Assembly (NCBI GenBank): GCA_963790475.1 | Contig: CAWBOS010000006.1 | Span: 512,001 to 576,000 of the forward strand | Length of the DNA stretch: 64,000 nucleotides | From: an uncultured delta proteobacterium | GTDB taxonomy: Bacteria > Desulfobacterota > RBG-13-43-22 | Reading direction: 5' to 3' | Part shown: positions 1-64,000 of the stretch, one piece after another | How the letters are laid out: every line of letters starts with the position of its first letter | Position numbering within the stretch: position 1 is the first letter of the stretch | The notes under the pieces: generated by a model | The model's database searches: none | Told to the model about the DNA's origin: nothing | The model's input: the letters and a program-made list of their open reading frames with translations, nothing else | Position numbers and translations under genes: made by a program

Positions 1-165
1 GATAAGATATTGTTTTTTGATGGAATAAGTATAAAGAACGAAAAAAGTACGGTCAAGCGGAAAAGCAGGACCGGAAGCCTGATTTTCTTTTTGACGAAGC
101 CCCCCGGGAGATGTTATTATAAAAGCCGAAATAGCACACCATTTATAATTGTAGGAGGAACCCAT

Positions 166-598
166 ATGGCCAATCTAAATATATTTTACCCTACATGGTC
201 GCTCCGCCTGCTCAGTATTCTGGGAATCGTTATCGCATTCCTCTTTTTGTCACACGGAAGCGCAAAATTATTCGGCATACCTGTCGTCCAGCACCCCGGT
301 TTGGTTCCGCTCTTCTCGATGTTGGGATTGGCCGGAGTCCTGGAATTCTTCGGCGGGCTATTCATTCCTTTTGGGGCTGTTTATACGCCCGGTAGCCTTT
401 ATTCTGTCGGGAGAAATGGTCGTAGCCTACTTTATGGCCCATGCACCGAAGGGGTTCTGGCCAGTTCTGAATGGAGGGGAGTTGGCCGTACTGTATTGCT
501 TTGCATTCCTTTATTTGGTTGTAGCCGGAGGAGGCTCGTGGAGCGTCGATCATCTATGGCGGAAGGGCCAGAGTTTAAGAAATCCCAATGCCAATTAG
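166..598 (+). pseudogene. DoxX family membrane protein, frameshifted near 367-372 (possibly a sequencing error)
   Basis: RBS AGGAGG then ATG at 166. N-half FLSHGSAKLFG...LEFFGG continues in another frame as GLFIRPVAFILSGEMVVAYFMAH...NGGELAVLYCF...GGGSWSVD, which is typical DoxX. Confidence 0.85.
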
Positions 599-1078
599 AC
601 GTTTGACCCTAAGCCCGTTTGCGGTTGCCGCTCCATTCTGCCATTAAAACAACTATTAAACTCTAAAGAGTTGTTGACGAGTATTGATATCTTGACTTGT
701 GTTTAAATATACTACTTTATCAATTTAGCAACACCCGTTCCCCTTATCTTGATTACTTTTGAACTCTTCCATTTATTCAAAATGATGGTTAGAGGAAGAA
801 GTCATCATCTCACTTGTCAATGTCTGGATAGTCAAATCCTGATTTTTTACGATTTATTTGATGCAGACCCTGGACAGAAGGGATGCTCGGTAACCATTGA
901 TGTTATTCCTTCAGAAAATATGATATAGATGGACAACTATGTGAAGGTTAGGGGCCAACTGAGAATGATCCAGATATTGTGGCACCGCTGGGAATCCCGG
1001 CGGGTAAACGAGAAAACAACCCTCAATTTGTAGTATCGGGAGAAACCGGTCTACTCGACTAAAAAAAAGGAGGCCATC

Positions 1079-1444
1079 ATGGCAAAGCTTACCGAAGAGG
1101 CAAAGAAGGTAATCGGAGAAATCCGTCCATCACTTGTGGCTACAGCAAGTAAGACTGGCAAGCCCAATGTCTCGGCAAAGGGCTCGCTACGCGTTCTGGA
1201 TGATGAACATGTTCTATTTGCTGACGTTGCTTCCCCACGCACCATCGCCAATATAAAAGAGAATCCCCAGGTTGCTGTCATTTGTCTGGATGCTGCAACG
1301 CGTAAGGGCTGCCGCATCTGGGGAAAGGGTGAAATACTCAACTCGGGCGAACTCTTCGACAAGACTGTAGCCGAGCTTGCCAACAGAAAAATGAAGGTAA
1401 GAAACGTAGTGAAGGTGACTGTGGAAGAGGTTGAGACATTCTAA
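1079..1444 (+). CDS. Pyridoxamine 5'-phosphate oxidase-like FMN-binding protein
   Basis: VATASKTGKPNVSAKGS...T..NIKENPQV motif; RBS AAGGAGG upstream. Confidence 0.85.
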   Translation: MAKLTEEAKKVIGEIRPSLVATASKTGKPNVSAKGSLRVLDDEHVLFADVASPRTIANIKENPQVAVICLDAATRKGCRIWGKGEILNSGELFDKTVAELANRKMKVRNVVKVTVEEVETF

Positions 1445-1886
1445 GCAGATTGTAACTTTTCGGGGGGAAAGTCACCCCCCAATAGACGAAACTGCATCGG
1501 AATTACTTAGTACTATTTTGTCGAAAAAGAGGCGGGGTAGTTTTAAGGTTCTTTAGTTACTAATTGATGGAGACGGCGGACAAAATGATGATTTTTCTCA
1601 ATACTCCGGAACTAACTGAAATTATACATTATATGTCTTGTTAAAAAAAATTTACTCACCAACCCTAATCACATGACAATTTTGATCCAGTGAGACCCTC
1701 ACTATCCCCAACCCATTTAGCTCCTTCGCATAAAGTATAAGCAGTGGATTATTGTATTCAACCATTAACGAAAAACCCAATTCACAGTTTGGTTCACAAT
1801 CAGGGTAAATGTATAGTTTTAAGTTAGAGACGAGAATTTGATGGAAATAACGAAGGTCAAAATAAATATAAAATACAATCAGATAA

Positions 1887-1956
1887 GTCATGGCGGAAGT
1901 GCATGGGAATCGAACTCACCTGCCGCCCTCTTCAGACGGCACACCGGATTTGAAGT
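1887..1956 (-). repeat. att site: 70-bp duplicate of the tRNA-Sec 3' half (anticodon loop to CCA plus 4 nt)
   Basis: Identical to 8117-8186 except one mismatch (1916 T vs 8146 C). Confidence 0.93.
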
Positions 1957-2248
1957 TTTAGCACCCCTTTTTTAAATTCCTAAATAACTGAATTTACAAA
2001 GTATTAAAAAATACTAGTGGATAGTTTTGCTCTGATTTTACCTGGTTTACCCATTAACCCCTCCCACAACCTCCCCAGAAAAAGGGAAGATAGGTTCGCC
2101 TAATGGATATCACTATTACGACCAAATTTCTATAATAACTTTCCATAAATTACAACCCTCTGTAAGGGGTTTTCCATTAACTGGAATTTTAAGCCTTTTA
2201 AAGAAACCTTGTTTTATATAACCCATTGAATGAAGGGAATATATTATT

Positions 2249-2264
2249 TTGGCATGGGTTATGC
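2249..2264 (+). promoter_or_regulatory. Sigma54 (-24/-12) promoter candidate
   Basis: TTGGCATGGGTTATGC: GG-N10-GC spacing, upstream of the ORF at 2340. Confidence 0.55.
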
Positions 2265-2339
2265 TTTATAATAGGATGAGATCATTTTTATAAGTCTTAA
2301 AAACTTTTCGATACTTTATTAAAAGGGAGGTGAATCGAT

Positions 2340-2567
2340 ATGAAAAAGATGATTATGTTGGTTATGGCCATGGTTTTCGCAATGACCGTTTCCTTTGCTT
2401 TCGCGGCTGATGATACTACTACCCCGGCCCCAGAAAAAAAGGCCGAAGAAAAGGCCCCGATGAAGAAAAAGGTGGTAAAGAAAAAAAAGATGGTAAAGAA
2501 AGCCAAGAAGGCCGCTCCTAAGGAGGAAGCTCCTGCGGCTCCGGCGGCTCCGGCGGAAAAGAAGTAA
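2340..2567 (+). CDS. Small secreted Lys/Ala/Pro-rich low-complexity protein
   Basis: Signal peptide MKK...SFAFA; RBS GGGAGGTG; followed by a terminator. Confidence 0.8.
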   Translation: MKKMIMLVMAMVFAMTVSFAFAADDTTTPAPEKKAEEKAPMKKKVVKKKKMVKKAKKAAPKEEAPAAPAAPAEKK

Positions 2568-2585
2568 TTTTTTTCCCAATAAAAC

Positions 2586-2623
2586 AAGAGGGGGGATTTT
2601 AAACTAATCCCCCTTTTTTATTT
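2586..2623 (+). terminator. Rho-independent terminator
   Basis: GGGGGATT...AATCCCCC hairpin followed by a T-run. Confidence 0.75.
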
Positions 2624-2802
2624 CCCCTCCTTACAACCCTATCTTTTAACACCCCTTTAGATTTTTCGTTTTTTAATCTCCAGAAATCCCCTCAACTTTT
2701 AAGCTTCAGGCCATCCCTTATCCTGTTGATATTGCCTTGTCTTCTCAAATTGGTAGAATGTGGTATTATTATAAGTAGTTATAATCTATATAAAAAACAA
2801 AA

Positions 2803-3141
2803 ATGAAAGGACCTCAAATACGCCAACTATTTTGGGGATTTTTAAGGAATTCAGATTTCCAAAAAACAAACTTCAATTCAAATAAGTCAGGATTTTTTCG
2901 TTTGACCATTTTCTTCTCAATCTTATTGGAAAGTTTTTTGTTTGTGAAGGGAGCCAGCGCGGCGACCTATTACGTGGATAATTCCTGCACGGCTCATAAT
3001 GGAAATGGTTCTTGCAATGGAACTGATCCTAATTGCCAATGTGCCGGAAGCGATAATGGAGACGGGCCTTTCAACTCCATTGCCAATATGCAAGCCTCTC
3101 GGCGATATTCAGCCGCTGTGAACAAACATCACCAAAGTTGA
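2803..3141 (+). pseudogene. 5' fragment of a secreted (beta-helix-type) protein
   Basis: Signal-like segment then AATYYVDNSC...GPFNSI, an N-terminal motif of large secreted proteins; ends abruptly. Confidence 0.5.
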
Positions 3142-3155
3142 AGCGGAGAGGATTT

Positions 3156-3638
3156 ATGCCAGAATCTATCATTACAGGGATTTTCACCCTTCTTGGTATT
3201 ATCATCGGCAGTTTTATTGGATATATGACCGCCATAAGAATCTCCGATCGGAAAGAATTCCAAAAAGCCGCCCTTGATTTTCATGATGCTTTTCTCGATT
3301 CCCTGATGAGTCTCGATGATAGGTATCACCGTGAGGAAAATACCGAGACAAATGTCTGTACAATTCTTAGTAGAGATTTCGCTAAACAAGTGAGGGCCAT
3401 GTTGAGATTTCAGATTTTTCTGTCGGCTGATCAAAGAAAAGTCTTCGATAAAGCATGGCACGAATATTGTCATTATGACGTAAATGGTGGACCATCATTT
3501 CCGTTTCTTGAACAATATTTTGAAGACTCCTTGGATGGCCAACCAACTAATAAATTGGCACTTAGTCGCATTAGAAAACTTATGACATTTGTCGAATCGG
3601 CGAATAAGTCCCATTTTGACATCAAAAGAAAAAGCTAA
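3156..3638 (+). CDS. Hypothetical protein with N-terminal TM helix (cassette-like orphan)
   Basis: ORF of ~160 aa, RBS GGAGAGG before ATG 3156. Confidence 0.65.
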   Translation: MPESIITGIFTLLGIIIGSFIGYMTAIRISDRKEFQKAALDFHDAFLDSLMSLDDRYHREENTETNVCTILSRDFAKQVRAMLRFQIFLSADQRKVFDKAWHEYCHYDVNGGPSFPFLEQYFEDSLDGQPTNKLALSRIRKLMTFVESANKSHFDIKRKS

Positions 3639-3738
3639 AAAACTGTCCTTGAAGAAAAATAGATATTTAAAACAATAGCAAGTTTATTATGCAGGATTAG
3701 CTGATCGTCAAAAAAAGATTGTATCAGCATAAAAAATA

Positions 3739-4266
3739 ATGTTAGGAGACACACCCTTCAACCTTCAAACCATCCAAATTGCAGTAGCCATCGTCATTGG
3801 CCTTCTCACTATTCTCAGCACTATTTTCGGGTGGTTTGGAAAAGTTTTGCGTTGGGTTTCTTCAGCATTCAAGTCCAAGCCGCCTGTTGGCATTATTGAT
3901 GTTCCAAAAAAGACAATGGTCCTTATCCCTGAGTCAAGGCAGAATGCACTTTGGTGGCATATGGGCTCAAAGGTTGATCAGCCAATAATGCAAATTGTCG
4001 GTGACCTAACCGTTACAAATATCTCAAAATACGGTGTCTTTATTGCGGGTGCCAAACTTAGGAAACCCAAAACGGTAGGTCATGCATCTGTAAGAGGGCA
4101 AAATTCAAATATGATTCCGCAAGGGGGCGTCAGCGGCCTTCGCTTTCTCTTTTTCGTCCAGCCACCCAGATGCGAGAAGGGGGAAACGTTTAGGGCGGAT
4201 GTTGCCATCATTGATCAATTCGGGAATAAGCATTGGTTGAAAAGGCTGGAGTTTCCGTATATATAA
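3739..4266 (+). CDS. Hypothetical protein with N-terminal TM helix (cassette-like orphan)
   Basis: 175-aa ORF followed by an attC-like R'' box ACCTAAC at 4277. Confidence 0.65.
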   Translation: MLGDTPFNLQTIQIAVAIVIGLLTILSTIFGWFGKVLRWVSSAFKSKPPVGIIDVPKKTMVLIPESRQNALWWHMGSKVDQPIMQIVGDLTVTNISKYGVFIAGAKLRKPKTVGHASVRGQNSNMIPQGGVSGLRFLFFVQPPRCEKGETFRADVAIIDQFGNKHWLKRLEFPYI

Positions 4267-4574
4267 TGGTCTCGGCACCTAACTATTTGTTCCAGGGACC
4301 GCCGAGAAGCACAGTTTCTCAGTTTCCGCTCCGCTTTAAACCAATCCAGAATTAATTCTTTGAATTTTTCCCTCAATATAAAACTTGGAAATCAATTCTT
4401 GCGCTATTTTTCCGGAAGAGAGATTTCAATTTTATTGCCAAACTACAAAGTCTTTTATCCGAAAAGCAGAGTCTCTCATGCCCAAAATTGAAAAATTAAT
4501 AGATGAAGGAAAATTGACAATCGATGATTTTAACTGTCCAGCATTAGAATTAATAGAGGATATTCCCTAATTTT

Positions 4575-4802
4575 TCATAGAAAAGCAATCTTCTGAATTC
4601 GGTCTTCCATTAATAACTTTATCTTTAAGGGACCCGGAAATCCCTTAAAACTCAATTGTCCAAACGTCCCCGCCGACTCAATCATTAAATCCCCAAATCC
4701 AAGAATCCTTCCCCAAATCTCAATCTCAATCGTCAAGTCCTGTATTTTATATAACCAAACAGAAACAAACCATTTTCCAATAATACCCCTTTCCTTGATC
4801 AC
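4575..4802 (-). pseudogene. Bacterial PH-domain (bPH_2-like) protein fragment
   Basis: IQDLTIE...GRILGFGDLMIESAG motif; N-terminus missing. Confidence 0.6.
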
Positions 4803-4899
4803 CCGGGGGTAGTTGACAGGAACCTTTCCTATCTACTAAAATAAGAAGAGCGGAAGCCTGTAAGGGTAGCATCCGGCAAAACAAAAGGAGGAGCAAAAA

Positions 4900-5052
4900 A
4901 TGGCAAAAATAGTAAAAACCATCAGGGCAGTCTCAAGATCCCCAAAACAAAAGGACGTGTTAGAGAGCACTGCTGGCGGATGGAAGGGGCTGGTCAATGC
5001 CGAAAAACTGAAAAGAAATATTTACGCCGACCGACTGAATCGGCCAGTTTAA
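4900..5052 (+). CDS. Short antitoxin-like peptide (AF2212/DUF104-like, internally deleted?)
   Basis: RBS AAGGAGG; MAKIVKTIRAV...TAGGWKGLVNAEKLKRNIYADRL (own translation). Confidence 0.45.
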   Translation: MAKIVKTIRAVSRSPKQKDVLESTAGGWKGLVNAEKLKRNIYADRLNRPV

Positions 5053-5309
5053 GGAGGTCGGTTTTTTTAGCAAAGAATATCTCTCAAAATATGGGAAATG
5101 TGCCGGAATAAACGAATTATTTATAATCTATACAAAATTTTTAAAAATCCGACAAAAAACCTTCCGCAAGAGTCCATCTTTAACTTTCAAGAAATCGCTC
5201 ATAAACGTTTAACCTCATAAAATAATTATAGTTTTTTCATAATGCACTTATGGCCCAATTGTTGCATTTAAGTATGTGATAATATTGATTATACATCAGG
5301 AATCCAAAA

Positions 5310-6122
5310 ATGGTGTCATGCAAAATTTGTAGCGGGAGCGTTTCTGAGGGTATTCCTCTTTCCGATGGAGGGATGATCCATGATTCGTGTTTGGAATCTA
5401 TTAAAGGTAAGGAACTTAAAATTAAAAATGAGATATATGATCGAAGAGAAAATATAACAAGATTAAAGGGTGAAATTAAAAAACATGAAGGACTCATATT
5501 TAAAGTCATATCATTATTTTCAAAGCCTGAAATAAGTGTCGTTGATCTTGAAAAGAAAATCCGGATAATTGAGGAAAATATCAAACAGTTGACCAGCAGC
5601 TTGGCCTCCTTCCAAGCCAATTCCGCAAAACTCTACGATTACTTTCTAACATATCCCCCAGATTGGGAGGAGAGGAGGAGACAAGTAGAAGAAAGGGACA
5701 GCGATCAATGCTGCAAGTGCGGTAATTTGAGATATCTTCACTTGCACCATATAAAGTCTCTCTCTGAGGGCGGCAATAACAAGATCTCAAACTTGATGTT
5801 GCTTTGCGAGAAATGTCATTCAAAAAAACACGGTGGAAGAGATTTCTCCGGTGAGTTTAACCCTTCTGAAACAGCTTTTTCCAAACGCATAGCAAATATT
5901 CGCTATGCCATAGCAAATGGTAAGCAAATTACTTTTGGCTATAGAAAACCAGAAGAAAAAAGACATAAAAACAGAACTATTAAACCTGCTGAGATTATCA
6001 ATATTGATCATCATAGAGATAGCGGATCAACTCTTTGTGTTAGTGGTTATTGTTACCTTCGGAAAGCGGAGCGCATATTTGCATTAAAGTGAATGAGAGG
6101 CTTGAAAGTAATAGAGGCATAA
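5310..6122 (+). CDS. Zn-finger/coiled-coil + HNH endonuclease + C-terminal WYL domain protein; premature TGA at 6090-6092
   Basis: CKIC..HDSC; CCKC..LHLHHI...N..LLCEKCH (HNH); ITFGYRKP...RTIKP...VSGYCYLRKAERIFALK*MRGLKV (WYL). Confidence 0.8.
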
Positions 6123-6192
6123 CCACTTCATAAATTTTGATTGATAATTCCGCTATGCTCCACTTTTCGCGCAATTATATGGAGCGTTAGAC
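6117..6192 (+). other. Integron attC recombination site
   Basis: R'' GCATAAC overlapping the upstream TAA; L boxes CATAAATT / AATTATATG; central CCGCTATGCTCC; R' GTTAGAC; next gene starts 17 nt later. Confidence 0.7.
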
Positions 6193-6208
6193 GACTAGGG
6201 AGAACGAA

Positions 6209-6691
6209 ATGGCAGAGTATAATATTGGGTTCAGTGAGAAACTCATTGAGGCCGCTATAGCAGTGGCTGGGGAAGACTTCAACGACATCGATGCAGTCCG
6301 TACAGTTTTATACCTCAGCTCGCTTGCCTCGGAAATTGCACTGAAGGCTTTGCTTGAAAAAGCCGGGATACCCATCAAGAAGATCAGGGCACGCGGTCAT
6401 AGTCTGAGTGGTCTTTTGACCGATCTCGGTAAGTGCCAGATCCATGCTAAAGTCACAGCGGGTTCGCACACTTGGGTCTCCGCGACGCGACTTCGCTCCA
6501 AGGTTGTTGACAGTCGGTATTCTAACGCAACAGTGGGCACACTCCTTACAGGAGAGGAACGCGGCGCATCAAAATATCCGAGTGAATTGCGTTACGGAGA
6601 CCACTTGAAAGATTACCCACCCGAATTTAAAATGAGAGCAAGTAAAGCAGTCATCGACTTTGTAAAAAAACACTGGGAGGAAATTCGTTGA
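6209..6691 (+). CDS. HEPN-domain protein (cassette)
   Basis: LASEIALKALL...GHSLSGLL...ELRYG resembles the HEPN helical fold pattern. Confidence 0.65.
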   Translation: MAEYNIGFSEKLIEAAIAVAGEDFNDIDAVRTVLYLSSLASEIALKALLEKAGIPIKKIRARGHSLSGLLTDLGKCQIHAKVTAGSHTWVSATRLRSKVVDSRYSNATVGTLLTGEERGASKYPSELRYGDHLKDYPPEFKMRASKAVIDFVKKHWEEIR

Positions 6692-6848
6692 CAGCACCGG
6701 TGCGATCTGTGAAATGGTGGGGAATTATTCCCTCCCTATATAGTTTTTATCTCAGCCAGCCTAAACGGGTTGGCTTTTTTTAGCGATAGAATTTATAAAT
6801 CCAGTTTTTAATAAATCTGAGTTTCTTCTTCAATCAATTCCTTAATCT

Positions 6849-7193
6849 TCATCGGCTCTGGAAATCCTTTCGGTTTTTTATTGTTTCTTTAGAAAACTTT
6901 TGTAGCAATCTTAATGTCCTTTGCAGAGTTTCCCTTAAGGGTATTTGTTCAGAAACGATAATTCCCCAATGGTCCTGCTGATTTTTGACATAAAAATTAT
7001 GGAGAATCACGAAGTCTTTTACATTAAAAGTAAACAGACATCTTTGGTCACGAACAGCAAAGGCGAGTTGTTCGGAATCGGATCGTCCTTTCCCGTCTAA
7101 TTCCTGGGCATGATAAACATCCTAACCCCTTTTCCGTAAGGCGTTGGCCAACCCCGAGTGTACATCTTCGTCAAGAAAGAGCTTAACCTTCAT
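6849..7193 (-). pseudogene. DUF5615/PIN-like toxin pseudogene (internal TAG at 7122-7124)
   Basis: Own translation MKVKLFLDEDVHSGLANALRKRG*DVYHAQ...SDSEQLAFA...TFNVKDF...HWGIIV. Confidence 0.75.
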
Positions 7194-7501
7194 CAGGGGA
7201 GATCAATTTGGTTGGGATGTGGAATTATTTGTTTCTTCCAATACTTTTCGTCTGAGGATTCACTTAGATCGGCATCTATTTCTGCCTGATGATCAAAATA
7301 ATAAGCAAGTGCACTATGAATCTGGGAGGATGTTAAATGATGGATCGTGTTTAAAATCTCATCAACCGTCATTCCCCTTTGATAATAGCCTGCAATAGTG
7401 CGGACAGTAATTCGAGTTCCCTCAATGACAGGTTTTCCCCCCGCTATTTTTGGATTAAACCCGATATAGGGGTAGGTTTGTTTTCTTAGTGGAACTCCCA
7501 T
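7193..7501 (-). CDS. DUF433 antitoxin
   Basis: PKIAGGKPVIEGTRITV...IHSALAYY motif. Confidence 0.9.
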   Translation of the reverse strand: MGVPLRKQTYPYIGFNPKIAGGKPVIEGTRITVRTIAGYYQRGMTVDEILNTIHHLTSSQIHSALAYYFDHQAEIDADLSESSDEKYWKKQIIPHPNQIDLP

Positions 7502-7552
7502 AATACCTTCCTTTATTCAATAAAAATAATTAAAGTAGTTAGGGTCGCAATC

Positions 7553-7795
7553 TTAAATGATGACAATTAATCCACATCCCTGGCGAACACAGGCTCCGGC
7601 CTTTTGGGACATTATTCTTTTTCGGACCGTAATTGCCTCCTGTTCCTTGAGGATTTCAAAATTTCGCACCACCGAATCAATCGTTTTGTCGTCCTTAATA
7701 AACCCGTTGCGATGGAAGCCGGCCGTATACCGTTCAACTTTTTCGATGGCTTCCCAAAGGTCTTCGATCAAAAGATCAGCCGATCTATATGACAT
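7553..7795 (-). pseudogene. HepT/DUF86 HEPN toxin, 3'-truncated
   Basis: LIEDLWEAIEKVERYT...TIDSVVRNFEIL then diverges; RX4H motif missing. Confidence 0.75.
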
Positions 7796-8078
7796 CTATC
7801 AAATCCTTTTGGATAACGTTCCAATATCTTGGTTTGATAGAGCGACTGGAAACGACATCTGTTCGAACCCCCAGGGTGATCTCTATTTCTTCGGCCAATT
7901 CTACACACCGGAGTCCAATGGCCGGATCCACCTCCACCATGATATCCACATCGCTTTCTTTGGCATAATCCCCCCTGGCATATGAGCCAAAGAGCGCCAG
8001 CCGGGAAATACCAAACCGTTTGGTCAGGTCTGGTTTATACTCTTTGAGAATATTAAGAATTTCTTCCCTGGTTTTCGT
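7785..8078 (-). pseudogene. MntA-type minimal nucleotidyltransferase antitoxin, start codon lost (ACG)
   Basis: Own translation ...LALFGSYARGDYAKESDVDIMVEVD..., overlapping the HepT start. Confidence 0.8.
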
Positions 8079-8120
8079 AAGTGGATCAACTTCTTAGAAG
8101 ACTTTGGATTCTCGGTGTCA

Positions 8121-8218
8121 TGGCGGAAGTGCATGGGAATCGAACCCACCTGCCGCCCTCTTCAGACGGCACACCGGATTTGAAGTCCGGGAGCCCCACC
8201 AGTGAGCTTTCCACTTCC
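8121..8218 (-). tRNA. selC: tRNA-Sec (anticodon UCA)
   Basis: GGAAGTG...CCCGGA CTTCAAA TCCGGT, long variable arm, GTTCGATTC T-arm, GCCA end; 98 nt. Confidence 0.95.
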
Positions 8219-8445
8219 GTAAAAAGAATATAAAATATCCAATCGGAATAGTCAAGCTGCGCTTTTTCACCAAAAATGGATAGGTTTATGCTATATTTAA
8301 ATAAATCATCGCCTTAAGTTCCATGCATGCTGACCAGGATTTCAGAAAGCATGAAAATTAATCTGATATCGACCATAGGCTATGGGTTGGAAGATCTTCT
8401 CCAACCTTATTGCCTATTGCCTCGTGCCTATCGCCTGGATTTTCT

Positions 8446-9417
8446 ATGAAACTGGGATCTCAAACCATAACTTTTCCCTATGTAATGGCCCCCATGGCCG
8501 GGTATACGGACCTGCCTTTCCGTTTACTGGTTCGGAAGTTAGGCTGCGAACTGGCCTATACCGAAATGGTCAGCGCTGAAGGATTGGTTCGACATATCCC
8601 CTTAACCTGGTCAATCCTCAAAACCGTTCCGGAGGACCACCCCTTATCGGTTCAGCTGTTCGGTTCCAACCCGGAAGTCATGGCTCAGGCCGCTGTTCTG
8701 GCCGGAGAGGCCGGGGCCGATATTATCGATATCAATATGGGCTGTTCGGTAAAGAAGGTCGCCAAATCCGGCTCGGGAGCGGCTTTACTGAAGGATTTGA
8801 AAAAAGCGGAACAGTTGATAAAAGCCGTCAGGAAGGCTACCCCTCTTCCCCTGACCATCAAGATACGTTCCGGCTGGAAGGAGGGGGAGTTCACCTACCG
8901 GACCATGGCCCAAATCGCTGAGGACTCCGGGGTGGACGCTCTGGTCATCCATCCCCGTTATGCGGTTCAGGGTTTTTCCGGTCAGGCGGACTGGCGGGTT
9001 GTGGCGGAAATCAAGGCGATGGTGCGGATTCCGGTCTTGGGCAGCGGAGATATCTCCACCCCGAAACAAGCCCTGGAACTCAAAAAGCAAACCCATTGCG
9101 ATGGCGTTATGATCGGCCGGAAAGCCTTAAGGGCCCCCTGGATCTTTAAACAGATCAAGGAAATGGAGGCCGGTGGCCCTCCCACCACTCCCGACCCCAC
9201 GGAAAGGCGGGGTTGGCTGGTTTCATATTGGCAATGGATTGAAGAAAATTATCAGGGACCGGCCCAAATCAAAGCCTTGCGCCGGACCTTATTCGTCCTG
9301 ACCCGGGGACTGCGGGCCTCGGGCGAGTTCAGACAAAACGTGGCCCTGGCTCCGACTAAGGAACGGTTAAGGGGCCTTTTTGAAGAATATTTTGATTCCC
9401 TGTCTTCATTGGAGTAA
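8446..9417 (+). CDS. dusB: tRNA-dihydrouridine synthase B
   Basis: MAPMAGYTD, IDINMGC, TIKIRSGW, HPR, DGVMIGR motifs. Confidence 0.92.
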   Translation: MKLGSQTITFPYVMAPMAGYTDLPFRLLVRKLGCELAYTEMVSAEGLVRHIPLTWSILKTVPEDHPLSVQLFGSNPEVMAQAAVLAGEAGADIIDINMGCSVKKVAKSGSGAALLKDLKKAEQLIKAVRKATPLPLTIKIRSGWKEGEFTYRTMAQIAEDSGVDALVIHPRYAVQGFSGQADWRVVAEIKAMVRIPVLGSGDISTPKQALELKKQTHCDGVMIGRKALRAPWIFKQIKEMEAGGPPTTPDPTERRGWLVSYWQWIEENYQGPAQIKALRRTLFVLTRGLRASGEFRQNVALAPTKERLRGLFEEYFDSLSSLE

Positions 9418-9584
9418 AATTAACGCATAGTAAAACTTTAGGTGTTTGATAAAAGTATCTTTCACCGCAAAGCTTGCTATATTTTAGAAAGTAGTTAAGC
9501 CGTACAAAAAAGGCTATACTCTTTCTTGATTTGAGGTCCAATTTGCAAGTTGGTTAAACCCAAACCAAGGAAAGGAGTATAGCC

Positions 9585-10844
9585 ATGAATAAGATTGAAA
9601 CAAAAAAACTTAAGAAGGTCAATGAAAAAACCCTTATCGGTACCGTGGACATAGGCAAAACGACCAATATGGGATATGGCCGCTGTCCAGACCGGACGGA
9701 AATCAAACCTTTTGAGTTTTTCAATAATGATCAAGGATTTACGAAATTTTGGAATCGGATGGTTGAGGCCAAAGAGGCCAATCACTTGGAAGAAATCGTG
9801 GTTGGTTTTGAATCCACCGGGTCTTATGGAGAACCCTTGCAACATTTTCTGATGAAACGGCCGGTGACACTGGTTCAGGTTAATCCTATGCATACGAAGA
9901 AGTTGAAGGAAGTCCAGGGTAACTCGCCCAATAAGACGGATAGGAAAGATCCCAAAGTCATTGCGGATATTATTGAGCTGGGTCATGCCCTTACCGTGGT
10001 CATTCCCGAAGGCGCGGCAGCTGAACTTCGCCGACTGACCCATGCCAGGGAGAGAGCCATACGAAGACGAACGGGCCTTTTGAACCAGATTCAGGATTTG
10101 GTCTTTATTGTCTTCCCCGAGTTTCTGCAAGTGATGAAGAATATTAAAACCCGCAGTGCCCAATATCTGTTGCGGCATTATCCGTGCCCGGAAGATATTA
10201 TCCAATGTGGTCTTGGGACCTTGAGGGCCACGCTGAGACGGGTTAGCCGAGGGAAGCTGGATAAAGAGCGAGCCCCGGCCCTTTATGCGGCCGCTGGCCA
10301 TTCCGTAGGTCTTCAAGAAGGCCGCAAGGCGATTCTTTTTGAGATACGAGAACTTCTTTCTGAGATTGAATCTTCTGACCAGTTTATTGAGAAGGCGGAA
10401 CAGGAGATGGCGGCCCTTCTTCCCGAGATCCCCTATAGTCATTCGATTCTGTCCTTGAAAGGGATAGGAGAGGTTACCACCGCCGGACTGATTGGAGAAG
10501 TCGGGGATTTTCGTAAATTTCATACGCTGGCTGAAGTCCTGAAGTTGGCCGGACTGAACCTCTTTGAAATCAGTTCTGGAAGGCACCAAGGGAATCGTCA
10601 TATATCCAAAAGAGGCCGGTCGCTTCTTAGGAAAATCCTCTTTTTTGCCGCTATCAATACGGTTCGAAAAGGGGGAGTGATGCATACGGCCTATCAAAGG
10701 CATCTGGATCAAGGAATGCCCAAGATCAAGGCCCTGGTAGCCATTGCCCGGAAGCTTCTCGGTGTTATTTTTGCCTTGGTGCGTGATCATAACGAATATA
10801 TGGAAAATTATTCAAAAGGAGCAACGTTAAAACTGGCTGCTTAG
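9585..10844 (+). CDS. IS110 family DEDD transposase/recombinase
   Basis: VDIGK, FESTG, KTDRKD (DEDD), LKGIGEVT, SSG (catalytic Ser), ISKRGRSLLR, ALVAIARKL. Confidence 0.95.
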   Translation: MNKIETKKLKKVNEKTLIGTVDIGKTTNMGYGRCPDRTEIKPFEFFNNDQGFTKFWNRMVEAKEANHLEEIVVGFESTGSYGEPLQHFLMKRPVTLVQVNPMHTKKLKEVQGNSPNKTDRKDPKVIADIIELGHALTVVIPEGAAAELRRLTHARERAIRRRTGLLNQIQDLVFIVFPEFLQVMKNIKTRSAQYLLRHYPCPEDIIQCGLGTLRATLRRVSRGKLDKERAPALYAAAGHSVGLQEGRKAILFEIRELLSEIESSDQFIEKAEQEMAALLPEIPYSHSILSLKGIGEVTTAGLIGEVGDFRKFHTLAEVLKLAGLNLFEISSGRHQGNRHISKRGRSLLRKILFFAAINTVRKGGVMHTAYQRHLDQGMPKIKALVAIARKLLGVIFALVRDHNEYMENYSKGATLKLAA

Positions 10845-10849
10845 ACCTT

Positions 10850-11015
10850 CTTAGCGTGTAAGCGGAGAGATTATCGTTTGCGGCATCTAAGGCGACTAAG
10901 TCGACCTTCTCGCAGAGCTTAAATAACTCTCCGCTTGCACCTTAACCCCAATAAAGCAAGGTTAGAGCTCTGTTGAGACTCTCAAATTACCAGAGTTGGG
11001 CAAGGTGTCACTCTA
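10850..11015 (+). ncRNA. Putative bridge/seek RNA in the IS110 right end
   Basis: Two hairpins with internal loops containing target-matching (TTTGCG, CGCAGAG) and donor-matching (AGCAAG, ACCAG) segments. Confidence 0.7.
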
Positions 11016-11070
11016 AGATAGTTACCAGTTTGTTTAATAATATTTAAAAAACTCTTGACAACAATAAACC

Positions 11071-11250
11071 AGACGCAAAGAACGCAGAGAGATTTTTTTG
11101 AACAATTCCAAGAGAGACGGGATTGTTCAAACCAGCTCTGGCCTCCAGCCAAACTGACCTCTGGAGGGTAGCGAAGGCTTTTCCCTTTCTGGCCTCTCAA
11201 CAGAAAGGGAAAATTATTTCTTCTTTGCGCCCTTTGCGACTTTGCGGTGA
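11071..11250 (+). repeat. Palindromic intergenic repeat (TTCACCGCAGAGACGC...GCGGTGA family) interrupted by IS110; 5' tip at 9461-9472
   Basis: Terminal inverted repeats; homologous to 59196-59379 and 46836-47027. Confidence 0.85.
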
Positions 11251-11292
11251 GAATATTAATTTTAAAATTTAAAAGGCAAACTGATACAAATT

Positions 11293-13020
11293 ATGAAAGT
11301 CCGTCTGGCAAAAAAGGCCGGGTTTTGTATGGGGGTCCGCCGGGCAATGGAACTGGCCCTGGAGGCCAGCTATCATTTTCCCGACCCCGTTTACACCTAT
11401 GGGCCCTTGATCCATAATCCGCAGGTTTTATCGATGCTGGAAAAAAAAGGCATCCGAATCCTGGACCCTGTTGAAGATCGGCAAACGGGCACGGTCATTA
11501 TCAGGGCCCACGGCATAGCTCCCCTGGATCACGAGCGGTTGAAAAAGAGCGCCTGTACCATCATTGACGCCACTTGTCCCAGGGTGATTAAGGTCCAGGC
11601 CATTATCCGGAAATACGCCCAGGAAGGATATACCACGATCATTGTCGGTGATCGGGATCATCCGGAAGTCATCGGGCTGCTGGGCTATTCTAAAGGCCAG
11701 GGGATTGTCCTGACCCATCTGGATCAGGTTAAAGACCTGCCGGATTTAGACCAGGTGATTGTGGTGGCCCAAACTACCCAGGACGAATCCCTCTTTCAGG
11801 CGGTGGTTGAAAAAATAAGAGATCGGTTTCCCAACAGCCTGGTTTTTAATACCATCTGTAATGCCACTCATCAACGGCAGGAAGAGGTGCGCAACCTGGC
11901 TCGGCAGGTGGACGGGTTGGTCATCGTGGGGGGCTACAACAGCGGGAATACCCGGCGTCTGGTGGCGATCGCCGAATCCGTGGGTACCCCTTGCTTTCAC
12001 GTGGAGTCGGATGACCAATTGGATAAGAAAGAAATCAGCCGGTTCAAGACCGTCGGGGTTACCGCCGGGGCCTCAACCCCCAACTGGATGATTCGAAAAG
12101 TGGTCCAGGAACTGGAGATAACCAAGGGACAGGGCGAATATGTCTGGAGTGCCTTTCTCTTTCGCTGGGTACGTTTCTCGTTAAAGAGTAATCTGATGGT
12201 CGCCCTGGGGGCCGGGTGTTTGACCCTGGCGGCCTCCCGGTTACGGCAGACCCCTTTAAACTGGATATACTTTGCCGTAACTTTTTTCCATATTTATGCT
12301 ATGCACATTCTGAATCATCTCCTCGATCGAGGGGCCGCGGAATATAACGATCCGGATCGTTCTCGATTCTATCAGACGTACCGATCGGCGTTCTTCATTT
12401 CAGGGGCCGGGGCCGCAGTATTTTCCTTGGCCCTGGCCTTGACCCTGGGTTGGGCACCGTTCTTTTTCCTGGCGGCCATGAGCGCCCTGGGTATCCTCTA
12501 TAGTTTTCAGATCGTGCCGGCAGTTTGGCAGCGCTTTACAAGGATGAAAAAAATCAAAGACATCCCCGCCTCCAAAACGCTTTCCGTGGCCCTGGGTTGG
12601 GGCGGCGTAACCACCCTGATCCCGGCCATGGCCGAACATCAGCCGCTGAGTCTTTCCCTGGTTATTATCTTTTTTATCATTTGTTCTTTTGTTTATATCC
12701 GTTCCGGTCTTTTTGATGTCTTGGATATCCAGGGGGATTTGATCGTCGGCAAGGAGACCCTCCCGATCATTATCGGAGAAGAAAAAACCATCCGTTTCCT
12801 GAAAAGGTTAAGCCTGGGGACGATGCTCGGCTTATCGGCAAGCGCCCTGGGGGGTCTTCTGCCCCATTGGAGCCTATGGCTTTTGATCTGTCTTTTGTAT
12901 CAATTTGGTTTTTTAATCATTTATGAAAAGAACCGGGCTTTGCCCGGGAATGTCTTTTTCGAAGCGATGGTGGAAGCCGGGTTTATCCTGGCCGGATTGG
13001 CAGCCCTCTTAATACCTTAG
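11293..13020 (+). CDS. ispH: 4-hydroxy-3-methylbut-2-enyl diphosphate reductase fused to a C-terminal UbiA-family prenyltransferase domain
   Basis: AGFCMGV, DATCPRV, TICNAT, GVTAGASTP; C-terminal multi-TM with NHLLDR and DVLDIQGD...TLP motifs. Confidence 0.9.
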   Translation: MKVRLAKKAGFCMGVRRAMELALEASYHFPDPVYTYGPLIHNPQVLSMLEKKGIRILDPVEDRQTGTVIIRAHGIAPLDHERLKKSACTIIDATCPRVIKVQAIIRKYAQEGYTTIIVGDRDHPEVIGLLGYSKGQGIVLTHLDQVKDLPDLDQVIVVAQTTQDESLFQAVVEKIRDRFPNSLVFNTICNATHQRQEEVRNLARQVDGLVIVGGYNSGNTRRLVAIAESVGTPCFHVESDDQLDKKEISRFKTVGVTAGASTPNWMIRKVVQELEITKGQGEYVWSAFLFRWVRFSLKSNLMVALGAGCLTLAASRLRQTPLNWIYFAVTFFHIYAMHILNHLLDRGAAEYNDPDRSRFYQTYRSAFFISGAGAAVFSLALALTLGWAPFFFLAAMSALGILYSFQIVPAVWQRFTRMKKIKDIPASKTLSVALGWGGVTTLIPAMAEHQPLSLSLVIIFFIICSFVYIRSGLFDVLDIQGDLIVGKETLPIIIGEEKTIRFLKRLSLGTMLGLSASALGGLLPHWSLWLLICLLYQFGFLIIYEKNRALPGNVFFEAMVEAGFILAGLAALLIP

Positions 13021-13029
13021 AAAAACAAG

Positions 13030-13869
13030 ATGTCCCTTCCCCTCGTCAGTGTAATTGTTCCCACTTACAACCGGTCTTCCCTGGTCCTTGAGGCCGTTGA
13101 TTCGGTCCTTAAGCAGACCTTCAGGGGCTTTGAGTTGATCGTGGTCGATGACGGGTCCAGTGATGGAACGGCAGAGGCCCTTAACCCCTATAAAGACCGA
13201 TTTGTATATTGCCTCCAGGACAATCGGGGGGTCAGTGCAGCACGCAATCAGGGCATCCGGATGGCACGGGGGCAATGGATTGCCTTTCTGGATTCCGACG
13301 ACCTCTGGCTGCCCGAAAAACTGGAAACTCAGATTCATTTCTTTTCCCAAAACCCGGAAGCCCTGATTTGCCAGACGCAAGAGATCTGGATTCGCAACGG
13401 CCGCCGGTTGATTCCCCTCAAAAAACATCAAAAATTTTCCGGCGATATTTTTGCCCCTTCTCTCCGGCTTTGTCTGGTCAGTCCTTCGGCGGTGATGATT
13501 AAGAAAGATTTGTTGGAGCGGGTGGGCTGTTTTGATGAGGCCCTGACGGCCTGTGAAGATTATGACTTGTGGCTCAGGATTTCAGCCCAATTCCCCGTTT
13601 TTTTGATCGACCAGCCCCTGGTGGTCAAACGGGGCGGACACCCGGACCAGCTTTCCCGAACCACACCGGCCCTGGATCGCTTTCGCATCCAGACCCTGAT
13701 TAAAATCCTGAATTCCAGGGAGTTAACGGTCCCCCAATACAACCTGGCCTCTAAGGAATTGGAAACCAAATGCCGGATTTATGGACAGGGATGCTTGAAA
13801 CGGGGCCGGATGGAGGAAGGCAACTTTTATCTTCGTCTGCCGGGTTCAATATTAAAGGCCCCATTTTAA
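13030..13869 (+). CDS. Glycosyltransferase family 2
   Basis: VSVIVPTYNR, VVDDGSSDGT, FLDSDD, EDYDLWLR. Confidence 0.92.
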   Translation: MSLPLVSVIVPTYNRSSLVLEAVDSVLKQTFRGFELIVVDDGSSDGTAEALNPYKDRFVYCLQDNRGVSAARNQGIRMARGQWIAFLDSDDLWLPEKLETQIHFFSQNPEALICQTQEIWIRNGRRLIPLKKHQKFSGDIFAPSLRLCLVSPSAVMIKKDLLERVGCFDEALTACEDYDLWLRISAQFPVFLIDQPLVVKRGGHPDQLSRTTPALDRFRIQTLIKILNSRELTVPQYNLASKELETKCRIYGQGCLKRGRMEEGNFYLRLPGSILKAPF

Positions 13870-14064
13870 GGCGAGCGCTTCAATTTCAGATCAAGACTAA
13901 TCTAAGACCCCTAATGATAAGTCCCGTAGAACCTTTAACCCTTCTCGTCCGATTCTGTTTTTCCTTGCCGGCTTTCCTATTGCCTTTCTAATAAATTCAT
14001 TTAATAATACCTTAATAGACTTAGAATCCTGGTGACAAGATTTTATTCCCTGGGGAAAGCCCTT

Positions 14065-16431
14065 ATGATTTCTGAAAATTTTCTTGAACTGCTGGAATAT
14101 CGCAAGCTCCTGGTGATCATAGCTGAACAGGCCCGTTGCCCGGCTACCCGTCAGGCGGTTTTGGCAATCCGCCCTTATGGAAACCTGCCTGATATCCGGC
14201 AACGTCAGCGCCTGGTGGAAGAACTGAGAAGGCTAACGGCGGAAGGGGCCCCCTTGCTGATTTTCAACTTTGCCGATATCAAACCATTTCTGGAAAAGGC
14301 CCGGCCCGTTGGGGCGGTCCTGGACCCCTTGGAACTTTCGGCCTTTATGCCTCTGATGCAATTATCCTCGGCCATAGCTGGCCAAATAAGAGAAGCCGAA
14401 GAAATCCCGTATTTAAAAATACTGACCCGGAATTTAAAAGGTTTTCCTGAGCTGATGGCCTTTCTGGAAAGGGCCTTGGATCAGGAAGGCAATATCCTGG
14501 ACCAGGCCTCCCCTTTACTGGCGGAGTTAAGAAGAGAGATCCGGCAATTGGAGGCCCAGATCCGCAGGAAATTGGAGGAGATCGTTCGAGAGCCCCGGGT
14601 TGAGGCATTTTTACAGGATGATTTTATCACCCAGAGGTCAGGACGGTGGGTCATCCCGGTGCGTATGGATTCCAAAACCCAGATTCCGGGAGTGGTACAC
14701 GATGTCTCCAGAACCGGTGAAACGGCCTTTGTCGAACCCTTGAATATAATCAGCCTGGCCAACCAATTGGAAAATTTGATGGCCGAGGAAAAGGCCGAGG
14801 TGATCCGCATCCTTCGGGAACTTTCCATCATGGTTCGCCAAAAAGCCGATGAAATAGAAAACGAACAAGCCATTCTGGTCCATTTGGATCTCCTTTCCTG
14901 CCTGGCCCATCTGGCCGATCGGATGCGTATGGAGACGCCGGAGATTCATGAGGGAACCGGAATACATCTGATCAACGCCCGTCACCCTTTGCTTTCCCTT
15001 TCCTTCGAAAAAAAGGGACCCGGGAAACAGGTCGTTCCCCTGAATCTTGAACTGGGCACGGAGACCACCGTGATGGTTATTACCGGAGTCAATGCCGGTG
15101 GAAAGACCATTGCCCTCAAAACCAGCGGACTGCTCCTGCTTATGGCCCTTTCCGGGATGCCGGTTCCGGCTGACTCGGCCTCGAGGTTTCCCTTGGTGGA
15201 TGGTCTTCTGGCGGATATCGGGGACGAACAATCCATTGAAAGCAGCCTCTCCACTTTTTCGGCGCATATCCAAAGGATTACCGGCATCATCGATCAGGCC
15301 GATGAAAGGACCCTGGTGCTGATGGATGAACTGGGGACCAGCACGGACCCGGTGGAAGGGGCAGCCATTGCCTGCGCCGTGTTAAAAGATCTGCAAGACA
15401 AAGGGGCTTTGGTCATGGGCACAACCCACCTGACCGAAATCAAAGGGTTTGTGCATCGCAGCGCGGGAATGGTCAATGCCTCCATGGAATTTGATCAAAA
15501 GACGCTTACTCCCTTGTATCGACTGCGGATGGGTGAGCCGGGTCAATCCCATGCCCTGGAAATCGCCAGGCAGTATGGTCTTCCGGAAACGATTCTGGAA
15601 ACGGCCCACAAACTGTTGAGCGGGCGGGAAGAGGGTTTTGAACAATTAGTGGCCGATTTGAACCTGAAGAGAAGGGAATATGAAACCGGCCTTGAGGAAT
15701 TAAAAAGGCTCCAGGGACACCTGGCCGAGGAAAACCGGAGAATAGAAGGGATACTCACCGAAACGGAAAAGCAGCAGAAAGAGATCCTGGCCAAGGCCTA
15801 TCTGGAGGCCATGGAGATTGCCGCTCAGACCAAACGGCAGATGAATCTTCTTTTGGAAGATATTAAAAAAACGGATAAGGCGACCCGGCGTTTGGCTCTT
15901 CAAAAATTAAGGGAAGAAGAGGAGGCCCTGTCCAGGAAACTGAGGGAATTTAAGGGCCAGAGGGAGGATGGCCCGGCCATAGAGTCTCTCCGCGAAGGGG
16001 ATCGCATCTTTATCCGCTCCCTGGGCTGTGATGCTGAAGTACTGGCTGTTTCGTTAAAACATAATCGTATAAAGGTGATGGTGGAAGGCCGGGAAATCGA
16101 GGTCCCCATAACGGATGTGGGATTTAAAGAAGGTAAATCAGGGCCGCATAAAAAAGCATCCGCATCGGCACTGGCTTTTCAGGAAACGACCCCTTCCCGA
16201 ATCAACCTGATCGGCCAGAGGGTGGACGATGCCCTGTATCTGATCGAACCCTTTCTGAATCATGCCTCTTTAGACGGTTTGCCGGAAGTCACCATCGTTC
16301 ACGGAATCGGCACCAGGATTTTGGCCAAGGCGGTACGCGATTTTTTGAAGGGCCACCCTTTGGTGAAAGGATTCCGAAAAGGGGATCGTTCCGAAGGGGG
16401 GGAAGGAGTCACTATCGCCGGGTTGGAATAG
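14065..16431 (+). CDS. mutS2: Endonuclease MutS2
   Basis: ITGVNAGGKT, DIGDEQSIESSLSTFS, DELGTSTDP, C-terminal Smr IVHGIGT. Confidence 0.95.
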   Translation: MISENFLELLEYRKLLVIIAEQARCPATRQAVLAIRPYGNLPDIRQRQRLVEELRRLTAEGAPLLIFNFADIKPFLEKARPVGAVLDPLELSAFMPLMQLSSAIAGQIREAEEIPYLKILTRNLKGFPELMAFLERALDQEGNILDQASPLLAELRREIRQLEAQIRRKLEEIVREPRVEAFLQDDFITQRSGRWVIPVRMDSKTQIPGVVHDVSRTGETAFVEPLNIISLANQLENLMAEEKAEVIRILRELSIMVRQKADEIENEQAILVHLDLLSCLAHLADRMRMETPEIHEGTGIHLINARHPLLSLSFEKKGPGKQVVPLNLELGTETTVMVITGVNAGGKTIALKTSGLLLLMALSGMPVPADSASRFPLVDGLLADIGDEQSIESSLSTFSAHIQRITGIIDQADERTLVLMDELGTSTDPVEGAAIACAVLKDLQDKGALVMGTTHLTEIKGFVHRSAGMVNASMEFDQKTLTPLYRLRMGEPGQSHALEIARQYGLPETILETAHKLLSGREEGFEQLVADLNLKRREYETGLEELKRLQGHLAEENRRIEGILTETEKQQKEILAKAYLEAMEIAAQTKRQMNLLLEDIKKTDKATRRLALQKLREEEEALSRKLREFKGQREDGPAIESLREGDRIFIRSLGCDAEVLAVSLKHNRIKVMVEGREIEVPITDVGFKEGKSGPHKKASASALAFQETTPSRINLIGQRVDDALYLIEPFLNHASLDGLPEVTIVHGIGTRILAKAVRDFLKGHPLVKGFRKGDRSEGGEGVTIAGLE

Positions 16432-16442
16432 ATGTCTTCTAG

Positions 16443-18108
16443 GAGCCTGTCGGACTTAAATTTGTCCGGTTAAATTTTCGTTTAAAAAATCTATTAAAAA
16501 TGTGCTCAAAAGACAAGATTTCTCTTGGCATAAGTTGGATTCTATGATAAAATACAAATTAATTCAATTAGTTAAATATATTCGACTTTAAAATTACGTA
16601 GAGAGAAAATATGAATCCTCCACGATTTAAGTGTTGTGACCGCGATACCCTATACCTGATGCCTCCCTCTATTCATGATTGGCTACCACGAAATCACTTG
16701 GCCAGATTTATTGTGGAGGTGGTCACCAAACTTGACTTGAGGCCCATCGAAAACGCCTACGACGGCCGGGGTTCCGAGGCTTATTCTCCGACCATGCTGG
16801 TGGCATTGTTGTTTTACGGTTATGCCACGGGCGTCTTCTCCAGCCGCAAACTGGAATTGGCCACCCATGAGTCGGTAGCTTTTCGTTATATTACGGCCAA
16901 TCAACACCCGGATCATGACACGATAGCTGCCTTCCGCAAACGTTTTCTGGAAGAGTTAAAGCCTCTATTCGCCCAGATCCTGATGATTGCTCAAACAATG
17001 GGTATAGCCAAACTGGGCCAAGTGGCCTTAGACGGAACTAAGATCAAGGCCAATGCCTCCCAACATAAGGCCTTGAGTTGGGATCATGCCTGTAAACTGG
17101 AACAACAGATTCAGGCAGAAGTTGACTCGCTCTTACGTCAGGCCGAAGTAGCGGACCGGGAAGCGGTTCCCGAAGGGATGAGTATCCCGGAGGAACTTTC
17201 TCGAAGAGGGAAACGGCTTGAAACTATAGAACTGGCCAAGCGAGAGATTGAACGTCGAGCCGCTGAGCGTTATGCCAAAGAGCAAGAAGTCTACGACCAA
17301 AAGATGGCCGAACGTTATGCCAAGGAGCAAGAGGGTGGTAAGAAACCCCGAGGACGTGAACCTAAACCACCCGAGTCCGGCCCTAAAAAAACCGATCAAG
17401 TGAATCTGACCGATGAAGATTCCCGGATTATGCCCGCTGCCGGCGGGACCTTTGAACAAGCTTACAACGCCCAAGCCGGGGTGGATCTTTCAACCATGCT
17501 TATTGTCGAAAATCATGTTACCCAACAACCCAATGACAAGCAAGAAATCCAGACGACCTTGGAAAACCTGATTTCCTTACCAGACCAGTTAGGCACGGTG
17601 GACACCCTAGTGGCCGATTCAGGCTATTTTAGTGAGGCCAACCTGGATAAGTGCGCAGCCGAGCAGATTACCCCCTATATTGCTGTAAATCGTGAAAAAC
17701 ACAATATTCCCTTAGAAGAACGTTTCGCCCAGCCCGAACCTTTGCCGGAAGAGGCTGATGTGCTTACCCGAATGAAGCATCGGCTAAAAACATCAGAGGG
17801 CAAAAAGATATACGCCCAGCGGAAGAGTACGGTCGAACCGCTATTCGGCATTATCAAGGCCATTATGGGCTTTCGACAATTTTTCCTTCGCGGGTTAGAG
17901 ATGGTCAGCGGCGAATGGAATTTAGTCTGTATGGCCTACAACTTAAAAAGAATGTATGCCCTAGCTGCCAAATAAAAAAATCCACAAAGAAAAATTACAA
18001 AAAAAGGCCTTATTCTATTATCTTGAACTTACTATAACCCTTTGGAGTCCTCAAAATAAAATCGGACCTCTCGGGAGACAATATCTTTAGCTCAAGATCG
18101 ACAGGCTC
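16443..18108 (+). mobile_element. IS1182-family insertion sequence
   Basis: Terminal IR GAGCCTGTCG / CGACAGGCTC; CTAG duplicated at 16439-16442 and 18109-18112. Confidence 0.9.
16611..17975 (+). CDS. IS1182 family transposase
   Basis: SSRKLE, PDHDTIAAFR, LDGTKIKANAS, ADSGYFS, RKSTVEP motifs. Confidence 0.95.
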   Translation: MNPPRFKCCDRDTLYLMPPSIHDWLPRNHLARFIVEVVTKLDLRPIENAYDGRGSEAYSPTMLVALLFYGYATGVFSSRKLELATHESVAFRYITANQHPDHDTIAAFRKRFLEELKPLFAQILMIAQTMGIAKLGQVALDGTKIKANASQHKALSWDHACKLEQQIQAEVDSLLRQAEVADREAVPEGMSIPEELSRRGKRLETIELAKREIERRAAERYAKEQEVYDQKMAERYAKEQEGGKKPRGREPKPPESGPKKTDQVNLTDEDSRIMPAAGGTFEQAYNAQAGVDLSTMLIVENHVTQQPNDKQEIQTTLENLISLPDQLGTVDTLVADSGYFSEANLDKCAAEQITPYIAVNREKHNIPLEERFAQPEPLPEEADVLTRMKHRLKTSEGKKIYAQRKSTVEPLFGIIKAIMGFRQFFLRGLEMVSGEWNLVCMAYNLKRMYALAAK

Positions 18109-18428
18109 CTAGGTTCCGTAAATTTGAGGAGGGCCGAAGTCAGGTCCATTTTCTTTGCATTTACTGTAACGCGGGACGCTCTTTTAAAATTTAGTAACTT
18201 AAAAGATGCCGAGAGCATCTATCCTTACTGTCCTTGGCATAATATGTTTTTGACCATAGCCAGACAGTTTGTTAATTGAAGTATTAAAGATTGTCCCTTC
18301 TTTTTAGGGGATATGATAGGATAATATGTTAGTATAGGCTTCAGGGAAATTTGGGAAAAAATGTAACCCCGGGGTGTCTGTTTTGACCCGGAGCAGAAAA
18401 AATCAAAGTGGATCGGAAAGGAGGAAAA

Positions 18429-19865
18429 ATGGCAGGTATTGTATCATTCGGCGCATACATTCCTTATTACAGGTTGCCTCGAAGCGTCATCGGGCAGATG
18501 TGGGGTCAGCCCGGAGGACGCGGGGAGAAGGCAGTTGCAGGATCCGATGAAGACCCGGTGACCATGTCGGTCGCCGCCGGATTGGACTGTCTGAAAGGTA
18601 TTGAAACAAAAACCATCAACGCCCTGTTTATGGCGACAACCTGTTCTCCTTATCGAGAACGACAAGGTGCGAACATCGTGGCTAATGCTCTGGATATTCC
18701 CAGAGCATCCCGGAACGCGGACTTTGGAAACTGCCTCCGGGCCGGGACAACGGCCATGCTCTGCGCTCTGGATGCCGTTAAAGCCAGATCTTTAAATAAG
18801 GTACTGGTCACGGCCGCGGATATGCGATTAGGCGGTGCGGCCGGTGGTGATGAACAGGGCTTTGGCGATGGGAGTGCCGCCCTGCTTTTCGGGGATGAAA
18901 AGGTCGTGGTTGAAGTGGAAGGCTTCCATACTTTTTCTGATGATTTATGCGATTTGTGGCGGGACAGCGATGATAAATTCGTCCGTCACTGGGAGGATCG
19001 ATTCGGACGTGAACAGGGATACTTGAAAATCCCGGCCGAAGCCGTTGAAGCCGTATTGAAAAAATGCAACACGGCCAAAGGAGACATCGCCAAAGTCTGC
19101 CTTTACGGCGCCAATGCCCGGGTTCAGGCCACCCTGGGCAAACAAATGGGCTTTAAACCTGAGCAACTTCAGGATCCCCTGCTGAACATGGTGGGGGACA
19201 CCGGCGCGGCGCTTCCGTTGATGATCCTGGTGGCCGCTCTGGAGGAGGCCAAGCCCGGAGACCGGATACTGCTGGTGAGCTATGGCAACGGGAGTGATGC
19301 CATCCTGCTCCGGGTGACCGAAGAGATTAAAAATATCAAAAACCGGAGAGGCATCAAACAACACCTGAACATCAAAAAAACCCTTAACAGCTACGGCAGA
19401 TACTTGAGATGGCGGGAAATGGTCTCCCTGGCGCCGGCGGCCAGACCCCCGGCCGGTGCGGCCTCCATGTCGGCCCAATGGAGGGAACACGAAACGGCTA
19501 TACCGCTCTATGGGGTAAAGTGCAGACAATGCGGGACTCCACAGTTGTATCTCAGCCAGAGTTCCACCCGGGCCCATATCTGCCTGCAATGCCAGGCCAA
19601 AGATGATTTTGAGCCCTATCGATTTGCCGACAAGCCGGGAACGGTAAGGAGCTTCAGTCATGACTTTTTGGCCGGTGGAATCGATCCTCCGGCAACGGCC
19701 GCGGTCGTTGACTTTGATGGAGGGGGACGGGGTCAATTTCTTATGGTTGATCGTGAACCGGATGAATGCCAGGTGGGTATGCGGGTCGAGATGACCTTCA
19801 GACAGCTTCGACATACCCTCGGGGCTCACACCTATTTTTGGAAATGCAAACCAGTAAGGGATTAA
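18429..19865 (+). CDS. HMG-CoA synthase-like (PhlA-like) protein fused to DUF35 Zn-ribbon/OB-fold (PhlB-like)
   Basis: GAYIPYYRL, DEDPVTM, GDGSAALL, SYGNGSDA; C-terminal CRQC/CLQC and GMRVEMTFR..YFWK. Confidence 0.88.
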   Translation: MAGIVSFGAYIPYYRLPRSVIGQMWGQPGGRGEKAVAGSDEDPVTMSVAAGLDCLKGIETKTINALFMATTCSPYRERQGANIVANALDIPRASRNADFGNCLRAGTTAMLCALDAVKARSLNKVLVTAADMRLGGAAGGDEQGFGDGSAALLFGDEKVVVEVEGFHTFSDDLCDLWRDSDDKFVRHWEDRFGREQGYLKIPAEAVEAVLKKCNTAKGDIAKVCLYGANARVQATLGKQMGFKPEQLQDPLLNMVGDTGAALPLMILVAALEEAKPGDRILLVSYGNGSDAILLRVTEEIKNIKNRRGIKQHLNIKKTLNSYGRYLRWREMVSLAPAARPPAGAASMSAQWREHETAIPLYGVKCRQCGTPQLYLSQSSTRAHICLQCQAKDDFEPYRFADKPGTVRSFSHDFLAGGIDPPATAAVVDFDGGGRGQFLMVDREPDECQVGMRVEMTFRQLRHTLGAHTYFWKCKPVRD

Positions 19866-19889
19866 GTTGCCTAAAAAAGGAGGTCTAAA

Positions 19890-21098
19890 ATGCCAGGAAG
19901 TATTAGAAACAGGGTAGCCATCCTGGGAATGGGATGTACCAAGTTTGGCGAACGTTGGGACGCCAGTGAAGCAGACCTGATCGTTGATGCCGCCTATCAG
20001 GCCTATAAAGATGCCGGGATAGGGCCTGATGAAGTTCAGGCCGCCTGGGTCGGGACGTCCACCGGCAGAACGGGAATGACGATCTCAGAACCATTGAGGC
20101 TTCAGTATATTCCGGTGACACGGGTGGAAAACGCCTGTGCCACCGCCTCGGACGCCTTTCGAAATGCCTGCTATTCCGTGGCGGCCGGGATTTACGATAT
20201 GGTATTAGCCATCGGCATCGATAAGTTCAAGGACAGCGGAATCAGCGGTCTGGGGGATGGAGGAACCCCCGGCCCCAGCCATTCCATGATCGCCGAATCC
20301 ACGCCGCCGAGATCTTTTGCCATGCTGGCCACCACCTATTTCGCCAAATATGGCCTGAGCTATGAAGAGGGGAAACACATGATCGGGAGGGTTTCCTGGA
20401 AAAGTCATCAGAACGGCATGCGCAATAAAAATGCCCACTTCCAGGGAAATGTGACTATGGATCAAATTATCAATGCCCCCATGGTTTCCTGGCCCCTGGG
20501 TCTGTTTGACTGTTGCGGAGTCAGTGATGGCTGTGCCGCAGCCATTATAACGACGCCTGAAATCGCCAAAGCCAGAAAGAAAGATCCGGTATTTGTCAAG
20601 GCCCTTCAGATTGCCATGGCCCCCAGAGACGGCAATTTTAATCAGAATTTTGACTTTTTGCACGTCGAAGCAACCGTCCGGGCGGGGGAAAGGGCCTTTG
20701 AAGAGGCCGGGATCAAAAATCCACGTGAGGAGATCAGTATGGCCGAGGTTCACGACTGCTTTTCCATCACCGAAGCCGTGACCATGGAAGATTTGAGATT
20801 CAGTCCCCGCGGGAAGGTCAGGGATGACATTGAAAACGGTTTCTTTGACCTGGACGGTAAACTCCCCGTTCAGCTTGACGGGGGGCTGAAATGCTTCGGC
20901 CATCCCGTTGGGGCCAGCGGGCTGCGAATGCTTTACGAGATGTATCTGCAGCTTCAGGGCCGGGCCGATGAACTGCTGAATCCAGGATTTCCTTCAAGGC
21001 AACTGCCGAATCCGAAACTGGGTTTGACTCATAATCTGGGCGGTGCCCCTGATGGCTGTGCTATTTTTGTGGGTATTGTCGGTTTAGAAGGGGCCTAA
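19890..21098 (+). CDS. Thiolase (SCP2/PhlC-type acetyl-CoA acetyltransferase)
   Basis: RVENACATA, EVHDCFS, GHPVGASG, THNLGG. Confidence 0.92.
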   Translation: MPGSIRNRVAILGMGCTKFGERWDASEADLIVDAAYQAYKDAGIGPDEVQAAWVGTSTGRTGMTISEPLRLQYIPVTRVENACATASDAFRNACYSVAAGIYDMVLAIGIDKFKDSGISGLGDGGTPGPSHSMIAESTPPRSFAMLATTYFAKYGLSYEEGKHMIGRVSWKSHQNGMRNKNAHFQGNVTMDQIINAPMVSWPLGLFDCCGVSDGCAAAIITTPEIAKARKKDPVFVKALQIAMAPRDGNFNQNFDFLHVEATVRAGERAFEEAGIKNPREEISMAEVHDCFSITEAVTMEDLRFSPRGKVRDDIENGFFDLDGKLPVQLDGGLKCFGHPVGASGLRMLYEMYLQLQGRADELLNPGFPSRQLPNPKLGLTHNLGGAPDGCAIFVGIVGLEGA

Positions 21099-21191
21099 AC
21101 CCATTCCCTTAAGGGAGGGTTGGCTGATGAACATTAAAACGCAATCGTCGGACAGCCCTCCCTGCATCAACAAAGAACTGAGCGGTGTATC

Positions 21192-21518
21192 ATGGCCAAG
21201 CCATTTGTTCATTCCCTCAATGAAGAGTTTAGAAGCATCTCGGGCTGGTACCAACTTTATAAGGAGGAGATCTTCGAGCACGACGGGAACCGGATTCTTT
21301 TTCTCCTGGGGGAAGGAGAGGCGGACTCCGCCTGCTGCGGTAGTGGCGGGTGCCGGTACGCCTTAGTCCCCGGAGCGGTCGTTGACTGGAAGAGTTCTAA
21401 AGATGAGGAAGGAAGGCCTATATCCCTGGTCGAGCCGATTGAAGATCCATTGATCAGGGAAGAAGTGCGGCGGCACATCATAAAAACCGAAGGGATATCT
21501 CAAGTACAATTCTGGTAA
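21192..21518 (+). CDS. Conserved hypothetical protein (SACCG..GC motif)
   Basis: 108-aa ORF in the same orientation as the operon. Confidence 0.65.
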   Translation: MAKPFVHSLNEEFRSISGWYQLYKEEIFEHDGNRILFLLGEGEADSACCGSGGCRYALVPGAVVDWKSSKDEEGRPISLVEPIEDPLIREEVRRHIIKTEGISQVQFW

Positions 21519-21663
21519 CAAGAAGTAAATAATTGAGCGCTGTTCCTATTTTCGTATAATAGATTCAAAATAAAACTAAAATCTCGCATTACCCCAATAA
21601 CCCAATAGAAATCAAATTTTCCCGAGTCTCTTTCGACCCGACAGAGCAGGAAAGGATATCGAT

Positions 21664-22419
21664 ATGACAGACTGGCTTATCGCCTTTGGGAAATTATTTT
21701 TAGTAATCGGGTTGTCTTTATTGGGCATGTTATTGGTCAGAAGAAACGTCGCATTTTCTACTTTGGAAAGCCATAACGATGTGGCCGGATTTGTCTTTGC
21801 TGTGGTGGGAGTTATCTATGCCGTTCTGATGGCCTTTATGGTTCTTGTGGTTTATGAACAATTTCAAATAACAGAGACCAGGATCCAAAAAGAGGCCTCC
21901 GCTTTAGGTGATTTGTACCGGGTCTCGGCAAGTCTTCGGGAGCCGACCCGAAGCGAAGTAATGGTGATATTGAAAGCGTACGCCCGGACCATGATCGAAA
22001 AAGAATTTCCTGAAATGGAAAAAGGAAAATTCCATGAAGAACTAAAAATCCAACACGACAAACTCTGGAACCTTTTCTATAAGTATAAACCTAAAGACGA
22101 GAGGGATAGGATCTGGTTCGATCACGCCTTGTCCACCTTTATTGGTTTCGCCGATGCCAAAAGGGATCGCATGGCCAGTGTCAAACAATCATTACCCTCC
22201 TTTATGTGGTTTGTTTTATACGCCGGCGGCTTTATTACTATTGTCTACAGCTATTTTTTCGGGACAAAAAATGTTTGGGCCCAGGCAATGATTGTTATAT
22301 TTTTAGCCGGATCGGTCACCCTGGTTCTCTTGCTGATTTCAGTCTTAGAGCACCCTTTTGCCGGGATTATCCGGGTCAGCCCGGAACCTTTTGAGCTCTT
22401 TTGGGGCTATTTTAAATAA
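21664..22419 (+). CDS. DUF4239/bestrophin-like membrane protein
   Basis: HNDVAGFVFAVVGVIYAVL, LEHPFAG..VSPEPF. Confidence 0.8.
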   Translation: MTDWLIAFGKLFLVIGLSLLGMLLVRRNVAFSTLESHNDVAGFVFAVVGVIYAVLMAFMVLVVYEQFQITETRIQKEASALGDLYRVSASLREPTRSEVMVILKAYARTMIEKEFPEMEKGKFHEELKIQHDKLWNLFYKYKPKDERDRIWFDHALSTFIGFADAKRDRMASVKQSLPSFMWFVLYAGGFITIVYSYFFGTKNVWAQAMIVIFLAGSVTLVLLLISVLEHPFAGIIRVSPEPFELFWGYFK

Positions 22420-22450
22420 TTTGGGATCTCCTCCAAAGAGTTGGCGATGA

Positions 22451-22579
22451 TTGAAGGATTAAAACTCCCTGCACCAAGGTGCAGGGAATCTTTCAGATAA
22501 GGCAAATGTCTATTATCGTAAGTTCACTCGCTAACCCACTCAGCAATCTGTAGGGCTTGCGCTTGCTATCCCTGTTCAA
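22451..22579. repeat. Degenerate MITE-like repeat (CCCTGCA..TGCAGGG hairpin; TTGAA/TTCAA ends)
   Basis: Internal palindrome and inverted terminal pentamers. Confidence 0.5.
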
Positions 22580-22728
22580 GGATTCAAGTGAAAGCCCCAA
22601 AAACTGTCCAATCCATCACGTCCACCCGAAAGCGGGTGGCTGGTCAGCACCTCTCGGCGATCTCAGTAAACAATTTGGTGCCGTTCCTGTTTTCCTCAAG
22701 AAATAAAATAATCGGGGGTAAAGAACGC

Positions 22729-23274
22729 ATGAAGAAAAGTTCACCGCTTGAAATATACAAGGAGTTATTGAAAGACCAGACCGTTGCCCTGGTCATGGAG
22801 CACGAGTTACCCGGTGTCACCCCGGGGATGATCGATTGGTGGTGGGACAACATCGAAAATGAATCTTACAAGTTATGGCATCCGCAGGAACATCACGGTT
22901 TTGAATGGCAGATTCCCCCAAAGATGGTGGGGCATGCCGGCGCTATTCACATGGCCTGTGAGGGTATAGGGGCTATCCCCGCTCATATCCTGCGTATCCG
23001 GTGGGAGGAGCCGGAAGCGGCTCTTAACAAAACCATCTACAGCCATGTGAATGTCGCCAGTCCGCTCAGCCCCGGGCCGGAGGATATTCCTACGGCCTGT
23101 GTTGTTCATGAGTACGAGGCGACTGCCCAGGGAAGTCGAATGCGTTCGACCTTCACCTTGCCCGCGATTGTTCCTCAACCGTTTCTGGATGAATTGCGAA
23201 AGCACAATTTGGCCGAAATGGGACAACTGCCTGTTTTTTTACCGCGATTATATAAGGAAAAAACCGGCCAATAG
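22729..23274 (+). CDS. PhlG-like (DAPG hydrolase family) protein
   Basis: PGVTPGMIDWWW, YKLWHPQEH, MRSTF, HNLAEMGQL..FLPRLY. Confidence 0.75.
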   Translation: MKKSSPLEIYKELLKDQTVALVMEHELPGVTPGMIDWWWDNIENESYKLWHPQEHHGFEWQIPPKMVGHAGAIHMACEGIGAIPAHILRIRWEEPEAALNKTIYSHVNVASPLSPGPEDIPTACVVHEYEATAQGSRMRSTFTLPAIVPQPFLDELRKHNLAEMGQLPVFLPRLYKEKTGQ

Positions 23275-23419
23275 CCGCTTAAGTCAGAGGGGACGCTGTT
23301 TGCGGTGACAACACCGAGGAGAACACAGGGCCTAGGTCTAGAGGGTTTGGGGGCAATTTGCTTTTGACTCTTGAGGAAAATAGGTAAGGATCAAGGGTCG
23401 GAAGGAAAAGGAGAGCAGA

Positions 23420-23755
23420 ATGAAAAACATCGCTACCGCACTTAAACAACTGGTCTCCAACTTCGCCGCCAACCATCGGCAATTGACAGAAGAAATAACG
23501 ACCTTAAAACTAAGTGAATCCCAATGGACTTTAAAGGAAATTATTGGTCACTTAATTGATTCGGCCTCCAATAATCACCAGCGAATTACCCGATTACAAC
23601 TTGTTGAAGAATTGCATTTCCCATCTTATGAAAATGAAAAATGGTTGGAAATGGAAAAATGGAATCTGCACCGGTGGGACGAAATTTTGAATTTATTTGA
23701 ATATTATAATCTTTACTTGGCAGATCTTATTAAGCCTGCCAGCTTTCCCGATTGA
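23420..23755 (+). pseudogene. DinB-family protein, C-terminally truncated
   Basis: WTLKEIIGHLIDSASNNHQR motif; ends in an overlap with the convergent gene. Confidence 0.7.
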
Positions 23756-24461
23756 GGACTTGACCATTAGAGGGGCCGGACTTTTTCCCTTGGATCTTCC
23801 AGCTTAGGAATCGTCCGACGAAACTTCCCATCTGCAAAATGGAAAGAGGTTTGGTTACCACTTCAGCCTTGCCTTGGCGGATGGCCGAAAAAATCGATTC
23901 CATGTCCTTGGGGGCCTCGATAAGGGAAAAAGTGGTCCCCAATTGCTCTAAGAAATGGGCGTCGGAATTTCCCAACAAGGGCAGACCGGAAGATCGGGCC
24001 AATTCCAGGACCCGCCGATTGAAATTCAAATGGGGGGAATAAAAATGGCTATATTCCAGGGCATGGAAAAATTCCAGGTTGGCCTGTAAATAGCCGTTTA
24101 GAGAACACAGCCCCGGGAAATAGGGATGGGGGGCAATCACCAGACGATCAGGCCTATTCAGGACCGCCAGGGAAGGAAAAGAAGGATAAGTGCTGTTCCC
24201 CGGAGGGTTGAGGATCAGGACATGACGGTTTTGAATAGTGGTTTCAATGCCGGGGATGAGCAGAATGTTCATGTCCCGGGCCAAAGAAAAAAGGTCTCGG
24301 TTGAAGGTCCGGCAATGATGATTAGTGATAGCCAAAACTTCAAAGCCCTCATCAGCCGCCTTAAGAATCAACTCTTGAGCCGTATAATGAATCCTATCCA
24401 GGGGGTCTTCAGCGGTATGGACATGAAAATCGGCCTTAAGGGGTTTAGGATTTAACAGCAT
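23730..24461 (-). CDS. PHP-domain phosphoesterase
   Basis: DFHVHT, AITNH, PGIE, APHPY, NSDAH. Confidence 0.88.
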   Translation of the reverse strand: MLLNPKPLKADFHVHTAEDPLDRIHYTAQELILKAADEGFEVLAITNHHCRTFNRDLFSLARDMNILLIPGIETTIQNRHVLILNPPGNSTYPSFPSLAVLNRPDRLVIAPHPYFPGLCSLNGYLQANLEFFHALEYSHFYSPHLNFNRRVLELARSSGLPLLGNSDAHFLEQLGTTFSLIEAPKDMESIFSAIRQGKAEVVTKPLSILQMGSFVGRFLSWKIQGKKSGPSNGQVLNRESWQA

Positions 24462-24656
24462 ATTTTTAATCATAATCAGATTTCCTATTCTTTATACCTT
24501 GGATTGGAGAGTTTTTCAGGTTTTATAAGTCCGGGTAGCGGATTGATCAGACCTCATAGACCCCCTCCCAATGGGGAATGGCTCTTTTTGATCACAACCC
24601 TTTTGACGTCTTACTATAGATTAGGTTAATTAAAAAGTATTTTCTCAGAGCGTTTA

Positions 24657-24794
24657 ATGGGAAAAGGATTAGGTTATGTGGACGTTCATCTTCTCGTCTC
24701 CGCTGCATTGACAGGCGTATTGATCTGGACTCTTGATAAGAAGCTGTTGCAAACTGCGGATAACCTGCATTTAAAATATTCCCTTGAAAATTAG
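24657..24794 (+). pseudogene. VapC/PIN toxin 3' fragment
   Basis: Own translation MGKGLGYVDVHLLVSAALTGVLIWTLDKKL. Confidence 0.7.
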
Positions 24795-25186
24795 CCGGTT
24801 ATATTCTATAATTTCTTCCAGTTTAAATCTTTCAAATACCCTTCCTTACGATCTTGAGGAGATTCATGGCCCAGTTCCATATCTCAAAAGATCCATTGGG
24901 GCAACGAAGCCTTGCCTTTGCTTATACCCCAATACCATTGCCTAAAATAAAAATCCCCTTGGTCATCGTTATCATCAAAAAGAAAATTACTGGTTTTTCC
25001 CTATAAAGAGGGCATTCTGGAAAAGGTTTCAAAGGTTTTGGGAAATAATAACATTCCAGAAGACTCTGATCTAAAAAACCGTTGCTTTGAAAGTAAAAAC
25101 GATATTTGATTCTGAGCTTGACATCCCAGATAAATGTAATTACAATAATTACAAAACAACTTGGCAAAATATAAGGAGCAAAACCC

Positions 25187-25459
25187 ATGGAAAGTCAAAT
25201 ACGAGCAAGAGATGTTAAGCTGGTCCCTATTGGAAATTCTAAAGGAGTTCGAATACCTAAGGCGCTCCTTCAAAAATATGGCCTAAAAAATTCTCTTTTG
25301 ATAGAAGAAACAGACAGGGGACTGCTTCTCCGGAATAAAGAAGAAAGCAAGCTTTCCTGGGAAGATACGTATAAAGCCATGGCTAATGAAAAGGAACATT
25401 GGGACGATTTTGACACAACATTGCTTGACGGTCTGGAGGATGAGAACTTTGAATATTAA
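25187..25459 (+). CDS. AbrB/MazE antitoxin
   Basis: IGNSKGVRIPK motif. Confidence 0.9.
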   Translation: MESQIRARDVKLVPIGNSKGVRIPKALLQKYGLKNSLLIEETDRGLLLRNKEESKLSWEDTYKAMANEKEHWDDFDTTLLDGLEDENFEY

Positions 25460-25775
25460 AAGGTACGAAATATATTTTGCTGATCTCAACCCCGCCATAG
25501 GAAGCGAAATAAGAAAAGTGCGTCCCGTCATCATAATTAGCCAAGACGAAATGAATAACTACTTGGAAACTGTTGTTGTTTGTCCCTTAACTTCAAAATT
25601 ACACCCGCAATGGAGGACCCGACTTCAGATTAAATGCGCGAATAAAAATGCTGAAATTGCCGTTGACCAAATCCGCACCATTAGCAAGCAAAGATTGCAA
25701 AATAAAATTGACAAATTATCCGATATCAAAATCTCTCAATTACGAAAGCTCATAACTGACATGTACGGTGAATAA
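25440..25775 (+). CDS. PemK/MazF endoribonuclease toxin
   Basis: DLNPAIGSEIRKVRP, VCPLTS, DQIRTISKQRL. Confidence 0.92.
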   Translation: MRTLNIKRYEIYFADLNPAIGSEIRKVRPVIIISQDEMNNYLETVVVCPLTSKLHPQWRTRLQIKCANKNAEIAVDQIRTISKQRLQNKIDKLSDIKISQLRKLITDMYGE

Positions 25776-26155
25776 TCATTCGTTTCACAAGATTCCTGCC
25801 AGTAATTGCCCCTTTGGGTAAGTCTCATCGTTCAATGCGGCATTCCAAGATTGTCAATATCAAGTTTGGTATTCTTAGAGAATTCTTGACCAATTAGTCA
25901 GTTATGTTATACTAATTCCTATCAGTTTTTATCCTACAAACCCTCTTCCTCGAGATCTTAAGGAGATTCATGGCCCAGATCCATATCTCAGAAGATCCAA
26001 TCAGGCAACGAAGTGTTGCCTTCGTCTATGATCCTCCATTAGTAACCGAGATCAAAACTAACCACGCTCATCAGTGTGAACCAATGGGAAAATTCTGGAG
26101 ATTGCCGGACGCCAATGGTATATTGTTATCAAAAAATTTTAGGAGATAATTGGAA

Positions 26156-26380
26156 ATGGAAATCGCTAACAGAATTATTGTTGATGAAAAAATTAGATTT
26201 GGAAAACCTGTAATAAAGGGGACCCGGGTTCCCGTGGATTTGGTTATAGGTAAATTGGCTGGCGGGTTATCCTATGAAGAGGTCATAGCGGAGTATGAAA
26301 TAACAAAAGAAGATATCCTGGCCGCGTTGGATTATGCAGCAAAACACCGCTCGGATGAAGAAGTCAGGGCCGTAGCTTAA
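26156..26380 (+). CDS. DUF433 antitoxin
   Basis: GKPVIKGTRVPV motif. Confidence 0.88.
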   Translation: MEIANRIIVDEKIRFGKPVIKGTRVPVDLVIGKLAGGLSYEEVIAEYEITKEDILAALDYAAKHRSDEEVRAVA

Positions 26381-26421
26381 GATGCCTAAATGCAGGTCTT
26401 TAAGTAAAAGGGAGAAAATTG

Positions 26422-26601
26422 ATGAATATAGCAAAAGAAGAGGCAAAAAAGCTAATTGACAAATTGCCTGATCAAGCAAATTGGGACGACATAATGTATG
26501 AGTTCTATGTTAGAAAAAAATTGGAAGTTGCCTTAAAAGCAGCCGAAGAAGGACGGGTTGTGCCTCATGAGGAAGTTAAAAAAAGGTTCTCTGGATCATG
26601 A
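26422..26601 (+). CDS. Antitoxin of RelE/ParE pair
   Basis: LPDQANWDDIMYE...GRVVPHEEVKKRF; ATGA overlap with the toxin. Confidence 0.8.
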   Translation: MNIAKEEAKKLIDKLPDQANWDDIMYEFYVRKKLEVALKAAEEGRVVPHEEVKKRFSGS

Positions 26602-26909
26602 CAATAGAATGGACAGAACCGGCAGTAGATGATCTGGGTAGTATTAGGGAATATATTGGAAGGGACTCTGAATATTATGCTGCACGGTTTATCGAAAGAA
26701 TTATAGAAGCAGTCGAAAGGCTGGAATTTTTCCCGGAAATGGGAAGAAGAGTTCCGGAAGCAGCGGAAGAAGAGAACGTTCGAGAACTTTTATTCCAGAA
26801 TTATCGCATTATGTATCGTCCGGAGTCTCAACGTATTTTAATCCTTACCATCATCCATGCGGCAAGAGATATTTCCCAAAAAGAACCAAAACCTTGGGAC
26901 TTCACCTGA
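26598..26909 (+). CDS. RelE/ParE family toxin
   Basis: WTEPAVDDL, FPEMGRRVPE, YRIMYR, IIHAARD. Confidence 0.9.
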   Translation: MTIEWTEPAVDDLGSIREYIGRDSEYYAARFIERIIEAVERLEFFPEMGRRVPEAAEEENVRELLFQNYRIMYRPESQRILILTIIHAARDISQKEPKPWDFT

Positions 26910-27031
26910 CAAGTCAGGATCGTAGCTTAAGATGCCTAAATGGTCTGTCCAAACCCGCAAAAAGGGGTATGGAATAAATTGATTACCAGGATGGGACATC
27001 GTCGCTCATGAACTGGATGGAATAAAGAATC

Positions 27032-30000
27032 ATGCTAGAAAACCTGATAGAGCGTTACTTGACCGACATAGGGTATGTCCGAGGCACAAGGTCGAATGTG
27101 CCGGAGACTTCGTTCTATCCGGCATTGGAACGGCTGCTCACTGACATCGGGAAGACCCTTTCCCCCAAGGTCCGTTGCGTCATTAACCTGGCCAACCGAG
27201 GCGCCGGGATTCCTGACGGCGGCCTGTTCTCAGCCGATCAGTTTCGCCGCAAAGCACTCGATACGGATGCCAAGGAGAATCCTTTCCTGATTCAGAACCC
27301 GTCTCGCGGTGTGATCGAAGCCAAGCCTCCGTCAGAAGATATCCTGCGGGTGGCCGGAACAAAGCAGATGGAGCGATATTGGAAGCGGTACGGCATGGTG
27401 CTCGTGACCAACTTTCGCGCCTTCGTCCTCATTGGGAAAGGCACAACGGGACAGCCTTGCATTCTGGAATCCTTCACTCTGGCCGAGTCCGAGAGCGAAT
27501 TCTGGCGTCTGACGGCCCATCCTCGCCAGGCGGCCACCGAGCATGGCGAACGCATGCAGGAATATCTGAAGCGTGTGCTGCTACATAATGCACCGCTGGT
27601 CTCTCCGCAAGACGTGGCCGGCATTCTCGCCTCCTATGCCCATGACGCACGCCTTCGCATCGAACAGGCAGATCTCCCGGCCCTGGCCAGCCTTAGGCAG
27701 GCACTGGAAGACTCCCTTGGCCTGCATTTCGAGGGCGAAAAAGGCGAGCATTTCTTTCGTTCCACCCTCATTCAAACTCTCTTCTACGGCGTTTTCTCGG
27801 CTTGGGTTTTGTGGGCGCGTAGGCACGACGCTAAGCCCAAGGAAACAACGGGATTTGCTGACGCCCTCCGCGAGACTGCGGCACCATATTCCGTCGTCGG
27901 CGGGTTCGAGTGGCGCTCCGCCCACTATCTCTTGCGCGTTCCCATGCTCCGCGCCCTTTTCGTGCAGGTCGCTGACCCAGCCCGTCTCGGTGCCTTGGGC
28001 CTGATCGAAGTTCTTGACTGGACCGCCGCCGCTTTGAATCGCGTGGACCACGCCGAGTTCTTCAAATCCTTCGACGAGGGGCACGCCGTCCAGTACTTCT
28101 ACGAACCCTTCTTGCACGCCTTCGACCCCGAATTGCGCAAGGAACTCGGTGTTTGGTACACCCCTGAGGAGATCGTTCGTTACCAGGTCGAGCGCGTGGA
28201 TGCTGTCCTCCGTTCCGAACTCGGTCTCGCTGATGGACTCGCGGACCCGACGGTGGTCGTCCTCGATCCCTGTTGCGGAACCGGCGCCTACCTGCGGGCC
28301 GTACTCCGGCGTATCGCGGTCACCCTACATGACAAGGGCGGCGACGCTCTGATCGCCAACGATCTCAAGAAAGCCGCTATGGAGCGCGTCTTCGGGTTTG
28401 AGATTCTGCCCGCGCCGTTCGTCATTGCACATCTCCAACTCGGTCTGGAACTGGAAAAACTCGGTGCGCCTTTGAGCGACCGCAGCGATCCGCCTGAACG
28501 CGCCGGGGTTTATCTGACCAACGCCCTTACCGGTTGGGAACCCCCAAAGGGAAAACCGATACAGATTGCCTTCCCCGGTTTCGACGAGGAACGTGATGCC
28601 GCGGGCAAGGTGAAGCAGGAAAGGCCCATCCTCGTTATCCTCGGGAATCCGCCCTACAACGCCTTCTCCGGCGTCAGTCCGGAGGAGGAGGACGGACTGG
28701 TCGAGCCCTATAAAAAAGGCCTCATCTCCGAGTGGGGCATCAAGAAGTTCAACCTCGACGACCTCTATATCCGCTTCTTCCGCCTTGCCGAAAAACGTAT
28801 CGCCGAGCACGGAGGCCGAGGCGTGGTATCGTTCATCTCCAATTTTTCATATTTGGGTGACCCCTCGTTCGTGGTAGCGCGCCGTAGGTTCCTTGATGAA
28901 TTCGATGCCATCTGGCTGGACTGCATGAATGGAGACAGCCGCGAGACCGGCAAACTGACGCCCGAGGGCAAGCCCGATCCATCGGTGTTTTCTACGGAAT
29001 GGAACCACGCTGGCATCCGCGTTGGCACTGCTATCGGTCTGTTCGTGAAACGAAGCCGTGCTCGGAAAAACGAGACCTCCACTCGTTTTCGCCATTTCTG
29101 GGGCACAACGAAACGAGCCGATCTCCTCACCAGCCTCGATACACAAAATTTTGACACACAATACGAGATTTCTAACCCTCAGGAAGACAACCGCTGGAGT
29201 TTCCGACCGGCGGATGTCACAAGCGCTTATCGCGGATGGCCGACAATAACGGAGTTATGCGCCATAGTGCCCTACAATGGACCAGTGGAGCGCAGGGGTT
29301 TCGCATTGATTTCTATGGGCAGGGACTCGCTTATGGATCGCATCTCAGCCTATTTCGATCCCACCGTTTCTGATGACGAGATTAAGAACATCCATCCGTC
29401 TCTGATGATGACTGGCAACCGAATCGTTGGCCCTGAGGCTAGGAAGAAAGTCCTGAGCGAGTTTCGATACGACGAATCTCGAATCGTCCGGTATCCGTTC
29501 AAACCCTTTGATGTGCGTTGGTGTTATCTGGAGAATCTGCGCCCCTTGTTCAGCGAACCGAGTCCGCAGCTACTGAATCAGAGATTTCCGGGGAACGCAT
29601 TTTTTCTTACCCGTGACACCGCCGACAAGGTTCAGGAAGGCCCTCCATTCTTCTTTTCCCCTGTTGTGTGCGACTACGACTGCATATCCGGTCATGCACG
29701 CCATTTTCCGCTTCTCCTCAAGGTGGGGGTGCCCCGCCGAGCAGGCCACCATGCATCTGGCAACCAGATTTTTCCTGGCATGGAAACCGAATTGAAAAAG
29801 ATCACGGCCAACCTCTCCCCCTCCGCCCGCCAATATCTGGCATCTCTCAAACTGCCCGAACCGGACACTGATCAGGTAACCGCCGAGCTTATCTGGCATC
29901 ACGCCTTGGCAATCGGTTACTCACCTGCCTATCTTGCTGAGAACGCGGACGGCATCCGCCAGGACTGGCCGCGGGTTCCGCTTCCGAAAACTAAAGATTT

Positions 30001-30514
30001 GATTCTCGCCTCCGCATCCCTCGGACGACAGGTAGCGTCATTGCTGGACACAGAAACCCCTGTCCCTGGCGTTACTGCCGGGAAGATTCGGGACGAACTG
30101 AAGAGCATCGCCGTATTTCAGCGTGTTGACGGAAAACCAGCGAAACCTGAAGCTGGAGACCTTGACCTCAACGCAGGCTGGGGCCATTCGGGCAAGGGCG
30201 GCATCACCATGCCCGGCAAAGGGAAGCTCATCCACCGGGATGATGGGGCATATGACATTTTCCTAAACGAAGTTGCCTGCTGGCGAAACGTACCCGAAAC
30301 GGTGTGGGAGTACACCATCGGCGGCTACCAGGTCATCAAGAAATGGCTGTCGTACCGTGAGATGCCACTCCTTGGCCGTGGCCTGACGCCTGACGAAGTC
30401 CGTTATGTCACAGAAATGGCTCGCAGGCTATCGGCTCTGATTGCCTTGAAGACATCCTTGGATGCGAACTATCGGGAAGTGATTAAGACGACTTATCCAT
30501 GGACAAACCAATAG
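27032..30514 (+). CDS. Single-chain restriction-modification enzyme (type IIG/ISP-like): PD-(D/E)XK nuclease + N6-adenine MTase + specificity domain
   Basis: IPDGG...IEAK; GVWYTP; DPCCGTG; GNPPY; C-terminal YTIGGYQVIKKWLSYR. Confidence 0.9.
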   Translation: MLENLIERYLTDIGYVRGTRSNVPETSFYPALERLLTDIGKTLSPKVRCVINLANRGAGIPDGGLFSADQFRRKALDTDAKENPFLIQNPSRGVIEAKPPSEDILRVAGTKQMERYWKRYGMVLVTNFRAFVLIGKGTTGQPCILESFTLAESESEFWRLTAHPRQAATEHGERMQEYLKRVLLHNAPLVSPQDVAGILASYAHDARLRIEQADLPALASLRQALEDSLGLHFEGEKGEHFFRSTLIQTLFYGVFSAWVLWARRHDAKPKETTGFADALRETAAPYSVVGGFEWRSAHYLLRVPMLRALFVQVADPARLGALGLIEVLDWTAAALNRVDHAEFFKSFDEGHAVQYFYEPFLHAFDPELRKELGVWYTPEEIVRYQVERVDAVLRSELGLADGLADPTVVVLDPCCGTGAYLRAVLRRIAVTLHDKGGDALIANDLKKAAMERVFGFEILPAPFVIAHLQLGLELEKLGAPLSDRSDPPERAGVYLTNALTGWEPPKGKPIQIAFPGFDEERDAAGKVKQERPILVILGNPPYNAFSGVSPEEEDGLVEPYKKGLISEWGIKKFNLDDLYIRFFRLAEKRIAEHGGRGVVSFISNFSYLGDPSFVVARRRFLDEFDAIWLDCMNGDSRETGKLTPEGKPDPSVFSTEWNHAGIRVGTAIGLFVKRSRARKNETSTRFRHFWGTTKRADLLTSLDTQNFDTQYEISNPQEDNRWSFRPADVTSAYRGWPTITELCAIVPYNGPVERRGFALISMGRDSLMDRISAYFDPTVSDDEIKNIHPSLMMTGNRIVGPEARKKVLSEFRYDESRIVRYPFKPFDVRWCYLENLRPLFSEPSPQLLNQRFPGNAFFLTRDTADKVQEGPPFFFSPVVCDYDCISGHARHFPLLLKVGVPRRAGHHASGNQIFPGMETELKKITANLSPSARQYLASLKLPEPDTDQVTAELIWHHALAIGYSPAYLAENADGIRQDWPRVPLPKTKDLILASASLGRQVASLLDTETPVPGVTAGKIRDELKSIAVFQRVDGKPAKPEAGDLDLNAGWGHSGKGGITMPGKGKLIHRDDGAYDIFLNEVACWRNVPETVWEYTIGGYQVIKKWLSYREMPLLGRGLTPDEVRYVTEMARRLSALIALKTSLDANYREVIKTTYPWTNQ

Positions 30515-30589
30515 GAATTGGAAACGACCCCATCGAACCCTACGCAAAAATAAACGAGGGTCGGATCACTCAGAAGCTATTTTCCTGGA

Positions 30590-30786
30590 TAACGCGCATT
30601 GCCTGTTACGCCAATAGCATGACTGCATGGGGAGTATCTCCCGTATTTAACGAGACTTCCTTCGGACGAACTCCTCGCAGTTTCGCCCTTGCCTTTGGCT
30701 CGTTTGTATGTCAATGTTTTTTACATCGACAGGATTCACGTACAGGGGACTTACACCCCATAAGGGCAAGCCCATGCCAAGCGTAC
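30590..30786 (-). mobile_element. Group IIC intron 5' fragment (domain I only)
   Basis: Minus strand reads GTACGCTTGGCATGGGC...TTATGGGGTGTAAGTCCCCTGT...AGCCAAAGGCAAGGGCGAAACTGCGAGGAGTTCGTCCGAAGGAAG; no RT ORF or domain V. Confidence 0.7.
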
Positions 30787-30870
30787 ATACGAGCATAGAG
30801 AGGGCACAAATGGGGGTTCGTACCGTTTAACCTCTTCGCTAAATGGATACCAGGAAGGAGGGCCGTATTC

Positions 30871-31836
30871 TTGGAAGAAGAACCAAAACAACACGGGTAC
30901 ACTTTCAAGCCCACACAATTCCTCGGGACACCCAGGGTAATCGCACCTCCCAAAAATGGGCACAGATCTGCAGCCGTACTTTTTGTAATTCCCAGCCTCC
31001 GCATTGGCGAGAGGGATCGCCCCAAATTCCTAGCCATCGCTAAGGCATGCTGTTTGGATGTGTTTGATGCCGAACTTGAAATTGGCAAATTCCAACCTGG
31101 GGACCAAGATTGCACTTTAGTATCTATCGCATTCTATGTTCCGGAAGCAGCATCAGAGGACGAGACCAAACAAAGTGTAAACAATGTTGGTAGGCTGCTT
31201 TTGGAACGATTCATGGGGAGCCTTTCGTTCCTGATGGGAATGCGGTTTTCGGCATTAGCCGCCCAAACCGCCATCGCACTAGATAACGGACGGTTATCCA
31301 GTCGCTTGGAAATGCAACCCGAAAAAGCCGGGCAGAGGTATGAACTCTCTCTCCCCGACGCGCCTTTTGGCGGCAGCTCCCCCTCTGATGAACTGTTTTC
31401 TGCGATGTTCTGGCTCCGTCGAGGACTTGCTGAACGTGACTCACTCGAAACTTACGGAGCGCTCATGAACGCCTTACAAATCTTGGCACGAGAGCTTATT
31501 CACTTAGAGCAAACTGAAATCACATGTACACACTGTGGTCATATCCAGGACATGAGGGTTCCCTCCATCACATCCCTTGTGAGGGAGCTGGTCGTTACAC
31601 GTCTGGGACGCCCAAAAGATCTTTTCTCACGCATTTGGAAAGCACGAAATGCAATCATTGCCCACGGCAATCGAACAGTGACGCCGAATGTCTTTCTCGA
31701 ATTGATTGAACTTAAGTATGAGGCAATTCATCTTTGTTTTGATGGGATAAATCTGGCTCTTGGTCTTCCCCCCGAAAGTCAACCACATCCACATCAAGAC
31801 CTTTTTGTCTCGTCTGCGATGATGTATGTTGATTAG
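30871..31836 (+). CDS. HEPN-like protein with RX5H motif (ApeA/MAE_28990-like)
   Basis: WKARNAIIAHG, CTHCG Zn knuckle. Confidence 0.65.
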   Translation: MEEEPKQHGYTFKPTQFLGTPRVIAPPKNGHRSAAVLFVIPSLRIGERDRPKFLAIAKACCLDVFDAELEIGKFQPGDQDCTLVSIAFYVPEAASEDETKQSVNNVGRLLLERFMGSLSFLMGMRFSALAAQTAIALDNGRLSSRLEMQPEKAGQRYELSLPDAPFGGSSPSDELFSAMFWLRRGLAERDSLETYGALMNALQILARELIHLEQTEITCTHCGHIQDMRVPSITSLVRELVVTRLGRPKDLFSRIWKARNAIIAHGNRTVTPNVFLELIELKYEAIHLCFDGINLALGLPPESQPHPHQDLFVSSAMMYVD

Positions 31837-31920
31837 ACATGTCTGGTATTGGGTCGGACCTACTTCGATTAACTTAAGAAAAATACCCAGAGGAAGTAAG
31901 GGGCGAAAAAGGGCCTCATA

Positions 31921-32193
31921 ATGCCAAGAAAATACGAACTTTACTTTCGTAACAAGTTAAATAATTAGCAGCATGAAATTTCGGGGGAACTCTCAGATGA
32001 GGATGTTACCTTACTCGAAAGGTATCTCCCACCTTGTGATCGTCTGCTCGCATCCAAATGGGTCAAAGACGGTATGCCATGCAGTCTCCTCATGGAATTC
32101 AAGATTGGACAGCCAGTGATTGGTTCTGCTGAATTACCCGATTGGGATGAAATTATCGTCGTTCTGCATAAGTTTAGGAGATTTGTAAGGCAA
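31921..32193 (+). pseudogene. Hypothetical protein fragment (internal TAG; cut by repeat)
   Basis: MPRKYELYFRNKLNN*QHEISG...VLHKFRRF, truncated at the repeat starting at 32194. Confidence 0.4.
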
Positions 32194-33509
32194 GGGTCAG
32201 GTCTATACTGTTGCACTTTTATCTGAGCATTTAAAAATCGAAGGAGATATTATTGATGCTTGAATGCGCTTAAGGGAACATCATCAAGGGGTAAAAAGTT
32301 AATATCTTCATTCGTGGCGACGGCCTGATCACCTCTGAATCCTTTTTAGAAACAGCCACTGTCCCTAAGTTTATAAGTATAAATTATTATATCGCGAGCC
32401 AAATCATACCCATCGCAACAAGGAGTCCTAATGGTACCAAAAGTCGGTCTGGCCCTGGGCGGCGGCGCGGCCAGGGGCCTTGCCCATCTCGGCGTACTTA
32501 AAGTTTTGGAAGACGCCAAGATTCCTATCCATATCATAACCGGCACCAGCCTCGGGGCTATGGTCGGAGGACTCTATGCTTCCCGACCGGATGCCGCCTA
32601 TTGGATGGGGCGGGTCGAAGAATTCCTCTTCAGCTTCCAGTCGCGAAAGACCCGTCTGGAGTTCATCCGCAAACTGGAGGAGGTTGATGATAATTGTGGA
32701 TTTTTTACCGATATGGCCAACCTGGTTCGCAAGAGTTTTTTCTGGGGTGTTACCGCCACCAAATCGGCCTTCATCTCCGAAAAAGAATATGAAGAATTCC
32801 TTAATCCTCTGATCCCCGATATCGCTATCGAGGAGACCCAAATACCCTTCGGTTGCGTGGCTACGGACATCCGGAAGGCCGCCCGCGTTCTCTATACCCA
32901 AGGCTCACTCCGACGGGCGATCAGTGCCAGTTGTGCGCTGCCCGGGATATTCCCTCCGGTAAAAGACGGGGATCTGTTGCTGGTGGATGGTGGATGGGTG
33001 GAGTGTTTGCCCGCCCGCAGCGCAAGGGAAAGGGGGCCCAAGTCATCATAGGCGTAGACCTGTCGAGCGAGACCCAGAGGTTTGCCGGGGGATCCGGACT
33101 GGATATTATCCTGCGTTCGGATGCCGTCACCCGGATTTATCTGAACGACCTTTTGCTCGCCGATGCGGATGTGCTTATTCTCCCCAACGTGGACGGATGT
33201 CAGTGGGCCGATTTCAGCGGTCCCCGGGAGCTCTTCCGAGCGGGAGAGAAGGCTGCCCTCGAAAGTCTTCCCGCCATTCATAAGGCCGTGCATAAAAGGG
33301 CTCTTTCCCGAAAGGCCCTGGCAGAACGGTTCAAGACGATCAGGGATAAATGTATAGAAACCTTTGCAGCAGGGAAGTAGGCGGATTTTATAAATTCGGC
33401 TGGAGTAGGAGGGGTCAGGTCTATACTGTTGCACTTTTATCTATGGATTTCAAAATCGAAGGAGATATTATTGATGCTTGATTGCCGTTTAAAAGAACAT
33501 CACCAAGGG
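32194..33509 (+). repeat. ~97-bp direct repeats (32194-32290, 33412-33509) flanking the patatin gene
   Basis: Shared GGGTCAGGTCTATACTGTTGCACTTTTATCT...AAAATCGAAGGAGATATTATTGATGCTTGA. Confidence 0.85.
32431..33380 (+). CDS. Patatin-like phospholipase (RssA-type), frameshift at G-run 33032-33036
   Basis: GGGAARG, GTSLG, DGG motifs; C-terminus continues in another frame (GAQVIIGVD...). Confidence 0.88.
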
Positions 33510-33615
33510 AACAGCGAAAAAGGGGACGGATTTATTTTACCTCTTTCTTTGGTCTTCTCCGACTTTGACATTTCACCCGCCTTTGGATTTTCTTTTCAAT
33601 TAGATCAACAAATCA

Positions 33616-33836
33616 GATGCTGCCGGTCACCCGGCCCCGCTGGAGTGATTGGCAGATTAGTTCCCATTCTCCCGCAGGAATAGCATCTCACCCAAGCCTC
33701 CCCCCGGTCGGCCAGATCAAAGCCGCAAGCGTGGCGCATCGGGGACAAGCCTTCTCTGCGCAGCGGGTCCTCGCGGGATGGCGGCTCGGGCCGAAAGGCG
33801 CGCAGAAGGTCGGCTTAAAGGATTCCCCATGCCCCC
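33616..33836 (+). ncRNA. Unclassified GC-rich structured RNA/element candidate
   Basis: Nested stems GATGCT/AGCATC, TGCCGGTCAC/GTGATTGGCA, CCCCG/CGGGG, CCTTCT..GCGC/GCGCAGAAGG in an AT-richer intergenic gap; strand uncertain. Confidence 0.4.
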
Positions 33837-34072
33837 ATAGATGACAAACCCAATCCTCTCATTGAGGATATACCGAAGTATCTCGTGGAGGTTCAAGATG
33901 ATCACGATTGAGTAACTTTGCTCAATCATTGAGTAATTTATTTGAACAGCTTAAAGAGATGTGATATAGGTCTTTTGTGTGCTATAAACGCCTTGGTGCA
34001 TGATCAAGACACGGACATTACCTCCGACCGGAAATCGGAATCCAATTTTATGCTCCGGGAATCGTGACCACT

Positions 34073-35458
34073 ATGTCTAATTCATACGATGTCATCATTA
34101 TCGGTACGGGACCGGCCGGGATTTTCGCCGCCTTGGAGCTCATTAAGAATCCCCGGCTGAAAATCCTGATGATCGAGAAGGGCAGCGACATCAAGGGAAG
34201 AAGTTGTCCCATGGCCGAGACCGCGATTCCCTGTATTCAGTGCGACCTTTGCAGCCTCCTCTGCGGCTGGGGGGGGGCCGGGGCCTATAGCGATGGGAAA
34301 CTCACTCTGTCATCGGAATTCGGCGGACGGCTTAAGGAATATCTTTCCGAGGAAGATCTGGCCCAATGGATCCAATATGTCGATTCGGTTTATTGCTCAT
34401 TCGGGGCCGGAGGAGATATTCACGGCCAGGATATTGAAGCCCTGTCCCGTTTGAAGAAGAAAGCCGCCGGATATAACCTGGAGTTGATTCCTGCCCGGAT
34501 CAGGCACATCGGCACAGACCTCTGCGGAGATGTCCTGCGGAAGATCCGGGAGGAGTTGGACGGCAAAGTCGACCTCATTTTCGATACGCCGGTACAACAG
34601 ATCCGGACCGCCGATGGGCTTATTTCCGAGGTCAGGACCAAAGACGGGAAGATCTTTGAGGGCAGGTTTGTTATTATCGCTATCGGCCGGGAGGGGTCTT
34701 CCTGGCTTTCCGGCGAAGCAAAAAGGCTGGGGCTATCGGTCCAGAAAAATCCGGTGGATATCGGGGTAAGGGTTGAACTGCCGGCGGCGATCATGAAAGA
34801 GATAACCGATGTGGCTTATGAGGGGAAGTTCATCTATTTCTCGAAAAGATTTCAGGACAAAATCAGAACCTTCTGTATGAATCCCTATGGAGAAGTGGTC
34901 AAGGAATACAGCGAGGGTATATTCAGCGTCAACGGGCACAGCTACAAAAACAAAAGGACGGAGAACACCAACTTCGCGCTCCTGGTGAGCACCGATTTCA
35001 CGCGGCCCTTTAATGATCCTATATCCTATGGAAAATACATCGCCGGCCTGGCCAACCTGCTTGGCGGCGGAGTTATCGTCCAGCGGCTGGGTGATCTGAA
35101 GATGGGCCGACGATCTACATCGGAGAGAATAGTCGAGGGCTCAGTGCGGCCCACCCTGGAAGACGCCACTCCGGGAGACCTGAGTTTCGTACTGCCCTAC
35201 CGGCATCTCAGCAATCTTATGGAGATGCTCGAGGCCCTCGATAACGTGGCTCCGGGAGTAAATTCCGGTGATACGCTTCTTTACGGCGTGGAAGTGAAGT
35301 TCTACTCCATGAAGCTCAAGCTAACCCCCAGCCTCGAAACAGAAGTCAAGAATCTTTTTGCCATCGGGGACGGTGCCGGAGTAACCCGCGGCCTGATCCA
35401 GGCCTCGATTTCAGGGGTTATAACTGCGTGTGAGGTTTTAAAAAGAGTGGAGGAGTAA
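34073..35458 (+). CDS. NAD(P)/FAD-dependent oxidoreductase (uncharacterised FAD dehydrogenase)
   Basis: IIGTGPAG, GWGGAGAYSDGKL, RTFCMNP, GDGAGVTRGL. Confidence 0.9.
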   Translation: MSNSYDVIIIGTGPAGIFAALELIKNPRLKILMIEKGSDIKGRSCPMAETAIPCIQCDLCSLLCGWGGAGAYSDGKLTLSSEFGGRLKEYLSEEDLAQWIQYVDSVYCSFGAGGDIHGQDIEALSRLKKKAAGYNLELIPARIRHIGTDLCGDVLRKIREELDGKVDLIFDTPVQQIRTADGLISEVRTKDGKIFEGRFVIIAIGREGSSWLSGEAKRLGLSVQKNPVDIGVRVELPAAIMKEITDVAYEGKFIYFSKRFQDKIRTFCMNPYGEVVKEYSEGIFSVNGHSYKNKRTENTNFALLVSTDFTRPFNDPISYGKYIAGLANLLGGGVIVQRLGDLKMGRRSTSERIVEGSVRPTLEDATPGDLSFVLPYRHLSNLMEMLEALDNVAPGVNSGDTLLYGVEVKFYSMKLKLTPSLETEVKNLFAIGDGAGVTRGLIQASISGVITACEVLKRVEE

Positions 35459-35649
35459 ACGTTTCTATTTTTCCTCTTGATCCTGTCTTTTTATTTCCTT
35501 ATACTCTTTCCATCAAAAAGAGAGTTTCTTTAGGCGGGAAATCTCGTCCGAGCGGGACAAAGTCTTGAACCAGCCTTTGTCTGATTTAAAGCATCTATTG
35601 TTCTATTGCGAGCCTAAGGCAGGCTGAGCTGAAGAAAGGGGGATCTATC

Positions 35650-36210
35650 ATGAATCGGGCCCAAAAGAATTTTGTAGTGGTTGTCGTTATTTTTACCTTA
35701 ATTTTGTCATTAACACCTTTTACCTTGCAGGCGGCCTCTGATGAAAAATTAAACGAGACCGTATTCTCCGGGGATCTCCAATCCGTAAAGAGTTTGCTTG
35801 ATAAAGGAGCCAATGTCAACGAAAGGGATGCTCAGTTTGGCGTCACCCCACTCCATACGGCAGCATTTCACGGTTATACGGAAATCGTTAAGCTTTTATT
35901 GAGAAAAGGGGCGGAGGTTAATGCCAAAGACCAGGAAGGGGAGACCCCATTGATTGCCGCCCTGGCCAACGGGCATACTGAAATAGGCGAACTCCTGATA
36001 AACAAAGGCGCCACGGTAAATATAGCTACGAAAAAAGGCTGGACCCCTTTACATTTTGCAGCATCCCAGGGCGACGAAGATCTTGTGAGACTTCTAATTG
36101 AAAAAGGGGCAGATATAAAGGCCAAAACGAATGACGGAAAGACTCCTTCGGATTTAGCGATGGCTGCCGGTCATAAAGAAATGGCCGCTTTTCTTGAAAA
36201 AGGGAAGTGA
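35650..36210 (+). CDS. Secreted ankyrin-repeat protein
   Basis: Signal peptide; repeated G.TPLH.AA..G...V.LL..GA.VN. Confidence 0.92.
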   Translation: MNRAQKNFVVVVVIFTLILSLTPFTLQAASDEKLNETVFSGDLQSVKSLLDKGANVNERDAQFGVTPLHTAAFHGYTEIVKLLLRKGAEVNAKDQEGETPLIAALANGHTEIGELLINKGATVNIATKKGWTPLHFAASQGDEDLVRLLIEKGADIKAKTNDGKTPSDLAMAAGHKEMAAFLEKGK

Positions 36211-36224
36211 GAAAACAAATCAGA

Positions 36225-36791
36225 TTATTGTAGTTTTTTAACCCACTTGACCAGCGCGACCAGAAGTTCTTTGACTTTTTCCCGTGTTGTTTCGTCGGTA
36301 AGTCTGCCCGTTGCATCAAATTTATTTTCGGCGAAAGGCACCATAATCTCCGGGCGGTTGAGGGGAAAGGCATTAAGAAAGACCATGGACTGCCTCAGGT
36401 GATACTGGGCCCGAGCCGTACCGAGCATTCCGATGGATGCGCCCATGATGGCCACGGGTTTTTCTTCAAAGGGGCTCGTCCCATAAGGTCTGGAGACGGC
36501 GTCGATGGCGTTTTTCAGAACTCCGGGAATGGAATAATTATATTCCGGAGTCACTATAAGAAGCCCATCGGCCGTTTTTATCTTGGCCTTAAGTTCTTTT
36601 ACTTTCTCATGGGGGGTATTCTCCAGGTCCTGATTGAAGGGGGGGATACCCTCAAGATCGAATATTTCCAGTTCCATTTCTCCCGGAACAACCTCTGCCG
36701 CAGTCCGTAACAGCATTTTGTTAAAGGACCCTTTCCGAAGACTTCCGGCAAAACCAAGTACTTTAATTTTTTCGTTTCCTTTTTCTGCCAT
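36225..36791 (-). CDS. NADPH-dependent FMN reductase (ChrR-like)
   Basis: GSLRKGSFN, TPEYNYSIPGVLKNAID, GTARAQYHLRQ. Confidence 0.92.
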   Translation of the reverse strand: MAEKGNEKIKVLGFAGSLRKGSFNKMLLRTAAEVVPGEMELEIFDLEGIPPFNQDLENTPHEKVKELKAKIKTADGLLIVTPEYNYSIPGVLKNAIDAVSRPYGTSPFEEKPVAIMGASIGMLGTARAQYHLRQSMVFLNAFPLNRPEIMVPFAENKFDATGRLTDETTREKVKELLVALVKWVKKLQ

Positions 36792-37030
36792 GTCCGACCT
36801 CCTTTTTTCCTCAGGATGTTTTTAAAAGCTCTCCCGGAAAATAATCCCAGCCCCCTTCCGTTTCCTTCGCGCTATAAAACCAAAATAATACAGCACCTGA
36901 AGGATGTCAAATCCCGGGAAACATTTTCACCTGCGAAGTAGGGGGCAGCGGCAGGGAAGTAGGCCTGTTCCTCGACTTTTCGGGCAATTATCTGTTAAAT
37001 AGTGTCGATCCAGAAATAACGAATGTGAAA

Positions 37031-37537
37031 CTAAATAATGATCTCCACTTCAGCCTCGATTTCCACCGGGATGTTGAAGGGCAGTTCGGCCAGGCCTACT
37101 GCCGAACGGGCATGATCCCCTCGTACGGGCCCATACAATTCAAAAATCAGATCGGAGAAACCATTGATCACCGCAGGCAGTTGATTGAACCCCGGGGCGG
37201 CACTGACCATCCCGAAGACCCGCAGCCAGGCGGCGATCCGGTCCAGATCCCCCAGGGTCCTTTTTAAATCGCCGAGGATGGATAAGGCGGTCAATCCGGC
37301 TGCCTGATAGCCTTGTTCCAATGATACCTCGGCCCCTACCTTGCCCAGAGGTTGGGCTATGGAACCGTCGGGATTCTGGGGCGGATGGCCGGAAATAAAA
37401 GCCCGGTTCCCTCTGATCCGAACCCAGGAAAAAGGCAGTTTCACCCCGGCCGGGGCCTTAACCGGCTCGGGTAAAACCAGCCCCATGGCTTTCAGTTTTT
37501 CTTCCACATTGAGGGAGTTTTCTTTGTTTCCCGTCAT
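37031..37537 (-). CDS. RidA/YjgF family protein
   Basis: INGFSDL, HARSAVG..LPFNIPVEIE. Confidence 0.9.
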   Translation of the reverse strand: MTGNKENSLNVEEKLKAMGLVLPEPVKAPAGVKLPFSWVRIRGNRAFISGHPPQNPDGSIAQPLGKVGAEVSLEQGYQAAGLTALSILGDLKRTLGDLDRIAAWLRVFGMVSAAPGFNQLPAVINGFSDLIFELYGPVRGDHARSAVGLAELPFNIPVEIEAEVEIII

Positions 37538-37666
37538 AAACACTACCTCCTTGACCTTGAACAAAAATGAACCCATTTCAAAGGTCTCAAATGATTTGCT
37601 GAATTACTGGATTTATTTCCAAGAACCTCTCGTTCCGTTTAATTTTTTAAAATAATCCAATCCCCT

Positions 37667-37808
37667 GCGACCTTTGAAAAACGCCCCCTTTTGCCCAATC
37701 TTTGCGTCAGACTCAAATTTTAATCCTCGAAATACAAAATGTATTCCTTTGGTTAAAATTTTCGTCTTCCTTGACCTTGGACAAAATTGAACATTTTTCA
37801 AAGGTCTC
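37667..37808 (-). repeat. MITE (GAGACCTTTGAAAAA...TTTTTCAAAGGTCTC family); partial copy at 37546-37588
   Basis: Terminal IR; inverted homolog of 54228-54369. Confidence 0.85.
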
Positions 37809-37929
37809 CCCCGATGGCCGGCCAAAGGGTTAAATATCGACTTCTCGTCTTTCTTTTGATATAAGCATTTTATGGTAGTTGAAAAACGGCCAAGAACTCA
37901 AGAGAAAAAAAGATGAGCCTTCTATTATC

Positions 37930-38025
37930 GATGAACTCGTAAAAAGTCGCCGAAAGCCCATCTTCGTCATTCCAACGAAAGTCGGAATCCATCCCGCGGG
38001 ATAGATGGGCCTTTTTCAGCAATCT
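37930..38025. repeat. REP-like/MITE repeat (GATGAACTCGTAAAAAGTC...GTCATTCC...GGAATCC family)
   Basis: Related copies at 44840-44995 and 56384-56490. Confidence 0.7.
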
Positions 38026-38033
38026 GTAATGGA

Positions 38034-39320
38034 TCAGGACATCCGGTTAATCCCGGCCAGGGTCGAATCGGCCACAGTTTTTAGACCGTCGGCCCTATCC
38101 CTTTCATCCCCTAATCTGGCCAGGGTTTCTTTTATCCTTTGCCGTCTTTCCTTGCGGTCTTCATTGACCAGGGGGCCGCCTCCGTGTTGTTCCCGGTATA
38201 TCCTTATCAGAAGATCGGCCATCTCCTTGGGATTGTAGCCGGAGGCCTTCCAGTGGAACAATTCTTTGATAAAACCGGTATAGGCCTTTTCCTTTAAGGC
38301 CTTAACCTGCCTGGAAAGATTCTCGGATTTTAAGATGGATTTTTTTTCACTCATGGAATAACCCAGTTCAACCAGGAGATCACGGTCGCAAAGAAAACAC
38401 AAAGGAATCATACGGGTCCCTAAAAAATCTTCCCCGTGCCCGGGCATGACCCGGATCAGGCTGAATCCGTGCTTGAGGGCCTCTTTGGCCTGAGTGTCCT
38501 GGATTCGAGGGTCTCTTCTAATCCGTTTCTGCCCGCTTATAATCCCCCTCAGTTGACGGGAGGCCATTCTCATATGCAGAGAAAAGGCCCTGAAGCTTTT
38601 GGAAAAAAGAGGACCGTGCATTAACCATAAATCACCGGAAAAGAGGATATGATTGGCCGGCCGTTCCCCGGCCGGTTGGTTATCATGACGATGGTGAAGA
38701 CTGTGCGGTCCGTAATGGACGATGATTTGGTCGGGGCTGTGCATGGTGTCGCTCTCGGGACAAGCCAGGATCTCCAGGTGGCCGGCGCCTCCAATAGGAA
38801 TGGATTTAGAGAGGAAGGGAAAATCCAGGCCATCGATAGCCGCTGACGGATTGCCTTCACGGGGAGATAGATATTCAACACGGCACCGGCGAAGCCGGGC
38901 AGGTTCAAACCCTCTTAACCACAGCCGGTCTTCCGCGGTTAAAGGTCCTTCGATGAAATTCCGGAAGTTGGCATGGACCAGGATGGTTGCGCCGGATTTT
39001 AGGGCCAGCAGATCGGACAGACCGCAATGATCGTGATGACGATGGGTGATCATAATTCTTTCAATCCCTTCGGGATTTATTCCTTGATCCACCAAAATAG
39101 ACTCTATCCGGTCCCGATACATGGGATCCCCGGTATCAATCAAGGTGTGACGCCTGGCCCCCTTGTGGTGATAGCTGAAAACATAGAAGTTCGCGCCACG
39201 ATTGAAAAAGAAACAGGTCAGAACCGTACCGGCATCATCCACCGGCTCGGAGGTGACTTTAAAAGGATCTTCAGGCTGGTTGGCGATTACTTTTGCGGAA
39301 ATAGGGTCAGGATCGGTCAT
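38034..39320 (-). CDS. Metallo-beta-lactamase fold hydrolase
   Basis: LIDTG, THRHHDHCG, HSPD, FSGD, PGHG. Confidence 0.88.
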   Translation of the reverse strand: MTDPDPISAKVIANQPEDPFKVTSEPVDDAGTVLTCFFFNRGANFYVFSYHHKGARRHTLIDTGDPMYRDRIESILVDQGINPEGIERIMITHRHHDHCGLSDLLALKSGATILVHANFRNFIEGPLTAEDRLWLRGFEPARLRRCRVEYLSPREGNPSAAIDGLDFPFLSKSIPIGGAGHLEILACPESDTMHSPDQIIVHYGPHSLHHRHDNQPAGERPANHILFSGDLWLMHGPLFSKSFRAFSLHMRMASRQLRGIISGQKRIRRDPRIQDTQAKEALKHGFSLIRVMPGHGEDFLGTRMIPLCFLCDRDLLVELGYSMSEKKSILKSENLSRQVKALKEKAYTGFIKELFHWKASGYNPKEMADLLIRIYREQHGGGPLVNEDRKERRQRIKETLARLGDERDRADGLKTVADSTLAGINRMS

Positions 39321-40027
39321 TTTTCTTCTCTTGGTTTTGGGAAGCTGTTTATTGTAATGGGAAACGGCGTTCGGGAAGGTCGTTGGTCCATGAAGAAAGA
39401 CATTGGTCTTTGGAGACGTTTAAATCCTATGTGAACGCTTTGAGATGGACTGAGTATAAAATAGCCCATTGGAGTGGTCAAGAAGAAAAAATGAAGGCAA
39501 GCTTTTGATTTTCAGTTTTAAGAATATTGAAGGCTGGTAATTAAGCGTATAGGTCAATCGTATTTTGTTTCTGCGGTTTTCTTCGGGCAAGATTATGGTA
39601 TTGACTAAAAGCATTTTTCAACCGGAAGTCAGGCGGGTGAGGAAATTGGTTTGACAGGTCAGGCTGATCAACAATTTCCTGAAATTCAACGTCGATAAAA
39701 CGGAAATTTCCAAAAAATGAATACCCTTTGATTAAAAGCGCTTGAGCGGAAGCCGTTTGAGCGGCTGGAGACGTCTCTTGGGAAGGCTGTGGCCCCAGGT
39801 CAGGTTTTTCCCTGAAGGGGCGCTGTGAGGATCTGGAAGGTACGAGGGGAAAATTCATTAACATCCACAGCCGTTTTTTGTTAACTCCTTGAGTTGCCTG
39901 GTAAAAACATAACCTTGTCTCTAAATCCCATTTTTTGTATTTAATATTTAATCAAAACCTGATAAAAAGGTCAATAAAAAAATGCGGTTACAGCAAATCC
40001 GGTTTGAATTAAACAAACGAGGGAAAA

Positions 40028-41290
40028 ATGGATAAACCCAAGTTGCATTATGGATGGATCGTAATCCTTATGGGCCTTTTGGTCCTGATCGGGGCCCATG
40101 GATTTGGACGTATGTCTTATACCTTGATCCTTCCGGCCATGAAAGACGGGCTACATTTTACTTATACCCAACTGGGACTGATCGGCACCGGGAATTTTAT
40201 CGGCTATTTGTTTATGGCCTTGATCGGCGGGGCCTTGGCCGCGCGTTTCGGGTCGCGCTTGACCATCACCCTGGGCCTGGTCTTTATGGGGGTGACCATG
40301 TTTATGACCGGTCTGACCCAGGATTTTGAGATGGCTTTTACCATGCGACTGCTGACCGGCTTGGGTCACGGGGCCGCCTACATCCCGGCCATGGCTTTGG
40401 GTTCGGCCTGGTTCGCCACCCGACGGCGGGGCCTGGCTACCGGCATTGTAACCGCCGGAACCGGAATCGGCACTGTGATTGCCAGCTTGGTCATCCCCAT
40501 CATCCTCAAGTCCCAAGGGGTCGAGGGATGGCGTTATACCTGGTATTTACTGGGTGGGGCCATGCTTATTATCGCTGTTCTGGTCGGCCTGTTCATTCGG
40601 AGCCGGCCGGAAGATATGGACCTCCGCCAGGTGGGAGCAGAGGCAGACACCCCTAAGTTACCACAGGCTTCTTCGTCATCCAAAATCCTGAATTGGGGAG
40701 AGGTTTATAAAGTCAAGGCCGTCTGGTATCTGGGCTTGGTTTATTTCATGTACGGCTTTTCTTATATTATTTATATGACTTTTTTTGCCGCCTACCTGAT
40801 CAAAGAGTTGGGAATGACCCCGGCCAAGGCGGGGGGTTTATGGGCCCTGGCCGGGGGATTAAGTATTCTGTGCGGGGTAATCTGGGGAGGCCTTTCGGAT
40901 TATCTGGGCCGAGCCAGAGGGGCGGCCTTGGCTTATCTGATCCTGACGATCTCTTATCTCTTATTCGCCCTGATCCAGTCCGCCCCGGGGTATTATTTAT
41001 CGGCCGTGTTTTTCGGCCTCAGCGCCTGGAGCATACCGACTATCATGGCCGCCACTGCCGGTGATATCGTTGGCCCCAGACTGGCCCCGGCCGGTCTCGG
41101 TTTTGTCACCCTCTTTTTCGGTATAGGCCAGGCCCTGGGACCGATGATCGGCGGCTTTCTTTCAGATGTCACCCATTCCTTTTCCATCCCCTTCCTTTTG
41201 GCCGGCGGGGTTTCCATCCTCGGCGGCCTGATGGCTTTGGGAATCAAAACCAAAACAAGATCATCCGCCAATCTTCCAGAGAAGCTTTGA
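40028..41290 (+). CDS. MFS transporter (YbfB/YjiJ-like)
   Basis: GFGRMSYTLILPAM; about 12 TM segments. Confidence 0.9.
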   Translation: MDKPKLHYGWIVILMGLLVLIGAHGFGRMSYTLILPAMKDGLHFTYTQLGLIGTGNFIGYLFMALIGGALAARFGSRLTITLGLVFMGVTMFMTGLTQDFEMAFTMRLLTGLGHGAAYIPAMALGSAWFATRRRGLATGIVTAGTGIGTVIASLVIPIILKSQGVEGWRYTWYLLGGAMLIIAVLVGLFIRSRPEDMDLRQVGAEADTPKLPQASSSSKILNWGEVYKVKAVWYLGLVYFMYGFSYIIYMTFFAAYLIKELGMTPAKAGGLWALAGGLSILCGVIWGGLSDYLGRARGAALAYLILTISYLLFALIQSAPGYYLSAVFFGLSAWSIPTIMAATAGDIVGPRLAPAGLGFVTLFFGIGQALGPMIGGFLSDVTHSFSIPFLLAGGVSILGGLMALGIKTKTRSSANLPEKL

Positions 41291-41379
41291 ACCTCTTGCC
41301 TTGTCTTAATATTTTTGTAACAATTTTGCACTTTGAAAAAGGGTAAGAATAATTCTGGCTCCAATGATTCCAAAGACTA

Positions 41380-41458
41380 AATCCCCCTCGATCCCCCTTT
41401 TCCAAAGGGGGAAGCTTGACCCCTCCCTTTGAAAAAGGGAGGTCGGGAGGGATTTTTT
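41380..41458. repeat. Palindromic CCCCCTTT..AAAGGGGG intergenic repeat
   Basis: Two hairpins between convergent genes; partial copy near 50340. Confidence 0.6.
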
Positions 41459-41534
41459 ATGGTTTTTCAAACAGCTAAATTGATACGTATTTTTTAAGAA
41501 AGGATAAATCGTCTCTCAAACAGGTATCGGGCGT

Positions 41535-43040
41535 TTAACAAAAAAATGGGGCATGATTGGAGGTGAAAAAAGGAGGGTTCCGGCGGAGGATGGGGGCAAT
41601 GGCCGGATGTCTTTTAAATTCCCGATCCAGAAATTGGCGGACTATGTTGCGGTGCCACCCCAGAGGGTGCCGAAACTGCCGGTAAAGGGAGAGATCCCCC
41701 TCATAAAAATCTTCTGTTTCCATATTCATCGAGTCAAGGCTATGGATGGGCAGATTGAAAATGGCCAGATTCAAAAATCCGATCGACTGGTGATGTCGAA
41801 CAATGAAATCAAGGGTATGCCTGGCCCGCAAGAGGTCTTCGGCCGGCGTTCCGAATAACAAATACACGTAAGAGGCCACCCCAGCTTTTTTTAAATTCCG
41901 CAAGACCGTCGATGCCCTGCCCAGGTCAATCCCCTTGCCCATGCGGTCCAGGACCGTTTGATCCCCTGATTCCAAGCCCAGTTTGAGCATCAGACACCCC
42001 GAACGCTTTAAGGCCAGGCAAAAATCCAGGTCGGTCAACTCGTCGTACAGGCGAGCAAAACCATACCAGGGGGCTGAGATGGGGGTTTGGCACAACTGCC
42101 TGAGCAAAGCCGGGCTTACCGCATTATCAAGCAGGTGAACCAAAACGGGTTTTGTTTCCGGAATGAGGGCCTCCAGATCGGTGATAACCTGGCGGGGCGG
42201 GATCGGTCGATACTGATTTCCTTCGGCGCACTCGGGGCAAAAGGAACAACGATTCCAATAGCAGCCGCTGGAGGCGCTGTAGGGAAGAATAAATCCGGGA
42301 GACAGATAACGGCTTCCGGAAAAGACCGCATAATCCGGTCGGTAATCGGCTTCGGTCGTCTCTATCCCTTGACTGGAGAGCAAGGGTTTCTCCCCCGGCC
42401 CGGGAATCAGCTCATCAATCAGCCCGGCAAATGGATTACGCCATCGGGGGCCGGACATCCAGGAGGTAACCAATCCGCCGCCCATGATGATCTTCAGGCC
42501 CGGGGCCCTTTTACGTATATATCCGGCCATGGCCAAGGCGCACAAGGCCTGGCTGAGGTAATTAAGGGAAAAACCGATCAGAGAAGGTTGCCGGTCTTTG
42601 AGCAAGCCATCGAGGCGGGCACTGAAGTAATCGAAAAAGGGGTTTTGCTCGGGATTTTCCGCAGCCCGGATCAGATCTGCGCTGCGGACCGGGGAAAACC
42701 GCTGGTCTGTGTAATTGACCAGCGTCAATGCTCCATCAAATTGGGGCGGGGCTTTTTGCACGATCCGGTTAATGTCCATCACGGTTTTTTTATAACGATC
42801 CAGGTTCATAAAGGCTTGGCCGTCGAATAGGGCCGCCATATTGGAATGAAGGTGGCGGGCAGCCCGCCGGGTCCACGGGTCGGGGCCATCTACCGGCTTA
42901 TCAATACGGTGGAGGAGGGCCTCGATATTGGCGTCAATGAGGTGATGGCTGATGTGGTGGCGGGTCAAGGCACCGGCCAACTTGGCCAGGCCGGCAGGGG
43001 GTTCGCCCGGCTTAGCCACCGGAGGATAGATCAATAGCAT
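41535..43040 (-). CDS. B12-binding-type radical SAM protein
   Basis: GCYWNRCSFC (CX3CX2C), GLESGD..L..M.KG. Confidence 0.88.
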   Translation of the reverse strand: MLLIYPPVAKPGEPPAGLAKLAGALTRHHISHHLIDANIEALLHRIDKPVDGPDPWTRRAARHLHSNMAALFDGQAFMNLDRYKKTVMDINRIVQKAPPQFDGALTLVNYTDQRFSPVRSADLIRAAENPEQNPFFDYFSARLDGLLKDRQPSLIGFSLNYLSQALCALAMAGYIRKRAPGLKIIMGGGLVTSWMSGPRWRNPFAGLIDELIPGPGEKPLLSSQGIETTEADYRPDYAVFSGSRYLSPGFILPYSASSGCYWNRCSFCPECAEGNQYRPIPPRQVITDLEALIPETKPVLVHLLDNAVSPALLRQLCQTPISAPWYGFARLYDELTDLDFCLALKRSGCLMLKLGLESGDQTVLDRMGKGIDLGRASTVLRNLKKAGVASYVYLLFGTPAEDLLRARHTLDFIVRHHQSIGFLNLAIFNLPIHSLDSMNMETEDFYEGDLSLYRQFRHPLGWHRNIVRQFLDREFKRHPAIAPILRRNPPFFTSNHAPFFC

Positions 43041-43391
43041 GGGGTCCTTATTTCCTGAACTATTTTGACTCGGGTTTCCTTAATTCTCAAATTTCTGCTG
43101 GCGTCCCTGCAGAGTGTCATCAATTTATGCGCTGTGGCAGTCAGACCCTCAAGAGGTTGAATATCTAACGTTGAGCTATTTAGCAAGCTATAATTTTACC
43201 GAACGGACATACCAGAAAAAACCTCCTTGCTCCTGAGAAAAAAATCATGCCTGTGAATTTGTCTAAAGTGAAGAGAGCCAGAAAATAGAAATGTCTTGAC
43301 TTACAAATTCGCCATCACCTATATTTTACACTTCAAAATAAAATCATGATTGATCCGTTATGCCGGAAGATTTTTTTAAGGAGGTTCGCCA

Positions 43392-44831
43392 TTGTCTCAC
43401 CCTTTGGAGAAACTTTTAAACCCGGGATCCATCGCCGTTGTCGGATCCTCCAACAACCCCAACTCGGCCGGATATAACTTTACGGCTTCGCTCCTCAAGT
43501 ACGGTTTTAAAGGAAAGATTTATCCGGTGAATCCGAGATATTCAGAGATCCTGGGTCTTAAGGCCTACCCGACCGTAAGAGACATCCCCAGTTCAGTGGA
43601 TTATGTCATCTCCGCAGTATCTGCCCCGCTGGTTCCGGCTATGATGGAAGACTGCTCGCATAAAGGAGTTAAGCTAATACATCTTTTTACCGCCCGGTTC
43701 AGCGAGACCGGTCGACCGGATGCCGCCAAACTGGAGCAGGAAGTGCTTCAATTGGCCAAAGGTTACGGCATACGTCTGATTGGCCCGAACTGCATGGGTC
43801 TCTTTTTCCCACGTTTGGGAATCTCTTTTAGTGATGCCATGCCTCATGAGCAGTCCGGCCCGGTGGGGCTGATCTCTCAGAGCGGTCAGGCGGTAGAAGA
43901 AATCGTCCGTTCGGCCTCCCTGATGGGCGTTTATTTCAGCAAAGCGATCAGTTATGGAAACGCTCTGGATTTCAATGAGTGTGATTTCTTGGACTACCTG
44001 GCCCAGGACCGGGAGACCAGGTTGATCTTGATGTATATCGAAGGACTGCGAGACGGCCGCAGATTCTTCGAGGCCTTGCGTAAAGCAACGGCCTTAAAAC
44101 CGGTGGTGATACTCAAAGGCGGCCGGGGTCAGGCGGGGGCTCGAGCAGTCGCATCCCACACCGCTTCTTTGGCCGGGTCCGCTGATTTGTTGGAAGCCGC
44201 TCTGGCCCAGGCCGGCGCTGTTTCCGCGGACAGCATGGAGGAATTCATCGACCTGGCGGTCACCTTTCACTATTTGCCGCCGATGAAGGATTTTGGAGTC
44301 GGGGTGGTCGGAGGGGCCGGCGGCGCCAGTGTACTGGCAGCGGATCAATGCGAGGCAGCCGGTCTGGATGTGATCCCCATACCGCCTGAGATTCGGGAGG
44401 AACTTAAGAACAAAGGGATCAGCATCTGGGACTGGATCGGCAATCCTGTGGACCATTCCATCCGGGAGGACACCAACTTCAATCACGGCAATATCGTGGA
44501 GATGATGGCCAGGAATGATAAATTTGATCTTTTGATCATTATGTTCAATGAACCCCATCATGAAAGACAAAGAGGAATGACGGCTGACAATTACCTCGAA
44601 GAATATCGCTTTGAGGACTATAAACCGAAACCGGTGATGGCGATAGTTCCGGACCGATGTCTGGGCATCGACCACTATGCGGACTGGAACTGGAAGATCA
44701 TTTACGAGATGAGGACCAAGCTTTTGGCCGGCGGTATTCCTTTCTATTCTTCGATCGGCCGGGCGGCGAGAGCAGCAAAAAAGGTCGTCGAATATTACCA
44801 AAAGGTTGGGAAAGTCAGTTCATTGAAGTAA
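43392..44831 (+). CDS. Acyl-CoA synthetase (NDP-forming) alpha-like CoA-binding protein
   Basis: IAVVGSS, IGPNCMG, ISQSG, ASHTASLAG (phospho-His). Confidence 0.88.
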   Translation: MSHPLEKLLNPGSIAVVGSSNNPNSAGYNFTASLLKYGFKGKIYPVNPRYSEILGLKAYPTVRDIPSSVDYVISAVSAPLVPAMMEDCSHKGVKLIHLFTARFSETGRPDAAKLEQEVLQLAKGYGIRLIGPNCMGLFFPRLGISFSDAMPHEQSGPVGLISQSGQAVEEIVRSASLMGVYFSKAISYGNALDFNECDFLDYLAQDRETRLILMYIEGLRDGRRFFEALRKATALKPVVILKGGRGQAGARAVASHTASLAGSADLLEAALAQAGAVSADSMEEFIDLAVTFHYLPPMKDFGVGVVGGAGGASVLAADQCEAAGLDVIPIPPEIREELKNKGISIWDWIGNPVDHSIREDTNFNHGNIVEMMARNDKFDLLIIMFNEPHHERQRGMTADNYLEEYRFEDYKPKPVMAIVPDRCLGIDHYADWNWKIIYEMRTKLLAGGIPFYSSIGRAARAAKKVVEYYQKVGKVSSLK

Positions 44832-44839
44832 GTAATGTT

Positions 44840-44995
44840 AACAAGTTCGTAAAAAGTCGACGAAACCTGAGTTGTGTCATTCCGGTCCCGCATCAGGTGC
44901 GGGATAGACTCCAGCCGGAATCCAGTAATTTATTGTAGTTGAAATTTTCCTGGACCCCGGCTTTCGCCGGGGTGACGAATTTTACGATTCCATCA
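44840..44995. repeat. REP-like/MITE repeat
   Basis: TCGTAAAAAGTC...GTCATTCCGG...CCGGAATCCAG...CTGGACCCCGGCTTTCGCCGGGGTGAC...TTTTACGA. Confidence 0.75.
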
Positions 44996-45054
44996 ATTTA
45001 AGGATAAAAACTAAATTAACCGAACCAAAAGTTCGAATACTGAGAGGAGAAATT

Positions 45055-45855
45055 ATGAGTGGACGATTAAATGGAAAGATAGCAGTCATTACCGGGGGGA
45101 CCAGCGGTATTGGTGAAGCCACGGCCGAAGTGTTCGCGGCTGAGGGTGCCAAAGTCGTTATCGCCGGCCGTTCGGAAGAAAAGGGAACCCAAATTGCAAA
45201 ACGTTTGGGTTCAAACGTTGTTTATCAACGAACCGACGTCACCAGCGAGCAGGAAATAAAGGCCTTAATTGATGCGGCCGTAGCCCGTTTCGGGCGTCTG
45301 GACTGCCTGTTCAATAATGCCGGCGGTCCCACCCCCGGGACCCTGGAAACCGTAACCCAAGAAAATTTAATTTACAGCATGAACCTGCTACTGGGCGGCC
45401 CCATTTTTGGGATCAAGTACGCTACGCCGGTGATGAAGGCTCAAGGTGGGGGCTGTATTATCAATACCTCAAGCATCGCCGCTATAAGAACAAATCAGGG
45501 CCAATACCTATACAGCGTGGCTAAAGCCGGGGTGACCCAACTGACTAAATTGGCCGGCGTGGAACTCGGCCCCTTTGGTATTCGGGTAAATTGTATCTCG
45601 CCCGGGGCTATCGCCACTCCGATTTTTTGGGGCGGTTCCCAGGTGGCGAATACCCTCGATCCGGCAGCCAATGCCCGTAAAATGGAAAAACTGAAACAAA
45701 ACCTGATCAAGGCTACACCCTTGGGAAGGGCCGGGCTGGATAAAGATATCGCCATGGCAGCCCTCTTCCTGGCCAGCGATGAAGGAAGTTTCGTAAACTG
45801 CCACGACCTTGTGGTGGACGGCGGCAGGACTTCGTTATTTTACAACGCCCTTTAG
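45055..45855 (+). CDS. Short-chain dehydrogenase/reductase
   Basis: TGGTSGIG, NNAG, YSVAK. Confidence 0.93.
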   Translation: MSGRLNGKIAVITGGTSGIGEATAEVFAAEGAKVVIAGRSEEKGTQIAKRLGSNVVYQRTDVTSEQEIKALIDAAVARFGRLDCLFNNAGGPTPGTLETVTQENLIYSMNLLLGGPIFGIKYATPVMKAQGGGCIINTSSIAAIRTNQGQYLYSVAKAGVTQLTKLAGVELGPFGIRVNCISPGAIATPIFWGGSQVANTLDPAANARKMEKLKQNLIKATPLGRAGLDKDIAMAALFLASDEGSFVNCHDLVVDGGRTSLFYNAL

Positions 45856-46181
45856 AACTCATACAGGCAATAGGCAATAGGCGAGAGGCTATAGGAAAAT
45901 AAAAAATCGGAAAACAGGATGTCCTAAGCCCCTTATCTATCGCCCCCGTGAAGGTTTTTCATGCTTTGTGGAGACCCTTTGGGGCATGCGGATAAATCTA
46001 AAAAGAGTGCTCGATGATTACTGGTTTCGAGGATTCAAGGGTTTTAACTTCCATGCTTTTCCCTTGAGCCCTAGAACCCATGACTCCTTGAACCCTTAAA
46101 ATAATTTTTATACTTCGTGTCGCCCCCGGGGCATATGAGTTAGTAAAAAGCAATCTACCGAATTCCATAAGGAGGAATCTC

Positions 46182-46754
46182 ATGAAAAAGTCCATCGGTG
46201 CAAAAACCGTGGTTTACCCCACCCCAGTCTTTGTGGTGGGGACTTATAACCAGGAAGGCAAACCCAACGTCATGACCGCGGCCTGGGGCGGAATTTGCTG
46301 TTCCGTTCCCCCTTGCGTAGCGATTGCCCTGCGGGAGGCGACCTACACCTACGGCAATCTAATAACGCAAAAAGCCTTCACCATCAGCCTGCCCAGCGAG
46401 TCGTATCTCAAGGAAGCGGATTACTTCGGCATGGCTTCCGGAAAAAACGAAGACAAATTCGCTGCCACAGGGCTTACGCCCATCAAGAGCGATCTGGTGA
46501 ATGCCCCTTACGTCAAGGAGTTCCCTTTTGTATTGGAGTGCAAGGTGATCCACCACTTCAAAATCGGTTTGCACACCCAATTCATCGGTGAAATCCTGGA
46601 CATCAAGGTGGAGGAAGAGGTGCTGGGCGAGAAAGGGCCGGACATCACCAAGATAAAACCGGTTCTCTGGGCTCCGGACAGTCGGGGTTATTACGGAGTC
46701 GGCCATTTATTGGGAAAAGCTTTTTCACTGGGTAAGGATTTTTTAAAAGAATAG
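46182..46754 (+). CDS. Flavin reductase-like protein
   Basis: [23 protein letters not shown]. Confidence 0.9.
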
Positions 46755-46835
46755 AATTAAACAATCTTTTTCTGAAAGAAAATATTTTCGTATCAATTTT
46801 GCTTTTTGAAATGATTTCATTTAAATCAGAATCTA

Positions 46836-47027
46836 TTCACCACAGAGACACCGAGGACACAGAGAAGTTCTCTTTTTCTTCGGCGGGAGAAACCGCCAAA
46901 GAAAAACCAACCTGTCGCTTCGCGAACAAGACACCGGGTGCCGCAGACAGACTGGTTTTCAAGAATCGGCATTCCCCGATTTTTGAAAAAACAAGAGTCT
47001 CTGTGCTCTCTGTGTCTCTGTGGTGAA
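46836..47027. repeat. Uninterrupted member of the IS110 target repeat family
   Basis: TTCACCACAGAGACACCGAGGACACAGAGA...TCTCTGTGCTCTCTGTGTCTCTGTGGTGAA. Confidence 0.8.
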
Positions 47028-47083
47028 AAGAGTTTCAAACACCTGAAGGAAGACAAATTTTTTTTCATTGTGTTCTAAAATTC

Positions 47084-47944
47084 TCAATTGTCGAGCATCC
47101 CCCATCGCTTAAATTCGGCCATGATCTTCGAAGCCTCTTGAACCATCTCGTCAATGTACTGTTTCACAGATTTAACCGAGGTGACCACTCCGGCGGCCAG
47201 GGAGTGTTGTCCTCCGTGATCCATGTGGTAAACCTTCCTGCGGAACTCGGCATCCAGGATGTCCTGCCCGACAATCTTATTTTTAAGTTTGTCCGGGACG
47301 TTAAATTCCTTTGTAGCCATAAAGGCGGTCCCCATGTAGATGCCTACGGCACCCATAGCCAGAGCAGCGACAAGGCCTCGCGCATCGCCGATTCCTCCGG
47401 CGGCGATCAAAGGTACTTTAATAAGACGCCTGCCCATGGTCATGTTGACAAGGGTTGTGTTCTGGTTGGGGTTTTTGTAGCCTGTCCCTTCCAGGCCGAC
47501 GATGACCACGGCATCAACCCCCTTTTGGGCTATGGATACGGCGTGTTCGATCGTCGCACACTTATGAATCCAGTTGCACCCTTTTTCCTTAAATCTGTGC
47601 CCGATAACAGACCCGTCATAAGCCGAGGTAAAGACGGTCCGTATCCCTTCCTCCATGGTTATCTTGACGAATTCTTCATGATAGGCATTGTCGAACTTGG
47701 TGTCCTTCATTAAGGTGAAGTTGACGGCAAAGGGTTTGTCGGTCATCGACTTAGCCCGTTTGATGTCTTCGGCAAAGGCCTCCGGGTTCTTGTAGCAAAT
47801 TGTGGTCAGAATACCGAGACCGCCGGCTTCAGAAACGGGTGCGGCTATTTGGGAGGTCCCGGTTCCCGGCCAGCCGAAGGCCCCTTGAATGATGGGGTAT
47901 TGAACCCCAAGCATCCTGGTCAGTACATTATCGAATTTCATCAA
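47084..47944 (-). CDS. Nitronate monooxygenase/FabK-like flavoprotein
   Basis: YPIIQG, AGGLG, IAAGGIGDARG, MGTAF. Confidence 0.88.
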   Translation of the reverse strand: MMKFDNVLTRMLGVQYPIIQGAFGWPGTGTSQIAAPVSEAGGLGILTTICYKNPEAFAEDIKRAKSMTDKPFAVNFTLMKDTKFDNAYHEEFVKITMEEGIRTVFTSAYDGSVIGHRFKEKGCNWIHKCATIEHAVSIAQKGVDAVVIVGLEGTGYKNPNQNTTLVNMTMGRRLIKVPLIAAGGIGDARGLVAALAMGAVGIYMGTAFMATKEFNVPDKLKNKIVGQDILDAEFRRKVYHMDHGGQHSLAAGVVTSVKSVKQYIDEMVQEASKIMAEFKRWGMLDN

Positions 47945-48017
47945 TCGCTCCTCTCATTCTTGTCGTCGCCCTCAAGAAAGGAATTTCAATTTAAATATTC
48001 CGGATTTCCCCGGTCGA

Positions 48018-49202
48018 TCAGGCCAAAGCACCACGGGTGCGATCCTGTTTAAAATCTTCAACACCCGGAACAGCAACCATATCGATGGCCTTGAATTTGC
48101 CGCAGGCCACCGCACACTGGGCACAGCCGATGCAGCGGGCCGGATCATGCAAATAGGTATGGTTTTTTACGTCCACGGTGACGGCTCCCATGGGACAGGC
48201 CAAGGCGCATTTGCCGCAATAATTACAATTCTCAAAGTCGACCCGGGGCATAAAATGCGGAGGGGCAATGACCCCCGGCATATTGAATTCCGTGATAATG
48301 CGCATCATATGACAACAACACCCGCAGCAGGAACAGGACGATCCCCCGGTTTGCGGGTCCTGGGCCGTAATCCAGGTCACCAGGCCGCTCGCCTCGGCCT
48401 CGGCTTTGATTTCCAGGGCTTCTTTCATTTCGACGCGTCGGAATTTCCCTTTTTGGATAAGACGATCAGCCGAAACCCCCAGGGCCATACATACTTCTTT
48501 GGGCCGGTCACAGCCTCTTCCCGCCAACTCTTCCACGATTCGACATTGGCAAAGGGTCACGCCGAAGGAATTGTATCGAGAAAAAATTTCTTCCAGCTTG
48601 TCTGAGGGATAAGCCATGGGATTGGAGGCGATGGTCTGCCCAATGGGCAGGTATTTAACAGAGGGCTTCAACTTTCCCCAGTAATCGGTTCCATAACCGG
48701 TTTCATAAAGGGCCGCAAATAATTCGCTGAAACGGCGATGCCATTCGGTCAGGGTATCCATGGTGGTGCGCATCAACACCAGTTCAAAAGATCCGGCGGC
48801 CAAGGGCAAATTGGTATATTTCCGGTTTTCTCCGGAGCCGAAGCTTAACAGGATACTCTTTTCATTGGCCAGCCTTTCCAGAATCGGGCGTACCTCTTCG
48901 AGCGGCCGATGGGCGGCCGCCGCTACCGATTCGGCCGTCTCCCTGGCTCGCGGTCCAACATGCCGGGCGATGGATGCTTCTTCCTCGGTGAAGGTATGTA
49001 ACATCAAAGCGATCAGCTCATCACAGATCGGGGGACCGGCCAGCTTGGGGCTGGAAAAGACCTCGGCAATGTCCAAGTGGGCCTTGGACACGCCGGGATA
49101 GTCATTCCTGGTCTTGGCGATTACCGTTTTTCCTTTAGGTTCACGCGGTCCGATAATCCCGCTGTTGATTTGGATCATTCGATTTCCAGGCTTTTGGGTC
49201 AT
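48018..49202 (-). CDS. 4Fe-4S ferredoxin-domain protein
   Basis: CQCR, CSCCGCCC, CNYCGKC..ACP, CIGCAQC..AC. Confidence 0.85.
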   Translation of the reverse strand: MTQKPGNRMIQINSGIIGPREPKGKTVIAKTRNDYPGVSKAHLDIAEVFSSPKLAGPPICDELIALMLHTFTEEEASIARHVGPRARETAESVAAAAHRPLEEVRPILERLANEKSILLSFGSGENRKYTNLPLAAGSFELVLMRTTMDTLTEWHRRFSELFAALYETGYGTDYWGKLKPSVKYLPIGQTIASNPMAYPSDKLEEIFSRYNSFGVTLCQCRIVEELAGRGCDRPKEVCMALGVSADRLIQKGKFRRVEMKEALEIKAEAEASGLVTWITAQDPQTGGSSCSCCGCCCHMMRIITEFNMPGVIAPPHFMPRVDFENCNYCGKCALACPMGAVTVDVKNHTYLHDPARCIGCAQCAVACGKFKAIDMVAVPGVEDFKQDRTRGALA

Positions 49203-49414
49203 AGCCTTTGCTCTCTCCCTTCATTATTTAATGATAATAATATTAATCGATCAAATCGCCAGGGTCAATTTATTAATTAATCATTAACCATCAAAAGGTG
49301 GCGAAGGGATTGAATAAATTTTAGAGTGAAGTCTTAATAGACTTTCTAATTAAAAGAAAAAATGTATAATAGGGCATAAATAGAATCGAGAAATGAACTG
49401 AGGTTCTCCGACTC

Positions 49415-50331
49415 ATGAAAGTCTTTATCACCGGCGGAACAGGGTTTATAGGTACTCACCTGACCAGACAATTAACCGCTCAGGGTTTTCAGGTGACCCT
49501 GTTGACCCGGTCCATCAAACCGGGCCGTTTTTTGCCTCGGGGGGCCCATTATCTGGAGGGCGATCCTACCCGACCCGGCCCCTGGCAAAATGAGGCCGCC
49601 ACCCATGAAATCTTCATTAATCTGGCCGGGGCATCGATCTTCCAGCGCTGGACCGCTGAATATAAAATTGCCCTTCGGCAAAGTCGTATCCAGACCACTC
49701 GTAATTTGGTTCAAGCCTTTTCTCTGGATAAGGGGGGGGAAAGGTTTTAATAAGCACCTCGGCTGTCGGATATTATGGCTTTCACCAGGATGAAGAATTG
49801 GACGAAGAGGCCCCTGCCGGAACTGATTTTTTGGCCTTATTAGCTCGGGATTGGGAAAATGAGGCTATGAAAGCGGAGGAGCGCGGGGTCCGGGTGATCC
49901 GAAGCCGGTTCGGAATTGTTCTGGGGCATAAAGGAGGGGCACTGGATCAGATGGCGTCCCTTTTTAATAAAGGTTTGGGCAGTCGTCTGGGAAATGGCCA
50001 GCAGTGGTTTTCCTGGATTCATCAGCAGGATTTGAGTGATGCTCTGCTTTTTCTTATAAATCAGAAAGGATTTTCCGGACCGGTGAACTGCACTTCCCCT
50101 TATCCGGTTCAAAACCGCGAACTGACCAGGCTTCTCGGGGAGGTGTTGAGGAGACCAACCATTCTTCCGCCGGTGCCCGGATTTATGCTCAGGTTGATTC
50201 TAGGGGAATTCGGCAATGTTCTGTTGAAAGGACAGCGGGTCCTGCCCGGGAAACTGATGTCCCTGGGTTATGTTTTCCGGTTTCCCCTTATAAAAGATGC
50301 CCTTAACGACCTTTTGAAAAAAACGAAGTAG
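49415..50331 (+). CDS. TIGR01777-type NAD-dependent epimerase, frameshift at G8 run 49732-49739
   Basis: TGGTGFIG, NLAGASI; continues ISTSAVGYYG...SWIH...GQRVLP in the next frame. Confidence 0.88.
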
Positions 50332-50809
50332 ATTCTGATAAATCCCCTTCATTCCCTTTTTTCCAAGCCCACTCTAAATGATTGAAATTTTTTGCCCCTT
50401 TTTACTCCCATTTGGGCAACAGGTTCCGCCTTCAGTGGGATTTGCCGGCAAACTCCAAAAATTCACAGTCCCCTGTCTGGATTCCTTCCCTGAAGGGAAA
50501 ACTTCAAATAGGTTGGGCAATTTTTTCCCGGAGGAATGAAAAAATTTCCTATCCTGCAGAAGGCCTCCCTGTCTTAAGAAAAACAAATTTTGTGACCTGC
50601 ACAGAATTTTTTGATTTACGAATCTCTTTCCAAGAAATCGCAAGAATCTGTAATTAAATGGAATTAATACAAATTTTAGGGAAAGTTGCCTCGGCACCAA
50701 AACGGGTGGGAAGGACATTCACTTGGTTTATTCAGGTAGGCACATTTTTTGAATTATAGATGCGCAACAGACAGTTGCAGAAACCCTGAAAAATTAAGGA
50801 GGGAATCCA

Positions 50810-51385
50810 ATGAATGCCATAAACGGAGTCAATTTTGGATTTTCAGTACAATTAGGGGATACGAATTATGACAGCGCCCAAAACTTGAACACTTCAGAAA
50901 CAGGGAATACCCAGGAAACCAATTCATTTCTTTCTATCTTAAATCTCTTGGATACCAATGCTGATGGAAAGATAGATACCGACGAATTGAAATTCGGTGC
51001 CGGTTTTATGATCAACAATCTGGCCCAGGCTAAGGATCAGGATGGCGATCAGGCCCTTAGTGCCCAAGAATTAGAGGTCTCCCCGGGCGTTGTTTCTCAA
51101 TTGGATACCGATTCTGATCAAAAGTTGAGTGCCGGGGAAATGATAACAGCAACTGATAAGATTATTGACGGGTTGGTCCCGGTCCTGGACACCAACGGTG
51201 ACGGTGCCTTAAGTCGGGAGGAGTTGGCTGTTTTTGAATTGCTTTTTACCGGAAATACCCATCAGACTGCAAGAAATGAACAAGGACAGGCCACCAACGG
51301 ACAAGCTGCCGAGGCCTATCAGTCCGTGGAATCGGACCCGGTGACCGCCAACCGGACCAACAATCTGGTCAGCCTGCAGGCTTAA
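50810..51385 (+). CDS. EF-hand repeat protein
   Basis: DTNADGKID..E, DQDGDQALS..E, DTDSDQKLS..E, DTNGDGALS..E. Confidence 0.85.
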   Translation: MNAINGVNFGFSVQLGDTNYDSAQNLNTSETGNTQETNSFLSILNLLDTNADGKIDTDELKFGAGFMINNLAQAKDQDGDQALSAQELEVSPGVVSQLDTDSDQKLSAGEMITATDKIIDGLVPVLDTNGDGALSREELAVFELLFTGNTHQTARNEQGQATNGQAAEAYQSVESDPVTANRTNNLVSLQA

Positions 51386-51445
51386 TCGGTCTATATAATC
51401 ATCAGCGGTAAAAAAGTAATGGCCGGATAGGACGCTATCCAGCCA

Positions 51446-51916
51446 TTACCTCACAATTTCTCCAACCAGATCTATGGCACGCACCTTTCGAATACATTCA
51501 GGGCAATAATCCCGATCCAGAGGAACCTCCAGAGAGTTATCAACTCTGGTCTGGAAATAATCCAAGAAGGCCTTGAAGGCAAAGGGACGTCCGCAGGAAC
51601 GGCATTTGACCAGCTCCAAACTATTCTCGATATCTCCGCTCTCTTTCTTGTCGCCTTTCAAGATTGCTAATAAGGTTTTAATTGGAAGCGGGCTGGTTTG
51701 TCCCACCGGACATAAAGAGGCTTGACGCATGGTATGAACGAGATTTTCCAATTGTTCCAATTCGGTTCCCTTATGCTGATCCCCGGAAATAGCAGTAAGT
51801 AACCTAAACATTTTGGGTAATCCCAGCCGGCAGGGGACACAATGTCCGCAGGACATGGTCAGGCAGAATTTGATATAATTCCTAGCACTTTTTATTAATT
51901 TATCTCCATTATTCAT
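51446..51916 (-). CDS. NuoF-like 4Fe-4S binding domain protein with C-terminal Zn ribbon
   Basis: SCGHCVPCRLG, SLCPVGQTSP, CRSCG...CPEC. Confidence 0.75.
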   Translation of the reverse strand: MNNGDKLIKSARNYIKFCLTMSCGHCVPCRLGLPKMFRLLTAISGDQHKGTELEQLENLVHTMRQASLCPVGQTSPLPIKTLLAILKGDKKESGDIENSLELVKCRSCGRPFAFKAFLDYFQTRVDNSLEVPLDRDYCPECIRKVRAIDLVGEIVR

Positions 51917-52108
51917 CCTCTGCCTTCTTTTTCCGATTGGTTCTCCGTTTTTTTTTATGAGCCACAGGGCTAACAAAAAACATAACAGCATCCAGATACT
52001 TTTAAAAGCAGTTTTTTATTTTGCATTGAAAAGAATACCGGGAAAAATATTCTTGCCTTAACCATTAACAATTTCTATGATGGTAATTTATAGATAGAAG
52101 TTAAGAAG

Positions 52109-54212
52109 ATGGATATGAGAAAAGAAATTTATAGCCTTTGCTTTATGTGTTCAGTCCGTTGTCCGATTCAGGTGACCGTGGAGAAGGGAAAGATCGTTTG
52201 GCTACAGGGGAATCCTCATGTGCCGGGGATTGATGGGGCCATGTGTGCCAAAGGATCTGCCGGGCTGATCATGCAAAACGATGCAGAACGTCCCCCACTA
52301 TCCCATGATACGCATCGGCCCTCGGGGGTCAGGGCAGTGGAAGCAGGCCACTTGGGAAGAGGCCCTAAATTTCATAGCCGACAAGCTGAAAGAGATCATC
52401 AGACAATACGGCCCCCAAAGTGTGGTTTGGGGAGAGCGGGCCAATTTGATCACCGACCTGAGCAAAACTTTTATGAAGGCCCTGGGCTCCCCCAATCATT
52501 TCACCCATGACAGCCTGTGTAAAGGCTCCCTGAATACGGCCTTCCGTTCACTGACCGGCTATCCGGACACCCGGATCGGCCTCGATTATAAAAATACGCG
52601 CCATATCGTTTTGTACGGCCGGAATATTTTTGAATCCCTGGAGATCAAAGCGGTCAATCAACTGATGGAAGCCCTGGATAAGGGGGCCAAAATGACTTAT
52701 CTCGATCCGAGAGTCACGGTCACCGCTGCCAAGTCCCATCGGTATCTCCAGATTCGTCCGGGGACTGACCTGGCCTTCAATTACGCCTTGATACATGTCA
52801 TCCTCAAAGAAAATCTCTATGACCGGGATTTTGTAAGCCGCTGGATTTCCGGTTTTAAGGAACTTCGGATTTTTGTTGAGCCCTACACTCCTGAATGGTC
52901 TGAAAAGGAAACCGAAATCCCGGCCCAGCAAATCATCGACCTGGCCCGAGAGATGAGTGCCGTCAAACCGGCCTGCATTTTCCACTTCGGGTACCGCGCC
53001 TCCCACCATACCTATGAATGTTATTTCCGGCGCTCTATTATCATCTTAAACGCCCTGATGGGGAGTATCGAGGCCAAGGGAGGTTTGTTCATTAAGAAAG
53101 ACTTGAGGGATGTCGGGATTAAAGGGGTCCGGAGATTCGCCGAAGGAGATTTTCCCAAACCCCAGGCCGACCGATTTGACGGTGCCGGAAATAAAAAATT
53201 TCCCATCGTTGATCCGGGCAATGGAGTGGCCCAGATGTTCCCTTTGGCCGTCCTGAAGGAAGATCCTTATCCGATCAAGGCTTTTTTTTGTTACCGCTTT
53301 GAACCTTTTCATTCCCTCCCGGATCAGAACCTGACTAAAAAAGCCCTTGAGAAACTGGACCTCATCGTGGTCATAGATATCAATTACAGCGAGACGGCCT
53401 GGAACGCCGATGTGATTCTGCCGGAATCCACCTACCTGGAAAGAACCGATCCGGTGCAGATGGTCCCGGGCCTGAAACCTCAAATTTTCTTGCGACAGCA
53501 AGCGCTGCCTCCACGGTCCGACAGCAAACCCGGTTGGGAGATCCTCAAGGGATTGGCCGATCGTTTAGGAATAGGGGGGCATTTTCCTTTTAATACCATT
53601 GAAGAATTGCTGGAGATACAACTTCAAGACACCGGGGTGCGGAAAGAGGACTTTCAAAAGAAAGGCTTTGTTATTTTATCGGACAAAGAAATCTTTTGGG
53701 ATCGAAAAGAAGGGATCGAGTTCAAGACCCCTTCAGGAAAGATCGAACTGGTTTCCAGCTTATTGGAAGAAAACGGTTTTTCCTCTTTTCCACCTTATGA
53801 ACCGGTGCCGCCTCCTTCCGAGGGTTGTTTTCGATTAACCGTTGGGCGATGTGCGGTTCATACCCATGGGTCCACGGAAAACAATCCCTATTTAAATGAA
53901 CTGGTGCCGGAAAACCGGCTTTGGATCAACACCCAGGCTGCTCAAGGATTGGGTATTCAAGACGGCGACCTGGTTGAAGTGGCTTCCAATCAGGGAAAGG
54001 AACGAATCCGGGCTTTGGTGACCGATTATATTCACCCGGAAGCGGTCTTTATGCTTCACGGATTCGGGCGCCGGGTACCGGCCCAAACCCGTTGTCTCAA
54101 TCGCGGGGCTTGTGACGCCGTGCTTCAGGAAAACATCTCCGATCCGGTAGGGGGAAGCCCGGCGTTGCATCATACTCTGGTGACCATAAGACCGTTGATG
54201 AAAGATACATAA
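52109..54212 (+). CDS. Molybdopterin oxidoreductase catalytic subunit (PhsA/PsrA-like, no Tat signal), frameshift at C-run 52292-52296
   Basis: CFMCSVRC...CAKG; DSLC ligand region; ADVILPESTYLER; HTHGST. Confidence 0.88.
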
Positions 54213-54227
54213 ATACATAGATACATA

Positions 54228-54369
54228 GAGACCTTTGAAAAATGTCCGATTTTGGTCAAGGTCAAGGAAGCCGAAAATTTCAACCGCAGGGATATATGAA
54301 ATATTTCGAGGATTGAAATTAGAGCCTGACGCAGAGATTGGGCAAAAGGGGGCATTTTTCAAAGGTCTC
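54228..54369 (+). repeat. MITE with 5-bp TSD ACATA
   Basis: IR GAGACCTTTGAAAAATG / CATTTTTCAAAGGTCTC; ACATA at 54223-54227 and 54370-54374. Confidence 0.88.
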
Positions 54370-54382
54370 ACATAGGAAGTGT

Positions 54383-54895
54383 ATGAGTCAATACTATCTA
54401 TCCCATGACCCCAATAAATGCATTGCCTGCTATTCTTGTGAGGTGCATTGCAAAACCAAAAACGGCCTGCCGGTTGGGCCGCGTTTTTGCCAAATCATGA
54501 CGGTCGGTCCTAAAATGGTGGGGGGGCTTCCGCGACTGGGGTTGGTCTTTATGCCCTGTTTCCATTGCGAGAAACCCTGGTGTGTGGCCGCTTGTCCCAC
54601 CGGGGCCATGCAGAAAAGGGCCAAGGACGGAATAGTCTTTGTGGAAGCGGCCCTATGCGTAGGATGTAAATGCTGCATCACGGCCTGTCCCTGGGGGGCA
54701 CCACAGTGGAATCCCGAAACCCGTAAAACGGTTAAATGCGATTACTGCCTGGATCGGGTCGATGCCGGTCTTAAACCGGCCTGCGTGACCAAGTGTGTCA
54801 CCCATTGCCTGGATTTCGGAATCATAACCGATGATACCAGCCAAAAAAAAAGGGATTTCTTTGCCAAGGCCCTGGCCTTTGAATTAATGGATTGA
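54383..54895 (+). CDS. 4Fe-4S dicluster electron-transfer subunit (PsrB/DmsB-like)
   Basis: CIACYSC..HC, CFHC..PWC..ACP, CVGCKCC..ACP, KCDYC...PACV..C. Confidence 0.9.
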   Translation: MSQYYLSHDPNKCIACYSCEVHCKTKNGLPVGPRFCQIMTVGPKMVGGLPRLGLVFMPCFHCEKPWCVAACPTGAMQKRAKDGIVFVEAALCVGCKCCITACPWGAPQWNPETRKTVKCDYCLDRVDAGLKPACVTKCVTHCLDFGIITDDTSQKKRDFFAKALAFELMD

Positions 54896-54918
54896 ATCAA
54901 TAGAAAGAGAATGGCGTT

Positions 54919-56360
54919 ATGAGTACAAAAATTGGGATCATCGGGGCCGGGCCGGGGGGCTATATCGCCGCCATTAGGGCCGCTCAATTGGGGGCCCAGG
55001 TTACGGTCATCGAGCAGGAAGCTATCGGTGGTACCTGCCTGAACTGGGGTTGTATCCCAACCAAGACCATCAGAACGACAGCCGAACTCATTGAACAATT
55101 TCACCGGGCGAAAGAATTCGGCATCGATCTGGAAGGCAGTTTCCGGCCCAACATGGAACGGATCATGACCCGAAAAAATGAGGTCATCCGGACTTTGGCC
55201 CAGGGGATCAAGAAAATATTTGAGAGTTATAAAATTCAATATATAAAGGGGACGGCCTTCATTGAGGATCCCAAGAGAATTTTGGTAACAGGCCGGGATG
55301 AAAAAACACTGGCAATCGAAGCGGACAAGATCATCATCGCCTCGGGCTCAAAGCCCCTGGTCTTTCCGGCCTTTCCCTTTGACGGCCAATACATCCTTTC
55401 CAGCACTGACGCCTTATTATTGCAGGAAATCCCCGAATCCATTTTAATCATAGGCGGAGGGGTAATCGGCTGTGAATTCGCTTTCATTTTTAAGGCCCTG
55501 GGCAGCCAGGTGACCGTGGTGGAGGCCTTACCGCGAACGCTCGGCCTCCCCTCCATCGACAACGATTGTTCGACCATCATCCAGCGGGAGATGAAAAAAC
55601 GAAAAATAAAAGTCATTCTTGACAAAACAGTAGAGAAGACCGAGATTCAAAACGGCCGGGTCCGAGTGACTATCGGTCCCTCTCCCTTTCTCAAGGAAGT
55701 TAAAGAAAAAGACCGCACCCCTTTGGAAACGGAAGTGCAGAAGGTCCTGGTTTCCATCGGGAGGGAGTCCAATGCCGAGGCCTTGGGTTTGAATCGGCTC
55801 GGGGTGGAACTGGATTCAAAAAGTTGGATCAAAGCCAACGAACGGCTGGAGACCAATGTTGACGGTATTTATGCCATCGGCGACGCCCTGGGTCCTTCAA
55901 AAATAATGCTGGCCCATGCGGCTTCCACCGAAGGGATCATTGCCGTTGAAAACATAATGGGTCATGACCGGACCATGAATTATGAACTGGTCCCATCAGC
56001 CATTTTTACCTTTCCGGAGGTGGCCGATGTGGGGCTGACCGAATCCCAGGCCAAGGAAAGGGGACATGAGGTGCGCTCCGACAGTTTTCAATTTCGAACG
56101 TTGGGCAAACCCCAGGCCATGGGTGAGATCGTCGGCCAGGTCAAGATCGTTTCCGAGTCCCGAAATGGGAAAATTCTGGGAGTCCATATCGTCGGCCCCC
56201 AGGCCACGGACCTCATTGCCGAAGGGACCCTGGCCATCCGGTTGGGGGCCACGGTCGAAGACCTGGCCCATACCATCCATGCCCATCCCACTTTGGCCGA
56301 AGCCCTGATGGAAACGGCCCCAAGGCCATGGGGGCCGGTATGCATGGGTTGAAAGACTGA
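54919..56360 (+). CDS. lpdA: Dihydrolipoamide dehydrogenase (likely frameshift near 56320 in the last codons)
   Basis: GAGPGGY, GGTCLNWGCIPTK, HAHPTLAE. Confidence 0.92.
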
Positions 56361-56959
56361 AATTGGCGTTTGGTAAATCAACATCGACGAAGTTTTGTCA
56401 ATCTTTCTATGACTACCGAAAATTCCCCGGCCCGTCACCTCGGCGAAAGCCGGGGTCCAGTCCGGAATGACGGAAATGGGCTTTTGATGTATTATTCGAA
56501 TGCAACTGAATCTTATGACCATTGCCAAATGCGAAGAGAAATCCGTTTCCGTCGCCATTGAGGAAATTGAGCCGGCCCAGTGGGCTGAAAAGGTGTACCG
56601 GCCTGATATTCTGGATAACGAAGTCAACCTCTATGAAAAATGGGCTATGATCCTTTTGGATAGGTCCGAAGATAAACCAGCCCGAAAGCCATAGACGGAA
56701 AATACAGCCCGACCAGGTCTATATTACAATTTGATCTTTCCTGTCTTAAATTGTCCCGACCAGTATTTGGGTTGATGTACAGTGCCCAATTCTTCTTGCG
56801 GCTTACACCTACCTAATGTTTTAAAAAAACAGCCCCGAGACTCAACGATTACGATTAGAACTCTGCAATCTAACCCCCCATCGTATGAAGAGGCAACGAA
56901 GATCTTTACAATTTGTTTTGAGGCGATAAAGGATTAGGGCTTTATTTCGGAAATAGGAT

Positions 56960-58480
56960 TTAACTTATTTGAAATAGGTAATCACTTATTTGAAAAAGAG
57001 TAAGCCCCTTTTGACGTAATTTTTCTGCTACCTTTGAATCCAGGCAATAAACCGATAATCCATACGGAACCTGAACCCTTTCCTCAGGCAAATAAAGGGG
57101 GGCCTTTTTATAAACATATTTTTGTATTGCTTCTGGGTCAAAATGAAAATTAAGAAATATATTTCGTTTTTCTTCAATTCCCAATCCAATAAAGTAATAC
57201 CAGAAAGTTTCTGATATTTCGTAATTTTCTGCTGATACAATTAATGAATTTTTCCCAACTTTATTTATAATTGTCTCAACAAATATTTTTTCTTGAAAAT
57301 GAGTTCGAAGTGAAATCTTTGAATAATTTGTAAAGAAGAACCAAACAGGAAAGATAAATATAAGCACATAAGAAATTATCTTAAGGGGATACCATCTTAT
57401 TAAATGTTTCCATAAGGCTGATAGTCCGGCAGCAATAACTAATGTTATTATGAAATAACTGGGTATAAAATAGACAAAAATATCTCCAATAGCATAATTT
57501 AAGGCATAAAATAAATTGCCGAGAAAAACGAGCACAATGAAAAGCAATAATTTACTTTTTTTAATATTCCATAGTCCGATTAGGAATAATGGAAGAAGAA
57601 AATGGAATTCATTTTTAACCAATCTAAAATACATTGGAATTTGTTCATAAATGAATTGGTGAAAAGTATAAGCAAACATTCTATTCTTGAATTGAGCCCC
57701 AGTAACATACCATAATAAAGTTTTCAAATCCGGGGTTGCCATTTCGACATATGTTTTTCGGGGAGAATAATAAACTATAAAAAGATACGAATACTGGAGA
57801 ATCCCAAGACAGACCATGAGAAATATAAATGATATTATCTTATATTTAACAAATATGGTTTTGTCTGTCTGCAAAATCAAAATAAATATCGCAGGCAACA
57901 TGGTAATCATCGTTAAATGATTACCAAACGAGAAAGCATAAAATCCTAAGGCCAAAAAAAGATGTTTGTTCAAAAGAGACTGATGCCATAATATTAGATA
58001 TTTTGTTACCAAGACAACGAACAGCAGGTTAAGCGTATAAACCTCGGCAATAATTGACTGAGACCAAAGAGTGTAAGTGAAACCAAAAACCAAACAAGAA
58101 CTTATTGAAATTGATCGGTTAAAATTAAGAATTAATAATATGTGGTAGGTAAAAACAAGGCTTAATGACGCATAAATTGCCGAAAGGAGATTTGCTTTGA
58201 AGGCTAAAGATCCGAATGGGAAAAGATGAGTGAACAGAAAGTTTAATAAAATATATAATGGATATCCCGTTGCGTGAGGAGTCCCAAGGACATAACCTAC
58301 AAATTGAAATTTAGCCGTATCTCCTTGGCCAACATTTGGTAACAGAGAAAAATAATAACCTAAGAAACTAATTCCAAAAATCAAAAGGGATTCAAATTTT
58401 TTCCCCCAGTTTGAAAGTTGTTTATCATAGATATTGCTCATATAACTTATTGAATCAGGTAAACCAGCTTCTTCCTTCAC
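56960..58480 (-). CDS. DUF2723/TMEM260-like GT-C membrane glycosyltransferase, low GC
   Basis: GDTAKF, GTPHATGYPLY, WSQSIIAEVYTLN. Confidence 0.82.
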   Translation of the reverse strand: MKEEAGLPDSISYMSNIYDKQLSNWGKKFESLLIFGISFLGYYFSLLPNVGQGDTAKFQFVGYVLGTPHATGYPLYILLNFLFTHLFPFGSLAFKANLLSAIYASLSLVFTYHILLILNFNRSISISSCLVFGFTYTLWSQSIIAEVYTLNLLFVVLVTKYLILWHQSLLNKHLFLALGFYAFSFGNHLTMITMLPAIFILILQTDKTIFVKYKIISFIFLMVCLGILQYSYLFIVYYSPRKTYVEMATPDLKTLLWYVTGAQFKNRMFAYTFHQFIYEQIPMYFRLVKNEFHFLLPLFLIGLWNIKKSKLLLFIVLVFLGNLFYALNYAIGDIFVYFIPSYFIITLVIAAGLSALWKHLIRWYPLKIISYVLIFIFPVWFFFTNYSKISLRTHFQEKIFVETIINKVGKNSLIVSAENYEISETFWYYFIGLGIEEKRNIFLNFHFDPEAIQKYVYKKAPLYLPEERVQVPYGLSVYCLDSKVAEKLRQKGLTLFQISDYLFQIS

Positions 58481-58713
58481 TACAGGTTGATATTTTTTAT
58501 CTCAGTTAGCAGTATGTATTCCCGGTGGTGCTACGATATTTGGACCAAGCATCCGATGACTTCAATACTCCCAGAAGAGAAAATCCGTATTTCTTTTTTC
58601 CATATCACAATTATTGGGGAAATACTATGAAGGAATACGGTTTGAACTCTACTGTTTTATTCAAAAGGGGAGGTTGAGGACTACAGGAAGCTGTCAACAC
58701 CCTTCTGCTCTAT

Positions 58714-59049
58714 CTAAACATGAGCAGCTTTACCCAAAACCTCTTCTGCCCATTGATTAAGACTTTTGCCTGAGGTTTTTGCCATGGCAAGAGCTTTGGC
58801 ATGTGTCTCAGGAGAAACGCGGAGCATCATCTTGCCGGATGCTGCCTTCAAGGGTTTGCGGCCTGTGGCTGCGCAATCTGCGATATAATGATCAATAGCG
58901 GCCTGGAAGTCACCCCGGAGCTTTTTTACGGTTTCTCCCTGGAAGGTTATGTTATCGACAATTCCTATAATTTTTCCGGTAAAGATATTGTCCCTTTGAT
59001 CAAATTCGATTCGTGCCGTATACCCTTTATAGGTCATTATGTTCTTCAT
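58714..59049 (-). CDS. hicB: HicB antitoxin (only a HicA 3' remnant upstream)
   Basis: MTYKGYTARIEFD, ASGKMMLRV..H..A...SLNQW; upstream IEELREWLRQLEVTP*. Confidence 0.85.
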   Translation of the reverse strand: MKNIMTYKGYTARIEFDQRDNIFTGKIIGIVDNITFQGETVKKLRGDFQAAIDHYIADCAATGRKPLKAASGKMMLRVSPETHAKALAMAKTSGKSLNQWAEEVLGKAAHV

Positions 59050-59195
59050 GGTGTTACCTCCAATTGTCTTAGCCACTCCCGCAGTTCTTCAATGTCGAAA
59101 AATACAATTCCTCCTCGTGTAGTAACTTAGGAATAGAATTCTACTCAAACTGGATAGAATATTTCGTAATAGCTTAGATAATTAAAACAACTATT

Positions 59196-59379
59196 TTCAC
59201 CGCTGAGACGCCGAGGGCGCAGAGATGAAATATTTTTTTCCTTTCTGTTGAGAGGCCAGAAAGGAAAAAACTTTCGCTACCCTACGGGTAATGATTTGGC
59301 CGAAGGCCAGAGCTGGTTTAAACAATCCCGCTTCTCACGGGATTGAACAAAAATGATTCTCTCTGCGTCCTTTGCGTCT
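59196..59379 (-). repeat. Palindromic target repeat interrupted by IS110 copy 2; tip at 60978-60989
   Basis: Homologous to 11071-11250. Confidence 0.85.
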
Positions 59380-60977
59380 GGTTTATTGTTGTCAAGAGTT
59401 TTTTAAATATTATTAAACAAACTGGTAACTATCTTAGAGTGACACCTTGCCCAACTCTGGTAATTTGAGAGTCTCAACAGAGCTCTAACCTTGCTTTATT
59501 GGGGTTAAGGTGCAAGCGGAGAGTTATTTAAGCTCTGCGAGAAGGTCGACTTAGTCGCCTTAGATGCCGCAAACGATAATCTCTCCGCTTACACGCTAAG
59601 AAGGTCTAAGCAGCCAGTTTTAACGTTGCTCCTTTTGAATAATTTTCCATATATTCGTTATGATCACGCACCAAGGCAAAAATAACACCGAGAAGCTTCC
59701 GGGCAATGGCTACCAGGGCCTTGATCTTGGGCATTCCTTGATCCAGATGCCTTTGATAGGCCGTATGCATCACTCCCCCTTTTCGAACCGTATTGATAGC
59801 GGCAAAAAAGAGGATTTTCCTAAGAAGCGACCGGCCTCTTTTGGATATATGACGATTCCCTTGGTGCCTTCCAGAACTGATTTCAAAGAGGTTCAGTCCG
59901 GCCAACTTCAGGACTTCAGCCAGCGTATGAAATTTACGAAAATCCCCGACTTCTCCAATCAGTCCGGCGGTGGTAACCTCTCCTATCCCTTTCAAGGACA
60001 GAATCGAATGACTATAGGGGATCTCGGGAAGAAGGGCCGCCATCTCCTGTTCCGCCTTCTCAATAAACTGGTCAGAAGATTCAATCTCAGAAAGAAGTTC
60101 TCGTATCTCAAAAAGAATCGCCTTGCGGCCTTCTTGAAGACCTACGGAATGGCCAGCGGCCGCATAAAGGGCCGGGGCTCGCTCTTTATCCAGCTTCCCT
60201 CGGCTAACCCGTCTCAGCGTGGCCCTCAAGGTCCCAAGACCACATTGGATAATATCTTCCGGGCACGGATAATGCCGCAACAGATATTGGGCACTGCGGG
60301 TTTTAATATTCTTCATCACTTGCAGAAACTCGGGGAAGACAATAAAGACCAAATCCTGAATCTGGTTCAAAAGGCCCGTTCGTCTTCGTATGGCTCTCTC
60401 CCTGGCATGGGTCAGTCGGCGAAGTTCAGCTGCCGCGCCTTCGGGAATGACCACGGTAAGGGCATGACCCAGCTCAATAATATCCGCAATGACTTTGGGA
60501 TCTTTCCTATCCGTCTTATTGGGCGAGTTACCCTGGACTTCCTTCAACTTCTTCGTATGCATAGGATTAACCTGAACCAGTGTCACCGGCCGTTTCATCA
60601 GAAAATGTTGCAAGGGTTCTCCATAAGACCCGGTGGATTCAAAACCAACCACGATTTCTTCCAAGTGATTGGCCTCTTTGGCCTCAACCATCCGATTCCA
60701 AAATTTCGTAAATCCTTGATCATTATTGAAAAACTCAAAAGGTTTGATTTCCGTCCGGTCTGGACAGCGGCCATATCCCATATTGGTCGTTTTGCCTATG
60801 TCCACGGTACCGATAAGGGTTTTTTCATTGACCTTCTTAAGTTTTTTTGTTTCAATCTTATTCATGGCTATACTCCTTTCCTTGGTTTGGGTTTAACCAA
60901 CTTGCAAATTGGACCTCAAATCAAGAAAGAGTATAGCCTTTTTTGTACGGCTTAACTACTTTCTAAAATATAGCAAG
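59380..60977 (-). mobile_element. IS110-family element copy 2 (inverted)
   Basis: Same length (1598 bp) and identical protein; CT at 59378-59379 and 60978-60979. Confidence 0.93.
59606..60865 (-). CDS. IS110 family transposase
   Basis: Identical translation to 9585-10844. Confidence 0.95.
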   Translation of the reverse strand: MNKIETKKLKKVNEKTLIGTVDIGKTTNMGYGRCPDRTEIKPFEFFNNDQGFTKFWNRMVEAKEANHLEEIVVGFESTGSYGEPLQHFLMKRPVTLVQVNPMHTKKLKEVQGNSPNKTDRKDPKVIADIIELGHALTVVIPEGAAAELRRLTHARERAIRRRTGLLNQIQDLVFIVFPEFLQVMKNIKTRSAQYLLRHYPCPEDIIQCGLGTLRATLRRVSRGKLDKERAPALYAAAGHSVGLQEGRKAILFEIRELLSEIESSDQFIEKAEQEMAALLPEIPYSHSILSLKGIGEVTTAGLIGEVGDFRKFHTLAEVLKLAGLNLFEISSGRHQGNRHISKRGRSLLRKILFFAAINTVRKGGVMHTAYQRHLDQGMPKIKALVAIARKLLGVIFALVRDHNEYMENYSKGATLKLAA

Positions 60978-61274
60978 CTCTGCGGTGAATAAAATTTTGT
61001 TCCGGCTTGTCCGGGTTAGGGACTGCAAAGATCGTTTCAAAAACGCGTCGGTGTTTTGCCTTCATACCAAGCTCATAGCACTTTAACCTGGTTCGTGCAA
61101 GCAATATTTGATAGCGTAAAGTCCAAACAACCCGATAACGCTATGGAAAAATTATTACTTCAAATACACTAACTTCATGCCTACCAGTGAGAGATGCACA
61201 GCGGTCGTTTTCTTTTTCTCCTTGATCCGTCATTTCCCCTGTTTTATACTCTCTCCAATATCAAAGGAGAGCTT

Positions 61275-64000
61275 ATGACCAATCTTACAAAAAATTCCGA
61301 TACCTATTGGCCTCTCGGGATGCTCCCAGTCCTCGGCTCTACAATCCCCGAGAGCATGCAGGCCTTGACCATTCACCGAGACGAATACGGCCCTCCCAGC
61401 CAGGTGATCCGGATGGAAACAGTCCCCACTCCGCTCCTGAGGGATAACGATAGCGGTCGTGTTCTGGTGGCGATTCTGGCTCCGGACCCAATTACAACAC
61501 CAATTTTGCCGCTCTGGGACTTCCGGTCCCTGTTTTCGGCCGAGGTGATTCGGCTACCATCCATATTCCCGGAAGTGATGCCCTGGGGATCGTGGTTGAT
61601 GCCGGTTCCGCGGTCACCCGGGTCAAAGTCGGACAGGTGGTTATTCTGGACTCCTGGACCGGCCGAAGCATCCGAGGCTATGAAACCCATGACGGGTTTA
61701 ATGCCCAATTCGCCGTAGTCGATGAGGGACGGGCCATACCGGTCCCGGAATCTCTGCAAAGTCATTCTCCCGAGAGCCTGGCCGCCATGCTGCTGACTTA
61801 CGCAACGGCCTATCGGGCCATCGTTGAGCGGCTGAAAGTTCGGCCAGGTGAATCAGTGCTGATTATGGGCGGGGGAAAGGGAACCAGTTTTGCCGGCGCC
61901 CAATTGGCCAAAGCCATAGGGGCCCGGGTGATCCTTATGGGCTCCAATCCGACACTCGTCAACAGCTTGATTTCCCGGGGTCTGGCCGACGCCTTTGTGG
62001 ACCGCCGGGCTTTTGACCCGAATGTTTTTGGGGTCATCGACCAGAACCTTTCCTGGACCCAATGGGAGTCAAAGACCGAATCTTTTCGCCGGGCCGTTCG
62101 GCAAGCCAACAACGGCCACCTGGTGGATAAGGTATTCGAACATACCGGAGGAGCGAATTTCCCTTTGCTCATCTCCGCCCTGGCCCCCGGCGGCACACTG
62201 GCTTTCTTCGGGGCCACAGGCAAGGGGCTGAAAGGCGAGTACAAGGAGACCTTCTTCTATGAAGGCCGCCGTTTCGTCATGGATGCCCGCTGGGTCTGGA
62301 TGCGTCAGAAACAGATCCTTTTCCGCCGAGGGTCGGCCGAGCACATTTTAGAAGCGGCGGGTTTGCTTCCCGGCCGGAAGGTGCTGGTCTGGGGAGCCGA
62401 TCAATACGCCCGGCACTTTATCCGGGCCGCATTGAACCGGTCCGCCCAAGTGGCGGTTATCGCTTCGCAGACCAGGGAGAAAAAGGACATTTCCCGAGTG
62501 ATCCGCATGGGCATCCCTCCCGATCACATCCTCGATCGTGACGTTTTTGTGCTGCCTGCGGACATGCCCGACCCGCTGACCGAAAAAGGAGAACCCAATC
62601 CCGCCTATGGTCCGGAATATATGAGACATGCCCAGGCCCTCGGCAAGGCCCTGTGGACCCTGTTCGGTCCCCGGCAGAGCCCGGACCTGGTTGTGGAAAG
62701 GACCGACCAGAGCACCTTGCACTTCAGTACCTTTGTGGCCCGTGACTTTGATGAGAATGATGTGCAGCAGTGCGGCACTGTGGTGGTCCGGGGCAAATCC
62801 GATCTTACCATCCGCGGATCGCATATGTTTTCTTCCGCGCAGGCGGCCGATGTCGTTCGCCTGCTCGGCAGCGGAACGCTGGAGATGGAACAGGATGATC
62901 TGGAAATAACCGATCTGGCGGGGATTCCCGGCCTGCAACAGAAAATGTTGGACGGGGTTATGAAAAAGCCCAAAGGCGTAGCCCTGGTCCAGGCCGATCG
63001 TCCCGGCCGCACTATCGCCGGCTATGAATCGGCCTTCCGGGGAGAGGAGGTCATGGCGGCCGATCCGGCAGAAGATCGGTTGATCGACGTCCGGTTGATC
63101 AAAGGAGTGGCCGTGGTGACTCTCACCCGGCCTGAAGCGCTGAACGCCTTGAATGCGGCCCTGGTTTCCCAGTTGAGCGATCTGGTCCGAGAGGTCGCGG
63201 AGCATCAGACCATTTCCAACCGACCGGTAAAGGCCCTGGTTATCACCGGGGCCGGGCGGTCCTTTGTCGCCGGGGCCGACGTGAATGCCTTTCGAGGCAG
63301 CCCGGAAATTATCGGGGCCTTTGCCCGTAAAAACATTGCCGTATTTTCGGACCTGGAAAATCTCCCGATTCCGGTGATAGCCCTTGTTGACGGCTTCGGT
63401 CTGGGCGGGGGGAACGAGCTGGCCATGAGCGCCCACTACCGGATCGTTACTGAAAATGCCCGCCTGGGACAGCCGGAGGTCAAGCTGGGCATTATCCCCG
63501 GCTATGGAGGATTACAACGCCTGCCCCGGCTGATCGGCCCGATCAAGGCGGCGCAGATGTGCATCAATGGGGAGCCGATCGACAGCTATGAGGCCCTGGA
63601 AATAGGGTTGGCCGATGAACTCGTCCCCTCGGCAACAGCCCTGCCGCGGGCCATTGCCATAGCCCGGCAGTTCATTGAAGGGCAGCGGCGCATACCGCCC
63701 AAGGATTGGGATATCCGGGGAGAAAAACAAGGCGAAGAGCTTAAGGCCCTTTTATCCCGCCCCGTGGTTCGCGAGTTGATGGCCGCTCCGACGCCCAAGC
63801 AAAGCGAGGCCGGGGATCTGCGTGCTGTTCGTATGGCCTCGGCCCGCGATACTCTGGCGGCCATACAATATGGGTATGAGCACGGGTTCGAAGAGGGGTT
63901 AAGTAACGATGCCATACTCTTCGGCCGGATAGCCGCCTCCCCCGGGGGTCAGGAATGGATCGATCGTTTCCTGGCCAAGGACCCTCTTCAGGGCTCGTTT
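61275..64000 (+). CDS. Enoyl-CoA reductase/carboxylase (Ccr/Pcs-like MDR) fused to enoyl-CoA hydratase; frameshift near 61480; runs off the window
   Basis: After the shift: GPNYN, HIPGSDA.G.V, GYET, LTYATAYR, FEHTG, WMRQKQI, RGSH; then LTRPEALNAL, FVAGAD, LGGGNELA, GQPEVKLGIIPGYGG.QRLPRLIG. Confidence 0.85.

What the first reader, a model, noticed from the sequence alone, without database searches (positions are those of the whole stretch)
9461..11250. Both IS110 copies hit the same base of a genomic palindromic repeat; a mismatched third repeat is empty
Seen: removing the element gives TTCACCGCA(A/G)-AG-ACGCAAAG(A/G)ACGCAGAGAG at both sites, the 5' arm of a ~190-bp repeat with terminal IRs. 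The two host repeats have diverged from each other, while the IS copies encode identical proteins, so the insertions are independent, recent and site-specific. A third family member (46836-47027) reads CACAGAG-ACACCG, mismatching both putative guides, and is unoccupied. Inference: the element uses an abundant intergenic repeat as a safe-harbour target, analogous to IS621 in REP sequences.
Basis: partly seen in the sequence, partly recalled or inferred. Interest (0 to 1): 0.75.

Follow-up and report, generated by a model that had tools for sequence, protein, structure and literature searches.

The report
RNA-guided IS110 element targeting a repeat
A young jumping gene of the well-known RNA-guided IS110 family sits at exactly the same base of a 15-letter site in all ten of its genome copies, nine of them inside a short intergenic repeat, which is a clean but expected example of how these elements choose their landing sites.

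Summary
The 1600-bp element (window 9473-11072; second copy 59378-60977, minus strand) occurs 10 times in the 6.34-Mb genome. Nine copies are 100% identical and one is 99.94%. All 10 lie between C-R-C-R-R-A-G and A-C-G-C-A-R-A-G. Nine are in one arm of a ~185-bp repeat with terminal inverted repeats (51 full-length loci). One splits an ATPase-like ORF that carries the same 15-mer.

The 3' non-coding region folds into a two-loop bridge/seek RNA. Its loop sequences covary with the flanks across 21 related IS types.

Occupancy tracks the guide match. Among sites that pair fully with both guides, 9 of 15 with A at +1 are occupied, against 0 of 50 with C, G or T (Fisher p = 1.6e-7).

The nucleotide that tracks +1 sits in the donor loop, in the place of IS621's "handshake" nucleotide. 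The target guide is itself mismatched at +1.

Verdict: a new member of a known kind (IS621, ISPpu9/10 and ISPa11 in REP sequences).

The parts
9461..9472 (+). Outer 12 nt of the host repeat's arm, left of IS copy 1. This is the left target half. The core AG is at 9471-9472.
9473..11072 (+). IS copy 1, 1600 nt, counted with one copy of the AG core (11071-11072). It has no terminal or sub-terminal inverted repeats.
9478..9483 (+). TATATT, the -10 half of a promoter that exists only when the element's ends are joined. TTGACA at 11055-11060 is the other half, and the spacer across the junction is 17 nt.
   Evidence: Read. Both hexamers and the ends are conserved in the relatives. No comparable promoter was found in the linear form.
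9585..10844 (+). Transposase gene, 419 aa: IS110-family DEDD domain plus Transposase_20 domain.
10861..10935 (+). First stem-loop of the 3' non-coding RNA, the target-binding loop. [quoted passage not shown] The 3' side (10910-10917) has the same sense as the left half plus core. It is followed by CUU (10918-10920), which equals the first 3 nt of the IS left end.
10937..11008 (+). Second stem-loop, the donor-binding loop. AGCAAG (10955-10960) is complementary to the IS left end. ACCAG (10989-10993) has the same sense as the IS right end plus core. A at 10994 equals target base +1.
11055..11060 (+). TTGACA, the -35 half of the circle-junction promoter.
   Evidence: conserved in relatives
11073..11250 (+). 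Remainder of the host repeat. The right target half ACGCAAAG is at 11073-11080, followed by internal hairpins and the opposite terminal arm, which ends at 11250.
59378..60977 (-). IS copy 2, identical to copy 1.
60978..60989 (-). Left target stub of copy 2. It has G where copy 1 has A at -3.
59197..59377 (-). Remainder of the host repeat of copy 2. It is 78% identical to that of copy 1.
46836..47027 (+). Third, empty member of a diverged subfamily of the repeat (CACAGAG-type arms). Both arms have mismatches to the right-side guide.

Best explanation
This is an active IS110-family insertion sequence. It has a 419-aa DEDD/Ser transposase and no inverted repeats. Its long non-coding region lies downstream of the transposase gene and encodes a two-loop bridge (seek) RNA.

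How the site is chosen:
- The 3' side of the first loop has the same sense as the 7-8 nt left of the insertion point, core AG included. It therefore pairs with the bottom strand.
- The 5' side of the first loop is complementary to the top strand right of the insertion point (+2..+7).
- The second loop recognises the joined ends of the excised circle in the same way.
- Recombination at the shared AG core places the element between C-R-C-R-R-A-G and A-C-G-C-A-R-A-G.
- The R positions are those where G.U or G.T wobble keeps the pairing.

That 15-mer occurs almost only in one kind of arm of a ~185-bp intergenic repeat, so the repeat acts as a de facto safe harbour.

What is shown:
- The anatomy of the element.
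- Ten of ten identical junctions.
- Occupancy that tracks the match.
- Covariation of guides with flanks in relatives.

What is inferred (about 0.5):
- The strict need for A at +1 is set by the handshake nucleotides, not by the target guide.
- The donor-loop nucleotide just after ACCAG (A at 10994) must match +1.
- The target-loop nucleotide just after the core (C at 10918, which matches the donor's +1) must not match its own target.
- This follows the rule shown for IS621 position 7.

The confidence figure refers to the core claim of RNA-guided site-specific insertion.
For: Family:
- PF01548 (E 2.5e-24) and PF02371 (E 5.7e-20).
- NF033542, 'IS110 family RNA-guided transposase', 216 bits against a cut-off of 140.
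- Distant match to the IS621 transposase structure 8wt6 (E 4.2e-8).

Copies: 10 in the genome, 9 at 100% and 1 at 99.94% identity.

Junctions: all 10 are ...CRCRRAG | IS | ACGCARAG....

Occupancy in a genome with the IS copies removed in the script:
- 16-mer scan: the exact 16-mer has 6 sites, 4 occupied. CCGCAAAG followed by C, G or T then CGCAAAG has 18 + 10 + 5 = 33 sites, 0 occupied.
- Guide-pairing model with wobble allowed: 0 mismatches to both guides with +1 = A gives 15 sites, 9 occupied. The same with +1 = C, G or T gives 25 + 17 + 8 = 50 sites, 0 occupied.
- One left-guide mismatch with +1 = A gives 33 sites, 1 occupied. One right-guide mismatch with +1 = A gives 40 sites, 0 occupied.
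- Fisher p = 1.6e-7 for 9/15 against 0/50.

RNA:
- The 228-nt 3' region folds at -67.9 kcal/mol, z = -5.2, and 0 of 200 shuffles fold as well.
- An alignment of 23 relatives gives two stem-loops with large internal loops. 23 of 39 pairs show compensatory changes.

Guide-flank covariation over 21 IS types:
- Left guide against its own left flank pairs at 4.76 of 5 positions, against 2.45 for other types. 0 of 10000 permutations reach this.
- Right guide against its own right flank pairs at 6.55 of 7, against 4.62 for other types (11 types). 0 of 10000 permutations reach this.
- The nucleotide after ACCAG equals target +1 in 10 of 11 types. 4 of 10000 permutations reach this.
- By eye, 8 of 9 further types also agree.

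Same-genus genomes:
- G003 holds 4 copies of an IS that is 82-83% identical in DNA but has different loop sequences. These copies sit at GAAAAAG|GATTCAAG-type sites that match those loops.
- G012 has contig-end IS fragments flanked by the same target as here.

Sequence rather than repeat: the one copy outside the repeat sits at the same 15-mer inside an ORF.

IS621 precedent, read in passages of PMC11208158: position 7 of the target covaries with a donor-loop handshake nucleotide, and pairing of a handshake nucleotide with its own (cognate) DNA blocks strand exchange.
Against: - No experiment or RNA read shows that the RNA is made or bound. The only RNA-library contig laid on the region is 90-95% alike and comes from a metagenome.
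- Six of the 15 fully eligible sites are empty. The largest contig, C10 (2.0 Mb, 3 eligible sites), has no copy.
- One occupied site (CGCGGAG) has a non-wobble mismatch to the left guide.
- In this element the right-guide nucleotide opposite +1 is G, which would pair with C. All 10 insertions have A there, and all 25 sites with C are empty. Simple guide pairing does not explain +1.
- In IS621, loss of the handshake pair alone still allowed recombination. The total absence of insertions at +1 = G or T (0 of 25) is therefore stricter than that precedent predicts.
- The handshake rule fails in 1 of 11 types (L016) and is ambiguous in L041.
- The IS types compared are related to each other, so the permutation tests overstate independence.
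- The genome is rated 9.68% contaminated. The identity of repeat copies can also be inflated by assembly polishing.
Confidence: 0.85

Rival explanations
1. The mechanism is the same RNA-guided one, but A at +1 is not read by handshake nucleotides. It is read instead by a protein contact next to the cleavage site, or by a non-Watson-Crick G.A pair with the right guide. This is a rival to the +1 sub-claim only and is compatible with the core claim.
For: - The guide nucleotide opposite +1 is G in this element, and all 10 sites have A.
- In IS621, loss of the handshake pair alone did not abolish recombination (passages of PMC11208158).
- Among 20 related types, +1 is G, A or T but never C. This could also reflect a protein preference.
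Against: - In most relatives the guide nucleotide opposite +1 forms an ordinary pair (C-G, U-A or A-T). A fixed protein preference for A is therefore excluded.
- The nucleotide after ACCAG changes with +1 (A, G, T) in 10 of 11 types.
Confidence: 0.3
2. The transposase, or a host factor, recognises the folded repeat (its hairpins or terminal arm) rather than a guide-complementary sequence. The RNA matches would then be incidental, or only one half of a 'structure plus sequence' gate as proposed for ISPpu10.
For: - Nine of 10 copies are in the repeat, which has strong internal hairpins.
- The ISPpu10 preprint (10.64898/2026.03.19.712850, abstract read) reports a required target-DNA stem-loop.
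Against: - One copy lies in an ORF with no repeat around it but with the same 15-mer.
- Twenty-five arms differ from occupied ones essentially only by C at +1, in the same repeat context, and all are empty.
- The loops covary with the flanks across relatives whose targets are not this repeat.
Confidence: 0.07
3. The element spread among repeat copies by homologous recombination or gene conversion between repeats. It carried its immediate flanks, including A at +1, with it, rather than inserting de novo.
For: The flanks next to the IS are more alike among occupied sites than the repeat as a whole.
Against: - Only 12 nt of repeat lie left of the IS, too short for homology-driven exchange. Beyond them the flanks are unique.
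- The flanks vary within 3-6 nt of the junction at -6, -4, -3 and +6.
- One copy is outside any repeat.
- The tolerated variants are almost all transitions that keep wobble pairing with the loops.
Confidence: 0.03

Closest known systems
IS621 (E. coli, IS110 group; bridge RNA; inserts into REP sequences)
   Same: - DEDD plus Ser transposase family.
- A two-loop RNA in which each loop reads both strands of a half-site around a 2-nt core.
- A repeat sequence used as the natural target.
- A nucleotide next to the core that covaries with a nucleotide of the other loop (the handshake).
- Read on the opposite strand, the core here is CT, as in IS621, and the order 'long guide 5', short guide plus core plus handshake 3'' is the same. 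This last point is my inference.
   Different: - The RNA gene lies downstream of the transposase gene, not upstream. Relative to the gene, the top-strand match therefore comes first.
- The transposase has 419 aa against 328 for the 8wt6 chain. The match is weak (E 4.2e-8) and its best-scoring stretch lies in the C-terminal domain.
- The host repeat is a ~185-bp unit with 30-nt terminal inverted repeats, not a ~35-nt REP.
IS1111-group elements with seekRNA (ISEc11, ISPa11, ISKpn4; Siddiquee et al. 2024, PMC11187229)
   Same: - Non-coding region and guide RNA downstream of the transposase gene.
- Top-strand match 5' of the bottom-strand match (section 9 read).
- Circle-junction promoter.
- ISPa11 is named there as having a consistent target (section 13). 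That its target is REP is my recollection.
   Different: - No sub-terminal inverted repeats: the longest inverted match between the first and last 60 nt is 5 nt, and 298 of 300 shuffles do as well.
- The transposase has 419 aa, against 330-350 aa stated for IS1111 transposases (section 6).
- It therefore fits the minority of IS110-type elements with a 3' non-coding region that the paper mentions.
ISPpu9 / ISPpu10 of Pseudomonas putida KT2440
   Same: IS110-family elements present in several copies, all inside one class of intergenic repeat. For ISPpu9 I saw the abstract start in the search listing. For ISPpu10 I read the preprint abstract.
   Different: - ISPpu10 is reported to need a target DNA stem-loop in addition to the RNA match. 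Here one of 10 insertions lies outside the repeat.
- Different host phylum and different repeat.
[quoted passage not shown]
   Same: Insertion at one fixed position of a terminal inverted repeat of another repeated element. I know this only from the title in reference lists.
   Different: The target here is a non-autonomous repeat. No larger element bounded by the same arms was found: two inward-facing arm pairs lie 264 and 731 bp apart, and none lies further apart up to 5 kb.

Membership tests
IS110 family (RNA-guided DEDD transposases) | N-terminal DEDD (RuvC-like) transposase domain | tested here: met
   PF01548, residues 21-178, covering 3-155 of 155 profile positions, E 2.5e-24.
IS110 family (RNA-guided DEDD transposases) | C-terminal Transposase_20 domain carrying the catalytic Ser in an S-G motif | tested here: met
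   PF02371, residues 287-371, E 5.7e-20. The alignment to IS621 chain 8wt6_A covers the S-G stretch. The catalytic role itself was not tested.
IS110 family (RNA-guided DEDD transposases) | Curated whole-protein model | tested here: met
   NF033542 'IS110 family RNA-guided transposase', 216.2 bits, cut-off 140.
IS110 family (RNA-guided DEDD transposases) | No terminal inverted repeats; a short core shared by the target and the element ends instead of a target duplication | tested here: met
   AG stands at the end of the left flank and at the end of the element in 10 of 10 copies. No inverted match longer than 5 nt exists between the ends.
IS110 family (RNA-guided DEDD transposases) | Bridge/seek RNA with two internal loops complementary to the target and the donor | tested here: met
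   Fold z = -5.2. Consensus structure with 23 of 39 covarying pairs. Loop-flank covariation with 0 of 10000 permutations reaching the observed value. Expression and binding were not tested. No Rfam family matched.
IS110 family (RNA-guided DEDD transposases) | Promoter assembled across the circle junction | tested here: inconclusive
   TTGACA, a 17-nt spacer and TATATT form only when the ends are joined. This is conserved in relatives. No circle-junction read was found.
IS1111 group | Sub-terminal inverted repeats of 7-17 bp | tested here: not met
   Longest inverted match between the first and last 60 nt is 5 nt, and 298 of 300 shuffles do as well.
IS1111 group | Long non-coding region and guide RNA downstream of the transposase gene; top-strand match first | tested here: met
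   112 nt lie upstream against 228 nt downstream.
IS1111 group | Transposase of 330-350 aa related over its full length to that of IS1111 | tested here: not met
   The transposase has 419 aa. The length range is taken from PMC11187229 section 6. No direct comparison with the IS1111 protein was made.
REP/BIME-type or MITE-like intergenic repeat (the target) | Many dispersed copies, intergenic, palindromic or with terminal inverted repeats, and no coding capacity | tested here: met
   51 full-length loci of ~175-190 bp and 139 loosely defined arms. The three window copies lie between ORFs. No autonomous parent was found.
REP/BIME-type or MITE-like intergenic repeat (the target) | Association with a RAYT (REP-associated tyrosine transposase), or target-site duplications of a parent transposon | not tested
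   No search for a RAYT or for duplications was made.

The most novel reading that the evidence does not exclude
In this clade, with the bridge RNA 3' of the gene, the base next to the core is chosen against the target guide. All 11 natural junctions (10 here, 1 in a sister species) have A at +1, opposite a guide G. All 25 sites that offer the perfect G-C pair are empty. The deciding nucleotides would be the two handshake positions: the donor-loop nucleotide must match target +1, and the target-loop nucleotide must not. If so, natural genomes show that handshake pairing is an absolute gate in these elements rather than a modulator as reported for IS621. That would be a usable design rule for this little-studied group of recombinases.
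Probability: 0.4. Interest if true: 0.5.

Novelty: new member of a known kind. Interest (0 to 1): 0.35.

Why it matters
This is a tidy natural data set for RNA-guided recombinases. One genome holds 15 fully matching sites and 50 that differ only at one base, and the occupancy contrast is all-or-none. A sister species carries an 82-83%-identical element that has been retargeted by its loop sequences alone. Together these give a ready-made specificity series for a clade (419-aa transposase, 3' bridge RNA, no sub-terminal repeats) that I did not see characterised in the papers I read. For genome annotation, it explains the ten insertions and predicts the six sites where new copies can land. It does not change what is known about the family.

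Tried and rejected
Rfam: an E-value-threshold search of 9300-11400 found no bridge-RNA family. The only hit was a chance match to PhotoRC-I, 18.8 bits against a gathering score of 45.

Public runs: 20 runs share words with the region. Laying X1, X2, X3 and X20 (all contigs) gave no joint across the IS, no empty-site contig and no circle junction. The run contigs break near the IS ends or run on into the flank of another copy, so they say nothing about mobility. One contig from an RNA library covers 10867-11090 at 90-95% likeness and continues into a repeat arm. It belongs to a relative and shows no transcription here.

Parent transposon for the repeat: I looked for inward-facing arms 260-5000 bp apart. 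Only two pairs were found, 264 and 731 bp apart, so no parent was found.

Coding test for the repeat: checking for stop-free frames was uninformative for so short a unit. 23 of 51 loci have an open frame by chance.

Promoters in the linear element: nothing exceeded the shuffles, 3 found against 2.4 expected.

Sub-terminal inverted repeats: none.

Other IS110-like genes in the genome are only 23-39% identical in protein and were of no use for covariation.

Idea that the A at +1 belongs to the IS: rejected. Empty arms have the same unit length with any base at that place. Empty A-arms exist. The base changes with the loop sequence in relatives.

A match of LE 9545-9555 to the circle junction (11 nt) was noted but not pursued. 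It lies in a local palindrome just upstream of the start codon.

Supplementary files of the papers were not opened. The ISfinder-wide trees and target tables in the supplements of PMC11187229 and PMC11208160 may already include this clade.
Full report
WHAT IS THERE

The window is C6:512001-576000 of a 6.34-Mb genome in 20 contigs.

At 9473-11072 lies a 1600-nt element with one long ORF (9585-10844, 419 aa). The ORF carries the two domains of IS110-family transposases: PF01548 (E 2.5e-24) and PF02371 (E 5.7e-20). It also passes NCBI's curated model for 'IS110 family RNA-guided transposase' (216 bits, cut-off 140). It matches the solved IS621 transposase only distantly (8wt6, E 4.2e-8).

A second copy lies inverted at 59378-60977 (pair I1).

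The stretches next to both copies are the parts of a ~185-190-bp repeat with ~30-nt terminal inverted arms made of three 8-10-nt units. A third, more distant member lies at 46836-47027 and is empty.

All three repeats lie between ORFs. Copy 1 sits between a Dus-family gene and a LytB-UbiA fusion gene.

THE OBSERVATION, GENOME-WIDE

blastn finds 10 copies of the element. Nine are 100% identical and one is 99.94% identical over 1599 nt. The protein is identical in nine copies and 99.76% identical in the tenth.

In all 10 copies the left flank ends in C-R-C-R-R-A-G, the element starts with CTTGC and ends in AAACCAG, and the right flank starts with A-C-G-C-A-R-A-G. AG is the only sequence shared by the end of the left flank and the end of the element, so it is the core.

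Nine copies are in the repeat. The tenth (C6:14565-16164) is in unrelated sequence with the same 15-mer. There it splits an ORF whose upstream piece has weak ATPase_2/AAA hits, below Pfam's cut-offs.

The 175 nt of host repeat beside the nine copies are 47-80% identical to each other (median 71%; the two window copies 78%). The insertions are therefore independent and much younger than the repeats. One caveat applies: identity among repeat copies can be inflated by assembly polishing, and the genome is rated 9.68% contaminated.

THE REPEAT

A profile built from eight of the nine repeat-borne right flanks finds 128 hits on both strands (the rearranged C11:36230 copy and the non-repeat site were left out). 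These collapse to 51 full-length loci. A loose pattern finds 139 arms. No pair of inward-facing arms encloses anything larger than 731 bp, so no autonomous parent was found.

DOES OCCUPANCY TRACK THE MATCH?

I removed the ten copies inside a script and scanned both strands.

16-mer scan:
- The exact 16-mer has 6 sites, 4 of them occupied.
- The 33 sites that differ only by C, G or T at +1 (18, 10 and 5 sites) are all empty.
- Their context is otherwise the same as that of occupied arms.

Pairing model built from the RNA loops, with wobble allowed:

| Left-guide mismatches | Right-guide mismatches | +1 base | Sites | Occupied |
|---|---|---|---|---|
| 0 | 0 | A | 15 | 9 |
| 0 | 0 | C, G or T | 25 + 17 + 8 = 50 | 0 |
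| 1 | 0 | A | 33 | 1 |
| 0 | 1 | A | 40 | 0 |

Fisher's test for 9/15 against 0/50 gives p = 1.6e-7.

The variants tolerated at occupied sites (-6 G/A, -3 A/G, +6 A/G) are exactly those that keep G.T or U.G wobble pairs. The one exception is G at -4 in a single copy.

Results against saturation or a simple rule:
- Six eligible sites are empty, two of them perfect.
- The 2.0-Mb contig C10 has three eligible sites and no copy.

THE RNA

The 228 nt after the stop codon fold far better than shuffles (z = -5.2). No Rfam family matches.

The search for related loci returned 43 loci, most of them encoding transposases 52-67% identical (four weaker or partial matches reach down to 26%). They come from MAGs labelled Deltaproteobacteria/Thermodesulfobacteriota, Nitrospirota and others. 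Five multi-copy sets fix the element boundaries.

All relatives share the ends: AG|CTTGCTAT... and ...TTGAC(A/T)-n-AAACCAG|. These ends form a TTGACA, 17-nt spacer, TATATT promoter only when joined. No such promoter is seen in the linear element.

An alignment of the RNA region from 23 elements gives two stem-loops, each with a large internal loop. 23 of 39 pairs show compensatory changes.

First loop:
- The 3' side carries a copy of the 7-8 nt left of the insertion point, including AG. It is followed by CUU, the first bases of the element.
- The 5' side is the complement of the right flank.

Second loop:
- AGCAAG is the complement of the element's left end.
- ACCAG is a copy of its right end plus core.

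Over 21 types, each left guide pairs with its own left flank at 4.76 of 5 variable positions, against 2.45 for other types' flanks. 0 of 10000 permutations reach this. Over the 11 types with a known right flank, the right guide pairs at 6.55 of 7 positions against 4.62. Again 0 of 10000 permutations reach this. The types are related to each other, so these tests overstate independence.

The order (top-strand match first) is the one reported for IS1111-type seekRNAs (PMC11187229, section 9). It is the reverse of IS621 (PMC11208160, passages).

My inference is that, read on the opposite strand, the core is CT and the layout equals that of IS621.

A NATURAL RETARGETING

A same-genus genome (G003) has four copies of an element 82-83% identical in DNA. 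Its loops read differently, and its copies lie at GAAAAAG|GATTCAAG-type sites that match those loops.

Another same-genus genome (G012) has one left-end and one right-end fragment of the present element at contig ends. They are flanked by CACCGCAGAG| and |ACGCAGAG, the same target with A at +1.

THE +1 PUZZLE

In this element the right-guide nucleotide opposite +1 is G. It would pair with C. Yet the 25 sites with C are empty and all insertions have A.

In the relatives, the nucleotide that follows ACCAG in the second loop equals target +1 in 10 of 11 types (A, G or T). 4 of 10000 permutations reach this. By eye it also agrees in 8 of 9 further types, all of them G. The exceptions are L016 and the ambiguous L041. 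No type has C at +1 (0 of 20), and C is the donor's own +1.

This is the mirror image of the handshake guides of IS621. Passages of PMC11208158 state three things:
- Position 7 of the target covaries with a donor-loop nucleotide.
- Pairing of handshake nucleotides with the non-cognate DNA promotes strand exchange.
- Pairing with the cognate DNA blocks strand exchange.

Here A10994 would pair with +1 = A sites after exchange. C10918 would pair with its own target at +1 = C sites and block them.

The emptiness of G and T sites (0 of 25) is stricter than the IS621 data predict, because there loss of the handshake alone was tolerated. This step is inference, at about even odds. A protein contact or a G.A pair is the alternative.

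COMPARISON AND VERDICT

The element works like IS621, ISPpu9/10 and the seekRNA elements. It is a member of the IS110 family by every sequence criterion tested.

It is not a typical IS1111-group member. It has no sub-terminal inverted repeats, and its 419 aa compare with the 330-350 aa stated for that group. It shares with that group the 3' position of the RNA. This corresponds to the minority of IS110-type elements with a downstream non-coding region mentioned in PMC11187229 (section 6).

Use of intergenic repeats as targets by this family is long known. Titles of Choi 2003 and of Tobes and Pareja 2006 were seen in reference lists. The ISPpu9 abstract start was seen in listings, and the ISPpu10 preprint abstract was read.

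Its value is as a clean natural specificity series, and as a hint that the handshake position acts as a gate.

Noticed in passing
window 8121-8218 (minus) and 1887-1956: A tRNA-SeC gene. A 70-nt, 99% identical copy of its 3' part lies 6230 bp away (family D3). This is the usual signature of an element integrated into a tRNA gene, with the stretch between as the candidate island.
   Followed up: no
window 11293-13020 (+): A 575-aa ORF that fuses a complete LytB/IspH domain (E 1.9e-93) to a UbiA prenyltransferase membrane domain (E 8.3e-13). It lies directly downstream of the occupied repeat.
   Followed up: no
window 37548-37808 and 54228-54370: A different repeat family: a 143-nt inverted pair, 86% complementary, plus 41-nt direct copies.
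   Followed up: no
window 9512-9524 and 9572-9584: A 13-nt inverted repeat (92%) in the element's left end. Its second arm covers the AAGGAG ribosome-binding site up to the start codon (I16). It could hold translation down in the linear form.
   Followed up: no
L030-L033, L036, L039, L011, L022, L027, L029 (flanks of the IS): Relatives of this IS in MAGs labelled Nitrospirota, delta proteobacteria and others also sit in arms made of tandem 8-10-nt units of the type CACC-R-CGAAG / A-R-CACGAAG. This style of repeat arm, and its use by this IS clade, seems widespread.
   Followed up: partly
L045, L052-L054 (G003) and L024, L025: The retargeted IS of the sister species and two elements from MAGs labelled Desulfobacterales and Bacteroidia share the same right target, GATTCAAGGGTTC, itself a tandem motif.
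   Followed up: no
window 32194-32267 and 33412-33485: A 74-nt direct repeat (93%), 1218 bp apart, ending in a ribosome-binding-site-like GGAG and ATG (family D2). It probably marks tandem paralogous genes with a shared leader.
   Followed up: no
L016/L018 versus L017: Copies of one IS type in one MAG differ by two extra G between the element end and the conserved right target: GGTCTGTGAG against TCTGTGAG. This suggests some slack in the register of the right guide.
   Followed up: no

What the first reader, a model, noticed from the sequence alone, without database searches (positions are those of the whole stretch)
10845..11070. Readable bridge-RNA candidate in the IS110 right end, with guides matching both target and donor
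Seen: the 226-nt non-coding right end folds into two hairpins. Hairpin 1 (stem 10856-10869 with 10927-10940; inner stem AAGGCGAC/GTCGACCTT) has an internal loop carrying TTTGCG (10877-10882) and CGCAGAG (10911-10917). These match the two sides of the reconstructed target CTTTGCGT-CT-CTGCGGTG, one as identity and one as reverse complement. Hairpin 2 (CACCTT..CCCA / TGGGCAAGGTG; inner AGAGCTC/GAGACTCT) carries AGCAAG (10955-10960) and ACCAG (10989-10993), matching the circle-junction donor TAGCAAG-CT-GGTTTAT in the same manner. Established: IS110/IS1111 recombinases use bispecific bridge/seek RNAs with target- and donor-binding loops. Inference: this is an RNA-guided recombinase with the RNA encoded downstream of the ORF, a CT/AG core, and guides that can be read directly. 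I could not identify clear sub-terminal IRs, so it may be a distinct subgroup.
Basis: partly seen in the sequence, partly recalled or inferred. Interest (0 to 1): 0.88.

Follow-up and report, generated by a model that had tools for sequence, protein, structure and literature searches.

The report
Bridge RNA in IS110-family right end
The non-coding right end of this insertion sequence encodes a two-loop guide RNA whose loop letters match the insertion site and the element's own ends, a well-supported but ordinary new member of the known RNA-guided bridge/seek recombinase systems.

Summary
The 226-nt right end folds far better than shuffles.

The element is a 1600-bp IS110-family insertion sequence at window 9473-11072. 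The genome holds 10 near-identical copies, all inserted at an AG inside one intergenic repeat. Uninterrupted sites also exist.

- Structure: in 45 homologous right ends the two hairpins are conserved, and 28 of 37 pairs show compensatory change.
- Target loop: its two variable strands track the flanks. Matches are 200/252 and 171/234 positions against 118 and 111 for permuted pairings, with 0 of 10,000 permutations reaching the observed values.
- Replication: an independent metagenome set gives z = 17 and 12.7.
- Donor loop: it changes in step with changed element ends in four lineages.
- Handshake: the letter after the donor-loop core tracks the first right-flank base.

This is the bridge/seek RNA mechanism published in 2024, in the right-end layout described for IS1111-type elements. 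It differs in having a 419-aa recombinase and only an imperfect 9-bp sub-terminal repeat.

RNA expression and recombination activity were not shown. I rate it a new member of a known kind, of moderate interest.

The parts
9463..9470 (+). Left target flank (LT), CACCGCAA at this copy
   Evidence: Junctions of the 10 copies; uninterrupted sites
9471..9472 (+). Core dinucleotide AG at the left junction. An AG stands at each junction of the inserted element, whereas an empty site holds a single AG.
9473..9584 (+). Left end (112 nt). Starts with CTTGCTA, the right donor half-site. It carries the -10 hexamer TATATT at 9478-9483, the left arm of the sub-terminal repeat at 9480-9488, and a 5'-UTR stem (9512-9528 with 9566-9584) that covers the ribosome-binding site.
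9585..10844 (+). Recombinase gene, 419 aa, with DEDD_Tnp_IS110 and Transposase_20 domains
   Evidence: Pfam. NCBIfam NF033542 'IS110 family RNA-guided transposase', 216 bits against a cut-off of 140. Alignment to IS621 puts E76, D119, D122 and S331-G332 opposite its catalytic E60, D102, D105 and S241.
10856..10940 (+). Hairpin 1, the target-binding loop: outer stem, internal loop and inner stem 10890-10908
   Evidence: Consensus structure, helices 1-2: 16 of 22 pairs with compensatory change
10877..10884 (+). 5' strand of the target loop, UUUGCGGC. It is complementary to the top strand of core-G plus the right flank (G-ACGCAAA), with a G opposite A at the first flank base.
10911..10917 (+). 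3' strand of the target loop, CGCAG-AG. It is identical to the left flank plus core, so it would pair with the bottom strand. The next base, C10918, equals the first base of the left end and is a candidate handshake position.
10939..11007 (+). Hairpin 2, the donor-binding loop
   Evidence: Helices 3-6: 12 of 15 pairs with compensatory change
10955..10960 (+). 5' strand of the donor loop, AGCAAG, complementary to the start of the left end (CTTGCT)
   Evidence: Compensatory cases: L040 has CGAGCT with AGCTCG; L074 has ATGCT with AGCAT; L077/L080 have AATGCT with AGCAT
10989..10994 (+). 3' strand of the donor loop, ACC-AG, identical to the tip of the right end plus core. It is followed by A10994, the handshake base, which is identical to the first right-flank base.
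   Evidence: L041 has ACTAG with ACTAG and L074 has AAATTAG with AAATTAG. Handshake matches: 34/39 and 48/56.
11055..11060 (+). -35 hexamer TTGACA. After circularisation it lies 17 nt from the TATATT of the left end, forming a junction promoter.
   Evidence: Read. Hexamers at this fixed spacing occur in 35 of 37 unique junctions of relatives.
11058..11066 (+). Right arm of the imperfect sub-terminal inverted repeat, ACAACAATA
11067..11072 (+). Right tip AACC (left donor half-site) plus the core AG at 11071-11072
11073..11080 (+). Right target flank (RT), ACGCAAAG, the first arm of a palindromic intergenic repeat

Best explanation
Window 9473-11072 is an active IS110-family insertion sequence. 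Its right end (about 10849-11019, the same strand as the recombinase gene) encodes a bispecific bridge/seek RNA.

Shown from sequence:
- Hairpin 1 is a target-binding loop. Its 5' strand is complementary to the top strand of the right flank, including the G of the core. Its 3' strand is identical to the left flank plus the AG core.
- Hairpin 2 is a donor-binding loop. It reads the two element tips, CTTGCT and AACC-AG, in the same manner.
- The base after the core in the donor loop matches the first right-flank base. This is a handshake position.

Inferred by analogy with IS621 and ISEc11:
- The element excises as a circle joined at AG.
- The joint creates a TTGACA-17 nt-TATATT promoter that drives the left end, the recombinase gene and the right-end RNA.
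- The RNA is cut out of this transcript and binds recombinase dimers.
- The complex pairs the circle junction with an AG inside the host's intergenic repeat.
- The DEDD/Ser active sites exchange strands at the core without duplicating the target.
For: - Family and residues. Pfam and NCBIfam place the protein in the RNA-guided IS110 family. The catalytic E, D, D and S positions align with IS621.
- Recent activity. There are ten copies, identical apart from one SNP, in different flanks. Empty sites carry a single AG.
- Structure. In 45 right ends, 96.8% of cells are paired and 28 of 37 pairs are compensatory. None of 500 shuffles reaches this, and slid controls pair only 31-47%.
- Strand. There are 86 G-U cells against 18 A-C cells, which puts the RNA on the + strand.
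- Target guides, genome set. Right flank: 200/252 matches against 118 +/- 6.8 permuted (n = 36 unique guides). Left flank: 171/234 against 110.9 +/- 5.6 (n = 39). Both 0 of 10,000 permutations.
- Target guides, independent metagenome set. 299/350 against 159 +/- 8.2 (n = 50) and 233/306 against 146 +/- 6.8 (n = 51).
- Donor loop. It changes in step with changed ends in L040, L041, L074 and L077/L080.
- Handshake base equals the first right-flank base in 34/39 elements (permuted 24.6 +/- 2.0; reached in 1 of 100,000 permutations) and 48/56 (32.9 +/- 2.2; 0 of 100,000).
- Junction promoter. Present at fixed spacing in 35 of 37 unique junctions.
Against: - No direct evidence of the RNA was obtained. 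Only Logan contigs of two metatranscriptome runs touch the region. They come from relatives and cannot show transcription or RNA ends.
- No + strand promoter-like site stands before the RNA and no terminator-like site after it. Its production from the recombinase transcript is therefore an inference.
- This copy's 5' target strand has G opposite the A at the first right-flank base, a mismatch at all 10 insertions.
- Some relatives fit poorly. In the genome set 7 of 36 score 4 or less of 7 on the right flank, and none of 39 matches all six scored left positions.
- No Rfam family matched.
Confidence: 0.9

Rival explanations
1. Only hairpin 1 is the working guide, a short seekRNA that picks the target. 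Hairpin 2 would be a processing or stability element, or the DNA site where the recombinase recognises the right end, and would not be a donor-reading loop.
For: In IS1111-type elements the RNA most abundantly co-purified with the transposase was the short 82-96 nt form (PMC11187229 section 9). The donor ends are nearly invariant in this family, so donor covariation rests on few lineages. Four of the five X1 contigs laid on the RNA lie wholly or mostly over hairpin 1, which is very weak evidence.
Against: Both donor-loop strands change in step with changed ends in L040, L041, L074 and L077/L080. The base after the donor-loop core tracks the target's first right-flank base in 34/39 and 48/56 elements, including A, G, T and one C case. 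A purely structural hairpin has no reason to do that.
Confidence: 0.06
2. The conserved right-end hairpins act at the DNA level, as a cruciform or single-strand hairpin bound by the recombinase, or as a 3'-UTR stabiliser or terminator of the recombinase mRNA. The loop-flank matches would be a by-product.
For: No direct RNA evidence was obtained here. The hairpins lie directly after the stop codon.
Against: G-U pairs outnumber A-C by 86 to 18, which is strand-specific and typical of RNA. No terminator-like T run follows. A by-product cannot explain two strands of one loop matching the two flanks in opposite senses across about 90 different target sequences.
Confidence: 0.02
3. The matches arise by chance because the target is a low-complexity heptamer repeat (CGCAAAG).
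For: At this copy TTTGCG fits both sides of the target. The two loop strands can even pair with each other in the single-sequence fold.
Against: The same loop positions match unrelated, non-repetitive flanks in relatives, for example GATTCAA, GCTTTAG, GTTCAGG and ATGTGACCCCGG. No permutation reached the observed totals.
Confidence: 0.01

Closest known systems
IS1111-type elements with right-end seekRNA / bridge RNA (ISEc11, ISPa11, ISKpn4; Siddiquee et al. 2024, PMC11187229; Durrant et al. 2024, PMC11208160)
   Same: - Short left end and long right end (112 and 228 nt here).
- RNA encoded downstream of the recombinase gene.
- The top-strand match lies 5' of the bottom-strand match (sections read).
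- Sub-terminal inverted repeats flank the donor site.
- A promoter forms at the circle junction.
- The element inserts site-specifically into a repeated sequence without target duplication.
   Different: - The recombinase is 419 aa, against 330-350 aa stated for IS1111-family transposases.
- The sub-terminal repeat is an imperfect 9 bp, 6 of 9 in this copy.
- The donor loop is a simple internal loop, whereas many IS1111 orthologues are said to hold donor guides in a multi-loop.
- Phylogenetic placement against named IS1111 references was not tested.
IS621 bridge recombinase and bridge RNA (IS110 group; PDB 8WT6; PMC11208160, PMC11208158)
   Same: - DEDD RuvC-like domain plus a Tnp domain with the catalytic Ser.
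- One RNA with a target loop and a donor loop, each reading both strands.
- A 2-nt core shared by target and donor. Read on the strand on which the 5' loop strand is identical to the left half-site, the core here is CT, as in IS621.
- Handshake bases next to the core that match the non-cognate DNA.
- A junction promoter and REP-like targets.
   Different: - The RNA lies in the right end, not the left.
- Relative to the recombinase-sense strand, the order of the two guide types is reversed.
- The protein is about 90 aa longer, and its similarity to IS621 is weak: E = 4e-8, mainly over the C-terminal domain.
ISPpu9 of Pseudomonas putida (IS110 group; PMC12288879)
   Same: Recombination occurs at an invariant AG at both ends. 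It inserts into palindromic extragenic repeats. A structured 5' UTR limits translation of the recombinase (passages read; compare).
   Different: In ISPpu9 the bridge RNA is upstream, its circle junction makes no new promoter, and its downstream small RNA (Ssr9) is dispensable for transposition. Here the downstream RNA is the guide and the junction promoter is conserved.

Membership tests
Bridge/seek RNA-guided IS110-family recombinase system | Recombinase with a DEDD RuvC-like domain and a Tnp (Transposase_20) domain carrying the catalytic Ser | tested here: met
   PF01548 (E = 2.5e-24) and PF02371 (E = 5.7e-20). NF033542 scores 216 bits against a cut-off of 140. E76, D119, D122 and S331-G332 align to IS621 E60, D102, D105 and S241-G242. 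The first Asp lies outside that alignment; D22 is invariant in the 13-sequence family alignment.
Bridge/seek RNA-guided IS110-family recombinase system | Conserved structured RNA with two internal loops in a non-coding end of the element | tested here: met
   37 consensus pairs in 6 helices, 28 with compensatory change and 96.8% of cells paired. No shuffle of 500 reaches this. The G-U excess places it on the + strand.
Bridge/seek RNA-guided IS110-family recombinase system | Target-loop strands match both strands of the insertion site and covary with it | tested here: met
   z = 12 and 10.7 in the genome set, 17.2 and 12.7 in the metagenome set
Bridge/seek RNA-guided IS110-family recombinase system | Donor-loop strands match both element tips around the same core | tested here: met
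   AGCAAG is complementary to CTTGCT and ACC-AG is identical to AACC-AG in this copy. There are four lineages with compensatory change. Variation is limited because the ends are conserved.
Bridge/seek RNA-guided IS110-family recombinase system | Core dinucleotide shared by target and donor, with no target duplication | tested here: met
   AG stands at both junctions of the 10 copies and once in empty sites
Bridge/seek RNA-guided IS110-family recombinase system | Handshake bases beside the core that match the non-cognate DNA | tested here: met
   The donor-loop base after the core equals the first right-flank base in 34/39 and 48/56 elements. For the target loop the evidence is thin: C10918 equals the first left-end base, with only L074 and L077 varying in step and exceptions seen.
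Bridge/seek RNA-guided IS110-family recombinase system | The RNA is made, binds the recombinase and is required for and directs recombination | not testable with these tools
   Only contigs from RNA libraries of relatives were available
IS1111 group of the IS110 family | Guide RNA in a long right end and a short left end | tested here: met
   Left end 112 nt, right end 228 nt, RNA at 10849-11019
IS1111 group of the IS110 family | Sub-terminal inverted repeats of 7-17 bp | tested here: inconclusive
   Fixed-register repeat between left-end positions 8-16 and right-end positions 5-13 from the tip. It matches 6/9 in this copy, a mean of 6.73/9 over 37 unique elements and 9/9 in L077. Pairing is better than with permuted ends (249 against 226.9 +/- 3.9; 0 of 20,000). 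In this copy the best exact inverted repeat between the two ends is no longer than in shuffles.
IS1111 group of the IS110 family | Transposase of 330-350 aa related over its full length to that of IS1111 | tested here: not met
   Length is 419 aa, and most listed relatives are 418-420 aa. Relatedness to an IS1111 reference was not tested, because no named reference could be fetched.
IS1111 group of the IS110 family | Top-strand match 5' of the bottom-strand match in the RNA | tested here: met
   criterion taken from PMC11187229 sections 9 and 12
IS110 group sensu stricto (IS621, ISEc21, IS110) | Guide RNA in a long left end upstream of the recombinase gene | tested here: not met
   The left end is only 112 nt and forms a 5'-UTR stem over the ribosome-binding site. 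The covarying guides are in the right end.

The most novel reading that the evidence does not exclude
In this element the single handshake base of the donor loop (A10994) decides which copies of a near-identical host repeat are used, and not the target loop.

All 10 insertions sit at sites whose first right-flank base is A. That base matches the handshake base but is mismatched (G opposite A) to the target loop. None of the 99 empty guide-compatible sites with C, G or T at that position is used. These include 21 sites with C that would pair perfectly with the target loop (Fisher p = 6e-8).

If true, natural bridge systems use the handshake position as a third, decisive specificity determinant. 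This long-recombinase, right-end-RNA clade would then be a compact model for studying it.

Against a general rule: across the family, where the two predictions conflict (15 of 70 confident cases), the real base follows the handshake in 5, the target loop in 6 and neither in 4. In addition, the A and non-A sites are the two different arms of the host repeat, so selection on arm or orientation is not excluded.
Probability: 0.3. Interest if true: 0.5.

Novelty: new member of a known kind. Interest (0 to 1): 0.35.

Why it matters
This is a clean, fully readable natural example of an RNA-guided recombinase. Ten near-identical copies (one SNP in 1600 bp) and more than 100 empty target sites lie in one genome, and about 90 relatives each have different, decodable guides.

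That gives a ready comparative data set for three questions: the rules of guide length, mismatch tolerance and handshake pairing in the right-end (IS1111-like) layout. That layout is less studied than IS621. The element is also a possible new orthologue for bridge-recombinase engineering.

It does not reveal a new principle. NCBI's family model already names the protein an RNA-guided transposase. Large surveys have already modelled tens of thousands of bridge RNAs (bioRxiv 10.64898/2026.10.21.760802, passages read).

Tried and rejected
**Rfam.** A scan of 9300-11300 at E <= 1 found no relevant family, only a chance PhotoRC-I hit.

**Promoter and terminator scan.** No + strand promoter-like site stands before the RNA and no terminator-like site was found. 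An own promoter for the RNA is therefore unsupported.

**RNA evidence.** One search found two metatranscriptome runs holding small shares, 0.09 and 0.05. When laid, 5 contigs of X1 touched 10721-11072, 1 of the 5 at 95% likeness or more. One contig of X2 touched 10500-10676. They are contigs of relatives in RNA libraries and show neither transcription nor RNA ends, so I do not count them as support.

**Naming the subgroup.** tblastn against plasmids gave at best 35.6% identity, and hits to named elements were partial or weak. Two regions I fetched carried only the generic name 'IS110 family transposase'. I found no labelled IS1111-group reference, so no tree was built and placement is left open. 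The names of the IS110-type group with a downstream non-coding region are only in a figure of PMC11187229. Supplements were closed and may hold them.

**Longest exact inverted repeat.** A search between the ends gave nothing above shuffles for this copy. The sub-terminal repeat showed up only in a fixed register across the family.

**Handshake dominance.** The idea that the handshake base generally overrides the target loop was rejected as a family-wide rule.

**Rows dropped.**
- L036 was left out of alignment A2 because its hairpin 2 is replaced by other sequence.
- L020, L040, L027, L046, L068, L074, L076, L077 and L080 had no anchor or too little sequence for A2.
- L037, L064, L068, L072 and L080 were left out because the right-end call was doubtful.
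- 28 of 98 combinations were dropped for an unsure register.
- Scores take the best of 3-4 allowed registers. The same rule was applied to the permuted pairings.

**Other.** Loci L051 and L079 do not fit on the right flank and remain unexplained. No covariance model was built.

Full report
**What is there.** The finding lies in the non-coding stretch after a 419-aa ORF (9585-10844, + strand). The ORF carries the two Pfam domains of IS110-family recombinases. It scores 216 bits against NCBI's model 'IS110 family RNA-guided transposase', whose cut-off is 140. Alignment to the solved IS621 recombinase is weak (E = 4e-8) but places E76, D119, D122 and S331-G332 opposite IS621's catalytic E60, D102, D105 and S241.

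The same genome holds 10 copies of the element. They are 1600 bp long and identical apart from one SNP. Comparing their junctions fixes the ends...CACCGC(A/G)(A/G)-AG|CTTGCTATATT...CAACAATAAACC-AG|ACGCAAAG.... The element is therefore window 9473-11072, counting one AG. A second copy lies at 59378-60977 on the minus strand. Uninterrupted sites with a single AG...CACCGCAAAG|ACGCAAAGGACGCAGAGAG..., occur elsewhere in the genome. Insertion thus happens at an AG core without target duplication, inside the terminal part of a palindromic intergenic repeat.

**Check of the observation.** The 226 nt fold at -67.9 kcal/mol against -47 +/- 4.3 for shuffles. The one slip is the target string. At this copy the left flank is CACCGCAA-AG, a single mismatch to the loop's CGCAGAG.

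**Structure in relatives.** The protein has thousands of relatives, and most of those listed are 418-420 aa. I fetched 73 loci from species-representative genomes and aligned 45 distinct right ends.

The scaffold is conserved: GGAGAUUAUC-[variable]-CCAUUAAGGCGAC...GUCGACCUUC-[variable]AG-CUU..AUAACUCC, followed by a highly conserved second hairpin. RNAalifold gives 37 pairs, 28 of them with compensatory changes. On that structure 96.8% of cells pair. None of 500 shuffles reaches the observed covariation, and sliding the partners drops pairing to 31-47%. G-U cells outnumber A-C cells 86 to 18, so the structure belongs to an RNA of the + strand.

For each element I extracted the two variable strands of hairpin 1 and the flanks next to the conserved tips.
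- Right flank. The reverse complement of the 5' strand matches the first 7 right-flank bases at 200 of 252 positions (36 unique guides), against 118 +/- 6.8 when flanks are permuted among elements. None of 10,000 permutations reaches the observed value.
- Left flank. The 3' strand matches the 6 bases before the core at 171 of 234 positions (39 guides), against 110.9 +/- 5.6, again 0 of 10,000.
- No element matches all six left positions in this set, so the left guide is effectively 5 nt plus the AG core.

I then took 80 further loci from metagenomes as a hold-out with the same rules.
- Right flank: 299/350 against 159.1 +/- 8.2 (n = 50).
- Left flank: 233/306 against 146.2 +/- 6.8 (n = 51).
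- Both are 0 of 10,000.

Poor fits exist. In the genome set 7 of 36 score 4 or less of 7 on the right side, and L051 and L079 are unexplained.

**Donor loop.** In this copy AGCAAG (10955-10960) is complementary to the first six bases of the left end. ACC-AG (10989-10993) equals the right tip plus core. The tips are nearly invariant in the family, but where they differ the loop differs with them:
- L040 has CGAGCT with AGCUCG.
- L041 has a right tip ACTAG with ACUAG.
- L074 has AAATTAG with AAAUUAG, and ATGCT with AGCAU.
- L077/L080 have AATGCT with AGCAU.
- L069, a degenerate copy, is an exception.

**Handshake.** In IS621, bases next to the core in each loop pair with the non-cognate DNA after strand exchange, and they modulate efficiency (PMC11208158 passages; PMC13626964 abstract). 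Here the base after ACCAG in the donor loop equals the first right-flank base in two sets:
- 34 of 39 unique elements in the genome set (permuted 24.6 +/- 2.0; reached in 1 of 100,000 permutations).
- 48 of 56 in the metagenome set (32.9 +/- 2.2; 0 of 100,000). The matches are G/G, A/A and T/T, plus one C/C case in L074.

A natural experiment sits in the window's own genome. The target loop carries G where it faces the first right-flank base, so it would pair best with C. All 10 insertions nevertheless have A there, which matches the handshake base A10994. Of 117 empty guide-compatible sites, 18 have A and 99 have C, G or T. Among the empty sites, 21 are otherwise exact matches to the guides and carry C at that position (Fisher p = 6e-8).

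This is not a general rule. In the 15 of 70 confident cases where the two predictions disagree, the real base follows the handshake in 5, the target loop in 6 and neither in 4. In most cases (53 of 70) both agree with the flank.

**Ends and promoter.** TTGACA (11055-11060) and TATATT (9478-9483) would lie 17 nt apart across the circle joint. Such hexamers stand at that fixed spacing in 35 of 37 unique junctions of relatives.

It is imperfect: 6/9 in this copy, a mean of 6.73/9, and 9/9 in L077. It pairs better than with permuted ends.

No + strand promoter-like site precedes the RNA and no terminator-like site was found. The RNA is therefore probably cut out of the recombinase transcript, which is an inference. 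The 112-nt left end folds into a stem that covers the ribosome-binding site (-33.4 kcal/mol, z = -4.7).

**Comparison with what is known.** Bridge RNAs (Durrant et al. 2024) and seekRNAs (Siddiquee et al. 2024) are established for the IS110 family.
- IS1111-type elements have short left ends, long right ends, right-end RNAs and longer sub-terminal repeats.
- In them the top-strand match lies 5' of the bottom-strand match, the reverse of ISEc21.
- The element here has all of these layout features.
- Its recombinase, however, is 419 aa. That is outside the 330-350 aa given for IS1111-family transposases and inside the 395-455 aa given for the IS110 subgroup.
- The same paper notes that some IS110-type elements have a downstream non-coding region, but names them only in a figure.
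- I could not fetch a labelled IS1111 reference, so I built no tree.

Read on the strand where the 5' loop strand is identical to the half-site, the core is CT and the guide geometry equals that of IS621. A 2026 preprint reports 32,190 predicted bridge RNAs under 86 models. This clade may therefore already be covered there, which I could not check.

**Verdict.** Direct RNA or activity evidence is missing: only uninformative contigs from RNA libraries were found. This is a new, well-resolved member of a known kind. The most novel point left open is the apparent decisive role of the handshake base in choosing among the host's repeat copies.

Noticed in passing
window 59378-60977 (- strand): A second, identical copy of the same 1600-bp element lies in the window. 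Its left flank is CACCGCAG-AG, the variant that matches the 3' target strand perfectly.
   Followed up: partly
window 11073-11250, and about 120 sites genome-wide: The insertion target is the terminal part of a palindromic intergenic repeat of roughly 170 bp. Both arms start with TTCACCGCAAAG followed by NCGCAAAGG.CGCA.AGA, and there are internal hairpins. The second arm lies on the minus strand at about 11221-11250. The two arm types differ at the first base after the AG. I did not study what the repeat itself is (REP/BIME-like or MITE-like).
   Followed up: partly
window 9512-9584: The left end forms a long stem, GGCUAUACUCUUUCUUG with CAAGGAAAGGAGUAUAGCC, that sequesters the ribosome-binding site just before the ATG (-33.4 kcal/mol, z = -4.7). 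The same stem sequence is seen in L041 and L047. It is possibly a translational brake like the 5' UTR of ISPpu9.
   Followed up: partly
window 10877-10883 with 10910-10916: In the single-sequence fold the two target-loop strands pair with each other, because the target is a direct heptamer repeat. The loop of this element may therefore be partly self-closed.
   Followed up: no
L041, L047, L069, L068 right ends (and similar in L052/L054/L056): An unrelated hairpin repeat of about 40 nt (GGCTAACTCCAGTCGGGCTACGCCCTCCTTCCGTTAGCC-like) is inserted between the RNA and the right tip in several relatives. It lengthens the right end to about 320-350 nt.
   Followed up: no
L076, L068, L036: These are degenerate relatives. 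The target hairpin is lost or fused to the ORF (L076, L068), or the donor hairpin is replaced by other sequence (L036).
   Followed up: no
G000 loci L100-L106: The same genome holds other IS110-family recombinase genes: three copies with open frames of about 401 aa, two of 381 aa and two shorter fragments. Their guide RNAs were not examined.
   Followed up: no
L051: The same 10 bases (GGATTTGTAG) flank both ends, and the right tip reads AAACCAA-G. The right flank does not fit the 5' target strand. This is unexplained.
   Followed up: no
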